Shown here: positions 1 through 47,931 of the stretch, piece by piece
How the letters are laid out: each line of letters begins with the position of its first letter
How positions within the stretch are numbered: the first letter of the stretch is position 1
Assembly: GCA_030646255.1 (NCBI GenBank)
Contig: JAUSNF010000009.1
Coordinates: 1-47,931, forward strand
Direction of reading: 5' to 3'
Length of the DNA: 47,931 nucleotides
From: Candidatus Burarchaeum sp.
Lineage (GTDB): Archaea > Micrarchaeota > Micrarchaeia > Burarchaeales > Burarchaeaceae
Notes under the pieces: generated by a model
Database searches by the model: none
What the model saw: the letters and a program-made list of their open reading frames with translations, nothing else
Told to the model about the DNA's origin: nothing
Program-made: the position numbers and the translations under genes

Positions 1-2
1 TG

Positions 3-227
3 CAGATTTATGACCCGTCGGCAATAGGCCGCATAATTGCAGGAGCGCAGGAAAACCCGCAGCTCCTGCTGTTCGCAAACGATGCCGAGAAGGTGTTGTT
101 CGAAGAGTCGCTCGACTCGACCTCCCAGCCGCGCATAATGCTTAAGATGCTCAGCTCATCCGGCAGGCTCTCGTTAGTAACCGTCGACGAGCTCGAGGGC
201 TTCATAAAGAAGGCGTCCCACCATTAA
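3..227 (+). CDS. Partial CDS (3' end), hypothetical protein
   Basis: Frame open from the window edge (QIYDPSAIGRIIAGAQENPQ...GFIKKASHH) to TAA at 225-227; converges on the GT2 gene. Confidence 0.6.
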   Translation, partial: QIYDPSAIGRIIAGAQENPQLLLFANDAEKVLFEESLDSTSQPRIMLKMLSSSGRLSLVTVDELEGFIKKASHH

Positions 228-931
228 TGTCGTATGTCGTCAAAGTACTTTGTCTTTATGGGCCTGCCCAGCAGGAAGTTGAAGAATGCCTGCACATTCT
301 TCGCGGCCACCGACCAATAGCCCTTCTGCTTGAAGCGCCTGGTCGACGCATAGACTATGAGGTTGGGTTCAATCTTTATCCGGCCGACTTTCTTGGCCCG
401 CATCGAGAGTTCAGTGTCCTCGAAGAAGCTGATTATGGTGTTGAAGCCGCCCAGCTTCTCGAACATGGTTTTCCTGTATGCGCAGTTGTTGCCGTAAAGC
501 TGGTATATGCCGAAGAGCGTGCTGAGCCTGACCCACCAGTCTGAATTGATTTTAAAAACCACATTGTCGAACCAGCTGCCTGCGCGCGGACGGAGCACAC
601 CGCCTACGCCCATAATCTTCTCATCTGTGAAATCCAGCTGTATGCGCTCGAGCCAGTCCTTCTCAGCCTCGCAGTCCGCGTCTATGAACGCAAGAATATC
701 GTACTTTGCATATGCCGCACCTTCATTCCGCGCAGCCGCGGGACCGTGCGCCTTTTTCTTGCATATCTTATCCACATAGGGCTTAGCCCTCTCGACCGTG
801 CAGTCCCTGCTGAAGCCGTCCACCAGGATTATCTCGTATTTTCCCTCGAATTTCTGCTTCCTCAGGCTCTTGAGGCAGGCCTCAACTTCCTCCTCCTCGT
901 TCAATGCAGGTATTATCACGGAAATTGCCAT
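224..931 (-). CDS. Glycosyltransferase family 2 protein
   Basis: ISVIIPALNEE, EIILVDGFSRD, GPAAARNEG, FIDAD (DxD), FFEDTEL motifs. Confidence 0.93.
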   Translation of the reverse strand: MAISVIIPALNEEEEVEACLKSLRKQKFEGKYEIILVDGFSRDCTVERAKPYVDKICKKKAHGPAAARNEGAAYAKYDILAFIDADCEAEKDWLERIQLDFTDEKIMGVGGVLRPRAGSWFDNVVFKINSDWWVRLSTLFGIYQLYGNNCAYRKTMFEKLGGFNTIISFFEDTELSMRAKKVGRIKIEPNLIVYASTRRFKQKGYWSVAAKNVQAFFNFLLGRPIKTKYFDDIRH

Positions 932-2098
932 CTACTCCCTCCGCCCAAATTGGTAGCGCGCTTTCTGATAAACTTCCATAAGCTTTGCCGTGCTCTTGCG
1001 CATCTCGTGCTTCAGCGCGGTCGTGCGCGCCGCAGAGCCCATTCTGCCGCGCCTATTATAAACCCGCACTATCGCGGCTGCGCACGCCTCGGGGTCGTGC
1101 GGGCTGAAAACCGCGCCATTCTTCCCTTCCTCCACAATTTCCTTGAGCGGCTCGTGGTCCGCGCACGCGACCGGCGTGCCGCAGGCCATGGCCTCGAGCG
1201 CCACGAGCCCCAGTGTCTCGAAAGTTGACGGGAAGGCCAACACATCCGCGGTTCCATATGCTGCAGGCAGCTCTTCATCGGGCACAAAGCCCGCGAACCT
1301 GAACGCATTTCCAACCCCTTCTGCCTTCACAAGCGCCCTGTAATGTTTCTCGGCAGGCCCCTTTCCTGCAATCACAAACTTGCAGTCAGGGATTTCCTCG
1401 AGCACGTAGATTGCGGATTTTATCAACGTCTCAATATTCTTTTCGAGCGCAACCCTGCCCACATGCAGTACGACCGGCCCGCTTTCGAGCCCGTGCTTCT
1501 TCCTGAACGCCTTTGCGGCCGCGCCCCTTGCCCGCAGGCTGAACTTTACCGTATCTATGCCCGGATGCACGACATGCACGTTCCCAATCCCTTTTTCCGC
1601 CAATATTTTCGCGACCCACCTGCTGGGCGCAATTACGTGGTCGCACCGGTTGTAATACCATCTGAGATAGCGCCACATCAGCCTCTTGCCCAGCCGCCCG
1701 ATGGTCTTCGATTTCGTCAGGTAGTGCGTTGCATCCGGGACCATCGTGTGGAACGTGCCTACGAGCGGGAGGTGCAGCCTTGCAGATGTGGCTAGCGCGG
1801 CAAGGCCCATCGATGCCATTCCATGCGTGTGCACCAAGTCAATATCCAATCGCTTGACTGTTCTTTCCGCGAAAAACGGGAAAAGCGCAACCCGGTATTC
1901 CGGGTATGGCCTGAACGGCGCCGAAGCATGGTAGAAAACGCGCGGGTCGGCATTCATCTTTTTCTCGCGCCTCGAGCCGGCTGCAAAAATATAGACCTCG
2001 TGCCCTTCGCGCTCAAGCGCGCGCCTCGACTCTAGTATCGTAGTTACGACCCCATCGCGCTGCGGCAGGTACGTGTCGGTGAAATAGGCGATGCGCAT
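932..2098 (-). CDS. Glycosyltransferase family 4 (GT-B) protein
   Basis: MRIAYFTDTYLPQRDGV N-terminus, GTFHT, VGRVALEKN, ETLGLVALEAMACGTPV signature. Confidence 0.93.
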   Translation of the reverse strand: MRIAYFTDTYLPQRDGVVTTILESRRALEREGHEVYIFAAGSRREKKMNADPRVFYHASAPFRPYPEYRVALFPFFAERTVKRLDIDLVHTHGMASMGLAALATSARLHLPLVGTFHTMVPDATHYLTKSKTIGRLGKRLMWRYLRWYYNRCDHVIAPSRWVAKILAEKGIGNVHVVHPGIDTVKFSLRARGAAAKAFRKKHGLESGPVVLHVGRVALEKNIETLIKSAIYVLEEIPDCKFVIAGKGPAEKHYRALVKAEGVGNAFRFAGFVPDEELPAAYGTADVLAFPSTFETLGLVALEAMACGTPVACADHEPLKEIVEEGKNGAVFSPHDPEACAAAIVRVYNRRGRMGSAARTTALKHEMRKSTAKLMEVYQKARYQFGRRE

Positions 2099-2151
2099 GA
2101 GGCTTTTTCGAGGCAGGGGTTTAAATATTCCGCCACGCCTGTTATAGATTC

Positions 2152-2871
2152 ATGAGCACCTTGAAAAAGCACAAGCACCCCCTCGTAATCGAGCTTGAGC
2201 AGCGCCATAACTGCTATACTGTAGATTGTACCGACAAGACTCATGACACCAGGATAAAATGGCTGACAACCCTCGCCATGGAGGCAGACACAGTTTCCCA
2301 TCTGTTTGAGATACATTCAGCCAACCTGGCTCATGTGCTCAAAAAGCTTGCCCGCGACCCGCGTGTAAAGACCATTCAGCTTATACGCATTTCCGGCAAC
2401 CTGGCCCAGGTCATCATAAAACAGAAACGCGACGTTTCCACCTACCGGCATCTTTCCAAAACTGGCACGATTTGGCTTAGCGAGTACAGCGAAGAAGGAG
2501 TGGACAAAGTTGCAATGCTTGCTCCAAGCGAGGAGAACTGGCACGCATTCCTCGATGCAGTGAAGGACGAATACGATATCAGGTTAAAAGCCAAACGCCA
2601 TCTGGAACCAAAGGACCGCATCTCATACGACCTCTTTGGATCCAGCGGTTTCCTCAAGCTAAAGACCGCCAGCGAGCTTCTTACTGAGAGGCAAATGAAC
2701 GTGTTTGAACTGGCATGCAAGCTAGGTTATTATGAGGAACCGAAGAAGGTGAGCATCGAAGAGCTGTCTGCCAAGCTAGGCGTTTCATCCAGCACTGCCG
2801 CCGAGCTTTTGCGCAAGGCCGAAGGCAAGCTCCTGCCGATACTATCGGACATCCTCCGTATGATGCGCTGA
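2152..2871 (+). CDS. Bacterio-opsin-activator-type HTH (HTH_10) transcription regulator
   Basis: C-terminal LTERQMNVFELACKLGYYEEPKKVSIEELSAKLGVSSSTAAELLRKAE is typical of archaeal HTH_10 domains. Confidence 0.88.
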   Translation: MSTLKKHKHPLVIELEQRHNCYTVDCTDKTHDTRIKWLTTLAMEADTVSHLFEIHSANLAHVLKKLARDPRVKTIQLIRISGNLAQVIIKQKRDVSTYRHLSKTGTIWLSEYSEEGVDKVAMLAPSEENWHAFLDAVKDEYDIRLKAKRHLEPKDRISYDLFGSSGFLKLKTASELLTERQMNVFELACKLGYYEEPKKVSIEELSAKLGVSSSTAAELLRKAEGKLLPILSDILRMMR

Positions 2872-2946
2872 TTTTTAAGCCACCGCTGTACAGCGGGGTC
2901 AGGTATAAATAGCCGGATCAAGATATAGTAAAGCTAATTCTGGAGG

Positions 2947-3807
2947 ATGATTAAGATGGGAATGACCGATAATGCAAAGATGGCCATAGTCGCACTCGTT
3001 GTGCTGGCTTTAGGCGTGTTCGGGTTGGGCGGTTGTCAGTCACAACGCGTTTCCTCAGATGCCACCCGTAAAATCCAAGAAATCGTTGATAACGCTGCCT
3101 CCCAGCTCGAAAACAGCGTTAGGCTCGAAATCGGTGTTAGCGGATTGCCTGCCAGCCGCGACTCAGTCTCTCAGATACGCCATGAAGCTGATGAATTCTG
3201 GCTTTCTGGAATTACTAAAGGACCAGTAGAATTAAAAGAAATACGCGACAGGCACCCCCTTCCTCCTGATCATGCAGAACGCGTTTTCAATGTTGGACGG
3301 AAGACTTTCAATGCCATCTCGTTCGTTCCGAAGGAAGACAAGGCAGTTATATTCGAAAACCTTTGCGATATCACTTCAGTGAGCGGTCTTCATCCCAGTT
3401 ACGGTATGACATATTCACTAAATGACCTTTCCCTAAAGCCGCGTGCAGACATAATTCCGCGGGCATATATTCTCGAAAGTTCTTTCATTGCCTTACCCAA
3501 CAAAGAATATGTCGTAAGGCTTACCTATAAAGACGGCAGCAGCCAAATTCTTCAATTCAAAAGCGGCCTGTATGATAATGGAATGGACCTCCTTGATACC
3601 GCCCTGCGCATAGATGCGAAGTTCGATGCATTCATCGCAGGCACGTTGGAAGGCCAGAAAAGCGCCCCAAGGCCTGTCGAAGCTGATGCTTATGAAATAA
3701 AGAAAACGCATTCAATGGACATCAGGATTCTCAGGAGAAGTGCAGGCCCCGCGCAAGTCCGGCAGCGAGCAGCCGATCCCAAGAATGCACCAAAATTCTT
3801 CCCTTAA
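2947..3807 (+). CDS. Hypothetical secreted/lipoprotein-like protein
   Basis: 286-aa ORF with GGAGG site upstream; hydrophobic N-terminus ending LGGC (lipobox-like). Confidence 0.6.
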   Translation: MIKMGMTDNAKMAIVALVVLALGVFGLGGCQSQRVSSDATRKIQEIVDNAASQLENSVRLEIGVSGLPASRDSVSQIRHEADEFWLSGITKGPVELKEIRDRHPLPPDHAERVFNVGRKTFNAISFVPKEDKAVIFENLCDITSVSGLHPSYGMTYSLNDLSLKPRADIIPRAYILESSFIALPNKEYVVRLTYKDGSSQILQFKSGLYDNGMDLLDTALRIDAKFDAFIAGTLEGQKSAPRPVEADAYEIKKTHSMDIRILRRSAGPAQVRQRAADPKNAPKFFP

Positions 3808-4001
3808 GGACCCAGCGCATAGTCGTGGCAGGGGAAACGGAAATAACCGACGCGCACTCGCTTCTGCGCAATAAGCTCAAAATGAATGTGGAGCCAAGCT
3901 CAGCCGCGGCATTTGTCGCGCTCAACCGGCTGAACTGTAAGTTTGACAAGCACAATGTCGTTGTGGTAGTCAATACCGGCCGCGGCCTTTACTTTGACTA
4001 G
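3807..4001 (+). pseudogene. Orphan C-terminal fragment of a fold-type II PLP enzyme (threonine synthase-like)
   Basis: Frame reads RIVVAGETEITDAHSLLRNKLKMNVEPSSAAAFVAL...NVVVVVNTGRGLYFD*; EPSSAA and VVVNTGxG are threonine synthase family motifs; N-terminal part absent. Confidence 0.72.
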
Positions 4002-4021
4002 TCCGCAAAACGCGAAACAGT

Positions 4022-4900
4022 TCAGATCAGGCTTTCATCGTATTTTCCTTTTGGAACTATGCTGAAAAACTTCCCAGACCCGCCAACAATCTGGGGATAG
4101 TGCTTGATCCCCGATGGAACAAATGCGGCGGCAGGACTTTCGACCAAGGTCTCTTTCCCGCCAATCACCACCTTGGCTTTTAAACCGCTCAAGTTGGGCC
4201 TGTTTCCGATAAACAAAAAATAACTTGGGCAATTATGCGCATGCAGGTCAACATACCTGGGTTGCGTGGTCTTGACGTCAAGGACATTTCTGACAATTGC
4301 GTAAATGCCCGCTTCCGGGAGCATATTATTGCCTACAAAAACATGGCGTTTTCCAGGGGCCGTGTCGTGGTGGTATCTTATCTCCGAAGACGGCCTGATG
4401 TCCGGGATAACTATGAGTTTTTTGAATCTGTCCGCCTCCTTTTCTCCCCGCTCCAAATCCGGTTCTGCGGGAACGTGGCCGTATTCAGCGCCGCGATATA
4501 GGATGACCACCTTGCCTTTGCCTTTAGAGACCTTATACTGATGAACGAGCCCCGCAGGGATGTATACTGTTGCCGGAGACGCTATTTTGTGAGATTTACC
4601 TTCAAATTTTATCCTCCCTTCCAAACCACCCATATCCGGTTCATCTCCTATAAAAAAGTAAAACTCGTCAACATCGTGGTAGTGCGGAACCTGATAGTCT
4701 CGGACTGCTCCAAGTGATTTTGTAACATGATGCAGGGCAATGTACACCTTGGCTTCGGGCAGAGACTTGCGATCGATGAAGATGTGGCGCGTAAACGGGA
4801 GCCTGGCATTTTTCTTCAAAGGGCGCGCTCCACTTTCAGGGATTTCCGCCTGCCTGGCCTGCACGATGTGCGTCTTGTTTACCATAAAAACTTCCTTCAT
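4022..4900 (-). CDS. Tandem (bi-)cupin protein
   Basis: Two repeats: HYHDVDEFYFFIG...SPATVYIPAGLVH and HAHNCPSYFLFIG...SPAAAFVPSGIKH. Confidence 0.8.
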   Translation of the reverse strand: MKEVFMVNKTHIVQARQAEIPESGARPLKKNARLPFTRHIFIDRKSLPEAKVYIALHHVTKSLGAVRDYQVPHYHDVDEFYFFIGDEPDMGGLEGRIKFEGKSHKIASPATVYIPAGLVHQYKVSKGKGKVVILYRGAEYGHVPAEPDLERGEKEADRFKKLIVIPDIRPSSEIRYHHDTAPGKRHVFVGNNMLPEAGIYAIVRNVLDVKTTQPRYVDLHAHNCPSYFLFIGNRPNLSGLKAKVVIGGKETLVESPAAAFVPSGIKHYPQIVGGSGKFFSIVPKGKYDESLI

Positions 4901-5057
4901 ATGATGCCCGCTCCTCTGCTTAAATCCTTTTCGCAGTTTTTCCTAGAAACAACGCGTCTTCCGTCGCCCAGGTCAAGTGTTGCGCCCTTGGCGGAGCAGC
5001 CGCTTCTGCGCGGAAGTTCGCCCATACTTTAAAATACATTGGCCCCGAAGTCGGCTC

Positions 5058-5789
5058 ATGAGCGTCACAATCGTTGAGACAGAGAAATACGACCTGAAGT
5101 CCCCTTATCTTATTGAAGGCTTTCCGGGCATCGGCCTTGTCGGCACAATCTCCGCCAACTATATGGTTGAGAAGCTTGGCATGGAACCATTTGGCTATAT
5201 CACCAGCGAAAAATTCTCACCCATCGCCTCCGTGCACAACTACATGCCCCTCCACCCTGCCCGCATGTACAAGTCAAAGAAGCACAATCTCGTGGTTCTT
5301 TTTTCCGAGCTCATAATTCCCATGAACACCATTTATTCCCTCTCCTCCGAGATATTCAACTGGGCCAAGAAGCACAAGTGCAGGCAGATAGTCTCGCTGG
5401 GCGGCATAAACATGAAGGGCGAGCAGGACGAGGTTTTCGGAATTGCAAGCCTGCCCGAGCTGAGCCGCATGATTGAGAAAAAGGGCGTGAAGCTCATACG
5501 CGAAGGCGTGACCACTGGTGTGAGCGGCGTTCTTCTGGCAGAGTGCGCCACCCGCAACTTCCCCGCAATTTCCCTTCTTGCCGAGGCCCATGCGGAATTC
5601 ATGGACCCGAAGGGCGCGGCCATGGTGCTTGACATGCTTTCAAAAATAATAAACGTGAAGATAGACACGCACGAGCTGCTCAGCCAGAGCAAGGAAATCG
5701 AGGGGAAGGTGAAGCAGATGCTCGACCAGGCCAAGGACGTGCATGAGGAGTACAAGAAGGCAACCGGCCTCGGGCCGATGTATGGCTAG
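5058..5789 (+). CDS. Proteasome assembly chaperone PAC2 family protein
   Basis: LIEGFPGIGLVGTI, PARMY, DPKGAA and C-terminal MYG (HbYX-like); start set at ATG 5058. Confidence 0.9.
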   Translation: MSVTIVETEKYDLKSPYLIEGFPGIGLVGTISANYMVEKLGMEPFGYITSEKFSPIASVHNYMPLHPARMYKSKKHNLVVLFSELIIPMNTIYSLSSEIFNWAKKHKCRQIVSLGGINMKGEQDEVFGIASLPELSRMIEKKGVKLIREGVTTGVSGVLLAECATRNFPAISLLAEAHAEFMDPKGAAMVLDMLSKIINVKIDTHELLSQSKEIEGKVKQMLDQAKDVHEEYKKATGLGPMYG

Positions 5790-6595
5790 GCCCGCTTTGG
5801 CACGTAGGTGTCCATCCCCTGCTCAGACATCATCTTCCTAGTTAGCGTCTTCTCTATCAAAAAGTATCCAAAAGCCCAGGGCCAGTCAGTTCTCATGTGC
5901 TCTGCCCCGCACTCCTTCCTCAATATTTCCTTCACACTGCTGTCGATTTTCAGAAGCACAGCATCCGAATAGGCAGACAGGAGCGCCTTCTTATCTATCT
6001 CGGCCATCCTTTCAGCCAGATCAGTTCCATCCTCGCTCCCGGCCGAACCCAGCATCCGTTCAAGCCATTCTGCCTTGGACAATGGCGCACGGTATTCCCC
6101 TTCCTTGCTCTTGGTGAATGTTTCAGCAGGCTTCTTCTCCTCATGCTGGTTGGAAAACACCAGCTTATTGAGCTCTCTAATACTCCTCTCGTCTGCCTTG
6201 TCTATCTCAGTCACTATTACCACAACCTCCTCCAATGAAAGGTCGGGCACGAGCTCGTAAAGTATGTGGGCCACTTTCACAGCAGCGTCTTCCACACCTT
6301 TGTATTCTCCCCCCCTGCCTCTAAGCGTTATTTCAAGGCCGACAAAGAGCTCGCTTCCAGATAACTTCTCAAGTTCCATCCACATGTTCAGTACTTGTAT
6401 ATAGTGGCATTTTTGAATCTCGTCCGCAAGTCTTTTCAAGCGTCCGTCGAGCTGGTCCATCAATCTTTGCTTGTCCGCGGGTTCAAGGTGCCAGGGTAAA
6501 CGGCGAAATTCTGTAGCTTCAGGCGTAGTTTGAACCTTCTTTCCAGGTCCTTTATATTCCACGAGGGTTTTCAGTTGTACAGCCATCTCCACCAC
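5786..6595 (-). CDS. Hypothetical protein
   Basis: 269-aa ORF with plausible soluble composition; no recognisable motif. Confidence 0.6.
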   Translation of the reverse strand: MVEMAVQLKTLVEYKGPGKKVQTTPEATEFRRLPWHLEPADKQRLMDQLDGRLKRLADEIQKCHYIQVLNMWMELEKLSGSELFVGLEITLRGRGGEYKGVEDAAVKVAHILYELVPDLSLEEVVVIVTEIDKADERSIRELNKLVFSNQHEEKKPAETFTKSKEGEYRAPLSKAEWLERMLGSAGSEDGTDLAERMAEIDKKALLSAYSDAVLLKIDSSVKEILRKECGAEHMRTDWPWAFGYFLIEKTLTRKMMSEQGMDTYVPKRA

Positions 6596-6797
6596 CGGCC
6601 TTCAACAGTTCCTCAGTTTTCTTTTTCAATCACCTACGTTATATTCTGTGTTCTGGGTATAAAAACCTCTGTGCACATAAGTATACGGACGAGATAACTG
6701 AGCAGTCTTAAGAACTATGGGCACATGTAATTGGAAACGAGTGAGAAACTGCAGGCACATTTAAAGGGAGTTCTCAAAAGAACCGTAGGTTCTTTTG

Positions 6798-6882
6798 GCG
6801 GGGGTGCCAGAGTCCGGAAAATGGGGCGGACTTAAGATCCGCTGGCCTAGCGCCTACGCAGGTCCAAATCCTGCCCCCCGCA
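6798..6882 (+). tRNA. tRNA-Leu(TAA)
   Basis: Acceptor GCGGGGG/CCCCCGC+A; anticodon arm GCGGA-CTTAAGA-TCCGC; long variable arm; T arm GCAGG-TCCAAAT-CCTGC; TTTAAA box upstream. Confidence 0.95.
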
Positions 6883-6986
6883 TTTGCGAAGCAAATGAGG
6901 GTGCAATCAAAACGTCGAAACGTTTTGATGCGCAGCGGAATAGCGATTCCGCTTGTGCATCGGCTGCGGCCGATCGCACCCGCATT
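6881..6986. repeat. Nested palindromic element (multi-hairpin, four-way junction) abutting the tRNA-Leu 3' end
   Basis: 15-bp outer stem 6894-6908/6972-6986 (2 mismatches) enclosing three hairpins; CATTTGC-GAA-GCAAATG hairpin; CCCGCATT direct repeat at 6877-6884 and 6979-6986. Confidence 0.75.
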
Positions 6987-7063
6987 AACCCTTTTAGGTT
7001 GCTTCAGCTTCCTCTTTCCATCCGCACAGTTTCTTTTTTATTAGTTTGCCGAGAAAGCACCTC

Positions 7064-7459
7064 ATGGCGAGACACTTCTTCAAGTGGGCGGATCTGAAGG
7101 CGGACGAAGAGCGCCTCGCCCATGCGCCGCACATGAAGTTCAGGCTCATTACCACGACATTTCTCATAATGGCCGTGGCGCTTTTCCTCATGCGCGTATC
7201 CTACCTGTCTTCCTCCTCGCTGGTGCTGGCCTCTTCGCTCGCGCTAATGCTTCTGCTAACTGCCTCAGCAGTCTATCTAATTTTCACAACGCGGCTCATC
7301 TTTTCAAAGCTGGTCCTCCTGGCCTCAGTAGTGCTCTTCCAGGCTGTTGAGTTCGGCCAGAGCCCCTACCTGAACCTGGCGCCGATATCCGCGCCGCTGC
7401 TTGCAATACTTGCGGCTAACGCGCTCTTCGTAGCATTCCTGTTTTCAATAAAGGATTAG
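7064..7459 (+). CDS. Hypothetical membrane protein (about 4 TM)
   Basis: Four hydrophobic stretches; ATG at 7064. Confidence 0.65.
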   Translation: MARHFFKWADLKADEERLAHAPHMKFRLITTTFLIMAVALFLMRVSYLSSSSLVLASSLALMLLLTASAVYLIFTTRLIFSKLVLLASVVLFQAVEFGQSPYLNLAPISAPLLAILAANALFVAFLFSIKD

Positions 7460-7469
7460 TGCCCCTGCC

Positions 7470-8180
7470 TCAAATTCCTACTGAATCGCTTCTCGCAATT
7501 ATCTCGCGCGCCAGCGTTGCCCGCACCTCTGCGTGAGGCAGGCTTTTTGCAGACGTTTTAATCCCATATTCCAGCACAATGCGCCCGCCTGCGCGCAGAA
7601 CGGGGATGGTCCAGCGCACGCCCCTGCCTCTTGCATCCCTGCTCTCCCTCGCCCCGTGCGCCGCGCCCCGCGGAAATTCGAGCACCGCGTCCTCTGGCAC
7701 AAAATCAGCAACCTGCACGCCCGCAAGCTCCTCGCCCTGGTTGCGCACCTCTATTTCAACAGTGCCGTTCCTGAACCGCTTCTCCACAAACAGCTTCCTG
7801 CGCGCCCCGAGCCAGGCATATGCAATCACGAGCAGCGCGAGCGCAAACAGGCCGTAGGCCAACGGTTCGGCGTAAGCGGGCAGTGTGAGGGGCGTTTCTA
7901 CAATAATTTCGCGCACCTCCCCTTCATACTCTACCTTCCACACGCCCGCCTCATCAACCTCAAACCGCGCGTAGCCTCCGGCATATTTTTCCTCAGTTCC
8001 CGAGGGCGAAACCACGCCAATCTCCCCCGCAGCCTGCACGCCGTTCACCAGTGCAACCGCTTCAACCTGCTCGCCCAACCTTGCGCGCCCGGGCGCATAG
8101 AGCTCCACTGCGCCGGCTAGAAAAAGCATGGCAAGCAGCAATGCAACTGCGGCCGTCCTACCCACGGAGAAAAGGTGCAT
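7470..8180 (-). CDS. Hypothetical membrane-anchored protein with Ig-like/DUF11-like segments
   Basis: Signal peptide, internal TM (LAYGLFALALLVIAYAWLG), C-terminal VEIEVRN...VADFVP...VRWTIPVL...VLEY pattern; start set at ATG 8180. Confidence 0.65.
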   Translation of the reverse strand: MHLFSVGRTAAVALLLAMLFLAGAVELYAPGRARLGEQVEAVALVNGVQAAGEIGVVSPSGTEEKYAGGYARFEVDEAGVWKVEYEGEVREIIVETPLTLPAYAEPLAYGLFALALLVIAYAWLGARRKLFVEKRFRNGTVEIEVRNQGEELAGVQVADFVPEDAVLEFPRGAAHGARESRDARGRGVRWTIPVLRAGGRIVLEYGIKTSAKSLPHAEVRATLAREIIARSDSVGI

Positions 8181-8217
8181 GCCAACTCTTTTAAATGCAC
8201 AATTCAAAATCACTGCC

Positions 8218-8955
8218 ATGGGCATGCTTCTCAAGTCCTGCAAACCGTTCTATTGGCACTATTTCAGGATGATAAAGTACGCCAGCCTCGTAATAGTGCT
8301 GCTCATTTTTCTTCTGCCTCTCTACTTCGGCCTGGGCATTGACCTCGGCACATTATTGGCGCTCGCAGGCGCCTACCTGCTTCTCGCACTCGCATCCTCG
8401 CTCTACATAAAATTCGTGAACGATGCCATAGTCTACACTGCGACCGACAGCGAGATAACGAAAGACGAGGGCGTGATACAGAAAAAGCACACAGTTGTTC
8501 CGTACTCCAAAGTCTCGAACATGGTCGTGAAACGCGGCCTCCTGGACCGCTTCTTCAACCTATGCACCATCAAAATAGATGCAACGGGCGGCGGGCACGA
8601 ATACGAAATCACGATGGACCGGCTGAAGCTCAAGGATGCAAATGCGATGATGGAGATAATCAAGGACCTGCTTGCGCAGCACGAGCCTCAGCAGGGCCCT
8701 TCCAATATGCCTCCGAGCGAGCCCACGGCGGCTGAAAAAAAGGAGGAAGCAGCAGAAGAGCGCAAGCCAAAGCCCGAGCTGCTTCCGCGCCTCTATGCTC
8801 TGGGCGATATGGGTAAGGACAAGCTCGAAGAGCTTGAGCACATGGCATATTCCCGGCAAAGCGATGCCGGTGCGGATGATGAAACACGCGCGCCTGAAAA
8901 AACAAAAAGGCAGAAGCAGGCAAAAGGCGGGAATGGCAAGGAAAAGCGCAAGTAG
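8218..8955 (+). CDS. Bacterial PH-domain membrane protein (YdbS/bPH_2-like)
   Basis: Two TM helices, then YTATDSEITKDEGVIQKKHTVVPYSKVSNMVVKRGLLDRFFNLCTIKID; charged low-complexity tail. Confidence 0.8.
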   Translation: MGMLLKSCKPFYWHYFRMIKYASLVIVLLIFLLPLYFGLGIDLGTLLALAGAYLLLALASSLYIKFVNDAIVYTATDSEITKDEGVIQKKHTVVPYSKVSNMVVKRGLLDRFFNLCTIKIDATGGGHEYEITMDRLKLKDANAMMEIIKDLLAQHEPQQGPSNMPPSEPTAAEKKEEAAEERKPKPELLPRLYALGDMGKDKLEELEHMAYSRQSDAGADDETRAPEKTKRQKQAKGGNGKEKRK

Positions 8956-9033
8956 GCAAGCACAGGCGGACTGGAAACTAAGCGCGCGAGCAGGCCTGCA
9001 AGCTCATAAAACTTCCCTGGCATAATTTTAGGC

Positions 9034-10260
9034 ATGGTCGCGGTGCTTCATGAGCGCATCAACGGGCAGCCTCTGCGCGAAGCCCTCAATGTCCAGCGGG
9101 CTAATTTTGATTCTTTGAAGCCGCCAGAGCGGAAAGCATTTATACGGGCGGCGGCAGGCGTTAAGCAAAACTCTCCGTTTTATAGGGCTTTATGCAGCGG
9201 GGAATCGCGCACAAACGCAACAGGCAAGCTTGCGCACGAGCCTGCTGTTGACGAGCTTGCGCCCGTAACCTCGGGCGGCGGAATTGCGCGCGGACATGCG
9301 ACTGATGAATTTGCGCACACGGCTGCGGCTGGCGAAACCTATCTAAGGACAATAATCGCACTCGAACATTCCTGGGGCTGGGCAGTCGACACTGGATTTG
9401 AAATCCCAAAGGCTATTGCCGTTGAATGCGCCAGGCGCCTCGGCGGGGATGCGTTTGCATCATTGGTCGAAGTAAGCACAGCCCGAGAATCGGAGTTTCC
9501 TTCTGCAGTTGAGCTTATGCCCGAGTACCACAAGGTCGTCAAGGCAGTGCCACCTTCCCTTCTCACGGCCTCTCCAAAACTCAAGGAACTGGTTGCCTTA
9601 GCATTTAATGCGCGTGCCCGTGCAATTTATGATTGCGGACATTACGGATGGGCCATACTCGAGCTCAACAAGGCCCTCAAGCTCGCGCTTCACGGCCCTC
9701 CTTTCCCCGACCTTTCCAATGCGGAAAGCACTTTTGCCCTATATGCGCACAAGGCGCAGATACAAATAAACCTAGCGGATTATGAGGGCGCCATGATGAG
9801 CATTGAGAAGGCATTTGAAAAGGACCCTGATGGAAAAATAGCCGAGCCGCATATCTTCGCTTTCGCACATTACCTGAAGGCCAACATCATAGCCGCATTA
9901 GGTTTTCCGCCTGAGGACAGCCTTTTGGAATTCGATGCCGCATTAAAAGCGGATCCAAACTACCCAGAAGCCCTTGTGATGCGTGCATGCACTAACTGCC
10001 GCATTGCAGACAATGCGCAAGGGCCGCACGATGTTGAACTGCTGCTGGAAGGCGCGATGCGGGACGCTGAAAAGGCGCTTGAGCTCGACCCGGAGAATAA
10101 ACAGGCGCAGAGGCTCAAAGAAGGCCTGCGCAAATACAGCGAGCTTCCGCAAGACACGCGCGGTTCGCCTCTTAACATCATAGTTCATGCGCTTTCGGAC
10201 GTGTTTCAGGAGCTCCTTCCATATCTCGAGCCTCCTTCCCTTGAGCTAGGTTCCAATTGA
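9034..10260 (+). CDS. TPR-repeat protein
   Basis: Repeated TPR-like motifs (AILELNKALKL, EFDAALKADPNYPEA, DAEKALELDPENKQA). Confidence 0.75.
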   Translation: MVAVLHERINGQPLREALNVQRANFDSLKPPERKAFIRAAAGVKQNSPFYRALCSGESRTNATGKLAHEPAVDELAPVTSGGGIARGHATDEFAHTAAAGETYLRTIIALEHSWGWAVDTGFEIPKAIAVECARRLGGDAFASLVEVSTARESEFPSAVELMPEYHKVVKAVPPSLLTASPKLKELVALAFNARARAIYDCGHYGWAILELNKALKLALHGPPFPDLSNAESTFALYAHKAQIQINLADYEGAMMSIEKAFEKDPDGKIAEPHIFAFAHYLKANIIAALGFPPEDSLLEFDAALKADPNYPEALVMRACTNCRIADNAQGPHDVELLLEGAMRDAEKALELDPENKQAQRLKEGLRKYSELPQDTRGSPLNIIVHALSDVFQELLPYLEPPSLELGSN

Positions 10261-10312
10261 CCAGCACGCCAGCCTGCAATCCTTTTATTAACTTCAATCC
10301 AGATTTTCCATC

Positions 10313-10816
10313 ATGTCAAACTGCACGCGCTGCGGGAGCGAGACAGAATCCTGGGACGGTAATTATTTCTCCCGCGGAATGATGTGCATAACCTGCTATT
10401 CCGAGAGCGGCAGGAGGCAGGATGAGAAGACTTCAATCTGCACGCGCTGCGGCCTGCGCATCGCCCCCACGGATGCGAACCTGAAGCTCGGCCGCACTTT
10501 GTGCAAATCCTGCTATGAGGAAACGCTGAAGGAGCAGCGCGAGCACTACTGCGCCTCGTGCCGCAAGCTGATAGAGGGCGCGAGCTTCGAAAGGCCCGAC
10601 GGCTCGCGGCTCTGCCTGACATGCATGCAGGGCCAGTCGCCCTTCGGCGGGGGCAGGCAGGCCATCCGCACATGCGATAAGTGCGGCAAAATGTCAGTCG
10701 TGCACTATATCACGAGCGACGGCCAGAGCCTCTGCCCGAACTGCGCGCCCTCTGCGCACACAAGCAAGGGTCTGCTCCGCTCGCTCATGAATGGGCTGGC
10801 GCGGCTGCGGCGCTAG
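10313..10816 (+). CDS. Multi-zinc-finger protein (8 CxxC)
   Basis: CTRC/CITC, CTRC/CKSC, CASC/CLTC, CDKC/CPNC pairs; amphipathic basic C-terminus. Confidence 0.8.
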   Translation: MSNCTRCGSETESWDGNYFSRGMMCITCYSESGRRQDEKTSICTRCGLRIAPTDANLKLGRTLCKSCYEETLKEQREHYCASCRKLIEGASFERPDGSRLCLTCMQGQSPFGGGRQAIRTCDKCGKMSVVHYITSDGQSLCPNCAPSAHTSKGLLRSLMNGLARLRR

Positions 10817-10884
10817 TTCTTCTTAGGTAGCACTCGCAACGCTAAGTTTTCTTAGGCCGCACGCAGTTCAGCTTTTTTTCTTGC

Positions 10885-11292
10885 CTAAGCCGCACTCGCG
10901 CCCGCGCCGCTCTTCTCGAGCCTTATGCGCGGAGGGATGAGGGGCGGCTGCAAATTCACGACGCGCGCCATCAAAGTTCCATGCGCGCCGCACGCGAAGT
11001 TGATGTTGTTGAGCACTTCCTCGGCAAACGCGTCCTCGAGCTTCTTCTTTGTCTTCCAGCCCCTAATAATCTCGTCCCGCGCCTTCTTCTCATCCTCGAC
11101 AAACAATATTCCTGTAATCAGGAGCATGCCCACCTTCTCAGCATAGTCTGCACGGTAGGTGAAGTGTATCTCGATGAGCCCGGCCTCCTCCTTCAACTCA
11201 GTAATCGCCATATTTATGCCGATGCCGCTCGGCATCTCGTTCTTGTCGCGCGTTATTTCCGCCTTCACAATCCGCATACCCGTTATTGCCAT
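10885..11292 (-). CDS. Conserved archaeal hypothetical protein (possible SecB-like fold)
   Basis: GAGGTG site upstream; four-strand plus helix pattern ending VNLQPPLIPPRI; fold is inference. Confidence 0.7.
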   Translation of the reverse strand: MAITGMRIVKAEITRDKNEMPSGIGINMAITELKEEAGLIEIHFTYRADYAEKVGMLLITGILFVEDEKKARDEIIRGWKTKKKLEDAFAEEVLNNINFACGAHGTLMARVVNLQPPLIPPRIRLEKSGAGASAA

Positions 11293-11330
11293 TCAAAACA
11301 CCTCTATTGTGATTCACTTATCATTCGCGC

Positions 11331-11996
11331 CTAGAACTCGAACTCATCCCCAGGCTCCATGACTATGACCTTCGCCTTCTTAACGTCGCGCCTGAACTCA
11401 TCAACATCCTGCATTATCCTGTCATTCGTATTGTAGTGCATCGGCACGGCATACTTCACATTCATCTCGTTGCACGCGGTCGAGGCCGCAAAAGTGTCCA
11501 TAGTGTAAGAGCCCCCGATGGGCAGGAGCGCAATGTCCGCGGAAATGTCCTTCATATCCCTGTACTCGTACGTGTCGCCTGCAAAATATATGCTCTGGCC
11601 GCCCTTCGAGAGCTTGAAGCCGACAGGATATGCCGACTGAGGGTGCACCGCCTTCACCACCTCGACGTTCAGGCCCTTTATTTCAAAACTGTCGCCCTCC
11701 TTCACGTCCACCGTGCGCCTGTCGCTCAGCCCTAGCTTCGCGAGCACGGGCTTCGGCGCAACTACCTGGGCGTGCGTGCGCTCCACAATTTCCTGTATGG
11801 CTGGCACGTCGCAATGGTCCGCATGCTCGTGGCTCACGAACAGGAAGTCGCACTCCCTTACCTCGCCGGGCGCCATGGCGGCCGGTATGAGCCTCGGCCT
11901 GCCCGCGGCGTCATTATTGAAGAACGGGTCCATGTACATGACCAGGCCGCCCAGCTCGACCTTAAAGCACGAGTGTCCGACATATGTAAGCTTCAT
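11331..11996 (-). CDS. MBL-fold metallo-hydrolase (UPF0173-like)
   Basis: GHSCF, DPF, SHEHADH, YFAGDT, LPIGGSYTM, PMHY. Confidence 0.92.
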   Translation of the reverse strand: MKLTYVGHSCFKVELGGLVMYMDPFFNNDAAGRPRLIPAAMAPGEVRECDFLFVSHEHADHCDVPAIQEIVERTHAQVVAPKPVLAKLGLSDRRTVDVKEGDSFEIKGLNVEVVKAVHPQSAYPVGFKLSKGGQSIYFAGDTYEYRDMKDISADIALLPIGGSYTMDTFAASTACNEMNVKYAVPMHYNTNDRIMQDVDEFRRDVKKAKVIVMEPGDEFEF

Positions 11997-12049
11997 AGTC
12001 GTAAATTACCTATTCAGCTTTAAAAAGATTCACGAGCCAACTCTCTGCC

Positions 12050-12877
12050 ATGAAGCTCTCGTTTGTGCTGTTTGGCCTGCTGTTCGGCCTTCTGCTGTTT
12101 TCGGCGAGCGCAAGCGCCTCCTTCCAGCAGGTCTACCACAAATTCGACATGACTCTGAACGACGATGGGACGGCGCGCGTGCTCGAGGAATACGAGTTCT
12201 ATATGGACTCGAACGAGTCCTCGAACTTCTATGACCAGGTGATGTCGCTGCAGGACATCTCAGCATGGAAGAACGTCACTGCACTCGAGAGCCTGCGCAT
12301 CCACATGGACTCGAAGTTCGTGAAGCTCGAGAATTTCCGCATACGCGCCGAGCGCAGGCAGGGCTGCAATCCCTGGACCGGCACATGCTATGGAATAGTC
12401 CGGGTAGAGTACACTGCCTCCAACGTCGAGCCGGGCAGCTTCGTGCGCATAGAGCAGTCCAAGCCGCGCACCTACAATTACACGCTCAACCCGCGCGCCC
12501 TTTCTTTCGAGACCTCAGAGACCGGTGACGTGGCGCTGCCTGCGGGCACTGACGTCAAAATCAAAATTCCAGCCGATGCATGCATCACGCGCCTCAATCC
12601 CTTCCCTGAATATTTCACGAACACCGCACTGCCCCTCTGCGGAGTTTCCGAGCTTAGCTGGTCCGGTCCTTCGGTGCTCGCACGCTTCGATCTGAGTTTT
12701 GTGCGCGAGGACGCGCTTGAAACCGAGGTAATACAATTCTTCCGGAATGCGCAGCGCGGGCTGGTGGATTTCATAAATTCAACGCAGGGGCTTGTCGTGC
12801 TCGTGATGGCCGGAGTAGCCCTCTGCTCCCTCGTGCTCCTGCGGCATTACCAGGACACCCAGAAGGAATCGAAATGA
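12050..12877 (+). CDS. Hypothetical secreted protein with C-terminal membrane anchor
   Basis: Signal peptide ending ASASA; beta-rich body; C-terminal TM helix. Confidence 0.7.
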   Translation: MKLSFVLFGLLFGLLLFSASASASFQQVYHKFDMTLNDDGTARVLEEYEFYMDSNESSNFYDQVMSLQDISAWKNVTALESLRIHMDSKFVKLENFRIRAERRQGCNPWTGTCYGIVRVEYTASNVEPGSFVRIEQSKPRTYNYTLNPRALSFETSETGDVALPAGTDVKIKIPADACITRLNPFPEYFTNTALPLCGVSELSWSGPSVLARFDLSFVREDALETEVIQFFRNAQRGLVDFINSTQGLVVLVMAGVALCSLVLLRHYQDTQKESK

Positions 12878-12901
12878 TTCGGCTTTCGCCGTTCTCTAGC
12901 T

Positions 12902-14314
12902 GTGATTGAAATGCATGAACACGAAATCCTGATACTTAATGCCCTCGACTCGCTTTCAAAAGGCAGCCCGCACGTTTCGGAGTTCAAGCTTGAAACGATT
13001 TCCGAGCGTTCCAGCTTGCCGCTTGATTCCGTGCGCAAAGCGGCGGGTTTGCTCGCGGATAGGCACTATGTTAATGTCCATGAACGCCTTGGGGCATACC
13101 ACACCTCTCCGAGCGCGGAGGGCTCGCGCTTCCTGAAGGACGGCTTTCCCGAGGAGCGGCTCGTGAAAAAGCTTGAGGAAAAAGGCGGCCATGCAGCCAT
13201 GTCTGAGTTGGATGACGAGGAAAAGCGCGTGGGGCTGGGCTGGGCCAAGAAGAACGGATGGGTTGAACTCAGCGGCGGGGAGCTGCACCTGAAGGAAAAG
13301 CCCGTGCTCGCCTCTTATGTGCAAAGAAACCTACTGCAAAAAATTTCAACCAGCAATTCCGTGGCCGCCAGCGAACTCGATGCCGCAAAGCTCCTTCTCT
13401 CGCGCAGCCTCATAAGCGAGCCGAAGCCCGAGAAATCCCACTCACTTGCAATTACAAAAGCAGGCCTTGATGCCCTGGGCGCAGGCCTCAGGCCTTCTTA
13501 CAACCTCACCGCGCCCACGAGCCGCGCCTACCCTGCCAAGCTGCACCCCGTGCAGCGCAGCGCGGACCGGATACGCCAAATATTCTTTGAGCTCGGCTTC
13601 GAGGAGATACGCGGGTCCGCGGTCGAGAGCGCGTTCTGGAATTTTGACGCTCTCTTCCAGCCGCAGGATCATCCCGCGCGCGAACTGGCCGACACGTTCT
13701 ACCTCGAGGGCGAGGAGCCCCTGCCCAAGGGCGAGGTTGTCGAGCGCGTGAAGAAGGCGCACCAGCAGAACTGGAAGTACAAGTGGGACGAGGCATTCGC
13801 GCGCAAGCGCGTGCTCCGCACGCACACCACCGCGGTCTCGGCGCGCTACCTGGACAAGAGCATGCGCGAGAAGCGCGAGTCCGCGAAATATTTCTGCGTA
13901 GGCCGCGTGTACCGCAACGAGGTGGTGGACTTCAAGCACCTCGCGGAATTCTACCAGATTGACGGCATTGTGCTCTGGGAGAAGGCAACTTTCGCAGACC
14001 TGCTCGGCCTTCTGCGCGAGTTCTACCGCAAGCTCGGGTTTGAAAAAATACGCTTCAGGCCTTCATACTTCCCATACACCGAGCCCTCGCTCGAGGTCGA
14101 GGTTTACTTCGAGCAGAAAAAGGCGTGGCTCGAGCTCGGAGGCGCGGGCATCTTCAGGCCCGAAGTGTGCCTGCCTCTCTGGGGCAAATATCCTGTGCTC
14201 GCCTGGGGCCTTTCGCTCGAGCGCCCCATCATGCTCGCGAATGACGTCGAGGACATCCGCTCGCTCTACAGGAATGACATGGGCTGGCTGAGGGACTTCA
14301 AGCTGAAGCAGTAG
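12902..14314 (+). CDS. pheS: Phenylalanine-tRNA ligase alpha subunit
   Basis: WNFDALFQPQDHPARELADTFY, LRTHTT, EFYQIDG, FRPSYFPYTEPS, ELGGAGIFRPEV. Confidence 0.97.
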   Translation: MIEMHEHEILILNALDSLSKGSPHVSEFKLETISERSSLPLDSVRKAAGLLADRHYVNVHERLGAYHTSPSAEGSRFLKDGFPEERLVKKLEEKGGHAAMSELDDEEKRVGLGWAKKNGWVELSGGELHLKEKPVLASYVQRNLLQKISTSNSVAASELDAAKLLLSRSLISEPKPEKSHSLAITKAGLDALGAGLRPSYNLTAPTSRAYPAKLHPVQRSADRIRQIFFELGFEEIRGSAVESAFWNFDALFQPQDHPARELADTFYLEGEEPLPKGEVVERVKKAHQQNWKYKWDEAFARKRVLRTHTTAVSARYLDKSMREKRESAKYFCVGRVYRNEVVDFKHLAEFYQIDGIVLWEKATFADLLGLLREFYRKLGFEKIRFRPSYFPYTEPSLEVEVYFEQKKAWLELGGAGIFRPEVCLPLWGKYPVLAWGLSLERPIMLANDVEDIRSLYRNDMGWLRDFKLKQ

Positions 14315-14344
14315 TGTGGTATTGTGTAGCTGTGTTGTGTTACT

Positions 14345-15928
14345 ATGGCCTCTGTAATATTCGATGAAAAGGAATTGTGCGGGCTCATGGGCAGGAAGCT
14401 GCCTGCAGCCGAGCTGCGCGAGCGCATAGACATGCTCGGCATGCCCGTTGACGCATATGACGGCGGCAAGTTCTCGCTCGACATCACGCCCAACCGCACC
14501 GACCTGCTCAGCGTGGAGGGCATGGCCCGCGCGCTCGCCAGCTTTACAGGCGTGAAGAAGGGCCTGCGCGACTACGATGCAGAGTCCAGCGGCATGAAGC
14601 TTGAAATAGACCGGAGCGTGCGCGGCGCGCGGCCCTACATAGTAATGGCATATGTAAAGGATGCGAACCTCACCGAGGAACTTTTGCTCTCGCTCATAAG
14701 CATACAGGAAAAGATACACGACACTTTCGGCAGGCACCGCCGCAAGGTTTCAATAGGCCTGCATGATGCTGACAAGGTCAGCGCTCCCTTTACCTACAAG
14801 GCAGTGAAGGAATTCACGTTTACGCCGCTCGATTTCGACAGGCCCATGACTATTGCGCAAATTTTGAAAGAGCATCCGAAAGGCAAGGACTATGCGCACC
14901 TCGTGCAGCCCGGCAAATACCCGATGCTGCTCGACAGCAATGCCGAAGTGCTCTCCTTCCCGCCCATCATCAACGGCACAATCACAATGCTCACGCCCCA
15001 GACAAAGAATTTACTCATCGACGTTACCGGCACCTCTGAGTGGGCTATTAGAGATGCGCTCAATGTGCTCTGCTGCCTGCTCGCAGACCGCGGCGCGCAA
15101 ATCTTCACAGTTGAAACCACTGACGGCACAACGCCAGACCTTGCGCCGCGCTCGATGAAATTCGACTACAAGAAATGCAACAGGCTGCTGGGCCTTGCGC
15201 TGACCGAAGCAGAAACAGCCGAGCTTCTCTCGCGCATGGGCCACGAGTACAAGGCGGGCACAGTGCGCAGCCCGTGCTACCGCGCAGACCTTTTGCACTG
15301 GGTCGACCTTGCGGAAGACGTTGCAATTGCGTTCGACTACAACAAGCTGCCGCAGACCCTTCCCTCATTCTCGTCAATTGCAAAGCCCCTGCCCGACCTT
15401 TCGGAAGTGCGCGAGGCCATGCTCGGCCTTGGCTATTCACAGGCCATAAGCTGGACGCTCACAAATACAGAGCTGAATTTCTCCAGGCTCGGCCTCAAGC
15501 CCGCGCCCATGGCATCTGCCATCAACCCGCTCACAACGGACTTCACCTCCATGCGCACCCACCTCCTGCCTTCGCTCCTCTCAATACTTTCGCAGAACAC
15601 GCACCACCCAATGCCCCAGCGCATATTCGAGCTCGGCCTTGTCTATGATGCACAGGGTCGCGAGTCAAGCGAGCTTGCATCTGCAAGCGAGCATGCGGGC
15701 GCAAGCTTCAGCGAGGCCAAGAGCTCGCTCGAGGCCCTTTTGGCCGAGATGAACATTCAGTGCAAGCTCGTGCCCAAGGACTTCCCCTTCCTCGCGCCCG
15801 GCCGCTCGTGCGCCGTGATGCACAACAGCAAGGAAGTCGGTCATGTGGGCGAGCTCGCTGAAGAAGTGAGGCGCAACTTCGGCCTCGAGCTTCCAGTAGC
15901 CGTCTTCTCATTAAGGTTATGGCAATGA
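14345..15928 (+). CDS. pheT: Phenylalanine-tRNA ligase beta subunit (archaeal type)
   Basis: TPNRTDLLSVEGMARAL, QEKIH...RRKVSIGLHD, LSFPPIING, YRADLLHWVDLAEDVAIA. Confidence 0.96.
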   Translation: MASVIFDEKELCGLMGRKLPAAELRERIDMLGMPVDAYDGGKFSLDITPNRTDLLSVEGMARALASFTGVKKGLRDYDAESSGMKLEIDRSVRGARPYIVMAYVKDANLTEELLLSLISIQEKIHDTFGRHRRKVSIGLHDADKVSAPFTYKAVKEFTFTPLDFDRPMTIAQILKEHPKGKDYAHLVQPGKYPMLLDSNAEVLSFPPIINGTITMLTPQTKNLLIDVTGTSEWAIRDALNVLCCLLADRGAQIFTVETTDGTTPDLAPRSMKFDYKKCNRLLGLALTEAETAELLSRMGHEYKAGTVRSPCYRADLLHWVDLAEDVAIAFDYNKLPQTLPSFSSIAKPLPDLSEVREAMLGLGYSQAISWTLTNTELNFSRLGLKPAPMASAINPLTTDFTSMRTHLLPSLLSILSQNTHHPMPQRIFELGLVYDAQGRESSELASASEHAGASFSEAKSSLEALLAEMNIQCKLVPKDFPFLAPGRSCAVMHNSKEVGHVGELAEEVRRNFGLELPVAVFSLRLWQ

Positions 15929-15959
15929 TTTTCAATGCGCAGGGTGCGGGGCTGGGCGC

Positions 15960-16247
15960 ATGATTCTGTGCCATCTTATTGCACGCGGAAACGTCCAGGG
16001 CGTCAACTACCGCTCCTTCGTGCGCCAGCAGGCGCTCGCGCTCGGCGTGAAGGGCTATGTGAAGAACCTGCCAGACGGCTCGGTTGAGATAGTGGCGGAA
16101 GTTGAGTCAAAGGAAGCGCTCGAGCGCTTTAAGGCAGCCGTATCACGAAAGGCAAAGGACTGGGGGCCGCATGTGGCGGAACTGTCCGTGGTGCGCGAGG
16201 CCGAGAACACGGGGCCAGCCTATGCCTCCTTCGAGGTGGCCCGCTAG
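15960..16247 (+). CDS. acyP: Acylphosphatase
   Basis: GNVQGVNYR and GYVKNLPDGSVEIVAE signatures. Confidence 0.93.
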   Translation: MILCHLIARGNVQGVNYRSFVRQQALALGVKGYVKNLPDGSVEIVAEVESKEALERFKAAVSRKAKDWGPHVAELSVVREAENTGPAYASFEVAR

Positions 16248-16336
16248 CCGCACGTCGAAGCAGCGACGGAAAAGTGCGGGATTTAAATAGGGGAAAATCC
16301 ATAATAAAACCTAATTCCAATAGGATAGGTGATATA

Positions 16337-16903
16337 ATGACGATGAAAAACATGAATACTAATGCATCCAAGCAGAGCGGCATAAAGCCATTCGGAGTAA
16401 GAGTTCGCAATGCTGCCCTCTTTATTGGTACTTTAACTACTTTCGTAGTTGGCGCACACTGCATACAAAATCACATACAAAATCAAAGACCGATTACTGA
16501 CGGGCCTGTACCTCTGGCAATCTCTGCCCCTCCTAGGGAAAATTCTTACGACTCAGAGCTGACTAAGGACTGGAATGCCATGTTAAACAAGCCGTCCGAG
16601 GAGCACCGTGCCGAGATGGTCAAGGACTGGACAGCCAACGATTGCGCGTTCCTGAAAGAAAAGCTGTGCATTTACGAGCACCCATATACTGCAAAGAACA
16701 AGAAAATAGCAGGGGTCATAGACAAGGCAAACAAGCTCGGCATCTTCGTCAACAACCCAGAAATCTTCCAATATATAACTGCCTATCTTGATATTGACCC
16801 TAAGTTTTTGATAACAAAAGCTAGCGGGCATGCAACTGTAATGGATGGATTGAAGTTTGCCATCACTCAGGCAGAAATTCAGGCAATAGCTAGGCAGAAC
16901 TAA
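16337..16903 (+). CDS. Hypothetical single-TM protein (AT-richer ORFan)
   Basis: AGGTGA site before ATG 16337; TM NAALFIGTLTTFVVGAHCI. Confidence 0.6.
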   Translation: MTMKNMNTNASKQSGIKPFGVRVRNAALFIGTLTTFVVGAHCIQNHIQNQRPITDGPVPLAISAPPRENSYDSELTKDWNAMLNKPSEEHRAEMVKDWTANDCAFLKEKLCIYEHPYTAKNKKIAGVIDKANKLGIFVNNPEIFQYITAYLDIDPKFLITKASGHATVMDGLKFAITQAEIQAIARQN

Positions 16904-16966
16904 TGCCTTATTGAAACCCCTGAGCCGGCCGCATGCCCCGCATCCCTTGCTTATGCGGCACCGCTT

Positions 16967-18190
16967 TCACTCATACCTCAGGGCATCCACTGCCTGCAGC
17001 TCAGACGCCCTGCGAGCAGGGAAATAGCCCGCAACCGTTCCAACGCCCACTGAGAAGAGCAGCGCAAAGGCGCAGAGCTCGAAGGTGACGCTGCTCGGCA
17101 CCCCGACTGCCCCAAGCCCTGCCGAGATGAGCACGCCCAGCGCAATGCCTATCAGCCCGCCTCCCAGCCCTATGATGCCAGCCTCCATTACAAAAATTTC
17201 CAGTATAATGCTTCTCCTCGCACCCACGGCCTTCAATATGCCAATCTCCCTAGTCCTTTCCATCACGCTCATGAACATCGTGTTCGCTATGCCTATCCCG
17301 CCCACGAGCAGGGATATGGCTGCAACCCCGCCGAGGAACGTGGCAAGCAATCCCGTAATCACACCTATTTGGTCCATTATGCTCTTTGACGTCATCACCG
17401 TGTAGTCCTTGTCATCTTCCTTCACCTTCCTCTTCGCCATCAGGCGCTGGTCAAGCCTATCGGCAACTACCTCCGTGTCCGCGCCCTTCTGCGTCCTTGC
17501 CCAGATGAACGTGACCTCCTTGCTCCCGACGCTTGTGCCCAGGATGTCGCGCACATTCTGCAGCGGCACGTAGATATCCGAGTCATATCCGCCGCCCAGT
17601 GCGCTGCCCGAGGGCTTCATTATGCCAATCACCCTGTATCTCTCGCCCGCAATGCTGATGCCCGTATTCAGGCCAATGCTCTCGCCGAACATGTCCTTTG
17701 CAATAGCGCTGCCGATTACGAGCACGTGCGAATCGCCGGGCTTCAGCATCCTGCCCTCGCCCATCGGCAGCAGGTCCTCGACAGCCTTTGCATAAGTGTC
17801 CGTATCTACGCCGCTGATATACGTGCTGACATTCGTATTCTTGTAGCCAAGCGTAAGCTGCGCGACGAGGATGCTCGTGACACGCGACGGGTCCATTCCC
17901 GGCGTCCTCCTGATAACCTCAACATCATTGAGGTCAAGGCTGCCCGACATCGTGGCTCCGCCAGTGAGGCTTATCTGCGGAGTCACCATTATGCTGTCAG
18001 CCCCGAATGCCGCCAGCTCCTTTTTCACCGCGCCATCGAGCCCCTGCGCAATTGCTATGAGCGTGACTATTGCAGTTATGCCGATGATGATGCCCAGGAC
18101 AGTGAGCCAGCTGCGGAGCTGGCGATTCTTCAAATTAGCGAGAACGTAGAGAAACAAATCACGGTGCTTGTCAATTTTGATTTCACTCAT
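16967..18190 (-). CDS. ABC transporter permease, MacB/FtsX family
   Basis: RSWLTVLGIIIGI, GIANTMFMSVMERTREIGILKAVGA, PARRAS...ALRYE. Confidence 0.93.
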   Translation of the reverse strand: MSEIKIDKHRDLFLYVLANLKNRQLRSWLTVLGIIIGITAIVTLIAIAQGLDGAVKKELAAFGADSIMVTPQISLTGGATMSGSLDLNDVEVIRRTPGMDPSRVTSILVAQLTLGYKNTNVSTYISGVDTDTYAKAVEDLLPMGEGRMLKPGDSHVLVIGSAIAKDMFGESIGLNTGISIAGERYRVIGIMKPSGSALGGGYDSDIYVPLQNVRDILGTSVGSKEVTFIWARTQKGADTEVVADRLDQRLMAKRKVKEDDKDYTVMTSKSIMDQIGVITGLLATFLGGVAAISLLVGGIGIANTMFMSVMERTREIGILKAVGARRSIILEIFVMEAGIIGLGGGLIGIALGVLISAGLGAVGVPSSVTFELCAFALLFSVGVGTVAGYFPARRASELQAVDALRYE

Positions 18191-19406
18191 ACCGCAACGC
18201 CTCAACTGCCTGCAATCTTGCCGCCCTCCTTGCAGGGAAAAATCCTGAAACCGCGCCTATAATGACTGCGAAAAGGAATCCGAAGAGCGCAAGCTGCGGG
18301 CTTATCTTGCTGGGCGCGCCGAACGCATTGATTATGACTGAGATGAGCAGCGCGAGCGCAAGCCCGATGAAGCCGCCTATTGCCCCTATGATTGAAGACT
18401 CGAGTATGAAAATTTCCATTATCGTATTCCGTCTGGCTCCAATGGCCTTCAAGACGCCAATCTCCCTCGTGCGCTCCATCACGCTCATGAACATCGTGTT
18501 CGCGACGCCGACAGCGCCCACGATAAGCGAAATTGCCGCAATGCCGCCTAGGAATGCAGTGAGAAGGCCCGTAATCATGCCCACCTGCTGCTGTATGGAT
18601 TCAATAGTGGTTATCGAGAAGTCCAGCTTGTCCGGCTTAACCTTCCTTTTCGCCATGAGCCTCTGCTCCAGCGCCTTGGCCACCTGGCCCGTGCTCTGCC
18701 CCTCAGCCGCCTTTGCCCATATCGCAGAAACCTCCCTTGCGCCCACAGTATCGCCCAGCAGCCTGCGCGCATCCTCCTCTGGAATAAGTATCTGTATCGG
18801 CGTGCCGCTCATGGCGCCCCCTGCGCTCTTCAGAATTCCGACAATGCGGAAGTCCTCTCCGCCTATTTTCATCTGGTAGCCGAGGTTCACCTTTTCCTTG
18901 AACAGGTTGTAGGCCGGGTCGTGGGCAAGCAGCACCACATGCGAATCGCCGGGCTTCAGCTTCCTCCCGCTCTCTATCTGCAGCAGGCCGCTCAGGACGC
19001 TGTTCTGGAACGTATCCGTATCAATGCCCACAACCCTGCTGCTCGCGTTCCTGTCCTTATACTGCAGGCTCATCATCCCGCCAACGCCATATGTAAGCGA
19101 GCTAGAGTCTATGCCGGGAGTGCCCTTAACTGTCTGCACGTCATTGAAAGTAAGGATGCCTGTGCGCGTGGGCGCGCTGCTCAGCCCTATGTTTATCCGG
19201 GGCGTGACAATGATGGTCTGCGAGCCGAATGCGTTCAGCTCGCTGTTTATGCTCTCGTTCAGCCCCTCGCCTATCGCTATCAGCGTTATGATTGCAGTTA
19301 TGCCGATGATGATGCCTAGTATGGTGAGCCAGCTGCGGAGCTGCCGGTTCCTGAGGTTCTCCATCACGTACCTCAGTATATCTTTGTGCATCGCAAACAC
19401 CGGCAA
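18183..19406 (-). CDS. ABC transporter permease, MacB/FtsX family (paralog)
   Basis: Same motifs as the neighbouring permease; its stop overlaps the next start. Confidence 0.93.
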   Translation of the reverse strand: MPVFAMHKDILRYVMENLRNRQLRSWLTILGIIIGITAIITLIAIGEGLNESINSELNAFGSQTIIVTPRINIGLSSAPTRTGILTFNDVQTVKGTPGIDSSSLTYGVGGMMSLQYKDRNASSRVVGIDTDTFQNSVLSGLLQIESGRKLKPGDSHVVLLAHDPAYNLFKEKVNLGYQMKIGGEDFRIVGILKSAGGAMSGTPIQILIPEEDARRLLGDTVGAREVSAIWAKAAEGQSTGQVAKALEQRLMAKRKVKPDKLDFSITTIESIQQQVGMITGLLTAFLGGIAAISLIVGAVGVANTMFMSVMERTREIGVLKAIGARRNTIMEIFILESSIIGAIGGFIGLALALLISVIINAFGAPSKISPQLALFGFLFAVIIGAVSGFFPARRAARLQAVEALRYE

Positions 19407-19412
19407 CCCGAA

Positions 19413-21005
19413 CTACTTCTTCTTCGCCACGTGCAGCGCAGACTTCACGCCATCCAGCCAGCCTTTCCTGTTGGCATACCAGAGCACGACCGCGAGCACA
19501 GCCAGGCCGGCCAACTGCGCGATGGTCGAAGGCCCTGTCGACCCGCCCGTAGCCAGAGCCGCAATATCTGCGGATACAACGTCGACATAGGCCAGCTTCT
19601 TCACCGTATGCTCCCTATTGTAGGTATCGAAGAAGGTCACGTTCACCTCAATCGCATACCTGCCCGGCGCAAGGCCCGGCTTCACGTAAACGTCGTACTG
19701 CGTGCTGCTGTAGTCGCTTTCCTTCAGCTCTCCTATGAATCCGTACCGCATGCCTATCACATCAACATCATTGCTCGGTATGAGCTCGGTGCTGACCGCC
19801 TTCAGGTCGCCCGTGCCCGTGTTGGACACCTGCACCGAAAGCGAGTACACCCTGCCCGCAGTCACTGGCTTTGGCGATGGCTCGGCCACTACTGAAACAT
19901 CGTACCTTCCAAGCACCTCAAGGCCGAAGAGCTTGCTTACCTTCGTAGCCTCGCCCTGTGCATTCACGAACGTTATAGTCGCATTCAGCGCATAGTAGCC
20001 CGGCGGCGCATTGCCATTCACGCCCATGTGGAACACCTGCCGCATCGCCTCGCCCGGGCCGAAATTCCCAAGCCCTCCTTCGGCAGAGTCAAGGGCCACG
20101 AAATACTGGCCGCTCTTCGAATCTCCTGCTATTGCAATTACTGCGGCGTAGGCAGACTCCACGCCATTGTTCTGCACATCCAGGTAGAGGTCGAACTTGT
20201 CGCCCGGATAAAGGTCCTTGCTGGTGCTCGCCATCAGGCCGAAGTCAGTCGAAATCTTCACGACCAGCACAGGCCCGAGGTTCGCGCCATCTGCATTGGT
20301 GCTTCCCAGCGAGTCCTCGTAGGTTATCTTCACAGGTATGGAGTACGTGCCTCCTGAGAGCGTGCTGCTTGCCGTGAATTCTATGTCTGTCTCAACAACC
20401 CCTTCAGCCGGTATGCTGCCCACAGCCACCTGCGAGGCATCCTTAATCACAAAGTTGGTAGAGTTGGCGCTTATGCGCACGTTGCCAGCTGCGCCTCCCT
20501 TGTTAGTTATTTTCAGGTGCAGCCTCACGCTGCCGCCCGGGCTTACCTGTGCCTTGTCTGCGGTTGAAGAGACCTCGAACGTGGCCGGGTTGCTCACAGT
20601 TACTGGTATGGTGAATGTCCTGGAAGTGATGCCTGAGGATGTGCCGCTGCCGGACGAGAGTATTGTGCTGGCCTGGAGCGTGTAAACGCCCGCAGGCACG
20701 TCGCTCTTTATAATGAATGGGATGGTGACCTGCGTGCTTCCGCTTGCACCAATATCGCCTATGATTATGTGGGCCTGCGGCAGGATGAATCCATAGCCGC
20801 TCGCGTCAAAGGCAAGGCCGCTTATGGTTGCCGTGCCTGTGTTGGTGACAACAAAGCTGGCCGTGCCGCTCACGCCCGGCCTCAACGTGCTGGGCGAGAC
20901 GCTGGATGACGAAAACGCGATGTCGGCCCAGCTCGCGCTGGCTAGCATCAAAAGCACGAATGCAAATACGCCCGCAAACCTTCCAATTCCGTCATTCCCC
21001 ATCAT
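19413..21005 (-). CDS. COG1361 S-layer-like/CARDB Ig-repeat membrane-anchored protein
   Basis: Signal peptide, four Ig-like repeats (NTG...G.Y.L/I), C-terminal TM; typical position between ATPase and permeases. Confidence 0.82.
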   Translation of the reverse strand: MMGNDGIGRFAGVFAFVLLMLASASWADIAFSSSSVSPSTLRPGVSGTASFVVTNTGTATISGLAFDASGYGFILPQAHIIIGDIGASGSTQVTIPFIIKSDVPAGVYTLQASTILSSGSGTSSGITSRTFTIPVTVSNPATFEVSSTADKAQVSPGGSVRLHLKITNKGGAAGNVRISANSTNFVIKDASQVAVGSIPAEGVVETDIEFTASSTLSGGTYSIPVKITYEDSLGSTNADGANLGPVLVVKISTDFGLMASTSKDLYPGDKFDLYLDVQNNGVESAYAAVIAIAGDSKSGQYFVALDSAEGGLGNFGPGEAMRQVFHMGVNGNAPPGYYALNATITFVNAQGEATKVSKLFGLEVLGRYDVSVVAEPSPKPVTAGRVYSLSVQVSNTGTGDLKAVSTELIPSNDVDVIGMRYGFIGELKESDYSSTQYDVYVKPGLAPGRYAIEVNVTFFDTYNREHTVKKLAYVDVVSADIAALATGGSTGPSTIAQLAGLAVLAVVLWYANRKGWLDGVKSALHVAKKK

Positions 21006-21028
21006 AGTCCCACCTCATTCTCTCAATT

Positions 21029-21919
21029 TCAATTCTTCTCTATCTTCTCAATGCTCCCATCCCGTATCTTGATTATCTTGTGCGCATATTTCGCAATAGC
21101 CGGATCATGGGTCACCATTATTACTGCAATCCTTTCCTGCTCGTGCAGCTCCTTGAACAGCTCCATAATTTCAGCCCCGCTCTTCGAGTCCAAATTGCCC
21201 GTGGGCTCGTCGGCCAGAAGCATTGACGGCCTATTGGCGAGCGCGCGCGCAATCGCAACCCTCTGCCTCTCGCCTCCGGACATCTCGCCGGGCTTGTGCC
21301 ACTTCCTGTCGCCCAGCCCCACGCGCTCAAGTAATTCTGCTGCCCTCTGCTCCCTCTCCTCCTGGCCCACGCCCTCGAAAAGCATGGGCAGCTGCACGTT
21401 CTCCATTGCAGAGAGCGTGGATATGAGGTAGAAGAACTGGAACACAAAGCCAATTTTCTCGCCCCTTAGGCGCGCCAGCTCGTCCTCGCTCAGCCTGTTT
21501 ATTTCCTGGCCGCCTATGCGAACGCTTCCTGTAGTCGGTATATCCAGCAGGCCCAGAATGTGGAGCAGCGTGCTCTTGCCGCTTCCGCTCGGGCCCATGA
21601 TCGCGACAAAATCATCGTCGTTCAGCCTGAGGTCTATGCCCTTGAGCACCTCGAGCTTGTAAGTTCCCATCATGTATGACTTCCTCACTTGTTCGAGTTC
21701 AATGACTTCTTTCTTCGCCCCTCCCGCATTCTTGCCATGGCTGTGCGCTGCCTCGGACTTTCCAGTTCCGCGCGCTTCAGCACCTGCTGCTGTGCGCGCA
21801 GCTTCCGCTTTCCTTGCAGCCCGCGCATCTGCGCTTCCCGCACTGTCCTTCCCGTGCGCAGCTTCAGCCCTTCCCGCAGCCCGCGCACCCGTACTTCCAG
21901 CCCTCACAACAGCAAGCAT
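21029..21919 (-). CDS. ABC transporter ATP-binding protein (LolD/MacB-like) with Ala-rich N-terminal extension
   Basis: GPSGSGKST, MSGGERQRVAIARAL, LLADEPTGNLD, VTHD. Confidence 0.95.
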   Translation of the reverse strand: MLAVVRAGSTGARAAGRAEAAHGKDSAGSADARAARKAEAARTAAGAEARGTGKSEAAHSHGKNAGGAKKEVIELEQVRKSYMMGTYKLEVLKGIDLRLNDDDFVAIMGPSGSGKSTLLHILGLLDIPTTGSVRIGGQEINRLSEDELARLRGEKIGFVFQFFYLISTLSAMENVQLPMLFEGVGQEEREQRAAELLERVGLGDRKWHKPGEMSGGERQRVAIARALANRPSMLLADEPTGNLDSKSGAEIMELFKELHEQERIAVIMVTHDPAIAKYAHKIIKIRDGSIEKIEKN

Positions 21920-21927
21920 AACAACAC

Positions 21928-22425
21928 CTAAATTTTCTCCAATTCCTCGACGCTCTTCCTTATAATTTCTTTCACCCTTTTGCCCTTCGGCCCGCCCACC
22001 TTGTGCAGTATGAGGTTCCGCGCCCTCATGAGCATCGCGTACATTTCTGCGTCCATGCCCTCGAATACATCGCCTACCATGCCTGCCATCATCCTGTAGT
22101 GCTCGCCCAAGTGTATTGCGTGCTCCCTGAACGCCTTCAGCGCCTTCCTGCCCTGCGCCGAAAGCTCGTATTTCTTCATCCCTCTCTTCCCACGCTCAGC
22201 CACCCTCAGCAGCCCGCTCTTCTCGAGCTGGGTTATGAGCGGGTAGAGCGCGCCCTTACTGGGCTTCCACCTTCCGCCAGTCTTCTCCTTTATCTCGCGC
22301 AGAAGGTCGTAGCCGCTCTTCCTGCCCTTCCCGAAGCTGTGCAGCACGTATGCCCTCAGCATGCCGCGCCTGCCGGCGCTCACAATCTCGGCGCATGCTT
22401 CCGGTGTTTTCCTCTTATCCCCCAT
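21928..22425 (-). CDS. PadR family transcriptional regulator
   Basis: SGYDLLREIKEKTGGRWKPSKGALYPLITQLEKSGL...KKYELSAQG. Confidence 0.92.
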   Translation of the reverse strand: MGDKRKTPEACAEIVSAGRRGMLRAYVLHSFGKGRKSGYDLLREIKEKTGGRWKPSKGALYPLITQLEKSGLLRVAERGKRGMKKYELSAQGRKALKAFREHAIHLGEHYRMMAGMVGDVFEGMDAEMYAMLMRARNLILHKVGGPKGKRVKEIIRKSVEELEKI

Positions 22426-22444
22426 GACTGCATTTCCTCCAATA

Positions 22445-22483
22445 GTTCTCTATAGAACCGTTCTGTATAGAAGTATTTAAATA
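22445..22483 (-). promoter_or_regulatory. TATA box plus tandem palindromic operator for padR-ABC operon
   Basis: GTTCTCTATAGAAC (22445-58) and GTTCTGTATAGAAG (22460-73) next to TATTTAAATA (22474-83). Confidence 0.65.
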
Positions 22484-22664
22484 GCTATATGTCTTCGCGC
22501 CGCTTGCGCGCCAGTTTTAGGTCGTCCGCCAAAAAGCTTCTTTTTACTGGATGACCAAAACTGACATCTAGACGAAACAGAATCGAGTGCCGACTTTTTT
22601 ACCAATTTCGGCCCCAGGCGCCTTCCTCGGGCCGTGTCCCTGCTTCTAGTCCAGCCAAAACCCG

Positions 22665-22889
22665 CTATTCCTTCCCCTGCTCCTCAGCGCCCCGCTTCTT
22701 CACCACATCCTTCCTTATGTCCTGCGCCACCCTTTCCCGCCTCTCATAGTTGCGCAGTGCCTCGTCCATCGGGGAGCCGGGCGTCACGGTCACAATCTTC
22801 GCCTTCTTCTCATCATAGACCTGCTTCAGCTCGCTAATTGCCTTTTCCATTTCCTTTTTTTGATTCTGCTTCTCTACAGTCGTCTGCAT
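22665..22889 (-). CDS. Small charged hypothetical protein
   Basis: 74-aa ORF with GGGAG site upstream; coiled-coil-like composition. Confidence 0.55.
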   Translation of the reverse strand: MQTTVEKQNQKKEMEKAISELKQVYDEKKAKIVTVTPGSPMDEALRNYERRERVAQDIRKDVVKKRGAEEQGKE

Positions 22890-23053
22890 GCAACTCTCCC
22901 TGCTAAGCTCATGGTGGGGAAAGAATAAAAAGAAGCGAGAATCAGCCCCTTCCGCAAGGTTTTGTTCCTGCGCGCAATTCCGGACAGCTATCTTAATAAA
23001 GGGGGAGCGAGCGAATATTAGCTACGGATGAATAGTCGTCGGAGTGTGATCAT

Positions 23054-24415
23054 ATGGTACAAAAGCAGGCCGATTCCGCAATTCAGACTATCGATCAGGC
23101 TTGGACTGCCTACAAGTCACTATTCACCCTGCCCACCACTCAATCAACCACTATCCTTGGCAACGGACAAACTCATTCTGGCTTCGGCCTAGCATCAACC
23201 GATGCTCAGCTTATTGAACCAAAAGCCGGATATCTTATGGTTCTCGAGACAATGAAAAACAAGGCAGCGACCGACCCGGTCTTGTTCTGTGAGATGGCCG
23301 AGTTAGTTGTTGCTCATGTAGAGCTCAGGCAAGCCGTTCTGAAGGCATATAACGACGGCACTATAGGCGAGCAAACCAGGGACGATCTGCTCAAGTCGCT
23401 GGCATGGACCTGGAACCGGATGACCACAGATCTTAATGCGGGCAATGCGAACCTTAAAGACATCTATTCGCCGCTTTACGGCGATTATGCCCTCAAGTTC
23501 AACAATGGCGATTATGTAGGCATGAACAAAACATGCACTGATGCATTGGGAGCAATCCCTGGGACCTTGACGCTTCATGGAGATCTGCTCTTGAGCCGCC
23601 CTGTAAGGCAGCCAGCGGGAGCGGAAACGGGCGCCGTACTGGAAAGCGAAATGCCTGTCCTGGAGGATGAAGAGACTGCGCCGCTTACAACTCCCGTTCC
23701 TGCTGGCCCCCAGACTTGGCGCATCCTTCATGGCCCAAGGCAGGATGGCATAACTATCCAGGTGCGGCAGGAAACAAGCCCCGGAACCTTCAACATTGTT
23801 GACCGGACAGACATACATGAGGCAGGCATGAACATACTGCGCAACATACTGCGGGCCGATCCTGCAAGCCTGGGCATAGATAAGATAATCGAGGGAAACG
23901 TGACAACTTACCAAATAAAAATCGGGGAGCAGCTAATCCCAATGGACGTGAATGTTCTGAAATCGCTTTTGAGCATCCTTCCGAAGCCAATGACTATCGA
24001 AGCTTTCGATGCACTTCCGGAAGACGGACAGGTGGCCGCACTCAAGCTAGCGGCGCAAACCGTTTTGAATGCGCCTGTCGAGCAAGTCGCTGACCAAAAC
24101 GGTGCCGTGGTGCCCACCCACAAAAAAAGCTTCTGGGATAAGCTGCAGGACTGGCTGAAGGTCATCCTGGCTGCGGTCGCTCTTTGGGCTCTTGTTTCCA
24201 ATATCTTCAATCTGTTCGGGAACAAGAAGATTGGCGAGCAGGCTGCAAAAGCAGAGGATACGGTTACGGATCTGGTCCAGATGGCCTACTGGATAAACGA
24301 AACGCAGAGGAACTTCTCGCACACCTGGACTCAGATAGGCGGTTTTGTCGACGACCCGAACAATTCCAATGCGCCGAACCCGCCAGGCAATACCGGCCCG
24401 CCGCCAGGCCTCTGA
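23054..24415 (+). CDS. Hypothetical protein with C-proximal TM helix
   Basis: 453-aa ORF with GGAGTG site; TM WLKVILAAVALWALVSNIFNLFG; Pro-rich tail. Confidence 0.7.
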   Translation: MVQKQADSAIQTIDQAWTAYKSLFTLPTTQSTTILGNGQTHSGFGLASTDAQLIEPKAGYLMVLETMKNKAATDPVLFCEMAELVVAHVELRQAVLKAYNDGTIGEQTRDDLLKSLAWTWNRMTTDLNAGNANLKDIYSPLYGDYALKFNNGDYVGMNKTCTDALGAIPGTLTLHGDLLLSRPVRQPAGAETGAVLESEMPVLEDEETAPLTTPVPAGPQTWRILHGPRQDGITIQVRQETSPGTFNIVDRTDIHEAGMNILRNILRADPASLGIDKIIEGNVTTYQIKIGEQLIPMDVNVLKSLLSILPKPMTIEAFDALPEDGQVAALKLAAQTVLNAPVEQVADQNGAVVPTHKKSFWDKLQDWLKVILAAVALWALVSNIFNLFGNKKIGEQAAKAEDTVTDLVQMAYWINETQRNFSHTWTQIGGFVDDPNNSNAPNPPGNTGPPPGL

Positions 24416-24454
24416 GCTTTGCTTTCCGGCGCACCAGCAAACAGCGCCTACAGC

Positions 24455-25195
24455 CTACTGTAGTGTAAAATAGATCCTTCTATTGTCCTTTCCCTTATTT
24501 TCCATCTTCGTAATCACGATCCTGCCGCACTCATTCGTATTCTTCACGTGCGTGCCTCCGTCAGCCTGCACCTCGAACCCGCCAATGTCCACTATGCGCA
24601 GCTCGCTTATTGCAGGCGGCAGCGCATTTGCCAGCTTCACGATGCCCGGTATTTTGAGGGCCTCTTCGCGCGGCAGCGTGTAAATCTTAATCTCAAGCCC
24701 CTCTGCCAGCTTGGCGTTGGCCTGCGCTACCATCCTCTCCATGAGCTCCCTGTCAAAATTATCAAGCGCAAAGTCAAAGCGAGTCTGCTCCGTGCCTATT
24801 TGATTGCCCGTAATGAGTGCGCCCTGCCGAGCCATGAACCCGCCCGCCAGCACATGGGCTGCGGTGTGCATGCGCATGTGCGCATAGCGCCTTGCCCAGT
24901 CTATCGTGCCATGCACAGATGCGCCGGCTGCAAATGTCGGTTGCCTGTCAAGATAATGCCACACCTCGCCCGCCTCCTTCTTCACTTCTTTTACGACGTA
25001 TTCTGCGCCCGAACCATCGCTGCCTTCCGCTCCTTTCACCACTATCTTGCCAGTGTCGCACGGCTGCCCTCCTCCCTGCGGGTAGAAGAGCGTCTGGTCG
25101 AGCATCACCGCGCGCCTCTCGCCATTCACCTCGAGCACCTGCGCGCCGAACTCCTTCAGGTAGGAATCGTCCATGTAAAGCAGTTTTGTTCGCAT
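24455..25195 (-). CDS. alaX: Alanyl-tRNA editing protein AlaX (AlaX-M type)
   Basis: TKLLYMDDSY, FYPQGGGQPCDTG, MRMHTAAH, ADGGTHV; start set at ATG 25195. Confidence 0.93.
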   Translation of the reverse strand: MRTKLLYMDDSYLKEFGAQVLEVNGERRAVMLDQTLFYPQGGGQPCDTGKIVVKGAEGSDGSGAEYVVKEVKKEAGEVWHYLDRQPTFAAGASVHGTIDWARRYAHMRMHTAAHVLAGGFMARQGALITGNQIGTEQTRFDFALDNFDRELMERMVAQANAKLAEGLEIKIYTLPREEALKIPGIVKLANALPPAISELRIVDIGGFEVQADGGTHVKNTNECGRIVITKMENKGKDNRRIYFTLQ

Positions 25196-25206
25196 AAAAT
25201 CACACC

Positions 25207-25620
25207 TCACAAAAGGTTTATCAGCTCCGCAGTCCTCCAAACCCTGACATTTCCTTTCAGCTTCTGGAAATGCGGGTCATCGCTCCAAATTCCGTCATTT
25301 TGGATTGCAAGTGCAAGCGCCACATAGGGAACATCGTCCTTGTCTATCCCGCCCATCAGGAGTTCTGCCTTCCCAAGATGTTTCGCCACTTTCTGTGCCG
25401 GAATTATTTCGATCCTGTCGAATACCAGTTCGAGAACTTTTTTAGCGTCTTCCCGCGAAAGCCTGCTCTTTTCCAGCATTTCCTCGAAATGCCCCTTAAT
25501 TTCTTCAATAATGAACTCCGGGCAGCAGAAGCAGTTGTCAGGCCTGAGCAGGAGCTTTCTGACAGCCGCGTCCCGTATGAACGCGGCAATAATTATATTC
25601 GCATCGACAACAAGCTTCAT
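25207..25620 (-). CDS. PIN-domain toxin (VapC-like)
   Basis: LVVDANIII, EEI, DKDDVPYVALAL, IWSDDPHF. Confidence 0.9.
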   Translation of the reverse strand: MKLVVDANIIIAAFIRDAAVRKLLLRPDNCFCCPEFIIEEIKGHFEEMLEKSRLSREDAKKVLELVFDRIEIIPAQKVAKHLGKAELLMGGIDKDDVPYVALALAIQNDGIWSDDPHFQKLKGNVRVWRTAELINLL

Positions 25621-25847
25621 TCAAAGCCCTTCCTGTATCTGGCCGCCAAGCCCCTGTTTATCTTTCTGCCGAGCTCAAGGGCATCCTTGCCAGTCATCTT
25701 GCTGCCCTTGGCAAGCCTGTCCATTACCTCGAGATTCGCGGCATAGCTCCTTATAGCCTGCCTTGCCACTTCGCTCCAGTTCACTTCCTTCCTCCTTTTC
25801 ATAAGCCTGTAAACGTCCTCTGGCACCGCAAGCGTTACGTTCACCAT
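25617..25847 (-). CDS. Ribbon-helix-helix antitoxin
   Basis: MVNVTLAVPEDVYRLMK...EVNWSEVARQAI; overlaps the PIN start by ATGA. Confidence 0.85.
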   Translation of the reverse strand: MVNVTLAVPEDVYRLMKRRKEVNWSEVARQAIRSYAANLEVMDRLAKGSKMTGKDALELGRKINRGLAARYRKGFE

Positions 25848-25848
25848 G

Positions 25849-25889
25849 TTGCATCACCCGTGCATTATGTGCATGCACATGTTTATAAC
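25849..25889 (-). promoter_or_regulatory. TA operon operator/TATA
   Basis: Perfect palindrome ATGTGCATGCACAT (25867-80), extra TGCAT copies, TTTATAA box adjacent. Confidence 0.65.
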
Positions 25890-26007
25890 CATGCCGATTT
25901 CTAATGCAAAGTATTTGCTCCAACAAGCTTCCATTTTATTAATAAAACGATAATTCTATATATCAAACGCTCGTTCTATTAGCCGAACGATCAGAAGGTG
26001 AACCCAA

Positions 26008-26667
26008 ATAAAGCTCGACTTCCACGTGCACTCCAACACCTCGCCCGACGGAATCCACAGCGTGCGCCAGCTCGCCGAGCAGGCGCGGAAGATAGGGCTG
26101 GATGGGATAGCAATCTGCGACCACGACAGCTTCCCTAAGGAGCAGTTCAAGCTCAAGGGCCTTCTCATACTGCGCGGCATGGAATGCAGCACTGCAGAGG
26201 GCCATCTCTCAGTCTTCGGCGTCCCGCCCAACTTCGACTTCGTGAAGGGCATGCCCGCTGCCGAGGTAGTGGCCCGCGCGCGCAGGGCTGGCGGCATCAG
26301 CATAGTCAACCACGCCTTCTCGGTCCGCAAGCGCAGGTCCAGCATGGGCTCTGCGGGCCTGAAGCTGGGCGCAACCGCCATCGAGCGCTTCAACGGCAGC
26401 GACTTCGTCCACAACTTCATGGCTTTGCGCAAGATACCCGTGGGCACGGGCGGGAGCGACGCACACTCTTTCTACGAGCTCGCAAATGCCTATACCATAC
26501 TGGACTGCAGGCCGCGCGAGGACGACGTGCTCGAAGAAGTGCGGAAGGGCAGGATGAAGGCAGTACTCTCGCAGAATCCCTTCTCAATATTAAAAAGGAA
26601 GTATGAGCGTTTTTTCATAAAGCGCGCAAGGCGGAAGGAGCATCAGCATGCTGGTGAATTAAGATGA
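26008..26667 (+). CDS. PHP-domain phosphoesterase (probable ATA start)
   Basis: (M)KLDFHVHS, AICDHD, GMECST.EGH, NHAF, GGSDAH; AAGGTGA site 6 nt before ATA 26008. Confidence 0.85.
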   Translation: MKLDFHVHSNTSPDGIHSVRQLAEQARKIGLDGIAICDHDSFPKEQFKLKGLLILRGMECSTAEGHLSVFGVPPNFDFVKGMPAAEVVARARRAGGISIVNHAFSVRKRRSSMGSAGLKLGATAIERFNGSDFVHNFMALRKIPVGTGGSDAHSFYELANAYTILDCRPREDDVLEEVRKGRMKAVLSQNPFSILKRKYERFFIKRARRKEHQHAGELR

Positions 26668-27386
26668 AGATAAAACGGGTTGCAATAGCGCCGAACCCCC
26701 GCAAGCCCTGGGCGCACAGGATTGCGCGCGAGCTGCGCAGGTTCCTTGCCAGGCGCGGCATTTCTGTAACGCATGCGCGGCAGCATGCAGACTTGCTAAT
26801 TGCAATAGGCGGCGACGGCACCATACTGCACGAAAGGGAGCACTGCAACCTGCCCATCTTCGGCATAGGCAGCAGGACCAGCTATGTATGCCAGGCAAGG
26901 AAGGAGAATTGGAAGCCGCGGCTTTCCGCAGCCCTCGCAAGGCCGCGCCTGGAAAAGCGCATGCTGCTCTCGGGCACCCTGAACGGCAAGAGGCTGCAGG
27001 ATGCAATGAACGAGATTTTCATACGCAACTCCGACTACCGCGTGCTCGAGTTCGGCCTGCGCATAAACGGAAGCCGCTTCAAGTTCACTGCGGACGGCGT
27101 AATCTTCTCCACGCCAACAGGCTCGACTGCGTATGCATACTCTGCAGGCGGCCGCGAGCTCAAGCCGACTGCCAGCAAATACGAAGTCGTGGCGCTTGCG
27201 CCCTACAGGCGCGGCTTCAAGCCCCTGCTTGTTGACGCCAGCCAGCGCTGCACGCTCACCGTGCACACCACCTACCCTGCAATCGCCGTGATAGACGGCC
27301 AGTTCTGCCATGGGTTGAAGACTGGCCGGAATACGCTGGTAGTTAAAACGAGTTCCACTTCCGCACTGCTGCTTCAATCTAGATAG
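26664..27386 (+). CDS. nadK: NAD kinase
   Basis: GGDGT, NE, ADGVIFSTPTGSTAYAYSAGG, VIDG. Confidence 0.92.
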   Translation: MKIKRVAIAPNPRKPWAHRIARELRRFLARRGISVTHARQHADLLIAIGGDGTILHEREHCNLPIFGIGSRTSYVCQARKENWKPRLSAALARPRLEKRMLLSGTLNGKRLQDAMNEIFIRNSDYRVLEFGLRINGSRFKFTADGVIFSTPTGSTAYAYSAGGRELKPTASKYEVVALAPYRRGFKPLLVDASQRCTLTVHTTYPAIAVIDGQFCHGLKTGRNTLVVKTSSTSALLLQSR

Positions 27387-27408
27387 GCGTGAGGCCCATC
27401 CTGCCCAG

Positions 27409-27978
27409 TCAGTCCAAATAGGCCTTCGGAGGCTCAGGCATCTGCTGGCCCACGTACTTGCTGCCCTTCTTCGAGTCGTATCCCTCCTGGGCCTTTGTAC
27501 CAAGCCTGAAGAAAGAGAGCTGTGCAATCTTCATGCCCGGGTGCAGGAGCACAGGATTCGGGTTGACTGAGTAGACCTCAAGCGTGAGCGTGCTGGGCGC
27601 CTTGGAGCCGAAACCCGCGTGAATTATGCCCGCAGTCATATGGACTACGATGCCAAACCGACCAATCGAACTTCTGCCTTCAATCTGCGCCGCAATACTG
27701 GAGTCAAGGCCAATGCTTTCCATCGTATTCGCAAGCACGAACTGGTGGTGGCCGAGCATGAACGGCTCGCCTTCCTTCAGGCTCACCTTCTCGAAATAGT
27801 TCGCTTCATTTCTCTTGAGCGGGTCCAAAGTCTTGCCCACATTCTTCGCCAGCAGCATTTCCTTGCCCAGCCTTATGTCCACGCTGTCCGGCCCGAGGTT
27901 TGCCCTGTCAAACGGCTCGATGCGCAGCTCGCCCTTCTTGATGGCCTCGAGAATTTCAATGTCAGACATGAGGGACAT
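27409..27978 (-). CDS. dcd: dCTP deaminase
   Basis: PDSVDIRLG, EGRSSIGRFG, TAGIIHAGF, TLE, GMKIAQL, SKYVGQ. Confidence 0.92.
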   Translation of the reverse strand: MSLMSDIEILEAIKKGELRIEPFDRANLGPDSVDIRLGKEMLLAKNVGKTLDPLKRNEANYFEKVSLKEGEPFMLGHHQFVLANTMESIGLDSSIAAQIEGRSSIGRFGIVVHMTAGIIHAGFGSKAPSTLTLEVYSVNPNPVLLHPGMKIAQLSFFRLGTKAQEGYDSKKGSKYVGQQMPEPPKAYLD

Positions 27979-28074
27979 GCGTTGAATTAAGACGCAAAAG
28001 AATAAAACAAGTCACCCGCTCCCTGGTCTGCCAGCCCTTTTAAACGCCGCGCGCGAACTTCTTTGCGAGGCACA

Positions 28075-28110
28075 ATGTTTATATAGTCGTATATACACAA
28101 ATATAAACAT
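28075..28110 (+). promoter_or_regulatory. Inverted-repeat operator/TATA of second TA pair
   Basis: ATGTTTATAT (28075-84) / ATATAAACAT (28101-10) 10-bp arms with central GTATATAC. Confidence 0.6.
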
Positions 28111-28125
28111 GGCCTCGGCGAGAAT

Positions 28126-28389
28126 ATGCATACTTGGCGCGGAAGGATACTCCGCTTTACGAATGCAGCATACTGGGAGCTTTACAAACACGGTCTTTCG
28201 CCAGAAGACGTAATTGATGTTCTGGATAACGGTTATGACTTCCCGGGAAAACAACGAAGCGAAGGCATTTATGAAAAATGCCTTCGGAAAGGTTGCGAGA
28301 TTATCAAAGTAGTGGTGGCCGAGTCATATTCGTTTGATATAAAAGAAACCGTGTGGGCGGTCGTCCACGTTATGGTTGTGAGGACATGA
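28126..28389 (+). CDS. Putative toxin, DUF4258/BrnT-RelE-like
   Basis: RFTNAAYWELYKHGLSPEDVIDVLDNG...IKVVV...WAVVHV; coupled by ATGA to the next gene. Confidence 0.65.
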   Translation: MHTWRGRILRFTNAAYWELYKHGLSPEDVIDVLDNGYDFPGKQRSEGIYEKCLRKGCEIIKVVVAESYSFDIKETVWAVVHVMVVRT

Positions 28390-28697
28390 AAATTGAGCAT
28401 GATGCGATGAAATGCGTTAAGTGCGGTGGATGGGCGAATCCAGCGAAGCTCAGACTCGACGGTGAGGCTGTGCGCGGCTGGAAATGCGCCTGCGGCGAGG
28501 ACTATATACATGGGGAGGATGCCGACAGGTTGCTGGTTGCGAACAAGGCGCGCAGGGGTCTGCTCAAAACTAAAGTATGCAAGGTTGGTAATTCCTACTC
28601 TATACGAATACCAAAGCCCATAGTTGATGCCCTGAAGCTGAAGGGAAAGACGCTCAGCATACTGCTCGAGCCAAAGCGCCTGGTGCTGGTAGAATGA
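28386..28697 (+). CDS. Putative antitoxin: zinc ribbon + AbrB/MazE domain
   Basis: CVKC...WKCACGE, then KVCKVGNSYSIRIPKPIVDALKL. Confidence 0.78.
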   Translation: MKIEHDAMKCVKCGGWANPAKLRLDGEAVRGWKCACGEDYIHGEDADRLLVANKARRGLLKTKVCKVGNSYSIRIPKPIVDALKLKGKTLSILLEPKRLVLVE

Positions 28698-28957
28698 TTA
28701 TCGATGCCGTTGTAAAGCCCAGCTCGCGCAAGTTCGAAGCCAAACTCGGGCAAGGCGAAGGCGGCAAGCCCCTCCTGCGCGTTTCCCTCACCGAGCCGGC
28801 CGAGAAGAACAAGGCCAATCTGGAGCTCCTCAAGGAGCTCTCGCGCCTGCTGGGCTGCGAGGTGAGGCTAGTTGCAGGCGCAAAGTCGAAGAAGAAAAAG
28901 CTCGAGCTGGCCATTGACGAGGCATCTTTTTACGCGAAGCTTCAAAACCATAAATAG
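28694..28957 (+). CDS. DUF167 (UPF0235/YggU) family protein
   Basis: VKPSS, VSLTEPAEKNKANLEL, LVAGAKSKKK. Confidence 0.88.
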   Translation: MIIDAVVKPSSRKFEAKLGQGEGGKPLLRVSLTEPAEKNKANLELLKELSRLLGCEVRLVAGAKSKKKKLELAIDEASFYAKLQNHK

Positions 28958-28983
28958 TGGGACTTGCGCGAGGAATGCGAACC

Positions 28984-28991
28984 TATAAATA
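28984..28991 (+). promoter_or_regulatory. TATA box of the his operon
   Basis: TATAAATA 24 nt upstream of ATG 29016. Confidence 0.6.
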
Positions 28992-29015
28992 GTGGGAAGG
29001 ACAGAAGGATAGAAT

Positions 29016-29259
29016 ATGAACGGCAGACTCGGGGCTCTCGAAGGGAGGGAGTTCCTTCATCAGGCTCGATTCAAAGGCGCGCCTAGTTCTGCCGCTGCTT
29101 CTGCGTGAGAGGCTCGGCATCGCGAAGGGCGGGCCAAAGGTTGTGGGGCTTAAGATTGTCAGCATAGCGGACGGGCTGGCAACAGTCACAGTCTCGAAAT
29201 CCGAAGGAGTAGCGGGAGCGCTGCCCATATCAAAAAACTCGAAAGAGGTGCGAACATGA
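29016..29259 (+). CDS. AbrB/MazE-like regulator, split by a +1 frameshift at CTT-CAT (29055-29060)
   Basis: ATG 29016 frame reads MNGRLGALEGREFL-H... (stop 29106-08); +1 frame reads IRLDSKARLVLPLLLRERLGIAKG...EVRT* (AbrB core) and has no ATG/GTG/TTG ahead of the core (in-frame TGA at 29017). Confidence 0.7.
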
Positions 29260-29342
29260 ACAAAAAACAGGCGTTGGCAAGGGATGTGCTTCATGCAGTC
29301 CGGCATATTTCCTACTTCCCTCACTTCTACGTCAATTCCTGA
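29256..29342 (+). CDS. His leader ORF / zero-frame N-terminus of frameshifted HisD (28 aa, 3 His)
   Basis: GAGGTG site; ATG overlapping the AbrB TGA; MNKKQALARDVLHAVRHISYFPHFYVNS*. Confidence 0.7.
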   Translation: MNKKQALARDVLHAVRHISYFPHFYVNS

Positions 29343-30594
29343 CTTTATCTCCCTTAGGCGCACAGAGGACAAGAACGCAAGGGAGACTGCGGCGCGGATA
29401 CTTTCAGACGTCCAGTCGCGCGGCTTTTCCGCCATAGCTGCCTACTCGCGGAAGTTCGACGCTTTTAACTTAACCAAGCAAAATTGCCTCATAACGCGTG
29501 AAGAATTTGACGAGGCTGCCTCGCGCGTTACCCCTGGGCAGCGGCAGGCAATGCGAAAGATGAAGGGCAGGTTGGAATCTTTTGCGCTGCTGCAGAAATC
29601 AAAGATGGACGACGTCTCGCAGAAAAGCAAAGACGGCACAACCACATTGAAATTCATGCCCGTGGAACGCGTTGGCATATATGTGCCTGCCGGCCGCGCA
29701 CCGCTATTCTCCTCGCTTTTCATGGCCGCCGTGCCTGCGTGCATAGCCGGCGTGCAAGACTTGGTGGTTTGCACCCCGCCACAAAAGGATGGCAAGGCAA
29801 ATCCATTCATTCTCGCAGCCGCCCGCATGTGCGGCATTGACAAAGTCTGCAAGCTCGGCGGCGTGCAGGCAATCGGCGCGATGGCTTTTGGTGTTGAAGG
29901 GCTTATCAGGCCAGTTGACGTCGTTTGTGGGCCAGGCAATGCTTACGTGAGCGCCGCAAAGCAGATTGTCGCATCTTCAGGTGTGAGAATTGACGTTCCT
30001 GCCGGCCCCTCTGAAGTTCTCGTGATTGCCGACCAATCCGCAAATCCTTCTTTCGTGGCCGCGGATATGCTTGCACAGGCAGAGCACGGAGCCGACAGCG
30101 CGGCAATCTGCATCTGCACATCCATGCGATTGGCCGAACGGGTTTCCCAAGAGCTCGCTGCACAGCTGGCATCTCTTCCTACGCAGAATCCGGCGCGCCA
30201 GTCGATACCAAAATGGGGCCGGATTTTCGTGGTACGGGACATTGACGTTGCGCTGGATGCGGCGAACGCGCTTGCGCCAGAGCACCTTGAGCTGATGGTT
30301 GCGGATGCCCTGAAGTGGCTGCCAAAAATCAAGAATGCAGGTGCGGTCTTCCTCGCGACTGGCGAGGCTTTCTGCGACTACGGGATGGGCTGCGGCAACC
30401 ACATACTCCCGACGAACTCGTCGGCAAGGGCCTGGGGAGGCGTAAGCGTGCAGACTTTCGGCAAGTGGATGTACGTCGAGTCTTTGAGCGCAGGGGCGCA
30501 GCAGAGGCTTGCATGCGTTTCGGCCCTTCTTGCAAGAATAGAGGGCTTGGAGGCGCACGCAAGAGCGGCGGAGAAAAGGGCAGGCGGTGATTAA
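29293..30594 (+). CDS. hisD: Histidinol dehydrogenase (may begin at 29256 via +1 frameshift)
   Basis: VGIYVPAG, GGVQAIGAMAFG, GPGNAYV, IDVPAGPSEV, DMLAQAEHG, APEHLEL, NHILPT. Confidence 0.95.
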   Translation: MQSGIFPTSLTSTSIPDFISLRRTEDKNARETAARILSDVQSRGFSAIAAYSRKFDAFNLTKQNCLITREEFDEAASRVTPGQRQAMRKMKGRLESFALLQKSKMDDVSQKSKDGTTTLKFMPVERVGIYVPAGRAPLFSSLFMAAVPACIAGVQDLVVCTPPQKDGKANPFILAAARMCGIDKVCKLGGVQAIGAMAFGVEGLIRPVDVVCGPGNAYVSAAKQIVASSGVRIDVPAGPSEVLVIADQSANPSFVAADMLAQAEHGADSAAICICTSMRLAERVSQELAAQLASLPTQNPARQSIPKWGRIFVVRDIDVALDAANALAPEHLELMVADALKWLPKIKNAGAVFLATGEAFCDYGMGCGNHILPTNSSARAWGGVSVQTFGKWMYVESLSAGAQQRLACVSALLARIEGLEAHARAAEKRAGGD

Positions 30595-30595
30595 T

Positions 30596-32338
30596 ATGGT
30601 TTCATGGGATGCAAAAAAAGCGGCAAGGAAGGATATAGTCGAGCTTGCGCCATACGTCTGCGCGAGGGACATCTGCAAAAGCGCAGACGTTTTCCTTGAC
30701 GCAAATGAAAGCCCTTACGGTGATGGCGGGCTCAACCGCTATCCAGATTCAGACCAGCTGGAGCTACGCAAGGAACTTGCAAACTATGTTGGCAAGGGCG
30801 TGGAACTGCAAAACGTCCTTGCAGGCAATGGCTCGGATGAGATAATCGACATGGCCATCCGGACTTTTGCAGGGAAGGGCTGCAACGTGCTCTGCGCCTA
30901 TCCTGATTATTCCATGTATGCGATAGCTGCAGCCATAAACGGCGTGGAGGCAAGGCAGGCGGAGCTTGGCAAAGGCTTCGCGCTTCGCGCAGACAAGTTT
31001 CTCGCGCGCGCAGATGCGCGCACGAAAATAATTTTCCTCTCCTCGCCGAACAGCCCTACCGGGCGGGAGCAGCCGCTTGCGGAGATTGAAAAACTGGCAG
31101 CCAGCACGCAGGCACTGGTTTTTGTAGATGAGGCGTATTTCGAATTTTCAGGCAAAAGTGCAGCGTCGCTAATCAAAAAATACAAGAACATACTTGTCAG
31201 CCGCACGTTCTCCAAGGCCTGGGGCCTTGCGGGAATCCGACTTGGCTATGCCGTTTCGTCCCCGGAAGTGATTTCGCTTCTTAGAAAAGTCAAGATGCCT
31301 TACAACGTCTCGCGGCTCGCCGAGCGGGCTGCCCTTTCGGCCCTGAGGTTTGACAAAGCGAAGATGCGCATGAACGTACGGAAGATGCAGCGCGAGCGCC
31401 AGCGGCTTTCGGACGCGCTGTCGTGCCTCGGCTTCTCAGTTTTTCCATCAAGCACAAACTTCCTTCTCTGCCGTTGCCCGACAGGCACGAGCGCACCGAG
31501 ACTTCAGAAGCGCTTGATGGCCCAAGGCGTCATCATCCGCGATTTTTCTGCGAAACGCAGGCTTGAAAACTGCGTCAGGATAACCGTGGGCAAGCCAGCC
31601 GAGAATTCCCGCCTTCTTTCAGCCATGCGTAAGCTAGCCGGCCTGCAATTCGATGCAGTCATATTCGACATGGACGGCGTGCTCGTCGACGTCAGGCGCT
31701 CGTACCAGGTGGCAATAAGGAAAACGGCAAATGAACTGCTTGGCAAGGATGCGATTCGCGCATCTGATGTTGCTTCAATAAAGTCAAACCCCTGGTTCAA
31801 CGATGATTTTGACGCAACATTCCGCCTCGTAACCCTTGCGCGCGAGTGCAGGCTTTCTGCTGCAAAATGCGCAACAAGGGTAAGCGCGCGAGAGCGGAAC
31901 AGCAAGGAGTATGCGCGCGCAGTCGAAAAATTCCAGTCCCTGTACCTGGGCAGGCGGTTCACCGGGCTGATACGGAATGAAAAGCCGCTAATCTCCTTGG
32001 CAACACTTGAAAAGCTCAGGTCTGCGGGCCTGGCGCTTGGAATTGCGACAGGAAGGTCGAGGGCCGAAGCCCTTTTCGCAATCCGCAAGAACGGATGGTC
32101 CGAATACTTTTCAGCAGTGGTGTGCGCCGAGGACCGCGGCCGCAAAAAGCCGTTCCCCGACTCGCTCCTCCTGGCGAAGAAACTGCTCGGAGCAAAGAAT
32201 CCGATTTACGTGGGCGACAGCCCTGCGGATGCGCTGGCTGCAAGAAATGCCGGCATGCCGTCTGCAATGATTTGCGACCTTAGCGGAGATTTTGCACTTG
32301 CGAAGACGGACGCAATAGTTGGCGTGGTGATTGGATGA
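30596..32338 (+). CDS. hisC: Histidinol-phosphate aminotransferase fused to C-terminal HAD phosphatase
   Basis: LDANESP, NRYPD, GNGSDEII, VDEAYFEF, SRTFSKAWGLAGIRLGY; from about 31649 FDMDGVLVD, ATGR, KPFP, YVGDSPAD. Confidence 0.93.
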   Translation: MVSWDAKKAARKDIVELAPYVCARDICKSADVFLDANESPYGDGGLNRYPDSDQLELRKELANYVGKGVELQNVLAGNGSDEIIDMAIRTFAGKGCNVLCAYPDYSMYAIAAAINGVEARQAELGKGFALRADKFLARADARTKIIFLSSPNSPTGREQPLAEIEKLAASTQALVFVDEAYFEFSGKSAASLIKKYKNILVSRTFSKAWGLAGIRLGYAVSSPEVISLLRKVKMPYNVSRLAERAALSALRFDKAKMRMNVRKMQRERQRLSDALSCLGFSVFPSSTNFLLCRCPTGTSAPRLQKRLMAQGVIIRDFSAKRRLENCVRITVGKPAENSRLLSAMRKLAGLQFDAVIFDMDGVLVDVRRSYQVAIRKTANELLGKDAIRASDVASIKSNPWFNDDFDATFRLVTLARECRLSAAKCATRVSARERNSKEYARAVEKFQSLYLGRRFTGLIRNEKPLISLATLEKLRSAGLALGIATGRSRAEALFAIRKNGWSEYFSAVVCAEDRGRKKPFPDSLLLAKKLLGAKNPIYVGDSPADALAARNAGMPSAMICDLSGDFALAKTDAIVGVVIG

Positions 32339-32946
32339 AAACGAAAACAACGAAAATAGCACGGACAGCAAAAATCAAAAGAAAAACCGGCGAGACCGAC
32401 ATAGCGCTCGCGCTAACTCTGGACGGCAGCGGCAGGTCCGAAATCGCAACGGGCATCGGCTTTTTCGACCACATGCTCTGCTCGTTTGCAAAGCACGGCC
32501 TTTTCGACCTGGAGCTCTCGGCAAAGGGCGATTTGCAGGTCGACCAGCACCACTTGGTGGAGGACACTGGCATAGCGCTAGGCGAGGCATTCGCAGCAGC
32601 GCTTGGCGACAAGAAGGGCATAGCGCGCGCAGGCAGCTTTGCCTTCCCGATGGATGAAACTCTTTCGCTGGTGTCCGTGGATTTCGGCGGGAGGTCTTTG
32701 CTCACGTTCGACGCCAAATTCTCCCGCGGGTTCATCGGCCGCCTGCAGTCGGACCTCGTGCGGGAATTCTTCGCGGGCTTTGTGCAGGGTGCGCGCTGCA
32801 ATGTTTGCGTGCGGCTCCTGTACGAAGGCAATGACCACCACAAGTGCGAGGGAATATTCAAGGGCTTTGCCCGCGCGCTGGCGCAGGCTTGCGAAGTCAG
32901 GGCACGCGCAGGGGCTGCGGTGCCTTCGACAAAAGGGGTGATTTGA
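32335..32946 (+). CDS. hisB: Imidazoleglycerol-phosphate dehydratase
   Basis: RKTGETDI, GFFDHML, DQHHLVED, PMDE, NDHHKCE, PSTKG. Confidence 0.97.
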   Translation: MKTKTTKIARTAKIKRKTGETDIALALTLDGSGRSEIATGIGFFDHMLCSFAKHGLFDLELSAKGDLQVDQHHLVEDTGIALGEAFAAALGDKKGIARAGSFAFPMDETLSLVSVDFGGRSLLTFDAKFSRGFIGRLQSDLVREFFAGFVQGARCNVCVRLLYEGNDHHKCEGIFKGFARALAQACEVRARAGAAVPSTKGVI

Positions 32947-33806
32947 TGGAAGAAAAATTCAGATTGGTGATACCGAACAAGGGCGTGCTGTACGAGCCCA
33001 CGCTCCGGCTGCTCGAGTCCGCCGGCGTGAGCGTAGGCCGGAACGGCAACGGCGGCCTTTTCTCGAAGAGCAAGGACGGGAAGCTGTCAATACTCTTCGC
33101 GCGGGCGCAGGACGTGCCGCTCTACGTGGAAACCGGCGCCGCGGACGCAGGGATAACTGGGGAAGATATGGTGTATGAGAAAGGAAAGCGCGTGAAGGTA
33201 GTGTCCAATCTCGGCTACGGCAAGTGCCGCGTATCTATTGCCGTACCCAAATCATCTCGAATAACTTCGGTCTCGCAGCTCGCGGGCAAGCGCATAGCAA
33301 CAAAGCTTCCCAACATCGCGCGCGAGTATTTTGAAAAGGAGGGCTTGAAGGTCGAGCTGCTCGAGCTGGCCGGTGCAACCGAGCTGGCGCCAAACATTGG
33401 CCTCGCGGATGCGATAGTGGATCATGTGAGCACGGGTGCCACCCTCGAAGCCAACAACCTCAGGGAGCTCAGCACAATTTTGGAATCCGAGGCTTGCCTG
33501 ATATCGCGGCCGGAGGCTGCAAAAAAACCGGAATTGCAGGAGCTGCAAATCGCGTTCGAGGGCGTGCTCCGGGCCAAATCTTCGCGGTACCTCATGCTGA
33601 ATGCGGCCAGCGATGAAATACTGCGTAACGTTCTGTCGTGCCTGCCCTCAATGGAAAGCCCGACCGTGCTCAAGCTTGCCAGGGCGGGTGAGTATGCTGT
33701 GCACTCAGTAGTGAAGGCTGAGGAACTGGGCGTGCTAGTGCCCAAACTCAAGCGGGCAGGCGCAAAGGACATTCTGGTCCTCGCAATGGAGCGGGTGATA
33801 TTGTGA
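32946..33806 (+). CDS. hisG: ATP phosphoribosyltransferase (long form)
   Basis: IPNKG, RAQDVPLYV, GITGED, IATK, GATELAP..GLADAIVD..STGATL, C-terminal regulatory domain (ESPTV...GAKDILV). Confidence 0.96.
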   Translation: MEEKFRLVIPNKGVLYEPTLRLLESAGVSVGRNGNGGLFSKSKDGKLSILFARAQDVPLYVETGAADAGITGEDMVYEKGKRVKVVSNLGYGKCRVSIAVPKSSRITSVSQLAGKRIATKLPNIAREYFEKEGLKVELLELAGATELAPNIGLADAIVDHVSTGATLEANNLRELSTILESEACLISRPEAAKKPELQELQIAFEGVLRAKSSRYLMLNAASDEILRNVLSCLPSMESPTVLKLARAGEYAVHSVVKAEELGVLVPKLKRAGAKDILVLAMERVIL

Positions 33807-34393
33807 TAGGGCTAGTGGATTTCGGCAGCGGGAATTTCCGCAGCGTTTCGCTGGCTGTGCGCAGATGCGGAGACCGCGCAAAAGTGGTCCGCCGGGAGCG
33901 CGAGCTGCAGAAACTCAATGCACTCATCCTGCCGGGCGTGGGCTCTTTTGAGGTGTTGAAGGGCCAAGATGCGCTGGTGCGCGGCATACGGAAATTCGCG
34001 GCGAGCGGCAGGCCTGTACTTGGTATATGCCTGGGCATGCAAGCCCTGTTCGAGCGCAGCGAGGAATGCGCTGGCGTAAACGGCCTCTCGCTAATTCGGG
34101 GTGCAGTGAAAAAACTCAACGCTCCGCGCCTGCCGCAGATGGGCTGGAACCAGCTCCGCATAATCCGAAACTCGCAGTTGCTGGACGGGATTGCGGATGG
34201 CACCCATTTCTATTTCGCGAATTCCTACGCATGCTTTCCTGAGGAAGATGTCGTTTCGGCAGCATGCGATTATGACGGCGAGTTTGCGGCTGTCGTGGAA
34301 AAAGAAACTTTCTTCGGCGTGCAGTTCCACCCTGAGAAGAGCGGGGAGGCGGGATTGCGCGTGCTGAAGAATTTCGTTGAAATGTGCGGGTGA
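33803..34393 (+). CDS. hisH: Imidazole glycerol phosphate synthase glutaminase subunit
   Basis: DFGSGN, LPGVG, LGICLGMQ, PQMGWN, GVQFHPEKSG. Confidence 0.96.
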   Translation: MIGLVDFGSGNFRSVSLAVRRCGDRAKVVRRERELQKLNALILPGVGSFEVLKGQDALVRGIRKFAASGRPVLGICLGMQALFERSEECAGVNGLSLIRGAVKKLNAPRLPQMGWNQLRIIRNSQLLDGIADGTHFYFANSYACFPEEDVVSAACDYDGEFAAVVEKETFFGVQFHPEKSGEAGLRVLKNFVEMCG

Positions 34394-34397
34394 TGGG

Positions 34398-35111
34398 ATG
34401 CGATTGATAGGGGCATTAGACTTGTCAGATGGGATGTGCGTGCGCCTTGTGCGCGGAAGGCTAGCTACAGCTAAGGTTTACTATGCAAACCCGCTTGACG
34501 CGCTGGCGGCGCTTGAGAAAGCGGGCGCGGATTCCGTACATGTCATTGACCTTGACGCGGCCATCTTAGGGGAGCGGCGGAATGCAGGCGCAATCTTTGC
34601 AATTCTCAAGCAGGCCTCCCTGCCCGCGCAGGTTGGCGGCGGGATACGCTCTTTGGCCACTGCAAGGGAACTGCTAGATGCTGGCGCAGAGCGTGTGGTC
34701 GTTTCGAGCGCGCTCGCCGAAGACACCGGGCTTGTACGGACAATGTGCGAAGAGCTTGGAGGTAGGCGAATAGCCGCGGCCATAGATGACGATAAAGGCA
34801 GGACTATGACTCGGGGCTGGACTTCAAATGCAGACAGCAGCGCGGGCCATCTTGCCAGAAAGGCTGCTTCATTGGGCGTTTCCGAAATAATTTACACAGA
34901 CATCTCGCGGGACGGCTCGCTCGAAGGGCTGAATGAAGAAAATGCAAGAGCTTTCATACGCGGAAGTCCCCTGCCCGTTGTCTTGGCGGGAGGCGTGGCT
35001 TCAACAGCTGACGCACTCAGGGCAGAGCGCGCAGGCGCAGCGGGGCTCATAGTGGGCAAGGCATTCTACGAAGGAAAATTCAACTTCATGGAGGCGAGGC
35101 GATGCTTGTGA
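34398..35111 (+). CDS. hisA: ProFAR isomerase
   Basis: ALDLSDGMCVRLVRG, HVIDLDAA, QVGGGIRS, YTDISRDG, GLIVGKAFYEG. Confidence 0.95.
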   Translation: MRLIGALDLSDGMCVRLVRGRLATAKVYYANPLDALAALEKAGADSVHVIDLDAAILGERRNAGAIFAILKQASLPAQVGGGIRSLATARELLDAGAERVVVSSALAEDTGLVRTMCEELGGRRIAAAIDDDKGRTMTRGWTSNADSSAGHLARKAASLGVSEIIYTDISRDGSLEGLNEENARAFIRGSPLPVVLAGGVASTADALRAERAGAAGLIVGKAFYEGKFNFMEARRCL

Positions 35112-35869
35112 AACGTATAATTCCATGCCTCGACTGCACCTTCGTGCGCGGAAAGCCGCAGGTTGTGAAGGGCACGCAGTTCAGGCGCCTGAAATATGCT
35201 GGTGTACCTTGGGAACTAGCCGAGCAGTATTATGCAGCTGGCGCGGACGAAATAGTCTTGCTCGACATAAGCGCATCAAACGAGGGCAGAAAAACAATGG
35301 CCGACATTGTGCGCAGGACCACGGAAAATGTCTTCGTGCCCGTGTGCATCGGAGGCGGCATACGCTCAGTCAACGATTTTAGGCGCATGCTGAATGCTGG
35401 CGCGGACAAGTGCGCGATAAACACAAGTGCAATATTGAATCCTGCGCTCATACGCAATGCGTCAAAAATATTCGGCAGCAACTGCGTCGTGGTCTCGATA
35501 GATGCCAAGAAGTTCGGGCAGCGCTACGAATGCATGATTTACGGAGGCAGGAAAAGGGCGGGCCTGGATGCGATTGAATGGGCTAAAAAAGCCACTGAAC
35601 TGGGCGCAGGCGAAATACTTCTCACATCCGTGGATGCGGACGGCACAAGGGCAGGCTATGATTTGGAGCTCTTGCGCAAAGTATGCGATGCCGTGGATGT
35701 GCCCGTAATCGCAAGCGGCGGATGCGGCTCGCCCAAGGATATGCTGGCCGCATTGAAGCAGACCGACGCGAGCGCAGTTCTTGCGGCAGGCATCTTCCAC
35801 TACAAAAAATACTCGATTCGGCAAGTGAAAAAATATCTTGAAAAAAATGGCGTGGAGGTGAGGCTATGA
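35102..35869 (+). CDS. hisF: Imidazole glycerol phosphate synthase cyclase subunit
   Basis: MLVKRIIPCLD, VVKG, GADEIVLLDI, GAGEILLTSVDADGT, PVIASGG. Confidence 0.97.
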   Translation: MLVKRIIPCLDCTFVRGKPQVVKGTQFRRLKYAGVPWELAEQYYAAGADEIVLLDISASNEGRKTMADIVRRTTENVFVPVCIGGGIRSVNDFRRMLNAGADKCAINTSAILNPALIRNASKIFGSNCVVVSIDAKKFGQRYECMIYGGRKRAGLDAIEWAKKATELGAGEILLTSVDADGTRAGYDLELLRKVCDAVDVPVIASGGCGSPKDMLAALKQTDASAVLAAGIFHYKKYSIRQVKKYLEKNGVEVRL

Positions 35870-36498
35870 AACTGAACAAAAGGGCTGCCGTTGAATTTGC
35901 AAAAGGCATGGACTTCAAAAAGCAGGGCGGCCTCGTGCCCGCAATAGTGCGAACGCCGGAATGCGAGGTGCTGATGCTTGCCTACATGAACCAGGAAGCG
36001 CTGATGCGTACGCTCACCACTGGCAAAATGTGGTATTACAGCAGGAGCAGGCGCAGGCTTTGGAGGAAAGGAGAGGAAAGCGGCAACACGCAGAAGCTCC
36101 TTGCAGTCGCAAAGGACTGCGATTGCGATTCGCTTCTCTTTACAGTTGAGCAGAAAGGGCCTGCGTGCCACACGGGAAACAAAACCTGCTTTTTTCCAAC
36201 CAACTCCACGCCGGAGCCTTTCTCGCTAGCCGAGCTCTTCTCGCTAATCGAGGAAAGGAAAAAATCCGGAGACAAAAAATCCTATACGCGCAGGCTTTTG
36301 GACGACAAAAACCTCCTCTCATCAAAAATCTACGAGGAGAGTGCCGAGCTTGTCGAGGCATCCAGGAAAAAGGAAAAGAAGGAAGTCGTGTGGGAGGCCG
36401 CAGATTTGCTGTACCACATGTTCGTGCTGCTGGCCTCGAAAAATGTTTGCCTTGGCGACATCGAGCGGGAGCTGGCGAGAAGGCGGAAAGAGAAGTAG
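35866..36498 (+). CDS. hisIE: Bifunctional PR-AMP cyclohydrolase / PR-ATP pyrophosphatase
   Basis: YSRSRRRLWRKGEESGN, DCDCD, ACHTG..TCF; SYT, KIYEESAE, WEAADLLYH. Confidence 0.96.
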   Translation: MKLNKRAAVEFAKGMDFKKQGGLVPAIVRTPECEVLMLAYMNQEALMRTLTTGKMWYYSRSRRRLWRKGEESGNTQKLLAVAKDCDCDSLLFTVEQKGPACHTGNKTCFFPTNSTPEPFSLAELFSLIEERKKSGDKKSYTRRLLDDKNLLSSKIYEESAELVEASRKKEKKEVVWEAADLLYHMFVLLASKNVCLGDIERELARRRKEK

Positions 36499-36534
36499 GA
36501 TAAAAAACTTGCCTACGAACCTCCATCGGTAATC

Positions 36535-37800
36535 ATGCGCCTCATAGCCGACCTGCACCTGCACTCCAAGTATGCGCGGGCCACGAGCCCGAACATGAAC
36601 CTTGAAGGCATGAGTGCGGGCGCGAAGCTCAAGGGCATTGACATAGTGGCTACTGGGGATTTCACGCATCCGGTGTGGTTTGCGGAGCTGAAGGGAAATC
36701 TGAAGGAAGGCGAAAGCGGCACCGGCCTCTACAATTACAACGGCGTGAAATTCATCCTGCAGAGCGAGGTCAGCAACATCTTCTCAGTGAACAAAATTGT
36801 GAAGAAAATCCACCTCATTCTCCTCTCGCCCTCGCTCGAGATTGTCGCGCAAATCAATGAGGCGCTTGCAAAGAAGGGCAACCTCGAGGCCGACGGCAGG
36901 CCCATCTTCGGCATGAGCGCAGCCGAGACTGTCGAACTGGTGATGGGCATCTCGCGCGAGAATGTCGTAATTCCGGCCCATGCATGGACTCCCTGGTTTT
37001 CAATTTTTGGGAGCATGTCTGGATTTGACACTGTCGAGGAATGCTTCGGCGACCAGGCAAAACACATCTTCGCATTGGAAACCGGCCTCTCGAGCGACCC
37101 TGCAATGAACTGGAGGTTAAGCAAGCTGGATAAATATGCGCTCGTGTCGAATTCCGATGCCCATTCACCACAAAAAATGGGCCGAGAAGCAAACGTATTC
37201 GAACTGCAGAAGCCAAATTATTTCGAGATGATTAAAGCAATACGAGAGAAAAATGCAAAGAAGTTCCTCTACACAATCGAGTTCTTCCCCGAGGAGGGCA
37301 AGTACCACTATGACGGCCACCGCGACTGCGGCGTGTCCCTTTCTCCTGCCGAGAGCATAAAACTCAACAACATCTGCCCTGTCTGCAGGCGCAAGCTCAC
37401 CATTGGCGTGATGCACCGCGTTGAGGCTCTTGCGGACAGGCCTGAAGGTACAAGGCCGGCAGGTGTCATACCCTACAAGAGCATCGTGCCCCTGCACGAG
37501 CTCATAGCAAAGGCCATTGGCAAGAGCGAGGTCAGCACGAAAGTAAGTGAGCTCTATTCGGGCCTCGTGCCTGCACTCGGTAATGAGTTCGCGGTTTTGC
37601 TTGACGTGGATGTGGGCACGATAAGGCGTGCAACATGCGACGAGGTTGCAGATGCAATCCAACGCATGCGCGAGGGCAAGGTAGGTATGAAACCTGGCTA
37701 CGACGGAGTTTTCGGCGAGCTAGTGCTGGATGAGAAAGAAAATGCGGCGGCGGGAAGAGGTGAGCAGGCCCGCCGCCAGAAAAAGTTGGACGAATTTTAG
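36535..37800 (+). CDS. Endonuclease Q family PHP/zinc-ribbon protein
   Basis: ADLHLHSKYARATS, TGDFTHP, PAHAWTPW, ETGLSSD, SNSDAHS, GKYHYDGH, CPVC, GVMHRV, PGYDGVFG. Confidence 0.92.
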   Translation: MRLIADLHLHSKYARATSPNMNLEGMSAGAKLKGIDIVATGDFTHPVWFAELKGNLKEGESGTGLYNYNGVKFILQSEVSNIFSVNKIVKKIHLILLSPSLEIVAQINEALAKKGNLEADGRPIFGMSAAETVELVMGISRENVVIPAHAWTPWFSIFGSMSGFDTVEECFGDQAKHIFALETGLSSDPAMNWRLSKLDKYALVSNSDAHSPQKMGREANVFELQKPNYFEMIKAIREKNAKKFLYTIEFFPEEGKYHYDGHRDCGVSLSPAESIKLNNICPVCRRKLTIGVMHRVEALADRPEGTRPAGVIPYKSIVPLHELIAKAIGKSEVSTKVSELYSGLVPALGNEFAVLLDVDVGTIRRATCDEVADAIQRMREGKVGMKPGYDGVFGELVLDEKENAAAGRGEQARRQKKLDEF

Positions 37801-37910
37801 TCAGCTATTGGCTGGCCGCCCGCGGGTCCGCTAGGTGGCGGGTTGAATGGGAACGGAATGGGCGTTCTCTCCTGCCCTGGCCCAATCAACAGAAGCTTGA
37901 GGAGGTTCAT
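37797..37910 (-). CDS. Small Pro-rich peptide (37 aa), not in the ORF track
   Basis: GGGAGGT site; ATG overlapping the upstream TGA (ATGA); MNLLKLLLIGPGQERTPIPFPFNPPPSGPAGGQPIAD*. Confidence 0.5.
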   Translation of the reverse strand: MNLLKLLLIGPGQERTPIPFPFNPPPSGPAGGQPIAD

Positions 37911-38293
37911 ACAACCTCCCCGTCTTCAAGGAAGGACTTCAGCTTCTTCCGCGTGCTTTCCTTCTTCTGTGCAATCTCTTTCTTCTGCGCGCCCTCCTCA
38001 CCCATCACTTCCACGAGTGCGTCGGCAAGCGCCTCGAGCTCCTTGCCATATTTCTTGTCGAGCTTGGCCTTCACCTTTTCCTTCAGGAGCTCTGTCTTGG
38101 CCCAGTTCAGGAGCATCTCGCGATAGTCCATGCGCCCGCCTCCGAAGCCGTGCATGCGTATGTATAGCGTCCTGCCGCCCGCGCCGCCGCCCATTACGCT
38201 TCCAGAGCAGCAGCCTCCTTCCCTACCGCCGCTCCCGGCGCCGCAGCAGTCCTCATCGCCCTCGTCTGCATCGAATCCAATTCCCTGCACCAT
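37907..38293 (-). CDS. Hypothetical protein: Cys-Cys/Gly-rich N-terminus plus helical C-terminus
   Basis: GGAGTG site before ATG 38293; EDCCGAG...GGCCSG; KTELLKEKVKAKLDKKYGKELEALADALVE. Confidence 0.7.
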   Translation of the reverse strand: MVQGIGFDADEGDEDCCGAGSGGREGGCCSGSVMGGGAGGRTLYIRMHGFGGGRMDYREMLLNWAKTELLKEKVKAKLDKKYGKELEALADALVEVMGEEGAQKKEIAQKKESTRKKLKSFLEDGEVV

Positions 38294-38304
38294 TCTCTCA
38301 CTCC

Positions 38305-38356
38305 GACGTCCTAGTTGGACATCCCATATTGGGTATGCCATATAAATATTTAAATG
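38305..38356. promoter_or_regulatory. Divergent promoter with tandem palindromic operators
   Basis: GTCC-TAGTT-GGAC (38308-20) and CCCA-TAT-TGGG (38323-33) next to TATAAATATTTAAA. Confidence 0.6.
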
Positions 38357-38389
38357 TATTGCTCATCCAATAGTCTTCGAGGTATGCTA

Positions 38390-38707
38390 ATGGCCAAATC
38401 CTGCTTTGACATGTGCGACATGGAGATGAAAGGCTACCTCTCGTTCATGATGCTCTGGCTGCTCTCGAAGCAGGCAATGAGCGGCTCCCAGCTCGCCGAC
38501 GAGCTGGCCCGCAGGCGCGGCGGCCCGAGGCCCAATCCCGGCACAATCTATCCCGCACTCAAGGTGCTGCGCATAAGGCGCGCCGTAATCGTGCACGTGG
38601 AAGGCCGGCAGAAGGTCTACAAGCTCACAGACTACGGGCAGCAGGAGCTCGACAGGAATGTGCAGCAATTCTGCAAGATGTTCTACGACGTGTTTGCGCA
38701 GGAATAA
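38390..38707 (+). CDS. PadR family regulator with N-terminal Cys pair
   Basis: MKGYLSFMMLWLL, SGSQLADEL, PNPGTIYPALK, KVYKLTDYG. Confidence 0.88.
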   Translation: MAKSCFDMCDMEMKGYLSFMMLWLLSKQAMSGSQLADELARRRGGPRPNPGTIYPALKVLRIRRAVIVHVEGRQKVYKLTDYGQQELDRNVQQFCKMFYDVFAQE

Positions 38708-38989
38708 TCAGGCCTCTAAGCCAAGCTTCTCTTTTATAGTGTTTTTTATTTCCTGCGCTCTTCTCGGATTGAGTGAAACCTGCAAGCCGTAATGCGTCTG
38801 CTTCTTCAGGATAAGCCCGTCTTTCACGAGGCCATCCGCCGCCTTTTCCGCCCGCTTCATGCCTTCCCTTCCCATCGCGGCGGATTTGAACTGCCTGAAC
38901 AGGTGCTCGTACGCCGTATGACTTTCGCCCCAGTTCCTGCGGCGGGCGAGGGCCAAGAGCAGACGTGCACGAATTTCCTCATTATCCAT
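38708..38989 (-). CDS. Small basic hypothetical protein (winged-helix-like)
   Basis: WGESHT...LVKDGLILKKQTHYGLQVSLNP pattern. Confidence 0.7.
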   Translation of the reverse strand: MDNEEIRARLLLALARRRNWGESHTAYEHLFRQFKSAAMGREGMKRAEKAADGLVKDGLILKKQTHYGLQVSLNPRRAQEIKNTIKEKLGLEA

Positions 38990-39050
38990 AATTTTACATT
39001 GAAGTAAAGATTTAAATAATAGTTAGTTGCACATCTTGACGGAGACGACA

Positions 39051-39383
39051 ATGGAAAAATCAATACTTCTGTCCACGATCGGCGACACGCCCGCGAACCG
39101 CATAGCAGACTTCTTCATCGAGGGCCGGGGTATAGACTACACTAAGACAGACGTTGCAAATGCCTGCGGCATTTCGCGGCCTACGGCATACAAACTCATG
39201 GCCGTGCTTGCAAAAGACGGCTTTGTGAAAAAAACCCGCACGATAGGCCGCGCAGTCCTTTATACCCTCAACTTGGAAAACACGCGCGTCAAAGCACTGA
39301 TGAAACTGGAAACACTGCTGCTGGCGCAATCCTTCGAGGAGGTTGGGGCAAAGCCGAAAATACGCACAGCTGCCTCGGCATAG
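39051..39383 (+). CDS. Winged helix-turn-helix protein
   Basis: GDTPANRIADFF, YTKTDVANACGISRPTAYK, TRTIGRAVLYTLN. Confidence 0.82.
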   Translation: MEKSILLSTIGDTPANRIADFFIEGRGIDYTKTDVANACGISRPTAYKLMAVLAKDGFVKKTRTIGRAVLYTLNLENTRVKALMKLETLLLAQSFEEVGAKPKIRTAASA

Positions 39384-39407
39384 TCCTTCGGCTAGGGTTA
39401 GTAAAAG

Positions 39408-39522
39408 TGTCAGCAGCAGCGCGCGTTCCCGCCGCAAGGCAGTACAGGCAACGCCGTAAGCGGTCTTAGCTTCCGAGTTCGGAATGGGATCGGGCGTTTC
39501 CCCGCTCCTATGGCCGCTGACA
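39408..39522 (-). rRNA. rrf: 5S ribosomal RNA
   Basis: Reverse complement TGTCAGCGGCCATAG...CCCGATCCCATTCCGAACTCGGAAGCTAAG...GTACTG...GGGAA...GCTGCTGACA; terminal helix pairs. Confidence 0.93.
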
Positions 39523-39582
39523 AGGCATATTATGGACTAACTGGTTTTTAAACCTAATCTGCAGAAACCCATTCGTGATTCA

Positions 39583-39855
39583 ATGGCGGGATTGAAAAAG
39601 CTTGTACTTGACGTACTAAAGCCTTCTGAGCCTACGATAGTGGACATGATAAAAAAGCTGTGCGACATCGAGGGCGTTGAGGGCGTGGACATCACCGTGC
39701 GCGAGATTGACAGGCGCGTCGAGACCGTGAAAATAAAGATAGAGGGCGACAACCTTAACTTTGACAAGATAAACACCGCGCTCGACAGGTACGGCGCGAC
39801 GATACACAGCATAGACCAGGTGGCTGGCGGCAAGAAGCTCATCTCAGGTGACTAA
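39583..39855 (+). CDS. DUF211 family protein
   Basis: KLVLDVLKP, VEGVDITVREID, GATIHSIDQVAGG. Confidence 0.9.
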   Translation: MAGLKKLVLDVLKPSEPTIVDMIKKLCDIEGVEGVDITVREIDRRVETVKIKIEGDNLNFDKINTALDRYGATIHSIDQVAGGKKLISGD

Positions 39856-39894
39856 GCTGAGCAGCCAGCGCCAAACTTTTTCCGGGCGGTTTGA

Positions 39895-40515
39895 ATGACA
39901 TCAAGGATATCGAATTTCATAGGCAGCTTCAGACGCTATGAGCGGATAACTGGCATGAGCGAGATTGCGCGCCGCTATTTTGTGATGAATGCCTTTGACG
40001 GCGCGCTCACGATGTTCGGCCTAGTAACTGGCTCATATCTTGCAGGCGTGCGCGCCCCGATGCTTATTTTCTCAGTCGGCATAAGCACTGTACTGGCCAT
40101 TGGAATTTCAGGCCTCTGGGGCGCATTCCTCACCGAGACGGCGGAGCGCAACAGGGCGCTCAAAAGCCTGGAGAAAAAGATGCTCAGGAAGCTCACGGGC
40201 TCCTACCAGAGCGAGGCCTCTAATGCGGCCATTTATGTGACTGCTGCAGTGGACGCGCTCTCGCCCATGCTCGCGGGCTTTGTAATCCTACTTCCCTTCT
40301 TGCTAGCAGAGAAAGGAATGTTTGACATCTCAGAGGCCTACACGCTGGCCCTGGGGCTCAGTTTTGCAATCTTCTTCGGCCTCGGCGCCTTCCTGGGAAA
40401 AACCTCGAAGGACAGCTGGTGGCTCTACGGGCTCAAGATGCTTATGGCGGGCCTGCTGGCTGCGGTGCTGACTTTCGCCCTAAGCTATTCCGGCATCGTG
40501 GCTAGCACTGCGTGA
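39895..40515 (+). CDS. VIT1/CCC1-like membrane protein
   Basis: RRYFVMNAFDGALT, ISGLWGAFLTETAER, several TMs; follows DUF211 as in other archaea. Confidence 0.85.
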   Translation: MTSRISNFIGSFRRYERITGMSEIARRYFVMNAFDGALTMFGLVTGSYLAGVRAPMLIFSVGISTVLAIGISGLWGAFLTETAERNRALKSLEKKMLRKLTGSYQSEASNAAIYVTAAVDALSPMLAGFVILLPFLLAEKGMFDISEAYTLALGLSFAIFFGLGAFLGKTSKDSWWLYGLKMLMAGLLAAVLTFALSYSGIVASTA

Positions 40516-40565
40516 TTTTGGCATTGGCCTGCGCCGTTGCCCTCTTTCCTCGCTTCCCAATCTGC

Positions 40566-40886
40566 CTACTCGAGCATGAGCAGCTTGATGGCGCGCTCGA
40601 GCGCATGCTTCACTTCCGCCTCGCTCTTGCTGCCTGTGCAGATGACCTTGCCGTTCTTGAAAAGAAGCAGCGAAGCCTTGGGGTCCTTGAGCTTCAGGAT
40701 GGCGCCCGGGAACTGCTCGGGCTCGTACTCAACGTCTGTAACCTTCTGCGCTATGGAATAGAGATCGAGCTCAACGCCAAGGTTGGCGCTCGCGACAATA
40801 TTTTCAATCTTGAACGTCGGCTGAATCTTCCGCTTCTTGCCTGCGGGTGCCGTTGTCATTCTTGCAGCCTTTGCCTTTTTAGCCAC
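40566..40886 (-). CDS. Single-repeat (half) TATA-binding protein domain
   Basis: IENIVASANLGVELDL...EYEPEQFPGAILKLKDPKASLLLFKNGKVICTGSKS; 106 aa; GAGGTGG site before GTG. Confidence 0.9.
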   Translation of the reverse strand: MAKKAKAARMTTAPAGKKRKIQPTFKIENIVASANLGVELDLYSIAQKVTDVEYEPEQFPGAILKLKDPKASLLLFKNGKVICTGSKSEAEVKHALERAIKLLMLE

Positions 40887-40943
40887 GCTACCACCTCGGT
40901 ACCTTTATAAAGGGTTTTTAAAGGGTATATTAATAAAAGCTTA

Positions 40944-41510
40944 CTATGCATGCAGCCGTTTCCTTACCATCTGCTCAAGGACCTTGTCTATTCGAAGAAG
41001 TTTGCAAAATCCCTGCGCTATCAACATCCAAAGCAGACCAGACAAAACTATGCGAAGTTCGGAAGACTCTATCATGTTTAGTGTGAATATATTCATGAGC
41101 GAATCAAACAGTTCAGACGGAAATAGCATGCTGAGCCGCCACGCAGATATTATGAATATGCTTGATAGCACAATGCCGAGTCCCAAATAAATGGTGTAGA
41201 TCGCAATAGCGTCGACAAAAAACCAATCATATAGTTTCGAAGTCTTGTTCGCCAGCCAGTCAAAGCTTTCGCTTTTCTCATTTTTGTTCGCGCCTGAAGA
41301 GCGCCTAGCAGCTCTAAATGCAAAATATGCCACGATTATGAGTAATACGACAAAACCCAGGCGTTCGTTCCATTCGTTTCCTCCGTCAAAACCGCCCCCG
41401 AGAATGCGAAGGGTCCCTGATAGATTTTTTCCAAAGTAGATCACGATTACAAAAAAACTTAGGACGGCATAGATGATGAATGCTAGCCAAAGGGACCATT
41501 GACCTTTCAT
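40944..41510 (-). CDS. Hypothetical membrane protein (AT-rich)
   Basis: Four hydrophobic segments; start uncertain (41510 avoids the overlap). Confidence 0.6.
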   Translation of the reverse strand: MKGQWSLWLAFIIYAVLSFFVIVIYFGKNLSGTLRILGGGFDGGNEWNERLGFVVLLIIVAYFAFRAARRSSGANKNEKSESFDWLANKTSKLYDWFFVDAIAIYTIYLGLGIVLSSIFIISAWRLSMLFPSELFDSLMNIFTLNMIESSELRIVLSGLLWMLIAQGFCKLLRIDKVLEQMVRKRLHA

Positions 41511-41553
41511 ACAGTGGTTATTTGGAAATGTATTATTATGGCTTAGCAATATC

Positions 41554-42375
41554 TCAAACCCTGTCTGTCGGGCGCCTGTAGTCCCACTGGATTTCATTTT
41601 TATCAAACTTCAAAGCAGCCTGCTCTAAAGGCAGAAGGACGTTCTCCGCCACATCTAGGACGAATACTTTCCCTTCAGTGTTGGTATATCTGCACGAGAG
41701 GTAAGCACTCTCATGCTCATTTTCCTCCACGCTCACGGTGCCCATTTTCGTTCCTTTCCAGTTTTCCTTGAAAAGCTCAAAAAGCGCGGCGCATGCTAGC
41801 GTAAAATGCCTGGCCTTGCCGGCCTTATTTTTGATGAATCTGTCAAGCCAGATTGGTTCGCCGTCGTTAACCCTATTTGCTTCAATTATCGCGTCAGCCA
41901 TCTTTTGACCATTTTCGGATCGCATTTCTTTTCCGACTGTTTCATAAATCGCCCGCATAACCAGTCCCTCGGTCATCTTTTTATTTGCTGTGGCGTTTTG
42001 CACAACTTTTTTCTTTGCTATATCGTAAAGCCTCAGTATCTCAGACGGTTTATAGTTCAAATCTACTATGATGGTCTCCCAGTGGGCCGTAACATAAATT
42101 CCATTAAGTATGGGCGAATCGGGGCCGATATTTCGATGTGCATATGGCTTAGATGACGGCAAAAGCGTGCAGTTAGTCTCGGGTATCTTCCCGCCCTTCA
42201 TGTTCATGTCTGACGGATGTGACGGCAAAAGTCTGCAGTTGTCCGAGCCTGGCTCGGGCCTCACCTTATTATACTCACCTGCAATGAGCTCCTTTAGCCT
42301 TTTGGCCGCCTCTGGCTTCATGCCTGGCGGTTTCCCTGGACGTTCCCCTCCTTTCATTGCGCCCTTAGGATTCAT
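41554..42375 (-). CDS. Hypothetical protein with degenerate transglutaminase/EDR1-like domain
   Basis: LDRFIKNKAGKARHFTLACAALFE...GKVFVLDVA resembles the GxCRH-type fold; start probably 42375 or 42390. Confidence 0.55.
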   Translation of the reverse strand: MNPKGAMKGGERPGKPPGMKPEAAKRLKELIAGEYNKVRPEPGSDNCRLLPSHPSDMNMKGGKIPETNCTLLPSSKPYAHRNIGPDSPILNGIYVTAHWETIIVDLNYKPSEILRLYDIAKKKVVQNATANKKMTEGLVMRAIYETVGKEMRSENGQKMADAIIEANRVNDGEPIWLDRFIKNKAGKARHFTLACAALFELFKENWKGTKMGTVSVEENEHESAYLSCRYTNTEGKVFVLDVAENVLLPLEQAALKFDKNEIQWDYRRPTDRV

Positions 42376-42485
42376 ACTTAACTTCCTCATCCAGGACTTA
42401 AAAACCCACCACCCGCCGAAGCGCGCATATAAACCCTTTAAATAGTTAGCGTGCAGAATAACAGGCGAGAGGAGGGGCAGATTGT

Positions 42486-42764
42486 ATGCGACGTTCACTT
42501 GGAAAGCTATCGAAGAGGACCAGGCTTCTGCGCAGGCGGAGCCGCACATCGCTCAGCGTGAGTCAGAGACTCAAGCAGCTGGCGGTTGGAGATGAGGTGC
42601 ACTTGACTCACATGACGAGCAGGAGCATGCCGCACCCGCGCTACCGCGGGAGGACGGGCACGATCGTCGGCAAGCAGGGCAGTGCGTACTTGGTCAGGAT
42701 CGCGGACCACAACATGATTAAGAGGCTCGTCATAGAGGGCGTGCATCTCACAAAGGTGATATGA
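42486..42764 (+). CDS. rpl21e: 50S ribosomal protein L21e
   Basis: MRRSLG..SKRTRLL, GDEV, MPHPRYRGRTGTIVGKQGSAY, HL. Confidence 0.93.
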   Translation: MRRSLGKLSKRTRLLRRRSRTSLSVSQRLKQLAVGDEVHLTHMTSRSMPHPRYRGRTGTIVGKQGSAYLVRIADHNMIKRLVIEGVHLTKVI

Positions 42765-43285
42765 TGATTGGACGAAATATTGCGTCGGCAAGGCCGGCAA
42801 CAATTGCAGAGGTCGAGGCGCTGCTGCAGGCGCAGAAGGACGGGCGCGAGCTCTCATTCGAGCAGCAGACCACGCTCGACTATGCCAAGAAGGTCGCGAA
42901 GACCTCTTCAAAGAGCGCGCAATCGCTCGTGAAGGAGCTTGTGAAGCTGGAGAAGCTCACTCCCGAGGTTGCGTGCAAGCTCGTGGACCTGCTGCCTGTG
43001 AACAAGGAGCAGCTTACGGCCATAGTGTCAAAGGAGCGCTACACTCTGAGCGAGAAGGAGATTGAGCAGGTTCTTTCAATGCTTGCAAAGGCCGCCAGCG
43101 AGAGGCCGAGGTACAAGCCCGAGGAGCCTTCAGTTGACGAGGTTGGCTTGGCCGTCGATGTCGTCTCCGCAGCCGAGGCCCCGGAAGCAGCAAGCACCGA
43201 ACTCGAGAAGGAAGCGAAGAACGAGAAGAAGGAAGATGAGAAGGAAGCAAAGGGCGAGAAAAAATCAAAGAAGAAGGAAGACTGA
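42761..43285 (+). CDS. rpoF: RNA polymerase subunit Rpo4 (RpoF) with charged C-terminal tail
   Basis: ELSFEQQTTLDYAKK, ACKLVDLLP; conserved position after rpl21e. Confidence 0.88.
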   Translation: MMIGRNIASARPATIAEVEALLQAQKDGRELSFEQQTTLDYAKKVAKTSSKSAQSLVKELVKLEKLTPEVACKLVDLLPVNKEQLTAIVSKERYTLSEKEIEQVLSMLAKAASERPRYKPEEPSVDEVGLAVDVVSAAEAPEAASTELEKEAKNEKKEDEKEAKGEKKSKKKED

Positions 43286-43317
43286 GTTCGTGAATGTGTT
43301 GTACGGGGATCAGGTGG

Positions 43318-43911
43318 ATGAAAATGTTGCAGCTCGAGGAGAAGGCAGTTGTAATCGACTACCTGCCGCTTGGCAAGTCCACTGACATGACCAAGCAATC
43401 CATAGCGCAGCTGCTGGGCATGAGCTACTTCACGCTGCTCGAGGCCACGCTGAAACCCGCGAGCTCGCTTTCCATAGGTGAAGTCGTGAATGTGGGCAAG
43501 GAGAACCGGGACAAGGTGGAGCACATAAAAGGCCGCATAACTTATGACCAGCTTACCACGGGCGCCAAGAACGAGCTCAAGACTGCCATCAGGATTGTCA
43601 TAATGTCGCGCGAGCCTGACTTCGTGAACTTCTACAACAAATCGGGCGCGATTACGATGCGCGTAAACCAGCTCGCGCTCCTGCCAGGGATAGGCAAGAA
43701 GCACTTGGAAGCCATAATAAACGAGCGCGAGCGCAAGCCCTTCGAGTCCATGGCTGATATAACCAAGCGCGTTTCATTGCTGCCAGATCCCGCTAACTTG
43801 CTCGTGCAGAGGATAGAGCAGGAGCTGCACGGCGATGAGCAGCACTACCTGTTCGTAAGGCCTCCTTCGCACGCAATGGATCAGCCATACGGATCATTTG
43901 GAAGATACTGA
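43318..43911 (+). CDS. DUF655 family putative RNA-binding protein
   Basis: EEKAVVIDYLPLG, FTLLE, FVNFYNKSGAITMRVNQLALLPGIGKK, PFES. Confidence 0.9.
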   Translation: MKMLQLEEKAVVIDYLPLGKSTDMTKQSIAQLLGMSYFTLLEATLKPASSLSIGEVVNVGKENRDKVEHIKGRITYDQLTTGAKNELKTAIRIVIMSREPDFVNFYNKSGAITMRVNQLALLPGIGKKHLEAIINERERKPFESMADITKRVSLLPDPANLLVQRIEQELHGDEQHYLFVRPPSHAMDQPYGSFGRY

Positions 43912-43951
43912 TGGGGACGGGCAAGCGGGACTAACAGGAACGGCTGAGCTC

Positions 43952-44707
43952 ATGGAGCGGCGCGCAAAAAAGCTCGGGCAGTGCTTTCTTTCAGACTACA
44001 GGGTTATCGACCGGGAGATAGATTATGCCGCGCCCGAGGGCAAGACCATTCTTGAGATTGGTGCAGGCGACGGCAGGCTTACAATGCGGCTCGCCGAGAA
44101 GGCCAAGCACGTGATTGCGGTTGAGAAGGACGACCGCATGCTCGAGTTCCTGCTGCCCCTCGTAACACAATACCGCAACCTCGAAATCCTGCACGGCGAT
44201 TTCCTCGAGCTCGACTTTTCGGACAAGCGCTTTGACGTAATTTTCTCCAACGTGCCCTATGTAATTTCCTCTCCCTTGCTATTCAAGCTCGCAACCATGA
44301 GGTTCGACCGCGCGGTTCTCTGCCTGCAGAAGGAGTTCGTGGACCGCATGCTGGCAAAGCCCGGTGACAAGAAGCGTTCAAGGCTGTCAGTCATGAGCCA
44401 GCTGCACTTCGACGTGTGGGGCCTTGAGAGCGTGCCGCGCACTGCCTTCAAGCCCAGGCCCAAGGTGGATTCCACGATAATTGAGCTGCACCGCAGGGAC
44501 TTCCGGGCAACCGAATTCCAGTCAGAATTCATCAACAAGCTCTTCCAGCACAAGGTGCGCACTGTGCGCAGGGCCCTGCGCGATGCCTACGGCCGGCAAG
44601 TTTCAGAACTGAAGACAAACTTAGACGAGAGGCGCGTATTTTCACTAACCAATGAGGAAGTTCTGAAGCTTGCAAAGGAACTGGAACCGCTGCTTACTTT
44701 GACGTAG
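43952..44707 (+). CDS. ksgA: 16S rRNA adenine dimethyltransferase KsgA/Dim1
   Basis: KKLGQCFL, LEIGAGDG, VEKD, SNVPYVISSP, QKEFVDRM, SRLSV, FKPRPKVDS. Confidence 0.94.
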   Translation: MERRAKKLGQCFLSDYRVIDREIDYAAPEGKTILEIGAGDGRLTMRLAEKAKHVIAVEKDDRMLEFLLPLVTQYRNLEILHGDFLELDFSDKRFDVIFSNVPYVISSPLLFKLATMRFDRAVLCLQKEFVDRMLAKPGDKKRSRLSVMSQLHFDVWGLESVPRTAFKPRPKVDSTIIELHRRDFRATEFQSEFINKLFQHKVRTVRRALRDAYGRQVSELKTNLDERRVFSLTNEEVLKLAKELEPLLTLT

Positions 44708-44708
44708 A

Positions 44709-45320
44709 TCACTTCAGCTCAAATTCGTCAGAGTAGGCAAAAGCCTCTCCTTCCATCCCATACCCGACAATGTCGCTCTTTCCTTCCCACTCATCGCCTA
44801 CAAAATATCTGAAGCGCATCTTGTAATCTCCAAGAACCCGTGCATATCCGCCGCCCTCAGCTATTTTCTGATCCCACTCATCCAAATCCATGCTCTCACC
44901 AGGGTTAATCTTAACAAATCTAGACGGGCCTGTGCAATATACTCGGCCAAGATACGCAAGCTGTAGCTCGCCGTCCCTCACAGTATAGACTTGGTATAAC
45001 TCCGTGCATCCTTTTGCGTAGTATATTGTTTCATCAAGGTTGTTCGAGACAGTTATTTTCACGCTTTCTCCTGCCGTATACTCTTCCTTGTCAGTATAGA
45101 CAAAAACTCCCTCCTCGCCCGGCGGCTGTTCTGCGGGCGGCGTTACTTCAGGCGGTTGCGTGGAGGGCGGCGGATTTACCGGTGGCGTAGTGCTTGGCGG
45201 GGTTGTAGCCGGCGGCGTAGTAGTTGGAGGCGTTTCGCCAGGCGGTGTTTGAGCTGGCTGCGCGCATCCGGCAAGCAGCAGCATTGCAAAAATCATGCAG
45301 ACGAAAGCAAAAGTTCTCAT
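44709..45320 (-). CDS. Lipoprotein with Pro/Thr linker and Ig-like domain
   Basis: Lipobox LLAGC, TPP repeats, VYTDKEEYTAGESVKITVSN. Confidence 0.75.
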   Translation of the reverse strand: MRTFAFVCMIFAMLLLAGCAQPAQTPPGETPPTTTPPATTPPSTTPPVNPPPSTQPPEVTPPAEQPPGEEGVFVYTDKEEYTAGESVKITVSNNLDETIYYAKGCTELYQVYTVRDGELQLAYLGRVYCTGPSRFVKINPGESMDLDEWDQKIAEGGGYARVLGDYKMRFRYFVGDEWEGKSDIVGYGMEGEAFAYSDEFELK

Positions 45321-45389
45321 TACACTCCCTCCGAACAGCTTCTCGGCGCCCACTTATTTAAACCCGTCGCATTCTTTTCGGCTCGCGGC

Positions 45390-45956
45390 TCATTTCTTCG
45401 CAAACGTCAGGTAGCCCGTATGCCACAGCCCTTTCGTATCCGGCCTGAAGCCGCGCTCGCGCACGAGCATCTCGCGCACCATGTTTTCAATCGTGAAAAT
45501 CTCTTCTTCCTTAAAACCAGACTCCTTGCATGCAGCCACAAACTTCTGCACCTGCTCTGCGTGGGGCAGATAGCCTACAAGCGAGCCGCCCTTCTTGAGT
45601 GCCGCATACGCATGCGCAACCGCCTTCTCGGCATCCGCCAAGTCCAGAACCACTAAATCAACATCCTGCTCGTCGATTCCTGCAAACACGTCCTTCACCT
45701 TCACCTCGACATTCTTCAGCCCCGCCCTTTCCGCATTCTTGCGCGCAATCTCAGCAAAATCCTCGCGCCACTCGTAGCTCACAGCCTTCTTGCAGATATT
45801 GCCCAGCATGCATGCGAGCCAGCCGCTGCCAGAGCCAGCATCCACGCACACGCTCTCATGGCCTACGCACGTGAATGCGGCAATCATGCCAAAGTCCTTT
45901 GGCAGTATGACCTGCGGGCCGCGCTTGAGCTTCCTTAGGAATTCAGGATATTTCAT
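45390..45956 (-). CDS. trmI: tRNA (adenine-N1)-methyltransferase TrmI, catalytic domain only
   Basis: KRGPQVILPKD, DAGSGSGWL, SYE, LDL, YLPHAEQV, RPDTKGLWHTGYLTFA. Confidence 0.9.
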   Translation of the reverse strand: MKYPEFLRKLKRGPQVILPKDFGMIAAFTCVGHESVCVDAGSGSGWLACMLGNICKKAVSYEWREDFAEIARKNAERAGLKNVEVKVKDVFAGIDEQDVDLVVLDLADAEKAVAHAYAALKKGGSLVGYLPHAEQVQKFVAACKESGFKEEEIFTIENMVREMLVRERGFRPDTKGLWHTGYLTFAKK

Positions 45957-46008
45957 GCACATAAGCGGACTTCGAAAATACTTAATACTTATACTCCAAT
46001 AGCCCCTC

Positions 46009-47301
46009 ATGCCAGGCGCAGTTGTAGTTGGGCTCCAGTATGGAGACGAGGGAAAGGGCAAGGTAGTGGACTATTGTGCGCAGAAAGCCGACATAGTCGT
46101 GCGCTTCAACGGCGGCGCGAATGCCGGCCACACCGTGATTGTGAAAGGCGAGACGCACAAGTTCCACCTGATGCCGAGTGGCGTGCTCTGGGGCAAACGC
46201 GTGATGCTCGGTGCGGGCACAGTAATAGACCCGAAGCTGCTTCTTGATGAGATTGCGCAGGCGCAGAAGGCCGGCATAAAGCCGAAGCTTCTGGTGGACT
46301 ACAGGGCGCACGTTGTTACTCCCTGGCACAAGCTGCTCGACGGAGCCTCAGAGGTGCTCAAGGGCAGGCAGAAAATAGGCACCACGGGCAGGGGCATAGG
46401 GCCTGCATACGCTGACAAGGTTTCGCGCATAGGCATAAGGGTGGGCGATTTACTTGACGCGGGCAAGCTGCGGGAGAAGACAAGGTTCCTGAACGAGTTA
46501 AATTCAAAAATTGCCAGCCGGGTTTACTCAATAGAGGAAGTGCCTCAGGATTTTACCGCTGAGTATGCGGAATACGGGCGGCAGCTTGCGCCATATGTCG
46601 GCATGCTTTCCATCGAGCTCAACATGGCTCTGAGCGAGGGCAGGAAGGTTCTTTTCGAGGGCGCGCAGGGGGCGCAGCTGGATGTCGACCTGGGTACCTA
46701 CCCCTACGTCACTTCCTCAAACACAACCGCTGGCGCGGCCTGCGCCTACTGCGGAGTCGGGCCCAAGCACATAAAGGAGGTCTTGGGCGTTGTCAAGGCA
46801 TACACCTCCCGGGTCGGCGAGGGGCCTTTTGTGAGCGAGATAAACGGGCATCTTGCAGACAAGCTGCGGGAGAAGGGGAAAGAGTATGGCACAACAACAG
46901 GAAGGCCCCGGCGCATCGGATGGCTGAACCTTGTAGCTGTGCGTTATGCAGCAATGATAAATGGGACCACGGGTCTCGCGGTCACGAAGCTCGACACACT
47001 CTCCGGCCTTGAAAAAATAAATGTGTGCAAAGAATACGAGTGCGAAGGCAAGATGGTAGGACAGCATAAGGCGGACGCTGAGTTTCTGAAGCGGTGCAAA
47101 CCTGTTTATATCGAGCTCAAGGGCTGGGAGGACCCTGGCCCTGCGGGCTGGCGCGCGATGGTAAAGAACGGCTACAATGCGCTGCCAAAAGAATGCAAGA
47201 ACTACCTCAAGCTGATTTCCGAGTTCTGCAACGCACCCATATATATGGTAAGCATCGGGCCTGGCCGCGAGGATACCATTCTTCTTAAAAACCTGTTTTG
47301 A
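46009..47301 (+). CDS. purA: Adenylosuccinate synthetase
   Basis: GLQYGDEGKGK, GGANAGHT, IGTTGRGIGPAY, EGAQG, GTYPYVTSS, EYGTTTGRPRRIGW, TKLD. Confidence 0.97.
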   Translation: MPGAVVVGLQYGDEGKGKVVDYCAQKADIVVRFNGGANAGHTVIVKGETHKFHLMPSGVLWGKRVMLGAGTVIDPKLLLDEIAQAQKAGIKPKLLVDYRAHVVTPWHKLLDGASEVLKGRQKIGTTGRGIGPAYADKVSRIGIRVGDLLDAGKLREKTRFLNELNSKIASRVYSIEEVPQDFTAEYAEYGRQLAPYVGMLSIELNMALSEGRKVLFEGAQGAQLDVDLGTYPYVTSSNTTAGAACAYCGVGPKHIKEVLGVVKAYTSRVGEGPFVSEINGHLADKLREKGKEYGTTTGRPRRIGWLNLVAVRYAAMINGTTGLAVTKLDTLSGLEKINVCKEYECEGKMVGQHKADAEFLKRCKPVYIELKGWEDPGPAGWRAMVKNGYNALPKECKNYLKLISEFCNAPIYMVSIGPGREDTILLKNLF

Positions 47302-47340
47302 TTAAAGGAGGGTGAACGTCAGGGAACTTGGGTTTCCTAC

Positions 47341-47506
47341 GCCTCAGTAGCTCAGTGGCAGAGCGCGTCCTTGGTAAGGCCCTTTTCTTTCGCGAAAGAA
47401 AAGCCCCTTGGGAAAAACCGTTTCCGAGCACATGTAAAGGGAAGGTATCGGAAACCGCAGGTTTCTGATTAGGACGAGGCCGCGAGTTCAAATCTCGCCT
47501 GAGGCT
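47341..47506 (+). tRNA. tRNA-Thr(GGT) with 94-nt intron at 37/38 (47377-47470)
   Basis: Acceptor GCCTCAG/CTGAGGC+T; D arm GCTC/GAGC; CGTCC-TTGGTA|intron|A-GGACG; T arm GCGAG-TTCAAAT-CTCGC; BHB central helix TTGG/CTGA. Confidence 0.92.
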
Positions 47507-47604
47507 TTTGACAGCAGTCAAGAAGCCCCTGGTTGCAAACTAGGCACGAAAGTGCCTAATTCGGCACCAAGAAAGATAAGGAGTTTGCCTCAGAGGTGCA
47601 AGAC

Positions 47605-47931
47605 ATGGAACCATTCGACATACACCACCAGAAGCGAACGCTAGAGGCAAAGCTCAGGTGGCTCAATGAAACAAAGGAAATAGGTCCACAGGACAAGCGG
47701 CTAATGCTAGACTTCTACAAGGACGGCGTGGCCAGGGGCCTCTCAACGGCAAGGAACATCAAGTACCTCCTCTTCCTTTCGCAGCTCTCCAAAATGCTCA
47801 AAACCGGCTTCAGGAACGCCACCAAGGAGAAAATCACAGATATCGTTATCAAAACGGAGCAAAGCAACTACTCTGAGTGGACCAAAAAGGACTTCAAAAT
47901 CGCCATCAAATTCTTCTACAAGTGGCTCAAC
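47605..47931 (+). CDS. Partial tyrosine recombinase/integrase (N-terminal domain); probable edge of a tRNA-integrated element
   Basis: GAGGTG site; MEPFDIH...GLSTARNIKYL...ATKEKI...YSEWTKKDFKIAIKFFYKWLN resembles archaeal tRNA-linked integrase N-termini; catalytic domain lies outside the window. Confidence 0.75.
   Translation, partial: MEPFDIHHQKRTLEAKLRWLNETKEIGPQDKRLMLDFYKDGVARGLSTARNIKYLLFLSQLSKMLKTGFRNATKEKITDIVIKTEQSNYSEWTKKDFKIAIKFFYKWLN

Follow-up and report, generated by a model that had tools for sequence, protein, structure and literature searches.

Architecture of the leader region upstream of hisD

We analysed a window of 47,931 nucleotides from Candidatus Burarchaeum sp. (contig JAUSNF010000009.1, assembly GCA_030646255.1, positions 1 to 47,931), in which two short open reading frames lie in one frame, 240 nt apart, at the head of the his operon, each of them opened by ATG-AAC. 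The features of the locus are the following:

28950-28963, plus strand: distal promoter-like box ATAAATAGTGGGA, the same box standing 5′ of the gene in most related loci
28984-28999, plus strand: proximal box TATAAATAGTGGGAAG, TATA-like, ending 25 nt before ATG 29016
29016-29108, plus strand: leader ORF1, zero frame, 30 codons, ATG 29016, stop 29106-29108, peptide MNGRLGALEGREFLH...
29043-29060, plus strand: cassette 1, GGGAGGGAGTTC CTT CAT, with the 3-nt spacer TTC after the SD-like element
29059-29259, plus strand: AbrB/SpoVT-fold regulator in the +1 frame after site 1, 66 codons plus TGA, reading IRLDSKARLVLP...
29245-29250, plus strand: Shine-Dalgarno sequence GAGGTG, 5 nt 5′ of the ORF2 ATG
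29256-29342, plus strand: leader ORF2, 28 codons, ATG 29256, stop 29340-29342, peptide MNKKQALARDVLH...
29277-29294, plus strand: cassette 2, GCAAGGGATGTG CTT CAT, with P-site CTT at 29289-29291 and A-site CAT at 29292-29294
29284-30594, plus strand: hisD (histidinol dehydrogenase), in the +1 frame of ORF2 (Pfam PF00815, E 6.9e-137)
30587-36498, plus strand: rest of the his operon, assigned by Pfam as a hisC-HAD phosphatase fusion, hisB, hisG, hisH, hisA, hisF and hisIE

The original prediction had described two leaders and two frameshift sites at this locus, and on re-reading of the window all of its coordinates and sequences held. The core word of site 1, AGG-GAG-TTC-CTT-CAT, spans 29046-29060 with the P-site CTT at 29055-29057 and the A-site His codon CAT at 29058-29060, and that of site 2, AGG-GAT-GTG-CTT-CAT, spans 29280-29294; in each leader this CAT is the first His codon. 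Both sites have an SD-like element placed before CTT as in prfB (AGGGAG-TTC-CTT, 29046-29057; AGGGAT-GTG-CTT, 29280-29291). A further SD-like word, AAGGA, is found 5′ of ORF1 at 29005-29009, and the ATG of ORF2 overlaps the stop codon of the AbrB-type gene as ATGA (29256-29259). Upstream of the leaders, the proximal box is likely to be a promoter and/or an operator, and the word ATAGTGGGA occurs three times genome-wide, two of them at this locus.

Concerning the translation machinery, the 16S 3′ end is absent from this metagenome-assembled genome (MAG) and the anti-SD was read in four relatives of the class, all four of which have ...GATCACCTCC at the 16S 3′ end. The genome of the window encodes a tRNA-Leu(GAG), ARAGORN found no tRNA-His gene in this 84%-complete MAG, and the HisRS gene of the same genome (contig C9) carries no cassette.

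The +1 frame after site 1 had been proposed to encode an AbrB-like protein, and the family profile (A2) supported this assignment, matching the AbrB, Abh and SpoVT N-domain chains of the PDB with E values from 5e-4 to 1.3e-3. Two family members scored 29.2 and 29.9 bits against TIGR01439 (cutoff 28.3); the window copy alone gave no NCBIfam match, and its Pfam MraZ match (E 0.052) was below cutoff. A monomer AF2 model of the protein reached a pLDDT of 87.6, and Foldseek with this model returned nothing at E 0.001 or better, the best match being the AbrB N-domain 1yfb with a weak E of 0.09, followed by SpoVT and MazE. The likeness to the swapped-hairpin DNA-binding domain of AbrB, SpoVT, MazE and MraZ is one of profile, of TIGR01439 matches in relatives and of weak fold matches, and the Micrarchaeota family is distinct in having a conserved C-terminal P-x-S-[KR]-N-x-x-E motif. 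MraZ proteins consist of two tandem AbrB-like repeats (about 150 aa) and are encoded at the head of the dcw cluster. The window protein differs in being a single domain behind a recoding leader, and its identification as MraZ was rejected on the single 66-aa domain, the Pfam MraZ score of 14 bits against a cutoff of 23 and the his-gene neighbours; the bacterial MraZ loci caught in the scan for related loci all had an ordinary in-frame ATG (7/7).

No ATG, GTG or TTG occurs in the AbrB frame between the upstream stop TGA at 29017-29019 and position 29143, and two relatives (G001 and G002) are likewise free of these codons ahead of the AbrB core. With no start codon available to that frame in the window, the shift at site 1 appears from the sequence to be obligatory for the AbrB-type protein, with a predicted trans-frame product of 14 + 66 = 80 aa. 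The +1 frame after site 2 is that of HisD, as had been predicted, with a full-length match to PF00815 covering residues 26-432 of 436. The further claim that HisD is made only via the shift is weakened by in-frame ATGs at 29284 and 29293, the latter being the landing codon, which free HisD from formal dependence on it; the MCF start is moreover common to the window and one relative.

Conservation of the cassette and its frame relations

The same layout was found in relatives within the Candidatus Micrarchaeota/Micrarchaeia (DPANN archaea). Of the 401 genomes of the class, 87 contain the AbrB-type family, and here as elsewhere related genomes are not independent samples, so that the counts overstate the statistical weight. 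Comparison of the related loci agreed with the original prediction in that both window sites match a class-wide conserved cassette, with a conserved His codon, a +1 offset in which the gene always lies relative to an ATG-opened leader and, in one sequence family (f1), synonymous drift in the leader frame.

The cassette consensus consists of an SD-like AGGG(A/G)T, three nucleotides, CTT (more rarely GTT or ATT) and then CAY. Among 75 His cassettes the P codon is CTT in 66, GTT in eight and ATT in one, the A codon is CAT in 48 and CAC in 27, and G occupies positions -8, -7 and -6 in 67, 59 and 68 cassettes, respectively. The landing codon varies in the same set between Ile, Thr and Met, and the His codon is retained also where the P site has become GGC or GCC. 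The His codon (CAT/CAC) is the invariant element of the cassette. The leader peptide motif G-R-(D/G)-L-L-H is conserved, and many loci carry two tandem cassettes with spacings of 16, 19, 28 or 88 nt, each of them 1 mod 3.

Genome-wide scans by ORF logic for NTT-CAY gave too much noise, most of the 97 and 13 candidates being ordinary starts, and a position weight matrix, made exclusively from the cassettes of other genomes, was used instead on both strands of the whole 1,214,477-base genome. Site 2 and site 1 ranked first and second with 23.4 and 23.3 bits, and the next matches lay around 20 bits, about chance level by our own estimate; the two window sites exceed chance. A match at the start of the MetRS gene (contig C40, 20.1 bits) and further ones of around 20 bits were discarded as chance-level matches or normal in-frame starts.

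Applied without regard to frame to 78 unique loci, the matrix gave 84 cassette matches within 200 nt 5′ of the AbrB core, 56 of them in the -1 frame relative to the core, 28 in the -2 frame and none in the same frame. Metagenome loci, collected with an 8-row alignment of the family as query and standing outside the training set of the matrix, were split in the same manner (22 in -1, 7 in -2, none in the same frame). In the cassette frame, an ORF that opens with ATG extends to the first cassette in 55 of 56 loci, compared with 8/56 and 10/56 for the other frames, and an SD-like word stands 5′ of the leader ATG in 46/56, with 10.4 expected at random positions. An ATG in the AbrB frame 5′ of the core was present in only 8 of the 78 unique loci; some canonical start, in most cases a GTG located 4 nt past the leader ATG, is available in 34/78, where the shift is for this reason not formally obligatory.

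Cassette 1 is unchanged in the relatives G001 and G002, and cassette 2 is kept in G002 with CAC, along with the ATGA overlap and a leader peptide ...ERDVLH as in ORF2 of the window. The ATG of ORF1 and the peptide ...GREFLH are conserved in seven f1 sequences, with synonymous changes in the leader frame 5′ of the site; in one relative Gly-Arg-Glu is preserved through a change from GGG AGG GAG to GGA CGT GAA. The frame of the coding signal in f1 changes at the site: upstream, synonymous/nonsynonymous changes number 22/30 in the leader frame vs 11/46 and 1/39, and downstream 102/138 in the +1 frame vs 9/214 and 25/198. In a natural variant (locus L152) two extra bases join both frames at the first cassette.

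Genes preceded by the cassette

The identities of the neighbouring genes, taken from Pfam and NCBIfam, linked the cassette to histidine genes. On the same strand, 37 of 59 loci are followed by genes of his biosynthesis (19), HisRS (19) or histidine ammonia-lyase (HAL; 5). The cassette with its ATG leader also precedes 30 further genes of at least 100 aa, hisD, hisG and radical-SAM genes included, 17 of which have no upstream start in their own frame, and similar cassettes are found 5′ of hisD or hisG in other genomes. The cassette is a general module, often in tandem, standing also before hisG, radical-SAM and other genes.

Other members of the set fit less readily. The histidine-degrading ammonia-lyase gene follows or overlaps the AbrB-type gene in five loci, a coupling with which a protein 'made when histidine is low' agrees poorly, and the radical-SAM/SPASM genes, a Peptidase_M15 gene and several genes of unknown function that follow cassettes have no evident histidine link.

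Variant leaders carry other codons at the A site. Some have CTT-TGG, one of these directly 5′ of a TrpB-like gene, and others have CTT-TAY with TAT and TAC exchanging. In a paralogue group of seven loci an invariant AGA is present in the leader and an ArgH-like ORF comes next in L063, L173 and L174, with ArgH/OTC confirmed by family search in L063 only; the idea of an Arg-type leader is weak because these paralogues carry an in-frame GTG. We regard it as a tentative possibility, with the balance tilted against it, that the cassette is a codon-programmable amino-acid sensor across Micrarchaeota, in which paralogous AbrB-type regulators and single enzymes would each be gated by a +1 shift at a codon of the amino acid they serve.

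A candidate histidine-dependent +1 frameshift and its alternatives

From the sequence comparisons we consider it likely that both window sites are programmed +1 frameshift sites of the prfB design, in which a His codon replaces the stop codon and slow decoding of His is the trigger, and the element is probably a natural amino-acid-sensing frameshift. Ribosomes would initiate at the leader ATG, 29016 or 29256, and after 13 or 12 codons, respectively, would hold peptidyl-tRNA-Leu on CUU in the P site, with the SD-like AGGGA(G/T) three bases 5′ of it pairing with the 16S 3′ end. If CAU has to wait for His-tRNA-His, tRNA-Leu would re-pair from CUU to UUC and reading would go on in the +1 frame. 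The P-site codons GTT, ATT, GGC and GCC found in other loci re-pair less well in the +1 frame. We know of no demonstration of SD-stimulated +1 shifting on archaeal ribosomes.

The shift at site 1 would yield the 80-aa AbrB-fold protein, a predicted DNA-binding protein, and that at site 2 a 12-residue leader fused to HisD, while with plentiful histidine the leaders would be read to their own ends at 29108 and 29342. Known hungry-codon behaviour and the gene neighbourhood point to His-tRNA supply as the signal; ribosomes would shift at the sites, more of them when histidine is scarce, and the switch would make the supply of histidyl-tRNA known to a transcription factor and also, directly, to the first his enzyme. 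Both the target and the sign of the regulation exerted by the AbrB-type protein are matters that we infer.

The competing explanation with the best standing, which we nevertheless judge unlikely, is a real +1 shift that is constitutive, of fixed ratio or 'corrective', in which His is only a codon that is slow in general or a component of a nascent-peptide signal (…GR[DG]LLH); under this reading the cassette would fix expression at a low level and would sense no histidine. The conservation of the leader peptide itself, the cassettes before radical-SAM/SPASM, Peptidase_M15 and unknown genes and the coupling of HAL to the AbrB-type gene are all in its favour. Against it stand the invariance of the His codon beside varying P and landing codons, the position of 37/59 loci directly 5′ of his, HisRS or HAL genes and the CTT-TGG leader beside a TrpB-like gene; hungry-codon behaviour, as treated in the recoding review, makes a +1 site at a sense codon inherently sensitive to the supply of the cognate tRNA (PMC5009743).

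Considerably less probable is that no frameshift takes place and that the SD-like element drives a non-canonical or embedded start in the frame of the gene, with the leaders acting as modulating uORFs; the candidate starts would be a landing ATH or ACG, or an ATT, ATG or GTG at position -5 of the cassette. The SD-like element does lie 8-9 nt 5′ of the landing codon, in many cases ATC, ATA, ATT or ACG, an in-frame ATG or GTG falls within the cassette in a subset (29284 of hisD in the window; 8/39 cassettes), and 34/78 loci have a canonical start somewhere in the AbrB frame. Yet ACA, ACC, ACT or GGC, none of them a near-cognate start, is the landing codon in many cases, and in TTA-GTT-CAT variants a TAG stands in the gene frame right before the landing codon, which excludes an upstream start there. 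Initiation of this kind would also leave unexplained the ATG leader in the cassette frame (55/56 loci), the tandem spacing of 1 mod 3 and the exchange of CAT for CAC while the landing residue changes.

We find it highly improbable that the conserved word is a DNA operator, an RNA structure or a protein-binding site, the overlap with the ORFs being incidental and the AbrB-type ORF being expressed in another way. The cassette is conserved at the nucleotide level, a small hairpin is possible in which GAAGGGA pairs with UCCUUC, and the likely promoter is already marked by a separate conserved box; against this, Rfam gave no family match, T-box or leader included, at E up to 1 over 28700-29600, the predicted 3′ mRNA fold was not better than that of shuffled sequences (z = -1.41), and strict frame rules, leaders with SD and ATG and drift at synonymous positions of the leader frame are traits of translated sequence. 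Assembly indels, which the original prediction had named as a danger, or decaying pseudogenes, for which a MAG of 61 contigs at 84% completeness gives some ground, have a negligible chance: independent contigs of three runs from two studies span the sites with 0 gaps, and the frame layout recurs, ahead of an intact and conserved protein, in dozens of genomes and metagenome contigs that were assembled independently. We rejected transcriptional slippage, as the sites have no homopolymer run, and a -1 frameshift because it results in the wrong frame and no X_XXY_YYZ heptamer is present.

One of the closest known designs to the proposed His-dependent frameshift is that of prfB, whose cassette reads AGG-GGG-TAT-CTT-TGA. 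Like the window sites, prfB has a short zero-frame leader, an SD-like element placed internally, 3 nt ahead of a P-site CUU, and a functional protein in the +1 frame; a slow A-site event would be the trigger in both. The A site of prfB is UGA and senses RF2, whereas in the window it is a sense His codon and His-tRNA would be sensed; prfB encodes a bacterial release factor, whereas the window sites belong to an archaeal host and precede a regulator and biosynthetic enzymes, in a family that unlike prfB has tandem cassettes and precedes several genes of one locus. With CAT/CAC in the A site and genes that are not release factors, the element would work like prfB without being a member of its family.

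The same physiological logic is found in hisL attenuation and T-box control of bacteria, in which a translated leader or a riboswitch reads out the charging of tRNA-His and regulates his or HisRS genes. The output there is transcription termination and here would be a change of reading frame, and hisL has a run of His codons in contrast to the single CAY of each cassette. The leaders do not fit a hisL-type attenuator on this ground, ORF1 and ORF2 having one His codon before the site and no consecutive ones.

Frameshifting that serves as sensor and effector, as it would in the window, is described for prfB in the recoding review, and the yeast Ty1, ABP140 and EST3 sites (CUU-AGG-C, CUU-AGU-U) are given there as cases of P-site CUU with a slow A-site sense codon and low A-site tRNA (PMC5009743). 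The yeast sites share with the window the CUU in the P site and a sense codon in the A site, but they depend on a tRNA that is constitutively rare and yield a set ratio, whereas the window has an ordinary His codon beside histidine genes, an SD-like stimulator and an archaeal setting. In the hungry-codon frameshifting that Gallant studied in Escherichia coli in the laboratory, starvation for a single amino acid slows its codon and favours single-base shifts (PMC5009743); such shifting has been treated as error, and the window would be a natural use of it. In its passage on this subject the 2016 review holds starvation-specific trans-frame proteins to be conceivable and states that 'no examples are known' (PMC5009743). 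Our literature search found no later report of a natural hungry-codon trans-frame protein and none describing this element.

If the reading is true, these sites would be the first natural case of a hungry-codon, starvation-specific trans-frame protein and would represent a new mode of amino-acid sensing in archaea, a domain in which little is understood of how amino-acid operons are controlled. The reading would explain how a conserved DPANN regulator can do without a start codon in its own frame; gene calling based on start codons should fail on such a layout. The tandem cassettes suggest a built-in sharpening of the response. Should the codon-programmable reading also be true, the module would be the counterpart, in archaea, of attenuation and T-box regulation and would operate purely via the reading frame, and two cassettes in series would yield a steep, squared response. 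The locus makes directly testable the old question of whether ribosomes can sense a metabolite at ordinary sense codons through the choice of reading frame.

Leader ORFs and cassettes at the head of the his operon

Re-reading of the window sequence returned both short leader ORFs as described in the original prediction, in a common frame (240 nt apart) and each opened by ATG-AAC. Each holds a cassette composed of a purine-rich SD-like word, 3 nt, CTT and CAT, the first His codon of the ORF, and the +1 frame at either site codes, as had been claimed, for a recognisable protein.

Features ahead of and into hisD (window positions)
29016-29108, + strand: ORF1, ATG at 29016, stop at 29106-29108, translation MNGRLGALEGREFLH...
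29046-29060, + strand: cassette 1 (site 1)
29059-29259, + strand: AbrB-type protein in the +1 frame of site 1, IRLDSKARLVLP...
29256-29342, + strand: ORF2, ATG at 29256, stop at 29340-29342, translation MNKKQALARDVLH...
29256-29259, + strand: ATGA overlap of the ORF2 ATG with the stop of the AbrB frame
29280-29294, + strand: cassette 2 (site 2), its +1 frame being hisD (PF00815, E 6.9e-137)

The AbrB frame is closed on its 5′ side by TGA at 29017-29019 and holds no ATG, GTG or TTG before 29143, deep in the conserved core. In contrast, hisD offers two in-frame ATGs (29284 and 29293), so that HisD, proposed to be made solely through a shift, may not need one. The ATGA overlap, with GAGGTG located 5 nt ahead of the ORF2 ATG, suggests termination-reinitiation coupling, which would chain both frameshift sites. 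Such an overlap is also present in the related genome G002, and at locus L058 it joins the AbrB-type gene to one for histidine ammonia-lyase (HAL). Behind hisD, Pfam identified a complete his operon (hisC-HAD fusion, hisB, hisG, hisH, hisA, hisF, hisIE) ending at 36498. In the fusion (30587-32338), hisC, a class I/II aminotransferase, carries a C-terminal HAD hydrolase domain that may be the pathway's histidinol-phosphate phosphatase.

In a weight-matrix scan of the window's genome (~2.4 million positions), site 2 ranked first (23.4 bits) and site 1 second (23.3 bits), and no further match stood out. A match in the MetRS start region (contig C40, position 15062, + strand, AAAGGTGGTTTGCTTCAC, 20.1 bits), with an in-frame GTG and no ATG leader, was judged a chance or relic match.

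Cassette conservation and histidine neighbourhood

The AbrB-type protein is encoded by a single copy in the window's genome, with close homologues in all three other genomes of its taxonomic family; an 8-sequence profile found the protein family in 87 of 401 sampled genomes of the class. In a named collection, the records bearing it are listed as Candidatus Micrarchaeota, Micrarchaeia or Norongarragalinales archaeon, which places the window in a DPANN archaeon of this class. The sequence GGGAGGGAGTTCCTTCAT is identical in the relatives G001 and G002, with a zero-frame ATG upstream and the core in the +1 frame, and the leader of a third relative, G003, reads ATG AAA GGA CGT GAA TTC CTT CAT. In the leader frame, G003 retains Gly-Arg-Glu by synonymous changes, while its +1-frame residues differ. 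In G002, hisD follows a second cassette, AGGGATGTGCTTCAC, whose own leader ATG overlaps the AbrB stop, and in G001 and G003 a radical-SAM gene with its own cassette is found in place of hisD. In some genomes this gene (NF045502 variant_rSAM, near the MSMEG_0568 family) follows the regulator in place of the his operon; it has its own His cassette at L050 (G001), L052 (G003), L079 and L158.

The comparison covered 60 loci with 4-kb flanks and 38 metagenome loci (78 unique family loci in the frame analysis); several metagenome loci duplicate genome loci, relatives are not independent samples, and none of the conclusions depends on the unpublished genome G098. The consensus of 75 His cassettes is AAGGGATTTA CTT CAY, with G at -8, -7 and -6 in 67, 59 and 68 of them, respectively. 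The P-site codon is CTT in 66, GTT in 8 and ATT in 1, the A-site codon is CAT in 48 and CAC in 27, and the landing codons seen are ATA, ATC, ATT, ATG, ACA, ACG, ACC and ACT. Four loci carry GGC-CAC or GCC-CAC, keeping the His codon there too. Since the His codon is kept while the P-site and landing codons vary, the invariant element is the zero-frame His codon and not the +1-frame residue. The SD-like word, in the register AGG(G/A)(A/G)(G/T), ends 3 nt 5′ of CTT, as it does in the prfB cassette, and the 16S rRNA 3′ end is ...GATCACCTCC in four genomes of the class, so that an anti-SD exists.

Downstream on the same strand at 59 flanked loci we found his biosynthesis genes (19), HisRS (19) and HAL-like genes (5), identities being backed by Pfam or NCBIfam for representatives; at least one of the three was present at 37 loci, or 38 when any flank position was counted. 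Outside the AbrB leader, 39 unique matches reached at least 18 bits, 30 of them followed by a +1 ORF of at least 100 aa. Every one of the 30 has an ATG leader whose peptide ends ...GR[DG]LLH, and the genes that follow are hisD, hisG, radical-SAM genes, one for Peptidase_M15 and several unknowns. No upstream canonical start in the gene's own frame is present in 17 of the 30, six of which also have none within 15 codons downstream. A constitutive shift, not tuned to histidine, is the likeliest of the alternatives, though we consider it unlikely. The coupling of HAL, a histidine-degrading enzyme, to the regulator at 5 loci is at odds with a plain rule of switching on at low histidine.

Variant leaders were also observed. 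At L055 (G018), L054 (G015), L175, L152 and L079, CTT-TGG (Trp) replaces or accompanies CTT-CAY; in G018 a TrpB-like gene (NF009057) begins 1 nt past the regulator stop, and no Trp gene was found in the flanks of the other four. L056 (G020) and L157 have two zero-frame sites, (G/A)TT-CAC and CTT-TAT/TAC, both leading to the AbrB frame, with a synonymous change in the Tyr codon and a different +1 residue; at one locus of this pair, glutamate formimidoyltransferase (histidine catabolism) is divergent. A paralogue group (L063, L173, L174, L065, L077, L161, L167) lacks CTT-CAY and has an invariant AGA codon in its leader, MGEL[QRH]R. It is followed at L063 by argH and ornithine carbamoyltransferase (family search) and at L173 and L174 by an ArgH-like ORF recognised by reading of the sequence. 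An in-frame GTG in these paralogues means that a frameshift is not required there, and the Arg-type lead is weak.

Frame relations and alternative readings

We scanned up to 200 nt upstream of the core, frame-blind, with a matrix built from other genomes' cassettes (threshold 14 bits). At least one match was found at 56 of the 78 unique loci and two matches at 28. The 84 matches place the core in the +1 frame 56 times, in +2 28 times and in the cassette's own frame never; the matrix sites having been picked in the right frames, re-finding them at the same loci is partly circular, and the informative results are the zero and those for the other two frames. Metagenome loci outside the matrix set split 22, 7 and 0. 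Paired cassettes are spaced by 16, 19, 28 or 88 nt, always 1 mod 3, so that two successive +1 steps connect the ATG with the core. At 55 of 56 loci, an ORF beginning with ATG runs into the most upstream cassette in that cassette's frame, compared with 8 and 10 in the other frames, and an SD-like word lies 4-16 nt 5′ of the leader ATG at 46 of 56, where random positions would give 10.4.

Initiation at a non-canonical or embedded start, which would make the leaders ordinary uORFs, appears improbable to us. Some canonical start exists in the AbrB frame at 34 of 78 loci, in most cases a GTG located 4 nt past the leader ATG; in TTA-GTT-CAT variants, TAG stands in the gene frame directly before the landing codon, ruling out an upstream start there. 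The metagenome contig L152 holds a natural 'pre-shifted' variant: ~60-90 nt ahead of the AbrB core, its first cassette (CTT TTC ACA) carries two additional T bases that bring the leader and the segment behind it into a single frame, which yields in-frame what a shift would be expected to produce; its second cassette is CTT-TGG. None of the seven bacterial MraZ loci from the same pattern scan has a cassette, and all open with an ordinary ATG in frame.

We give very little weight to a nucleic-acid motif without relation to decoding. Codons were compared within f1, the family that includes the window's locus (7 sequences, 21 pairs, not independent). Upstream of the site, synonymous/nonsynonymous changes were 22/30 in the leader frame versus 11/46 and 1/39 in the others; downstream they were 102/138 in the +1 frame versus 9/214 and 25/198.

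An artefact or pseudogene can practically be dismissed: the check for assembly indels found independently assembled contigs of public runs spanning both sites with 0 gaps, the only differences being substitutions.

Coverage of the sites by public runs (window positions)
Run 1: 29031-29800 covered, 0 differences
Second sample, same study as run 1: 29240-29434 covered, 0 differences; 29047-29135 covered, 2 substitutions
Run from another study (peat): 29020-29167 covered, 2 substitutions

The +1-frame protein and the proposed switch

The +1-frame protein is most likely a small DNA-binding regulator. In PDB, a 57-sequence profile matches the N-terminal domains of AbrB, Abh and SpoVT (E 5e-4 to 1.3e-3), and two family members pass the TIGR01439 cutoff; the window copy by itself matches only Pfam MraZ (E 0.052). 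Its AF2 model is confident (pLDDT 87.6), the fold search was weak (AbrB N-domain first at E 0.09, then SpoVT and MazE), and the family has a specific conserved C-terminal motif, P-x-S-[KR]-N-x-x-E. Just upstream of ORF1, the box ATAAATAGTGGGA occurs twice (28950-28963 and 28984-28999, 35 bp apart), and elsewhere in the 1.2-Mb genome its core word ATAGTGGGA turns up just once, at an unrelated place. The box is retained ahead of the AbrB-type gene throughout the class and may serve as a promoter plus an operator for autoregulation. Further upstream, just ahead of a DUF167 gene (28694-28957), the stretch 28126-28697 holds a 114-aa protein whose N-terminal part has Cys-rich motifs and whose C-terminal part is a MazE/AbrB domain (PF04014, E 1.8e-6); an 87-aa ORF lacking any Pfam match comes before it and overlaps it, and the two may be a toxin-antitoxin-like pair.

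For the cassette anatomy, conservation, frame rules and histidine neighbourhood observed here, we propose that ribosomes would initiate at the leader ATG and that, with tRNA-Leu on CUU, an SD-like duplex close behind and CAY waiting for His-tRNA, a fraction would slip to UUC and read on in the +1 frame, a fraction that scarce His-tRNA would enlarge. The proposed slip draws on what is established for +1 shifting where the A-site codon is decoded slowly (prfB, Ty1 CUU_AGG_C, hungry codons), as described in PMC5009743. The cassette would work like that of prfB, but it lacks prfB's defining feature, a stop codon that the gene's own product senses. Compared with the Ty1-type sites that it resembles, it has in addition an SD-like stimulator, and its codon is an ordinary one linked to the controlled pathway. 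With a single His codon in each leader, the element is no hisL-type attenuator, and it has no Rfam match. According to PMC5009743, no natural starvation-specific trans-frame proteins from hungry-codon shifting are known, and no report of such a switch was present among the matches listed for frameshifting in Micrarchaeota, DPANN or archaea, hungry codons and starvation leaders, in a search with subscription journals outside its scope.

The arrangement in the window suggests a cascade, in which a shift at site 1 would give the regulator, ribosomes terminating at the ATGA overlap could enter ORF2, and HisD would then arise either from a further shift or from ribosomes that initiate independently at 29284 or 29293.

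Follow-up and report, generated by a model that had tools for sequence, protein, structure and literature searches.

The window analysed here is a stretch of 47,931 nucleotides from contig JAUSNF010000009.1 of Candidatus Burarchaeum sp., and it belongs to a metagenome-assembled genome of 1.21 Mb in 61 contigs that is 84% complete (G000; the window lies on contig C16). Micrarchaeota are a DPANN archaeal lineage. On the forward strand the window carries a full histidine operon, spanning 29284-36498, and ahead of it a small AbrB-like gene with two short leader ORFs (Table 1). The HAD-type hydrolase domain fused to hisC in one ORF (30587-32338) is probably the histidinol-phosphate phosphatase, and the same fusion was seen in many relatives. 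Directly upstream lie two more genes (28353-28697 and 28694-28957), the first for a protein of 114 residues that has Cys pairs and, at its C terminus, a MazE/AbrB-type domain (PF04014, E 1.8e-6), the second for a DUF167 (YggU) protein. A DUF167 gene also precedes the cassette in the relatives G002 and G003 and on one metagenome contig.

The AbrB-like frame is shut upstream by the TGA at 29017-29019, and no ATG, GTG or TTG lies in it ahead of the core IRLDSKARLVLP. The first-pass annotation had described such a closed frame, with an ATC as the only conceivable start and a stop that overlaps the next ATG, and this holds in every part; the ATC is at 29059, the earliest canonical start is a GTG at 29143, within the domain, and the TGA at 29257-29259 shares its bases with the ATG at 29256 (ATGA). 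The alternative in-frame ATG that it gave for hisD, at 29293, is also there, together with a second one at 29284. The leader ORF is read in the -1 frame relative to AbrB, and its peptide runs ..G-R-E-F-L-H at the putative shift site, where the CTT-CAT pair coincides exactly with the +1-frame start of the core F-I-R-L-D-S-K-A-R-L-V-L-P. The leader-frame ATG is kept in relatives. The 0 and +1 frames overlap from 29020, after the TGA at 29017, to 29108 with the shift site inside, which is the split-ORF layout of a programmed +1 frameshift.

Table 1. Positions of the regulator gene, the two cassettes and the histidine operon in the window.
Feature	Position	Strand	Remarks
Distal box AAATAGTGGGA	28951-28961	+	11-mer
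Proximal box AAATAGTGGGA and TATA-like ATAAATAG, candidate promoter and operator	28986-28996	+	
Leader ORF, 0 frame	29016-29108	+	30 codons; ATG 29016; stop TGA 29106-29108; -1 frame relative to AbrB
AbrB-like frame, unshifted	29020-29256	+	79 codons; stop TGA 29257-29259
Purine-rich Shine-Dalgarno-like stretch, possible stimulator	29040-29051	+	Ends 3 nt before CTT
Nucleotide-level conserved block	29053-29140	+	Synonymous sites included; seven closest relatives; holds predicted hairpin 29076-29135
Putative shift site 1, CTT (P site) and CAT (His, A site)	29055-29060	+	+1 reading TTC ATC
AbrB/SpoVT-like regulator, +1 frame from TTC	29056-29259	+	67 codons; stop TGA 29257-29259; profile match to solved AbrB and SpoVT N-domains
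Second leader ORF	29256-29342	+	28 codons, ..A-R-D-V-L-H..; ATG overlaps AbrB stop
Putative shift site 2, CTT CAT	29289-29294	+	+1 reading TTC ATG continues into hisD
hisD	29284-30594	+	Histidinol_dh E 7e-137; in-frame ATGs 29284 and 29293
Rest of the his operon	30587-36498	+	hisC fused to a probable HAD phosphatase, hisB, hisG, hisH, hisA, hisF, hisIE

The naming of the product as an AbrB-like regulator stands at the level of the family and not at that of the single protein. Against Pfam the window protein matched MraZ alone (E 0.05-0.15) and did not reach the gathering score of PF04014, to which 9 of 17 relatives have weak matches (best E 6.6e-5). The family profile matches solved AbrB-type N-domains, 2glw with E 3.8e-4, 2k1n with 3.6e-3, 1z0r with 3.8e-3, 1yfb with 6e-3 and SpoVT with 0.05. 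The core aligns to AbrB residues 11-44, and about five residues of the domain must therefore come from the leader. A monomer model had a mean pLDDT of 65, and its top Foldseek rows were AbrB, SpoVT and MazE, none of them significant (E 0.4-1.9). The protein resembles the AbrB/SpoVT/MazE domain weakly, in its core motif and its profile similarity, and it differs in that another reading frame encodes the first residues of the domain and that its C-terminal half (..S-K-N-G-x-E-V) is without matches.

The three closest relatives, one of the same genus and two of the same family, all have the 0-frame ATG, the +1-frame core and the joint TTC-CTT-CAT, and the arrangement is identical in eight more metagenome contigs. 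The 0-frame codons ahead of the site in G003 differ synonymously (CGT for AGG, GGA for GGG, GAA for GAG), so that G-R-E is retained, and the first change past the site, ATA for ATC, leaves the +1-frame residue unaltered. Two other studies have independent public assemblies that span 29016-29151 and 29016-29179, in which substitutions but zero indels are seen past the ATG; the only indels in them are at 28971 and 29014, both 5' of it.

Over the first 26 AbrB codons of six close relatives we counted 53 synonymous to 13 non-synonymous codon differences in the +1 frame, with the other two frames giving 18:43 and 0:61. The +1 frame downstream of the site is under purifying selection. In the first nine leader codons of the same six relatives no frame-specific selection signal was found in any frame. 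It was also observed that the synonymous sites of the conserved block are near-invariant over three genera, with identical choices of Leu codons. This conservation reaches past the 0-frame stop, which implies that neither dual coding nor the hairpin predicted there, itself unsupported, can fully account for it.

To see how far the arrangement extends, a profile made from 17 cores was searched in a class-level sample of 401 Micrarchaeia MAGs, and all of the 72 places found, in 68 genomes, were parsed. In 63 of the 72 a short upstream ORF leads into the regulator frame by a +1 step at a sense codon, with His (CAY) as this codon in 59 places and Trp (TGG) in 4. The joint is [CG]TT-CAY in 54 places, [CG]TT-TGG in four, and ATT-CAT, GGC-CAC or GCC-CAC in five that were read by hand; a plain ATG start was found in six, and three have the leader M-G-E-L-[QR]-R with an ambiguous type of entry. 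The codon preceding the sensor is usually CTT or GTT. The proposal of a frameshift at the His codon, and not a pseudogene, is strongly supported by the comparative data, and homologs down to about 35% protein identity have the disruption at the same codon pair. The homologs that lack the disruption are the six with a plain ATG, which come from other families, and random decay was seen in none of the 72.

A phase test gives the same picture. In the 81 nt before the core of the 72 places [CG]TTCAY occurs 85 times, 55 times leading +1 into the AbrB frame, 29 times leading +1 into that leader frame and once in the AbrB phase, as compared to 0-9 occurrences for each of eight one-base control motifs in the same regions. 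The arrangement is far beyond chance. What marks a programmed +1 frameshift in comparisons, a site and frames that are kept and a +1 frame under selection, is accordingly found here, in the 63 of 72 places, the phase test and the 53:13 ratio.

Two sites stand in tandem in 30 places, 29 of them found by pattern and one, G134, by hand, and 23 of the 29 pairs found by pattern are spaced 6 codons apart. The middle frame is without any start codon in nine tandem places, where both shifts are therefore required. The sole misfit to the common pattern in a first parse of 43 loci was L137 (G220), with an AbrB frame that begins ATG-TGA and is then open; the likely joint is GCC-CAC-C in ..S-A-H-L-F.., followed by five T. 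The three ambiguous leaders, M-G-E-L-Q-R or M-G-E-L-R-R, belong to AbrB paralogs (L099 in G222, L100 in G141, L097 in G099) and have the Arg codon AGA at the likely joint, and in one of the three, G222, the next genes are argininosuccinate lyase (argH) and ornithine carbamoyltransferase (argF). We keep these Arg-type leaders as a lead only and do not count them as proven switches, since a GTG is present in the AbrB frame and the tRNA would be unable to re-pair.

The second cassette of the window resembles the first. It has the context GGAAGGG[AG]T followed by 3 nt, and with this context it was found before hisD in G002 and before a radical SAM gene in G001 and G003. In roughly 20 other places a second cassette precedes hisD, hisG or uncharacterised genes, and 10 of these are without a start in the downstream frame ahead of the site. 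Together with the 30 tandem places this supports the earlier idea of two His checkpoints in series. In G000 and G002 hisD has an ATG of its own two codons ahead of the TTC, and the shift is thus not strictly required there. A search for further cassettes in G000 found the context motif six times, about the number expected by chance, and the ORF arrangement at these two sites only; hisS in this genome has a plain ATG start. A variant radical SAM gene (NF045502) was seen in place of the his operon, flanked by AbrB and a TIGR00375 PHP-domain gene and behind the same His cassette, in L021 (8705-9898, - strand), L023 (5076-6224, + strand), G097, G112, G118 and G374. The radical SAM gene of G001 was sought in G000 and not found.

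The first or second ORFs downstream of the regulator were named with Pfam and NCBIfam. Behind the 59 His-type places lie his biosynthesis genes in 19, HisRS in 6 and histidine ammonia-lyase in 5, which gives 30 His-related places; the variant radical SAM gene follows in 6, a contig end in 3, and 20 have unrelated genes or no recognisable His-related gene nearby. TrpB2 is next in three of the four Trp-type places (E 1e-167 to 1e-200) and in none of the 59 His-type ones. TrpB2 is present in 65 of the 401 genomes, and among 30 of its loci examined 10 have a CTT- or GTT-TGG leader, the target of which is the TrpB2 frame directly in three, a small ORF with its stop touching the TrpB2 start in four, AbrB in two and a helix-turn-helix protein in one. 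In the windows upstream of TrpB2 CTTTGG occurs 12 times as compared to 5 for CTTCAY. The sensor codon follows the downstream pathway, His or Trp, in these counts, which were taken per place with shared ancestry included.

The TrpB2 loci differ in detail. In L164 (G078), L165 (G081) and L167 (G138) the leader ends ..L-W (CTT-TGG) and the +1 frame continues directly as TrpB2, for which there is no separate start; in L148, L149, L158 and L172 the CTT-TGG leader opens into an ORF of 21-35 codons with its stop touching the TrpB2 ATG, and in L150 (G133) into a helix-turn-helix protein of 66 residues ahead of TrpB2. Another form was observed in L147 (G142), L151 (G334) and L171 (G220), where a -1-frame ORF ending ..R-W-H-[ED]-F-N-stop stands ahead of a small helix-turn-helix gene that itself precedes TrpB2. 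These ORFs may hold a Trp site with CGC or CGG as the P-site codon, on which re-pairing of the tRNA would be impossible. Of the six homologs with a plain ATG, four are also found before hisG or hisD, and two of these four keep the His cassette before hisG, which indicates that the link between AbrB and the his genes is older than the frameshift leader on AbrB.

Upstream of the leader, the 11-mer AAATAGTGGGA has two copies in the 1.21 Mb genome, both just 5' of the leader. In 50 of the 72 places the related TAGTGGGA is found no more than 260 nt 5' of the core, as compared to 7 occurrences in 322 kb of downstream flanking DNA. The distance from ATAAATAG to the ATG is 23 nt in G000, G001 and G002, and three metagenome relatives are alike in the alignment, so the mRNA would be leaderless. 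The regulator probably binds AAATAGTGGGA at its own promoter, as suggested by a conserved box that is unique to this place in the genome. In most sites, though not in G003, a purine-rich stretch, AGGGAT, AGGGGT or GGTGAR, stands 3 nt ahead of the slip codon and may stimulate the shift; the 16S 3' end with the anti-Shine-Dalgarno sequence is absent from the G000 assembly.

An RNA hairpin was considered as the stimulator and rejected, since the 60-nt hairpin in the seven closest relatives has zero covarying pairs and is no better than shuffles (z-score -0.56). RNAalifold over 40 distinct sites gave no structure conserved across the class, and a hairpin drawn by hand 3' of the site, with 58.6% of cells paired, did not exceed the controls. 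Neither an Rfam family match nor a + strand terminator was found among known RNA elements. A leader-peptide transcription attenuator was likewise rejected, because each site has a single His codon and there is no + strand terminator, conserved structure or Rfam family.

A tRNA-Leu(GAG) gene is present in G000, and by wobble rules it can pair with both CUU and UUC. The +1 re-pairing from CUU to UUC would keep three pairs, and the GUU, AUU, GGC and GCC sites would keep only two. CAT is the rarer His codon of the genome (2850 as compared to 4294 CAC). No tRNA-His gene was found in the 84% complete G000, where ARAGORN reports 9 tRNAs, or 21 with introns allowed; many of the 21 contain introns, and one with an intron is called as a suppressor (anticodon TTA), probably a miscall.

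Taken on the sequence evidence, we find it fairly likely that expression of the AbrB-like gene relies on a programmed +1 ribosomal frameshift of an amino-acid-specific "hungry codon" type, and such a switch would probably allow the cells to detect a lack of histidine and to regulate their histidine genes. Ribosomes would initiate at the ATG at 29016 and translate 13 leader codons, until a Leu-tRNA sits on CUU in the P site while the His codon CAU enters the A site. If His-tRNA arrives promptly, the frame would be kept and translation would terminate at 29106 with a peptide of 30 residues. If it is slow, the P-site tRNA would re-pair on UUC with AUC as the next codon, and the trans-frame product would be a DNA-binding protein of the AbrB/SpoVT type. 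The second cassette, which begins on the AbrB stop and overlaps the start of hisD, would then put two His codons in series, and the ATGA overlap may hand ribosomes over to it. We infer that the ribosome makes the shift and does so more often when charged tRNA-His is scarce, as well as the role of the protein.

It is conceivable that the +1 shift is real and conserved but constitutive, giving a low, fixed yield of the regulator and reporting nothing about His-tRNA. About a third of the His-type places are without a His-related neighbour, and the CTT-CAY pair is common in ordinary ORFs: no avoidance of it was seen in the genome's own ORFs, with 181 in-frame cases and observed/expected values of 1.26 and 1.10 in what is a crude ORF set. 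The latter suggests that the pair alone cannot shift strongly and that the context must matter. A device with a fixed ratio would, on the other hand, need neither a constant sensor nor one that fits the pathway, yet His is the A-site codon in 59 places and gives way to Trp where TrpB2 follows, and the His codon stays while the P-site codon varies between CTT, GTT, ATT, GGC and GCC. We regard a constitutive shift as unlikely.

The sensing could also run in the opposite direction, so that abundant histidine together with the nascent leader peptide stimulates the shift, as polyamines do on antizyme, and the regulator is made when histidine is plentiful. The peptide motif R-[DEG]-hydrophobic-L-H is kept, with Arg given by a different codon in G003, and in five places (L093, L095, L098, L101, L104) the catabolic histidine ammonia-lyase is translationally overlapped with the His-type AbrB gene by ATGA. 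Neither the genomes with this enzyme nor five of those with the radical SAM gene (completeness 77-92%; G374 was outside the search) gave a match to hisD. A catabolic enzyme is the wrong direction for a simple coupling induced by starvation, and it fits the hungry-codon switch only if the regulator represses. The same cassette gates hisD, hisG and further downstream genes directly, however, and induction by excess histidine would be senseless for biosynthetic genes, which makes this second explanation quite unlikely.

A third explanation does without a shift. The AbrB frame would be translated from a non-canonical start (ATC, ATA or ATT after TTC) or from an upstream GTG or TTG, and the overlapping ORF would be an ordinary regulatory upstream ORF. 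The codon following TTC is often Ile, and 27 of the 58 places found by pattern have an upstream canonical start of some kind in the AbrB frame (an ATG in 6), so that the shift is not strictly forced there. In the other 31 an upstream ATG, GTG or TTG is absent (an ATG in 52 of the 58), and in several places a stop codon stands immediately before TTC. Furthermore, the +1 frame is open from the site onward also where the site is 5-22 codons before the core, the base 5' of TTC is always C or G though the +1-frame codon to which it belongs is variable and in some places a stop, and the ATH at the AbrB junction is never replaced by ATG, though the CAT would survive this. We therefore hold an own-frame start to be very unlikely.

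Correction of the frame in the RNA, by transcriptional slippage or editing, seems most improbable. Known transcriptional slippage sites need long A or T runs, but a homopolymer run is absent at the site (C-TT-C), and slippage or editing would give no reason for a His or Trp codon. Among the RNA runs searched, none contains the locus. Least of all can the locus be an ordinary pseudogene or the product of an assembly indel, as might be thought for a MAG in so many contigs, and the comparative sequence data already refute this reading, with the same arrangement in places from many studies, purifying selection downstream and other assemblies free of indels.

Regulatory +1 frameshifting as such is already known from prfB, antizyme and Ty1, and the frameshift proposed here shares something with each of them. 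The E. coli prfB gene for release factor 2 has an autoregulatory +1 site with a Shine-Dalgarno-like element, 3 nt, CUU and then UGA. The spacing of 3 nt from the purine-rich stretch to the slip codon is the same here, but a sense codon (His or Trp) occupies the A site, and charged tRNA would thus be sensed instead of release factor; moreover, the host is archaeal, the sites are often in tandem and the product would be a DNA-binding regulator. Antizyme (OAZ) is made by a polyamine-stimulated +1 frameshift, and it is alike in that the shift acts as a sensor which yields a feedback regulator of the same pathway. It differs in being eukaryotic, in shifting at a stop codon and in being stimulated by the end product rather than by shortage.

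Leader-peptide attenuation in bacterial his and trp operons and the T-box leaders report charged tRNA. Regulatory codons for the operon's own amino acid in a short leader ORF are common to these systems and to the cassettes, but the former use runs of codons and alternative terminator hairpins, whereas the latter have single codons, one or two of them, lack a conserved hairpin or terminator and have a change of reading frame as the output. In the yeast Ty1 frameshift at CUU-AGG-C, as described in a 2016 recoding review, the P-site Leu-tRNA re-pairs while the A site awaits a scarce tRNA (PMC5009743). The re-pairing of a Leu-tRNA from CUU to the +1 codon during such a wait is what we propose here as well; the difference is that Ty1 relies on a constitutively rare tRNA and a fixed ratio, while in Micrarchaeia the waiting codon matches the amino-acid pathway downstream.

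There is in our view an even chance that Micrarchaeia use a family of amino-acid-specific "hungry codon" switches as a main cis-regulatory device, for His (NUU-CAY), for Trp (CUU-UGG) and perhaps for Arg. In each case the leader ORF would hold one or two sensor codons, and only ribosomes starved of that charged tRNA would slip +1, into a small regulator (AbrB-like or helix-turn-helix) or directly into hisD, hisG or TrpB2. For functional trans-frame proteins from hungry-codon frameshifting under starvation, the same review states that "no examples are known" (PMC5009743). Our literature search, which covered its sources in part, returned no report of such a switch and no description of amino-acid gene regulation in DPANN archaea.

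The family of loci is thus a candidate for the first example, and it predicts that a changed sensor codon would change the amino acid that is sensed. Gene callers will truncate or miss such regulators, and also the N-termini of hisD, hisG and TrpB2, and the cassette, about 40 nt long, could be used in engineering as a small sensor for tRNA charging. If the interpretation is true, the tandem sites would give a steep, squared response, and these loci would be the first case in nature where starvation drives a frameshift with a functional trans-frame protein as its product, and an archaeal counterpart of attenuation and T-box control.

Follow-up and report, generated by a model that had tools for sequence, protein, structure and literature searches.

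In the available parts of two papers that discuss it (PMC3597702, PMC11763024), the TATA-box-binding protein (TBP) of all archaea and eukaryotes is a pseudo-symmetric monomer with two repeats, and a homodimeric precursor with one repeat counts as hypothetical or extinct. Free-standing single TBP domains are nevertheless on record. As far as the available text of Brindefalk et al. (2013; PMC3597702) goes, these monopartite TBP-domain proteins comprise halobacterial TbpA and a set of diverged proteins of the Thermococcales (91-97 aa), each tabulated beside a full-length TBP of the same genome. A comparative study of the DPANN archaea, again in its available part, gives TFB and TBP as conserved in ~89% of genomes (PMC8407392). 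A search of the open full-text literature turned up single TBP-domain proteins solely in company with a full TBP, and no lineage reported to have a single-repeat TBP as its sole TBP; supplements, e.g. those of PMC3597702 and PMC7221094, may list single-lobe DPANN sequences. The terms DPANN and homodimer are absent from the available parts of Adachi et al. 2016 (PMC4910066) and Ravarani et al. 2020 (PMC7221094), as is the word TBP from the Micrarchaeota genome and culture papers among the matches listed.

The gene considered here lies in a 47,931-nt stretch of DNA (the window) from Candidatus Burarchaeum sp., and it encodes a protein of 106 aa with one TBP repeat behind a basic tail (Table 1). 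Canonical archaeal TBPs, of which those of Methanocaldococcus jannaschii (2Z8U) and Pyrococcus woesei (1PCZ, 1AIS, 1D3U) serve for comparison, have two repeats in tandem on one polypeptide; this protein does not. Pfam PF00352 matches it in a single stretch, residues 25-103 (E 1.5e-29; 102 bits against a cut-off of 22.9), and the full-length NCBIfam TBP models align with it by their first or their second half alone, at 65-98 bits against cut-offs of 181-347. TBPs in the PDB match it at E 2.4e-43, and the two halves of 2Z8U align with it almost equally well (73.4 and 75.4 bits), with 47-49% identity to either.

Table 1. Features of the single-repeat TBP gene and its upstream region (window coordinates)
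Feature	Position	Strand	Remarks
Single-repeat TBP coding sequence	40566..40886	-	106 aa; GTG start; TAG stop (40566-40568) included
Single TBP repeat, residues 24-104	40575..40817	-	Strands S1-S5 and helices H1, H2; based on Pfam, AlphaFold2 and Foldseek
Basic N-terminal tail, residues 1-22	40821..40886	-	Predicted disordered; pLDDT <50 at residues 1-4 and 6-13
Shine-Dalgarno-like GAGGTGG	40891-40897	-	4 nt before GTG; GGTGG at the same place in orthologues L019, L020, L006, L008 and G003
Perfect 12-bp palindrome CCTTTATAAAGG	40902-40913	.	Upstream of Shine-Dalgarno site and GTG
Palindrome core TTTATAAA	40904-40911	.	-25 to -18 from GTG; identical to the consensus TATA box of the genome
Second TATA-like box TTTAAAAA	40915-40922	-	-36 to -29 from GTG
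Third A/T-rich box TTTTATTAATATA	40926-40938	-	-52 to -40 from GTG

The residues that matter in a canonical TBP are largely in place. N29, F59, F76 and T84, which we take from TBP-DNA structures to be DNA-contacting positions, are the same residues at the aligned positions in both repeats of 2Z8U and 1D3U. The same is true, in both repeats of 2Z8U, of E55-P56-E57-Q58, presumably the acidic stirrup that meets TFB/TFIIB in solved complexes. An alignment of 46 single-repeat orthologues has 27 invariant columns, among them N29, Y54-EPEQFPG-AI63, L73-L74 and F76-KNGK80, so that N29, F59, F76 and the EPEQ stirrup are all invariant; T84 is replaced by S or A in some clades. What is shared with canonical archaeal TBP is thus the repeat with its aligned N, both F and EPEQ. 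The protein differs from it in its basic N-terminal tail and in its signature, which is FPGAI...LFKNGK here and FPGL/V...F-SGK in the canonical protein. The choice of start codon is backed by a V/M-AKK N-terminus and a GGTGG placed 4-6 nt upstream, both conserved in orthologues, whose N-terminal tails are likewise rich in lysine and arginine and of variable length.

On one side of the gene a convergent gene of the VIT1 family ends at 40515, 50 nt from the TBP stop, and on the other a gene on the same strand (40944-41606, minus) ends 57 nt before the TBP start, which leaves too little space for a second repeat. This upstream ORF (220 aa) and the next (41554-42549, 331 aa), both on the minus strand, overlap by 53 nt as listed, and a Pfam search matched neither to a family. 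Nearby, at 42486-44707, are genes for L21e, Rpo4/RpoF, DUF655 and KsgA. The earlier note, made from the letters of the window, had described an ORF of 106 aa with one TBP repeat, a basic N-terminal tail, a good Shine-Dalgarno site, a perfect 12-bp palindrome and no space for a second repeat on either side, and in all of this it was correct. It had also stated that the typical DNA-contact positions are kept, which is borne out by the alignment of N29, F59, F76 and T84 with 2Z8U and 1D3U, but T84 is not constant among the orthologues.

The 106-aa protein is the organism's sole TBP. The host genome, of the Micrarchaeota (G000; 1.21 Mb in 61 contigs, of which the window is number 16; 84% complete, 54% G+C), gives one match to PF00352 at E<=1, and a six-frame hmmsearch, run without filters from a profile of 424 TBP repeats, likewise gives one match (1.6e-37), the next being noise (E 3.4). 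In the GTDB order to which it belongs, 28 of the 29 species genomes have TBP matches. These number 39, and their open frames measure 51-145 aa; a two-repeat TBP in one frame was found in none of the 29. The single form is present in each of the 14 high-quality genomes (>=90% complete), which include one that is 100% complete, one of 98% in 6 contigs and one of 96% in 2 contigs, and the only genome of the order that has no match is 73% complete. Most have exactly one match, while in some there are two or three paralogues, each of a single repeat. Among named proteins the closest is one of 105 aa, annotated as the TATA-box-binding protein of Candidatus Burarchaeum australiense, at 94% identity. 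Eighty related loci from species genomes are mostly titled Micrarchaeota, Micrarchaeia or Iainarchaeum, and the rest belong to other or unclassified archaeal MAGs. The full-length TBP or second half for which the earlier note allowed was thus found nowhere in the genome, and single-repeat orthologues of the kind it asked for exist throughout the order without, in its 29 genomes, the two-repeat TBP of relatives that the note had named as a refutation. Its suggestion that the protein might modulate TBP and TFB fares badly, because neither this genome nor any of the 14 of high quality in the order has another TBP.

Two of the genomes with paralogues have them in tandem. The single-repeat duplicates L023:2995-3300 and L023:4264-4575 lie 1.2 kb apart with a dS of 0.037 and no amino-acid change in the repeat, and those at G022:C62:704-943 and 1973-2215 are ~1 kb apart. 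Such duplicates are possible raw material for fusion.

The setting of the gene resembles that of a canonical archaeal TBP. The genome has two TFB genes, each encoding a Zn ribbon and two cyclin repeats, and a motif search over 609 upstream regions of crude gene calls recovered AAA-nn-TTTAWAWA in 288 of them, which together indicate that promoters of the TBP/TFB type are in use. Scanned alone, the 8-mer core has its first T most often at -30 to -28 relative to the start codon; this is so for 29 of the 132 sites that precede co-directional genes and for 38 of the 127 that precede divergent ones. This spacing suggests that many mRNAs of this 54% G+C genome are leaderless. The motif is near-palindromic, with AAA upstream and C/T downstream of TTTAWAWA, and in this one genome, where divergent promoters mix the orientations, position 2 is T at 0.84 and position 7 is A at 0.52, which falls short of perfect symmetry. 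Because of that mixing, and because no canonical archaeon was compared, the symmetry of the promoters lends no support to a symmetric TBP.

The AlphaFold2 model of the monomer (pLDDT 79.9; E24-28, E31-35, H42-48, E52-54, E62-66, E71-75, E80-84, H89-104) has the element order of the TBP-repeat fold of five strands and two helices. Foldseek superposes it on 2z8u_B with an rmsd of 0.7 A over 76 columns and a TM score of 0.70 by the query and about 0.42-0.43 by the target; against the separate halves of 2Z8U and 1AIS the rmsd is 0.7-1.0 A, and all 44 of the Foldseek matches at E<=0.001 are TBPs. Two copies folded together from the 46-row alignment gave ipSAE values of 0.72, 0.69 and 0.67, the best of three controls giving 0.00, with contacts that agree by at least 92% between runs and a partner pLDDT of at least 79. 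In the calibration of the method, the pass mark is reached by 20 of 30 proteins whose solved structure pairs two copies of one chain, as against 1 of 23 proteins solved as single chains, counts which hold only roughly here because a custom 46-row alignment was used. In the models, the two copies of residue 30 face each other, the first strands running antiparallel across the dyad, and the C-terminal helices pack together; the predicted interface comprises residues 21, 23-38, 82-83, 89, 92-93, 96-97 and 100. We take this to be the way in which the two repeats of a normal TBP meet. On that account the prediction may be no independent evidence but a consequence of resemblance to solved TBPs, and the success of the dimer may stem from the model's memory of two-repeat structures. 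With this proviso, the homodimer put forward in the earlier note passes as a prediction.

Since there is one repeat per polypeptide, any saddle must be an exactly symmetric homodimer, and we consider it fairly probable that this protein is a general TBP which acts as such a dimer, with the direction of transcription set by TFB and BRE. Two copies would pair through their first beta-strands and C-terminal helices to make the usual ten-stranded saddle, now with exact two-fold symmetry. This saddle would bind TTTAWAWA, the near-palindromic TATA box that lies ~30 nt ahead of most genes. The dimer would offer two identical EPEQ stirrups to TFB. It would then be TFB, reading an A-rich BRE on one side, and not TBP that decides which way transcription runs. 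Bell and colleagues reportedly found in 1999 that the archaeal pre-initiation complex takes its direction from the contact between TFB and BRE, which explains how a symmetric TBP could suffice. Additional TATA boxes in the leader of the TBP gene itself would mediate autoregulation. What has been shown is a real and conserved gene for the only TBP, under purifying selection and with the residues that align with the TBP phenylalanines and stirrup kept, in a genome that has TFBs and BRE/TATA promoters; dimerisation, DNA binding, recruitment of TFB and autoregulation through the leader boxes are inferences.

These boxes are an unusual feature of the locus. Two strict TATA boxes within 70 nt are found in 2 of 626 upstream regions of the genome, and an arrangement of three or four boxes is common to the orthologues of the family. 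The palindrome CCTTTATAAAGG has a single copy in the window, against 0.04 expected, and no further copy in the rest of the genome. The same 12-mer is found upstream of the orthologue in three of the four family members, and in the congener and a second member (L020 and L019) it directly precedes the Shine-Dalgarno site; the fourth (G003) is without it but has four tandem TATA-like boxes. Given the position of TTTATAAA and the usual spacing of the genome, a transcript from it would begin ~5 nt within the ORF. An mRNA that relies on the conserved Shine-Dalgarno site is therefore unlikely to have TTTATAAA as its promoter. The likeliest promoter, if the transcript includes that site, would be TTTTATTAATATA. 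A search for RNA runs that cover the locus found none. CCTTTATAAAGG is instead a candidate autoregulatory TBP site. The earlier note proposed that the protein possibly binds its own symmetric TATA site, and autoregulation of this kind, at or near the start site of the gene, is a reasonable conjecture.

The single-repeat state is clade-wide and is one of three architectures in the class, which goes beyond what the earlier note foresaw. The class was sampled by 251 genomes at least 85% complete, two of them unpublished (G087 and G252); TBP matches occur in 245, or in 243 of 249 when these two are set aside. What follows at the level of families is based on 150 of the 423 matches together with the number of matches per genome. 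In the first architecture, that of the present genome, there is one single-repeat gene: exactly one match was counted, by hand tally, in 78 of the 251 genomes, among them 19 of the 26 that the sample has from this order and most of families f10, f12, f14, f15, f17 and f18. In the second, among the matches listed, a fused two-repeat gene in a frame of ~190-220 aa characterises families f11, f16, f19, f20, f22, f24 and f30. The third, seen in family f13, has two unlinked single-repeat genes. Matches are present in 52 of the 53 f13 genomes at least 90% complete (51 of 52 without G087), and nearly all of these have exactly two, which in one genome of a single contig lie 210 kb apart (L115/L116, at 246196 and 456606 of G090:C1). 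The f13 paralogues are ~100-125 aa long, mutually diverged and each conserved across genomes (also L117/L118, L119/L120 and L121/L122). They suggest either a TBP split into two genes that form a heterodimer or two alternative homodimers. Among the matches listed, each architecture is consistent within GTDB families.

The fused TBPs of Micrarchaeota and Iainarchaeota are close relatives of the protein described here. Each of their repeats is 60-80% identical to it and carries the same FPGAI/FKNGK signature, but they have two repeats in one chain, with N- and C-type flanks around a homogenised centre, where this protein has one. The N and C repeats of 44 such proteins are 52-84% identical to each other; for 129 diverse two-repeat TBPs from a representative library the median is 38% (range 27-63%). 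Such closeness of the two repeats counts in favour of the symmetric dimer, as a sign that symmetry is tolerated in the phylum. In twelve fused genes the stirrup and the next two strands (S3-S4) hold 30-nt windows in which the two repeats share 90-100% of their DNA sequence, and 97-100% in ten of the twelve, while the DNA of the flanks is 40-80% identical. Fused genes with a tract of this kind include L123-L131, L026, L036, L048 and L076. When only tracts at least 93% identical in protein are compared, the DNA identity has a median of 0.92 for pairs within a gene (15 pairs) and 0.78 for pairs of orthologues (375 pairs). When repeats of fused genes were classified as N or C, the flanks were assigned correctly in 84 of 88 and 86 of 88 cases and the central tract in 63 of 88. 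The pattern is that of intragenic gene conversion, and we conclude that the centre evolves in concert in lineages where the fusion itself is old.

The representative library also contains TBP proteins with three or four repeats, P0122 (272 aa), P0129 (702 aa) and P0123 (376 aa). In P0122 a third repeat comes after two that are nearly identical, and P0123 looks like a eukaryote-type TBP core taken twice. All three may be artefacts of assembly or gene calling.

The repeats were also placed in trees, from alignments of 81 columns that leave most deep forks without resolution. In several fused lineages the N repeats are sister to the C repeats (support 89-97), and when 40 canonical TBPs are added, the canonical N and C groups stand apart from all Micrarchaeota and Iainarchaeota repeats (branch support 93). 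Repeated independent duplications, to which the sister grouping had pointed, were dropped as an explanation once gene conversion in the central tract was seen, since with a concerted centre that grouping is not evidence for them. On profiles of the head and tail of the repeat the query scores +4.0 and -6.3, the medians being +18.2 and +18.7 for N repeats and -14.9 and -22.3 for C repeats. Single-repeat proteins in general are intermediate on this scale, and their clades lean in different directions.

The single-repeat state is probably a derived one, reached by loss of one of two repeats that conversion had made alike in a fused gene. Recombination between the identical central tracts of such a gene would delete exactly one repeat unit in frame. 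Secondary loss is the more economical course because other archaea show distinct N and C groups and the Micrarchaeota are one archaeal phylum.

It is unlikely, on present evidence, that the half-TBP pairs instead with a partner that has escaped recognition, be it a very divergent TBP-like protein or an unrelated one, or that it works as a monomer. Partners of the first kind might be sought among very divergent TBP-like proteins of 97-100 aa that are devoid of the FPG motif and occur beside a normal single-repeat TBP in three genomes of the order. Their PF00352 scores are 42 bits in G005 (L113:465-767), 25 in G004 (L114:499-792) and 21.5, below the cut-off, in G012. Family f13, which has the signature of the present protein and single-repeat genes but keeps two diverged, unlinked paralogues in each genome, points the same way, and with these proteins it shows that hetero-pairing exists as a theme. 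The divergent proteins of G005 and G004, however, found no match when used as queries against the present genome, where the permissive six-frame search had also given no second TBP match. Most genomes of the order have a single match to offer, and the homodimer passes as a model.

An artefact of assembly, in which two real repeats with identical central tracts were collapsed into one chimera by short-read assemblers, is very improbable. The thought is not idle, because the central tracts of ~90 nt in fused relatives are 97-100% identical, and a collapse there could mimic a single repeat; 4 of 52 fused genes reach a repeat identity of at least 0.97 over 90 nt. There is also L080:1052-1318, a single-repeat gene of 89 aa whose 5' 180 nt follow the N repeat and 3' 180 nt the C repeat of the fused type in G131, exactly an N head with a C tail. 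It could equally be a deletion of one repeat by recombination or a collapse in assembly. Yet fused genes with identical tracts have been assembled correctly in many MAGs, and the distribution is systematic, all 28 TBP-bearing genomes of this order being single while other families are uniformly fused (in f11 and f22, every match listed, in frames of ~190-310 aa). Single-repeat genes are present in genomes of 1-6 contigs (G020, G010, G090 and G060), and the flanks of the query, unlike those of L080, are neither clearly N-like nor clearly C-like. In a public re-assembly of run X1, possibly the source sample, a contig of 5227 nt is unbroken across the locus, and contig pieces from a second run of the same study span the stop (40489-40680) and the start (40836-41011) with 0 differences, thus bridging both ends of the gene. 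Run X1 also contains a contig of 160 nt, at lower depth, that matches 40617-40661 with 5 differences and then diverges into other sequence; it probably comes from another organism or strain of the sample.

Still less credible is an accessory single-domain TBP, comparable with halobacterial TbpA or the monopartite proteins of the Thermococcales, with the full TBP of the organism hidden in the unassembled 16% of the genome. The incompleteness is real, and proteins of this sort beside a full TBP are documented in the available text of PMC3597702. They share with the present protein a free-standing single domain, of <150 aa (~100) and outside any larger ORF. Those proteins, however, co-occur with a full TBP and in the Thermococcales are highly diverged, whereas this one is a near-consensus repeat, by its PF00352 E-value, in an order whose 29 genomes, 14 of them of high quality, contain no two-repeat TBP. 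Finally, recent truncation or a decaying pseudogene can be set aside with near certainty: nothing is broken at the start, the Shine-Dalgarno site or the stop, conservation of the protein extends across the order and further, and strong purifying selection, taken with the 27 invariant columns, rules out a decaying fragment. The comparison with the congener gives 21 synonymous and 0 non-synonymous changes over 80 codons (dS 0.55), and the other pairs with a computable dS have dN/dS of 0.02-0.11, three distant pairs being saturated; the absence of purifying selection, which the earlier note had named as fatal to its reading, is thus not what the values of 0 to 0.11 display.

What stands out is the single-repeat architecture, its status as sole TBP and the architectural flux within the phylum; fold and sequence are ordinary. 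We lean, by a small measure, towards a broader view in which the whole order and many further families start all transcription with a homodimeric, symmetric TBP, and in which the phylum shuttles between one-repeat, two-gene and fused forms through recombination in the conversion-homogenised core. One practical consequence is already evident, as single-repeat proteins fall far below the cut-offs of annotation rules and marker sets built around a TBP of ~180 aa.

If the homodimer is real, the long-postulated ancestral state of TBP, a symmetric homodimer, would be in use across a whole order and many families. It would amount to a natural experiment on the need for asymmetry in TBP, with the direction of promoters resting wholly on TFB and BRE. 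Sole single-repeat TBPs make it possible to test whether a symmetric saddle binds and bends TATA DNA, how many TFBs it recruits, whether BRE alone gives direction and what is gained by fusing and differentiating the repeats. Three architectures in one class, together with gene conversion between repeats, offer an uncommon chance to see domain duplication, fusion and loss in progress in a protein at the core of information processing.
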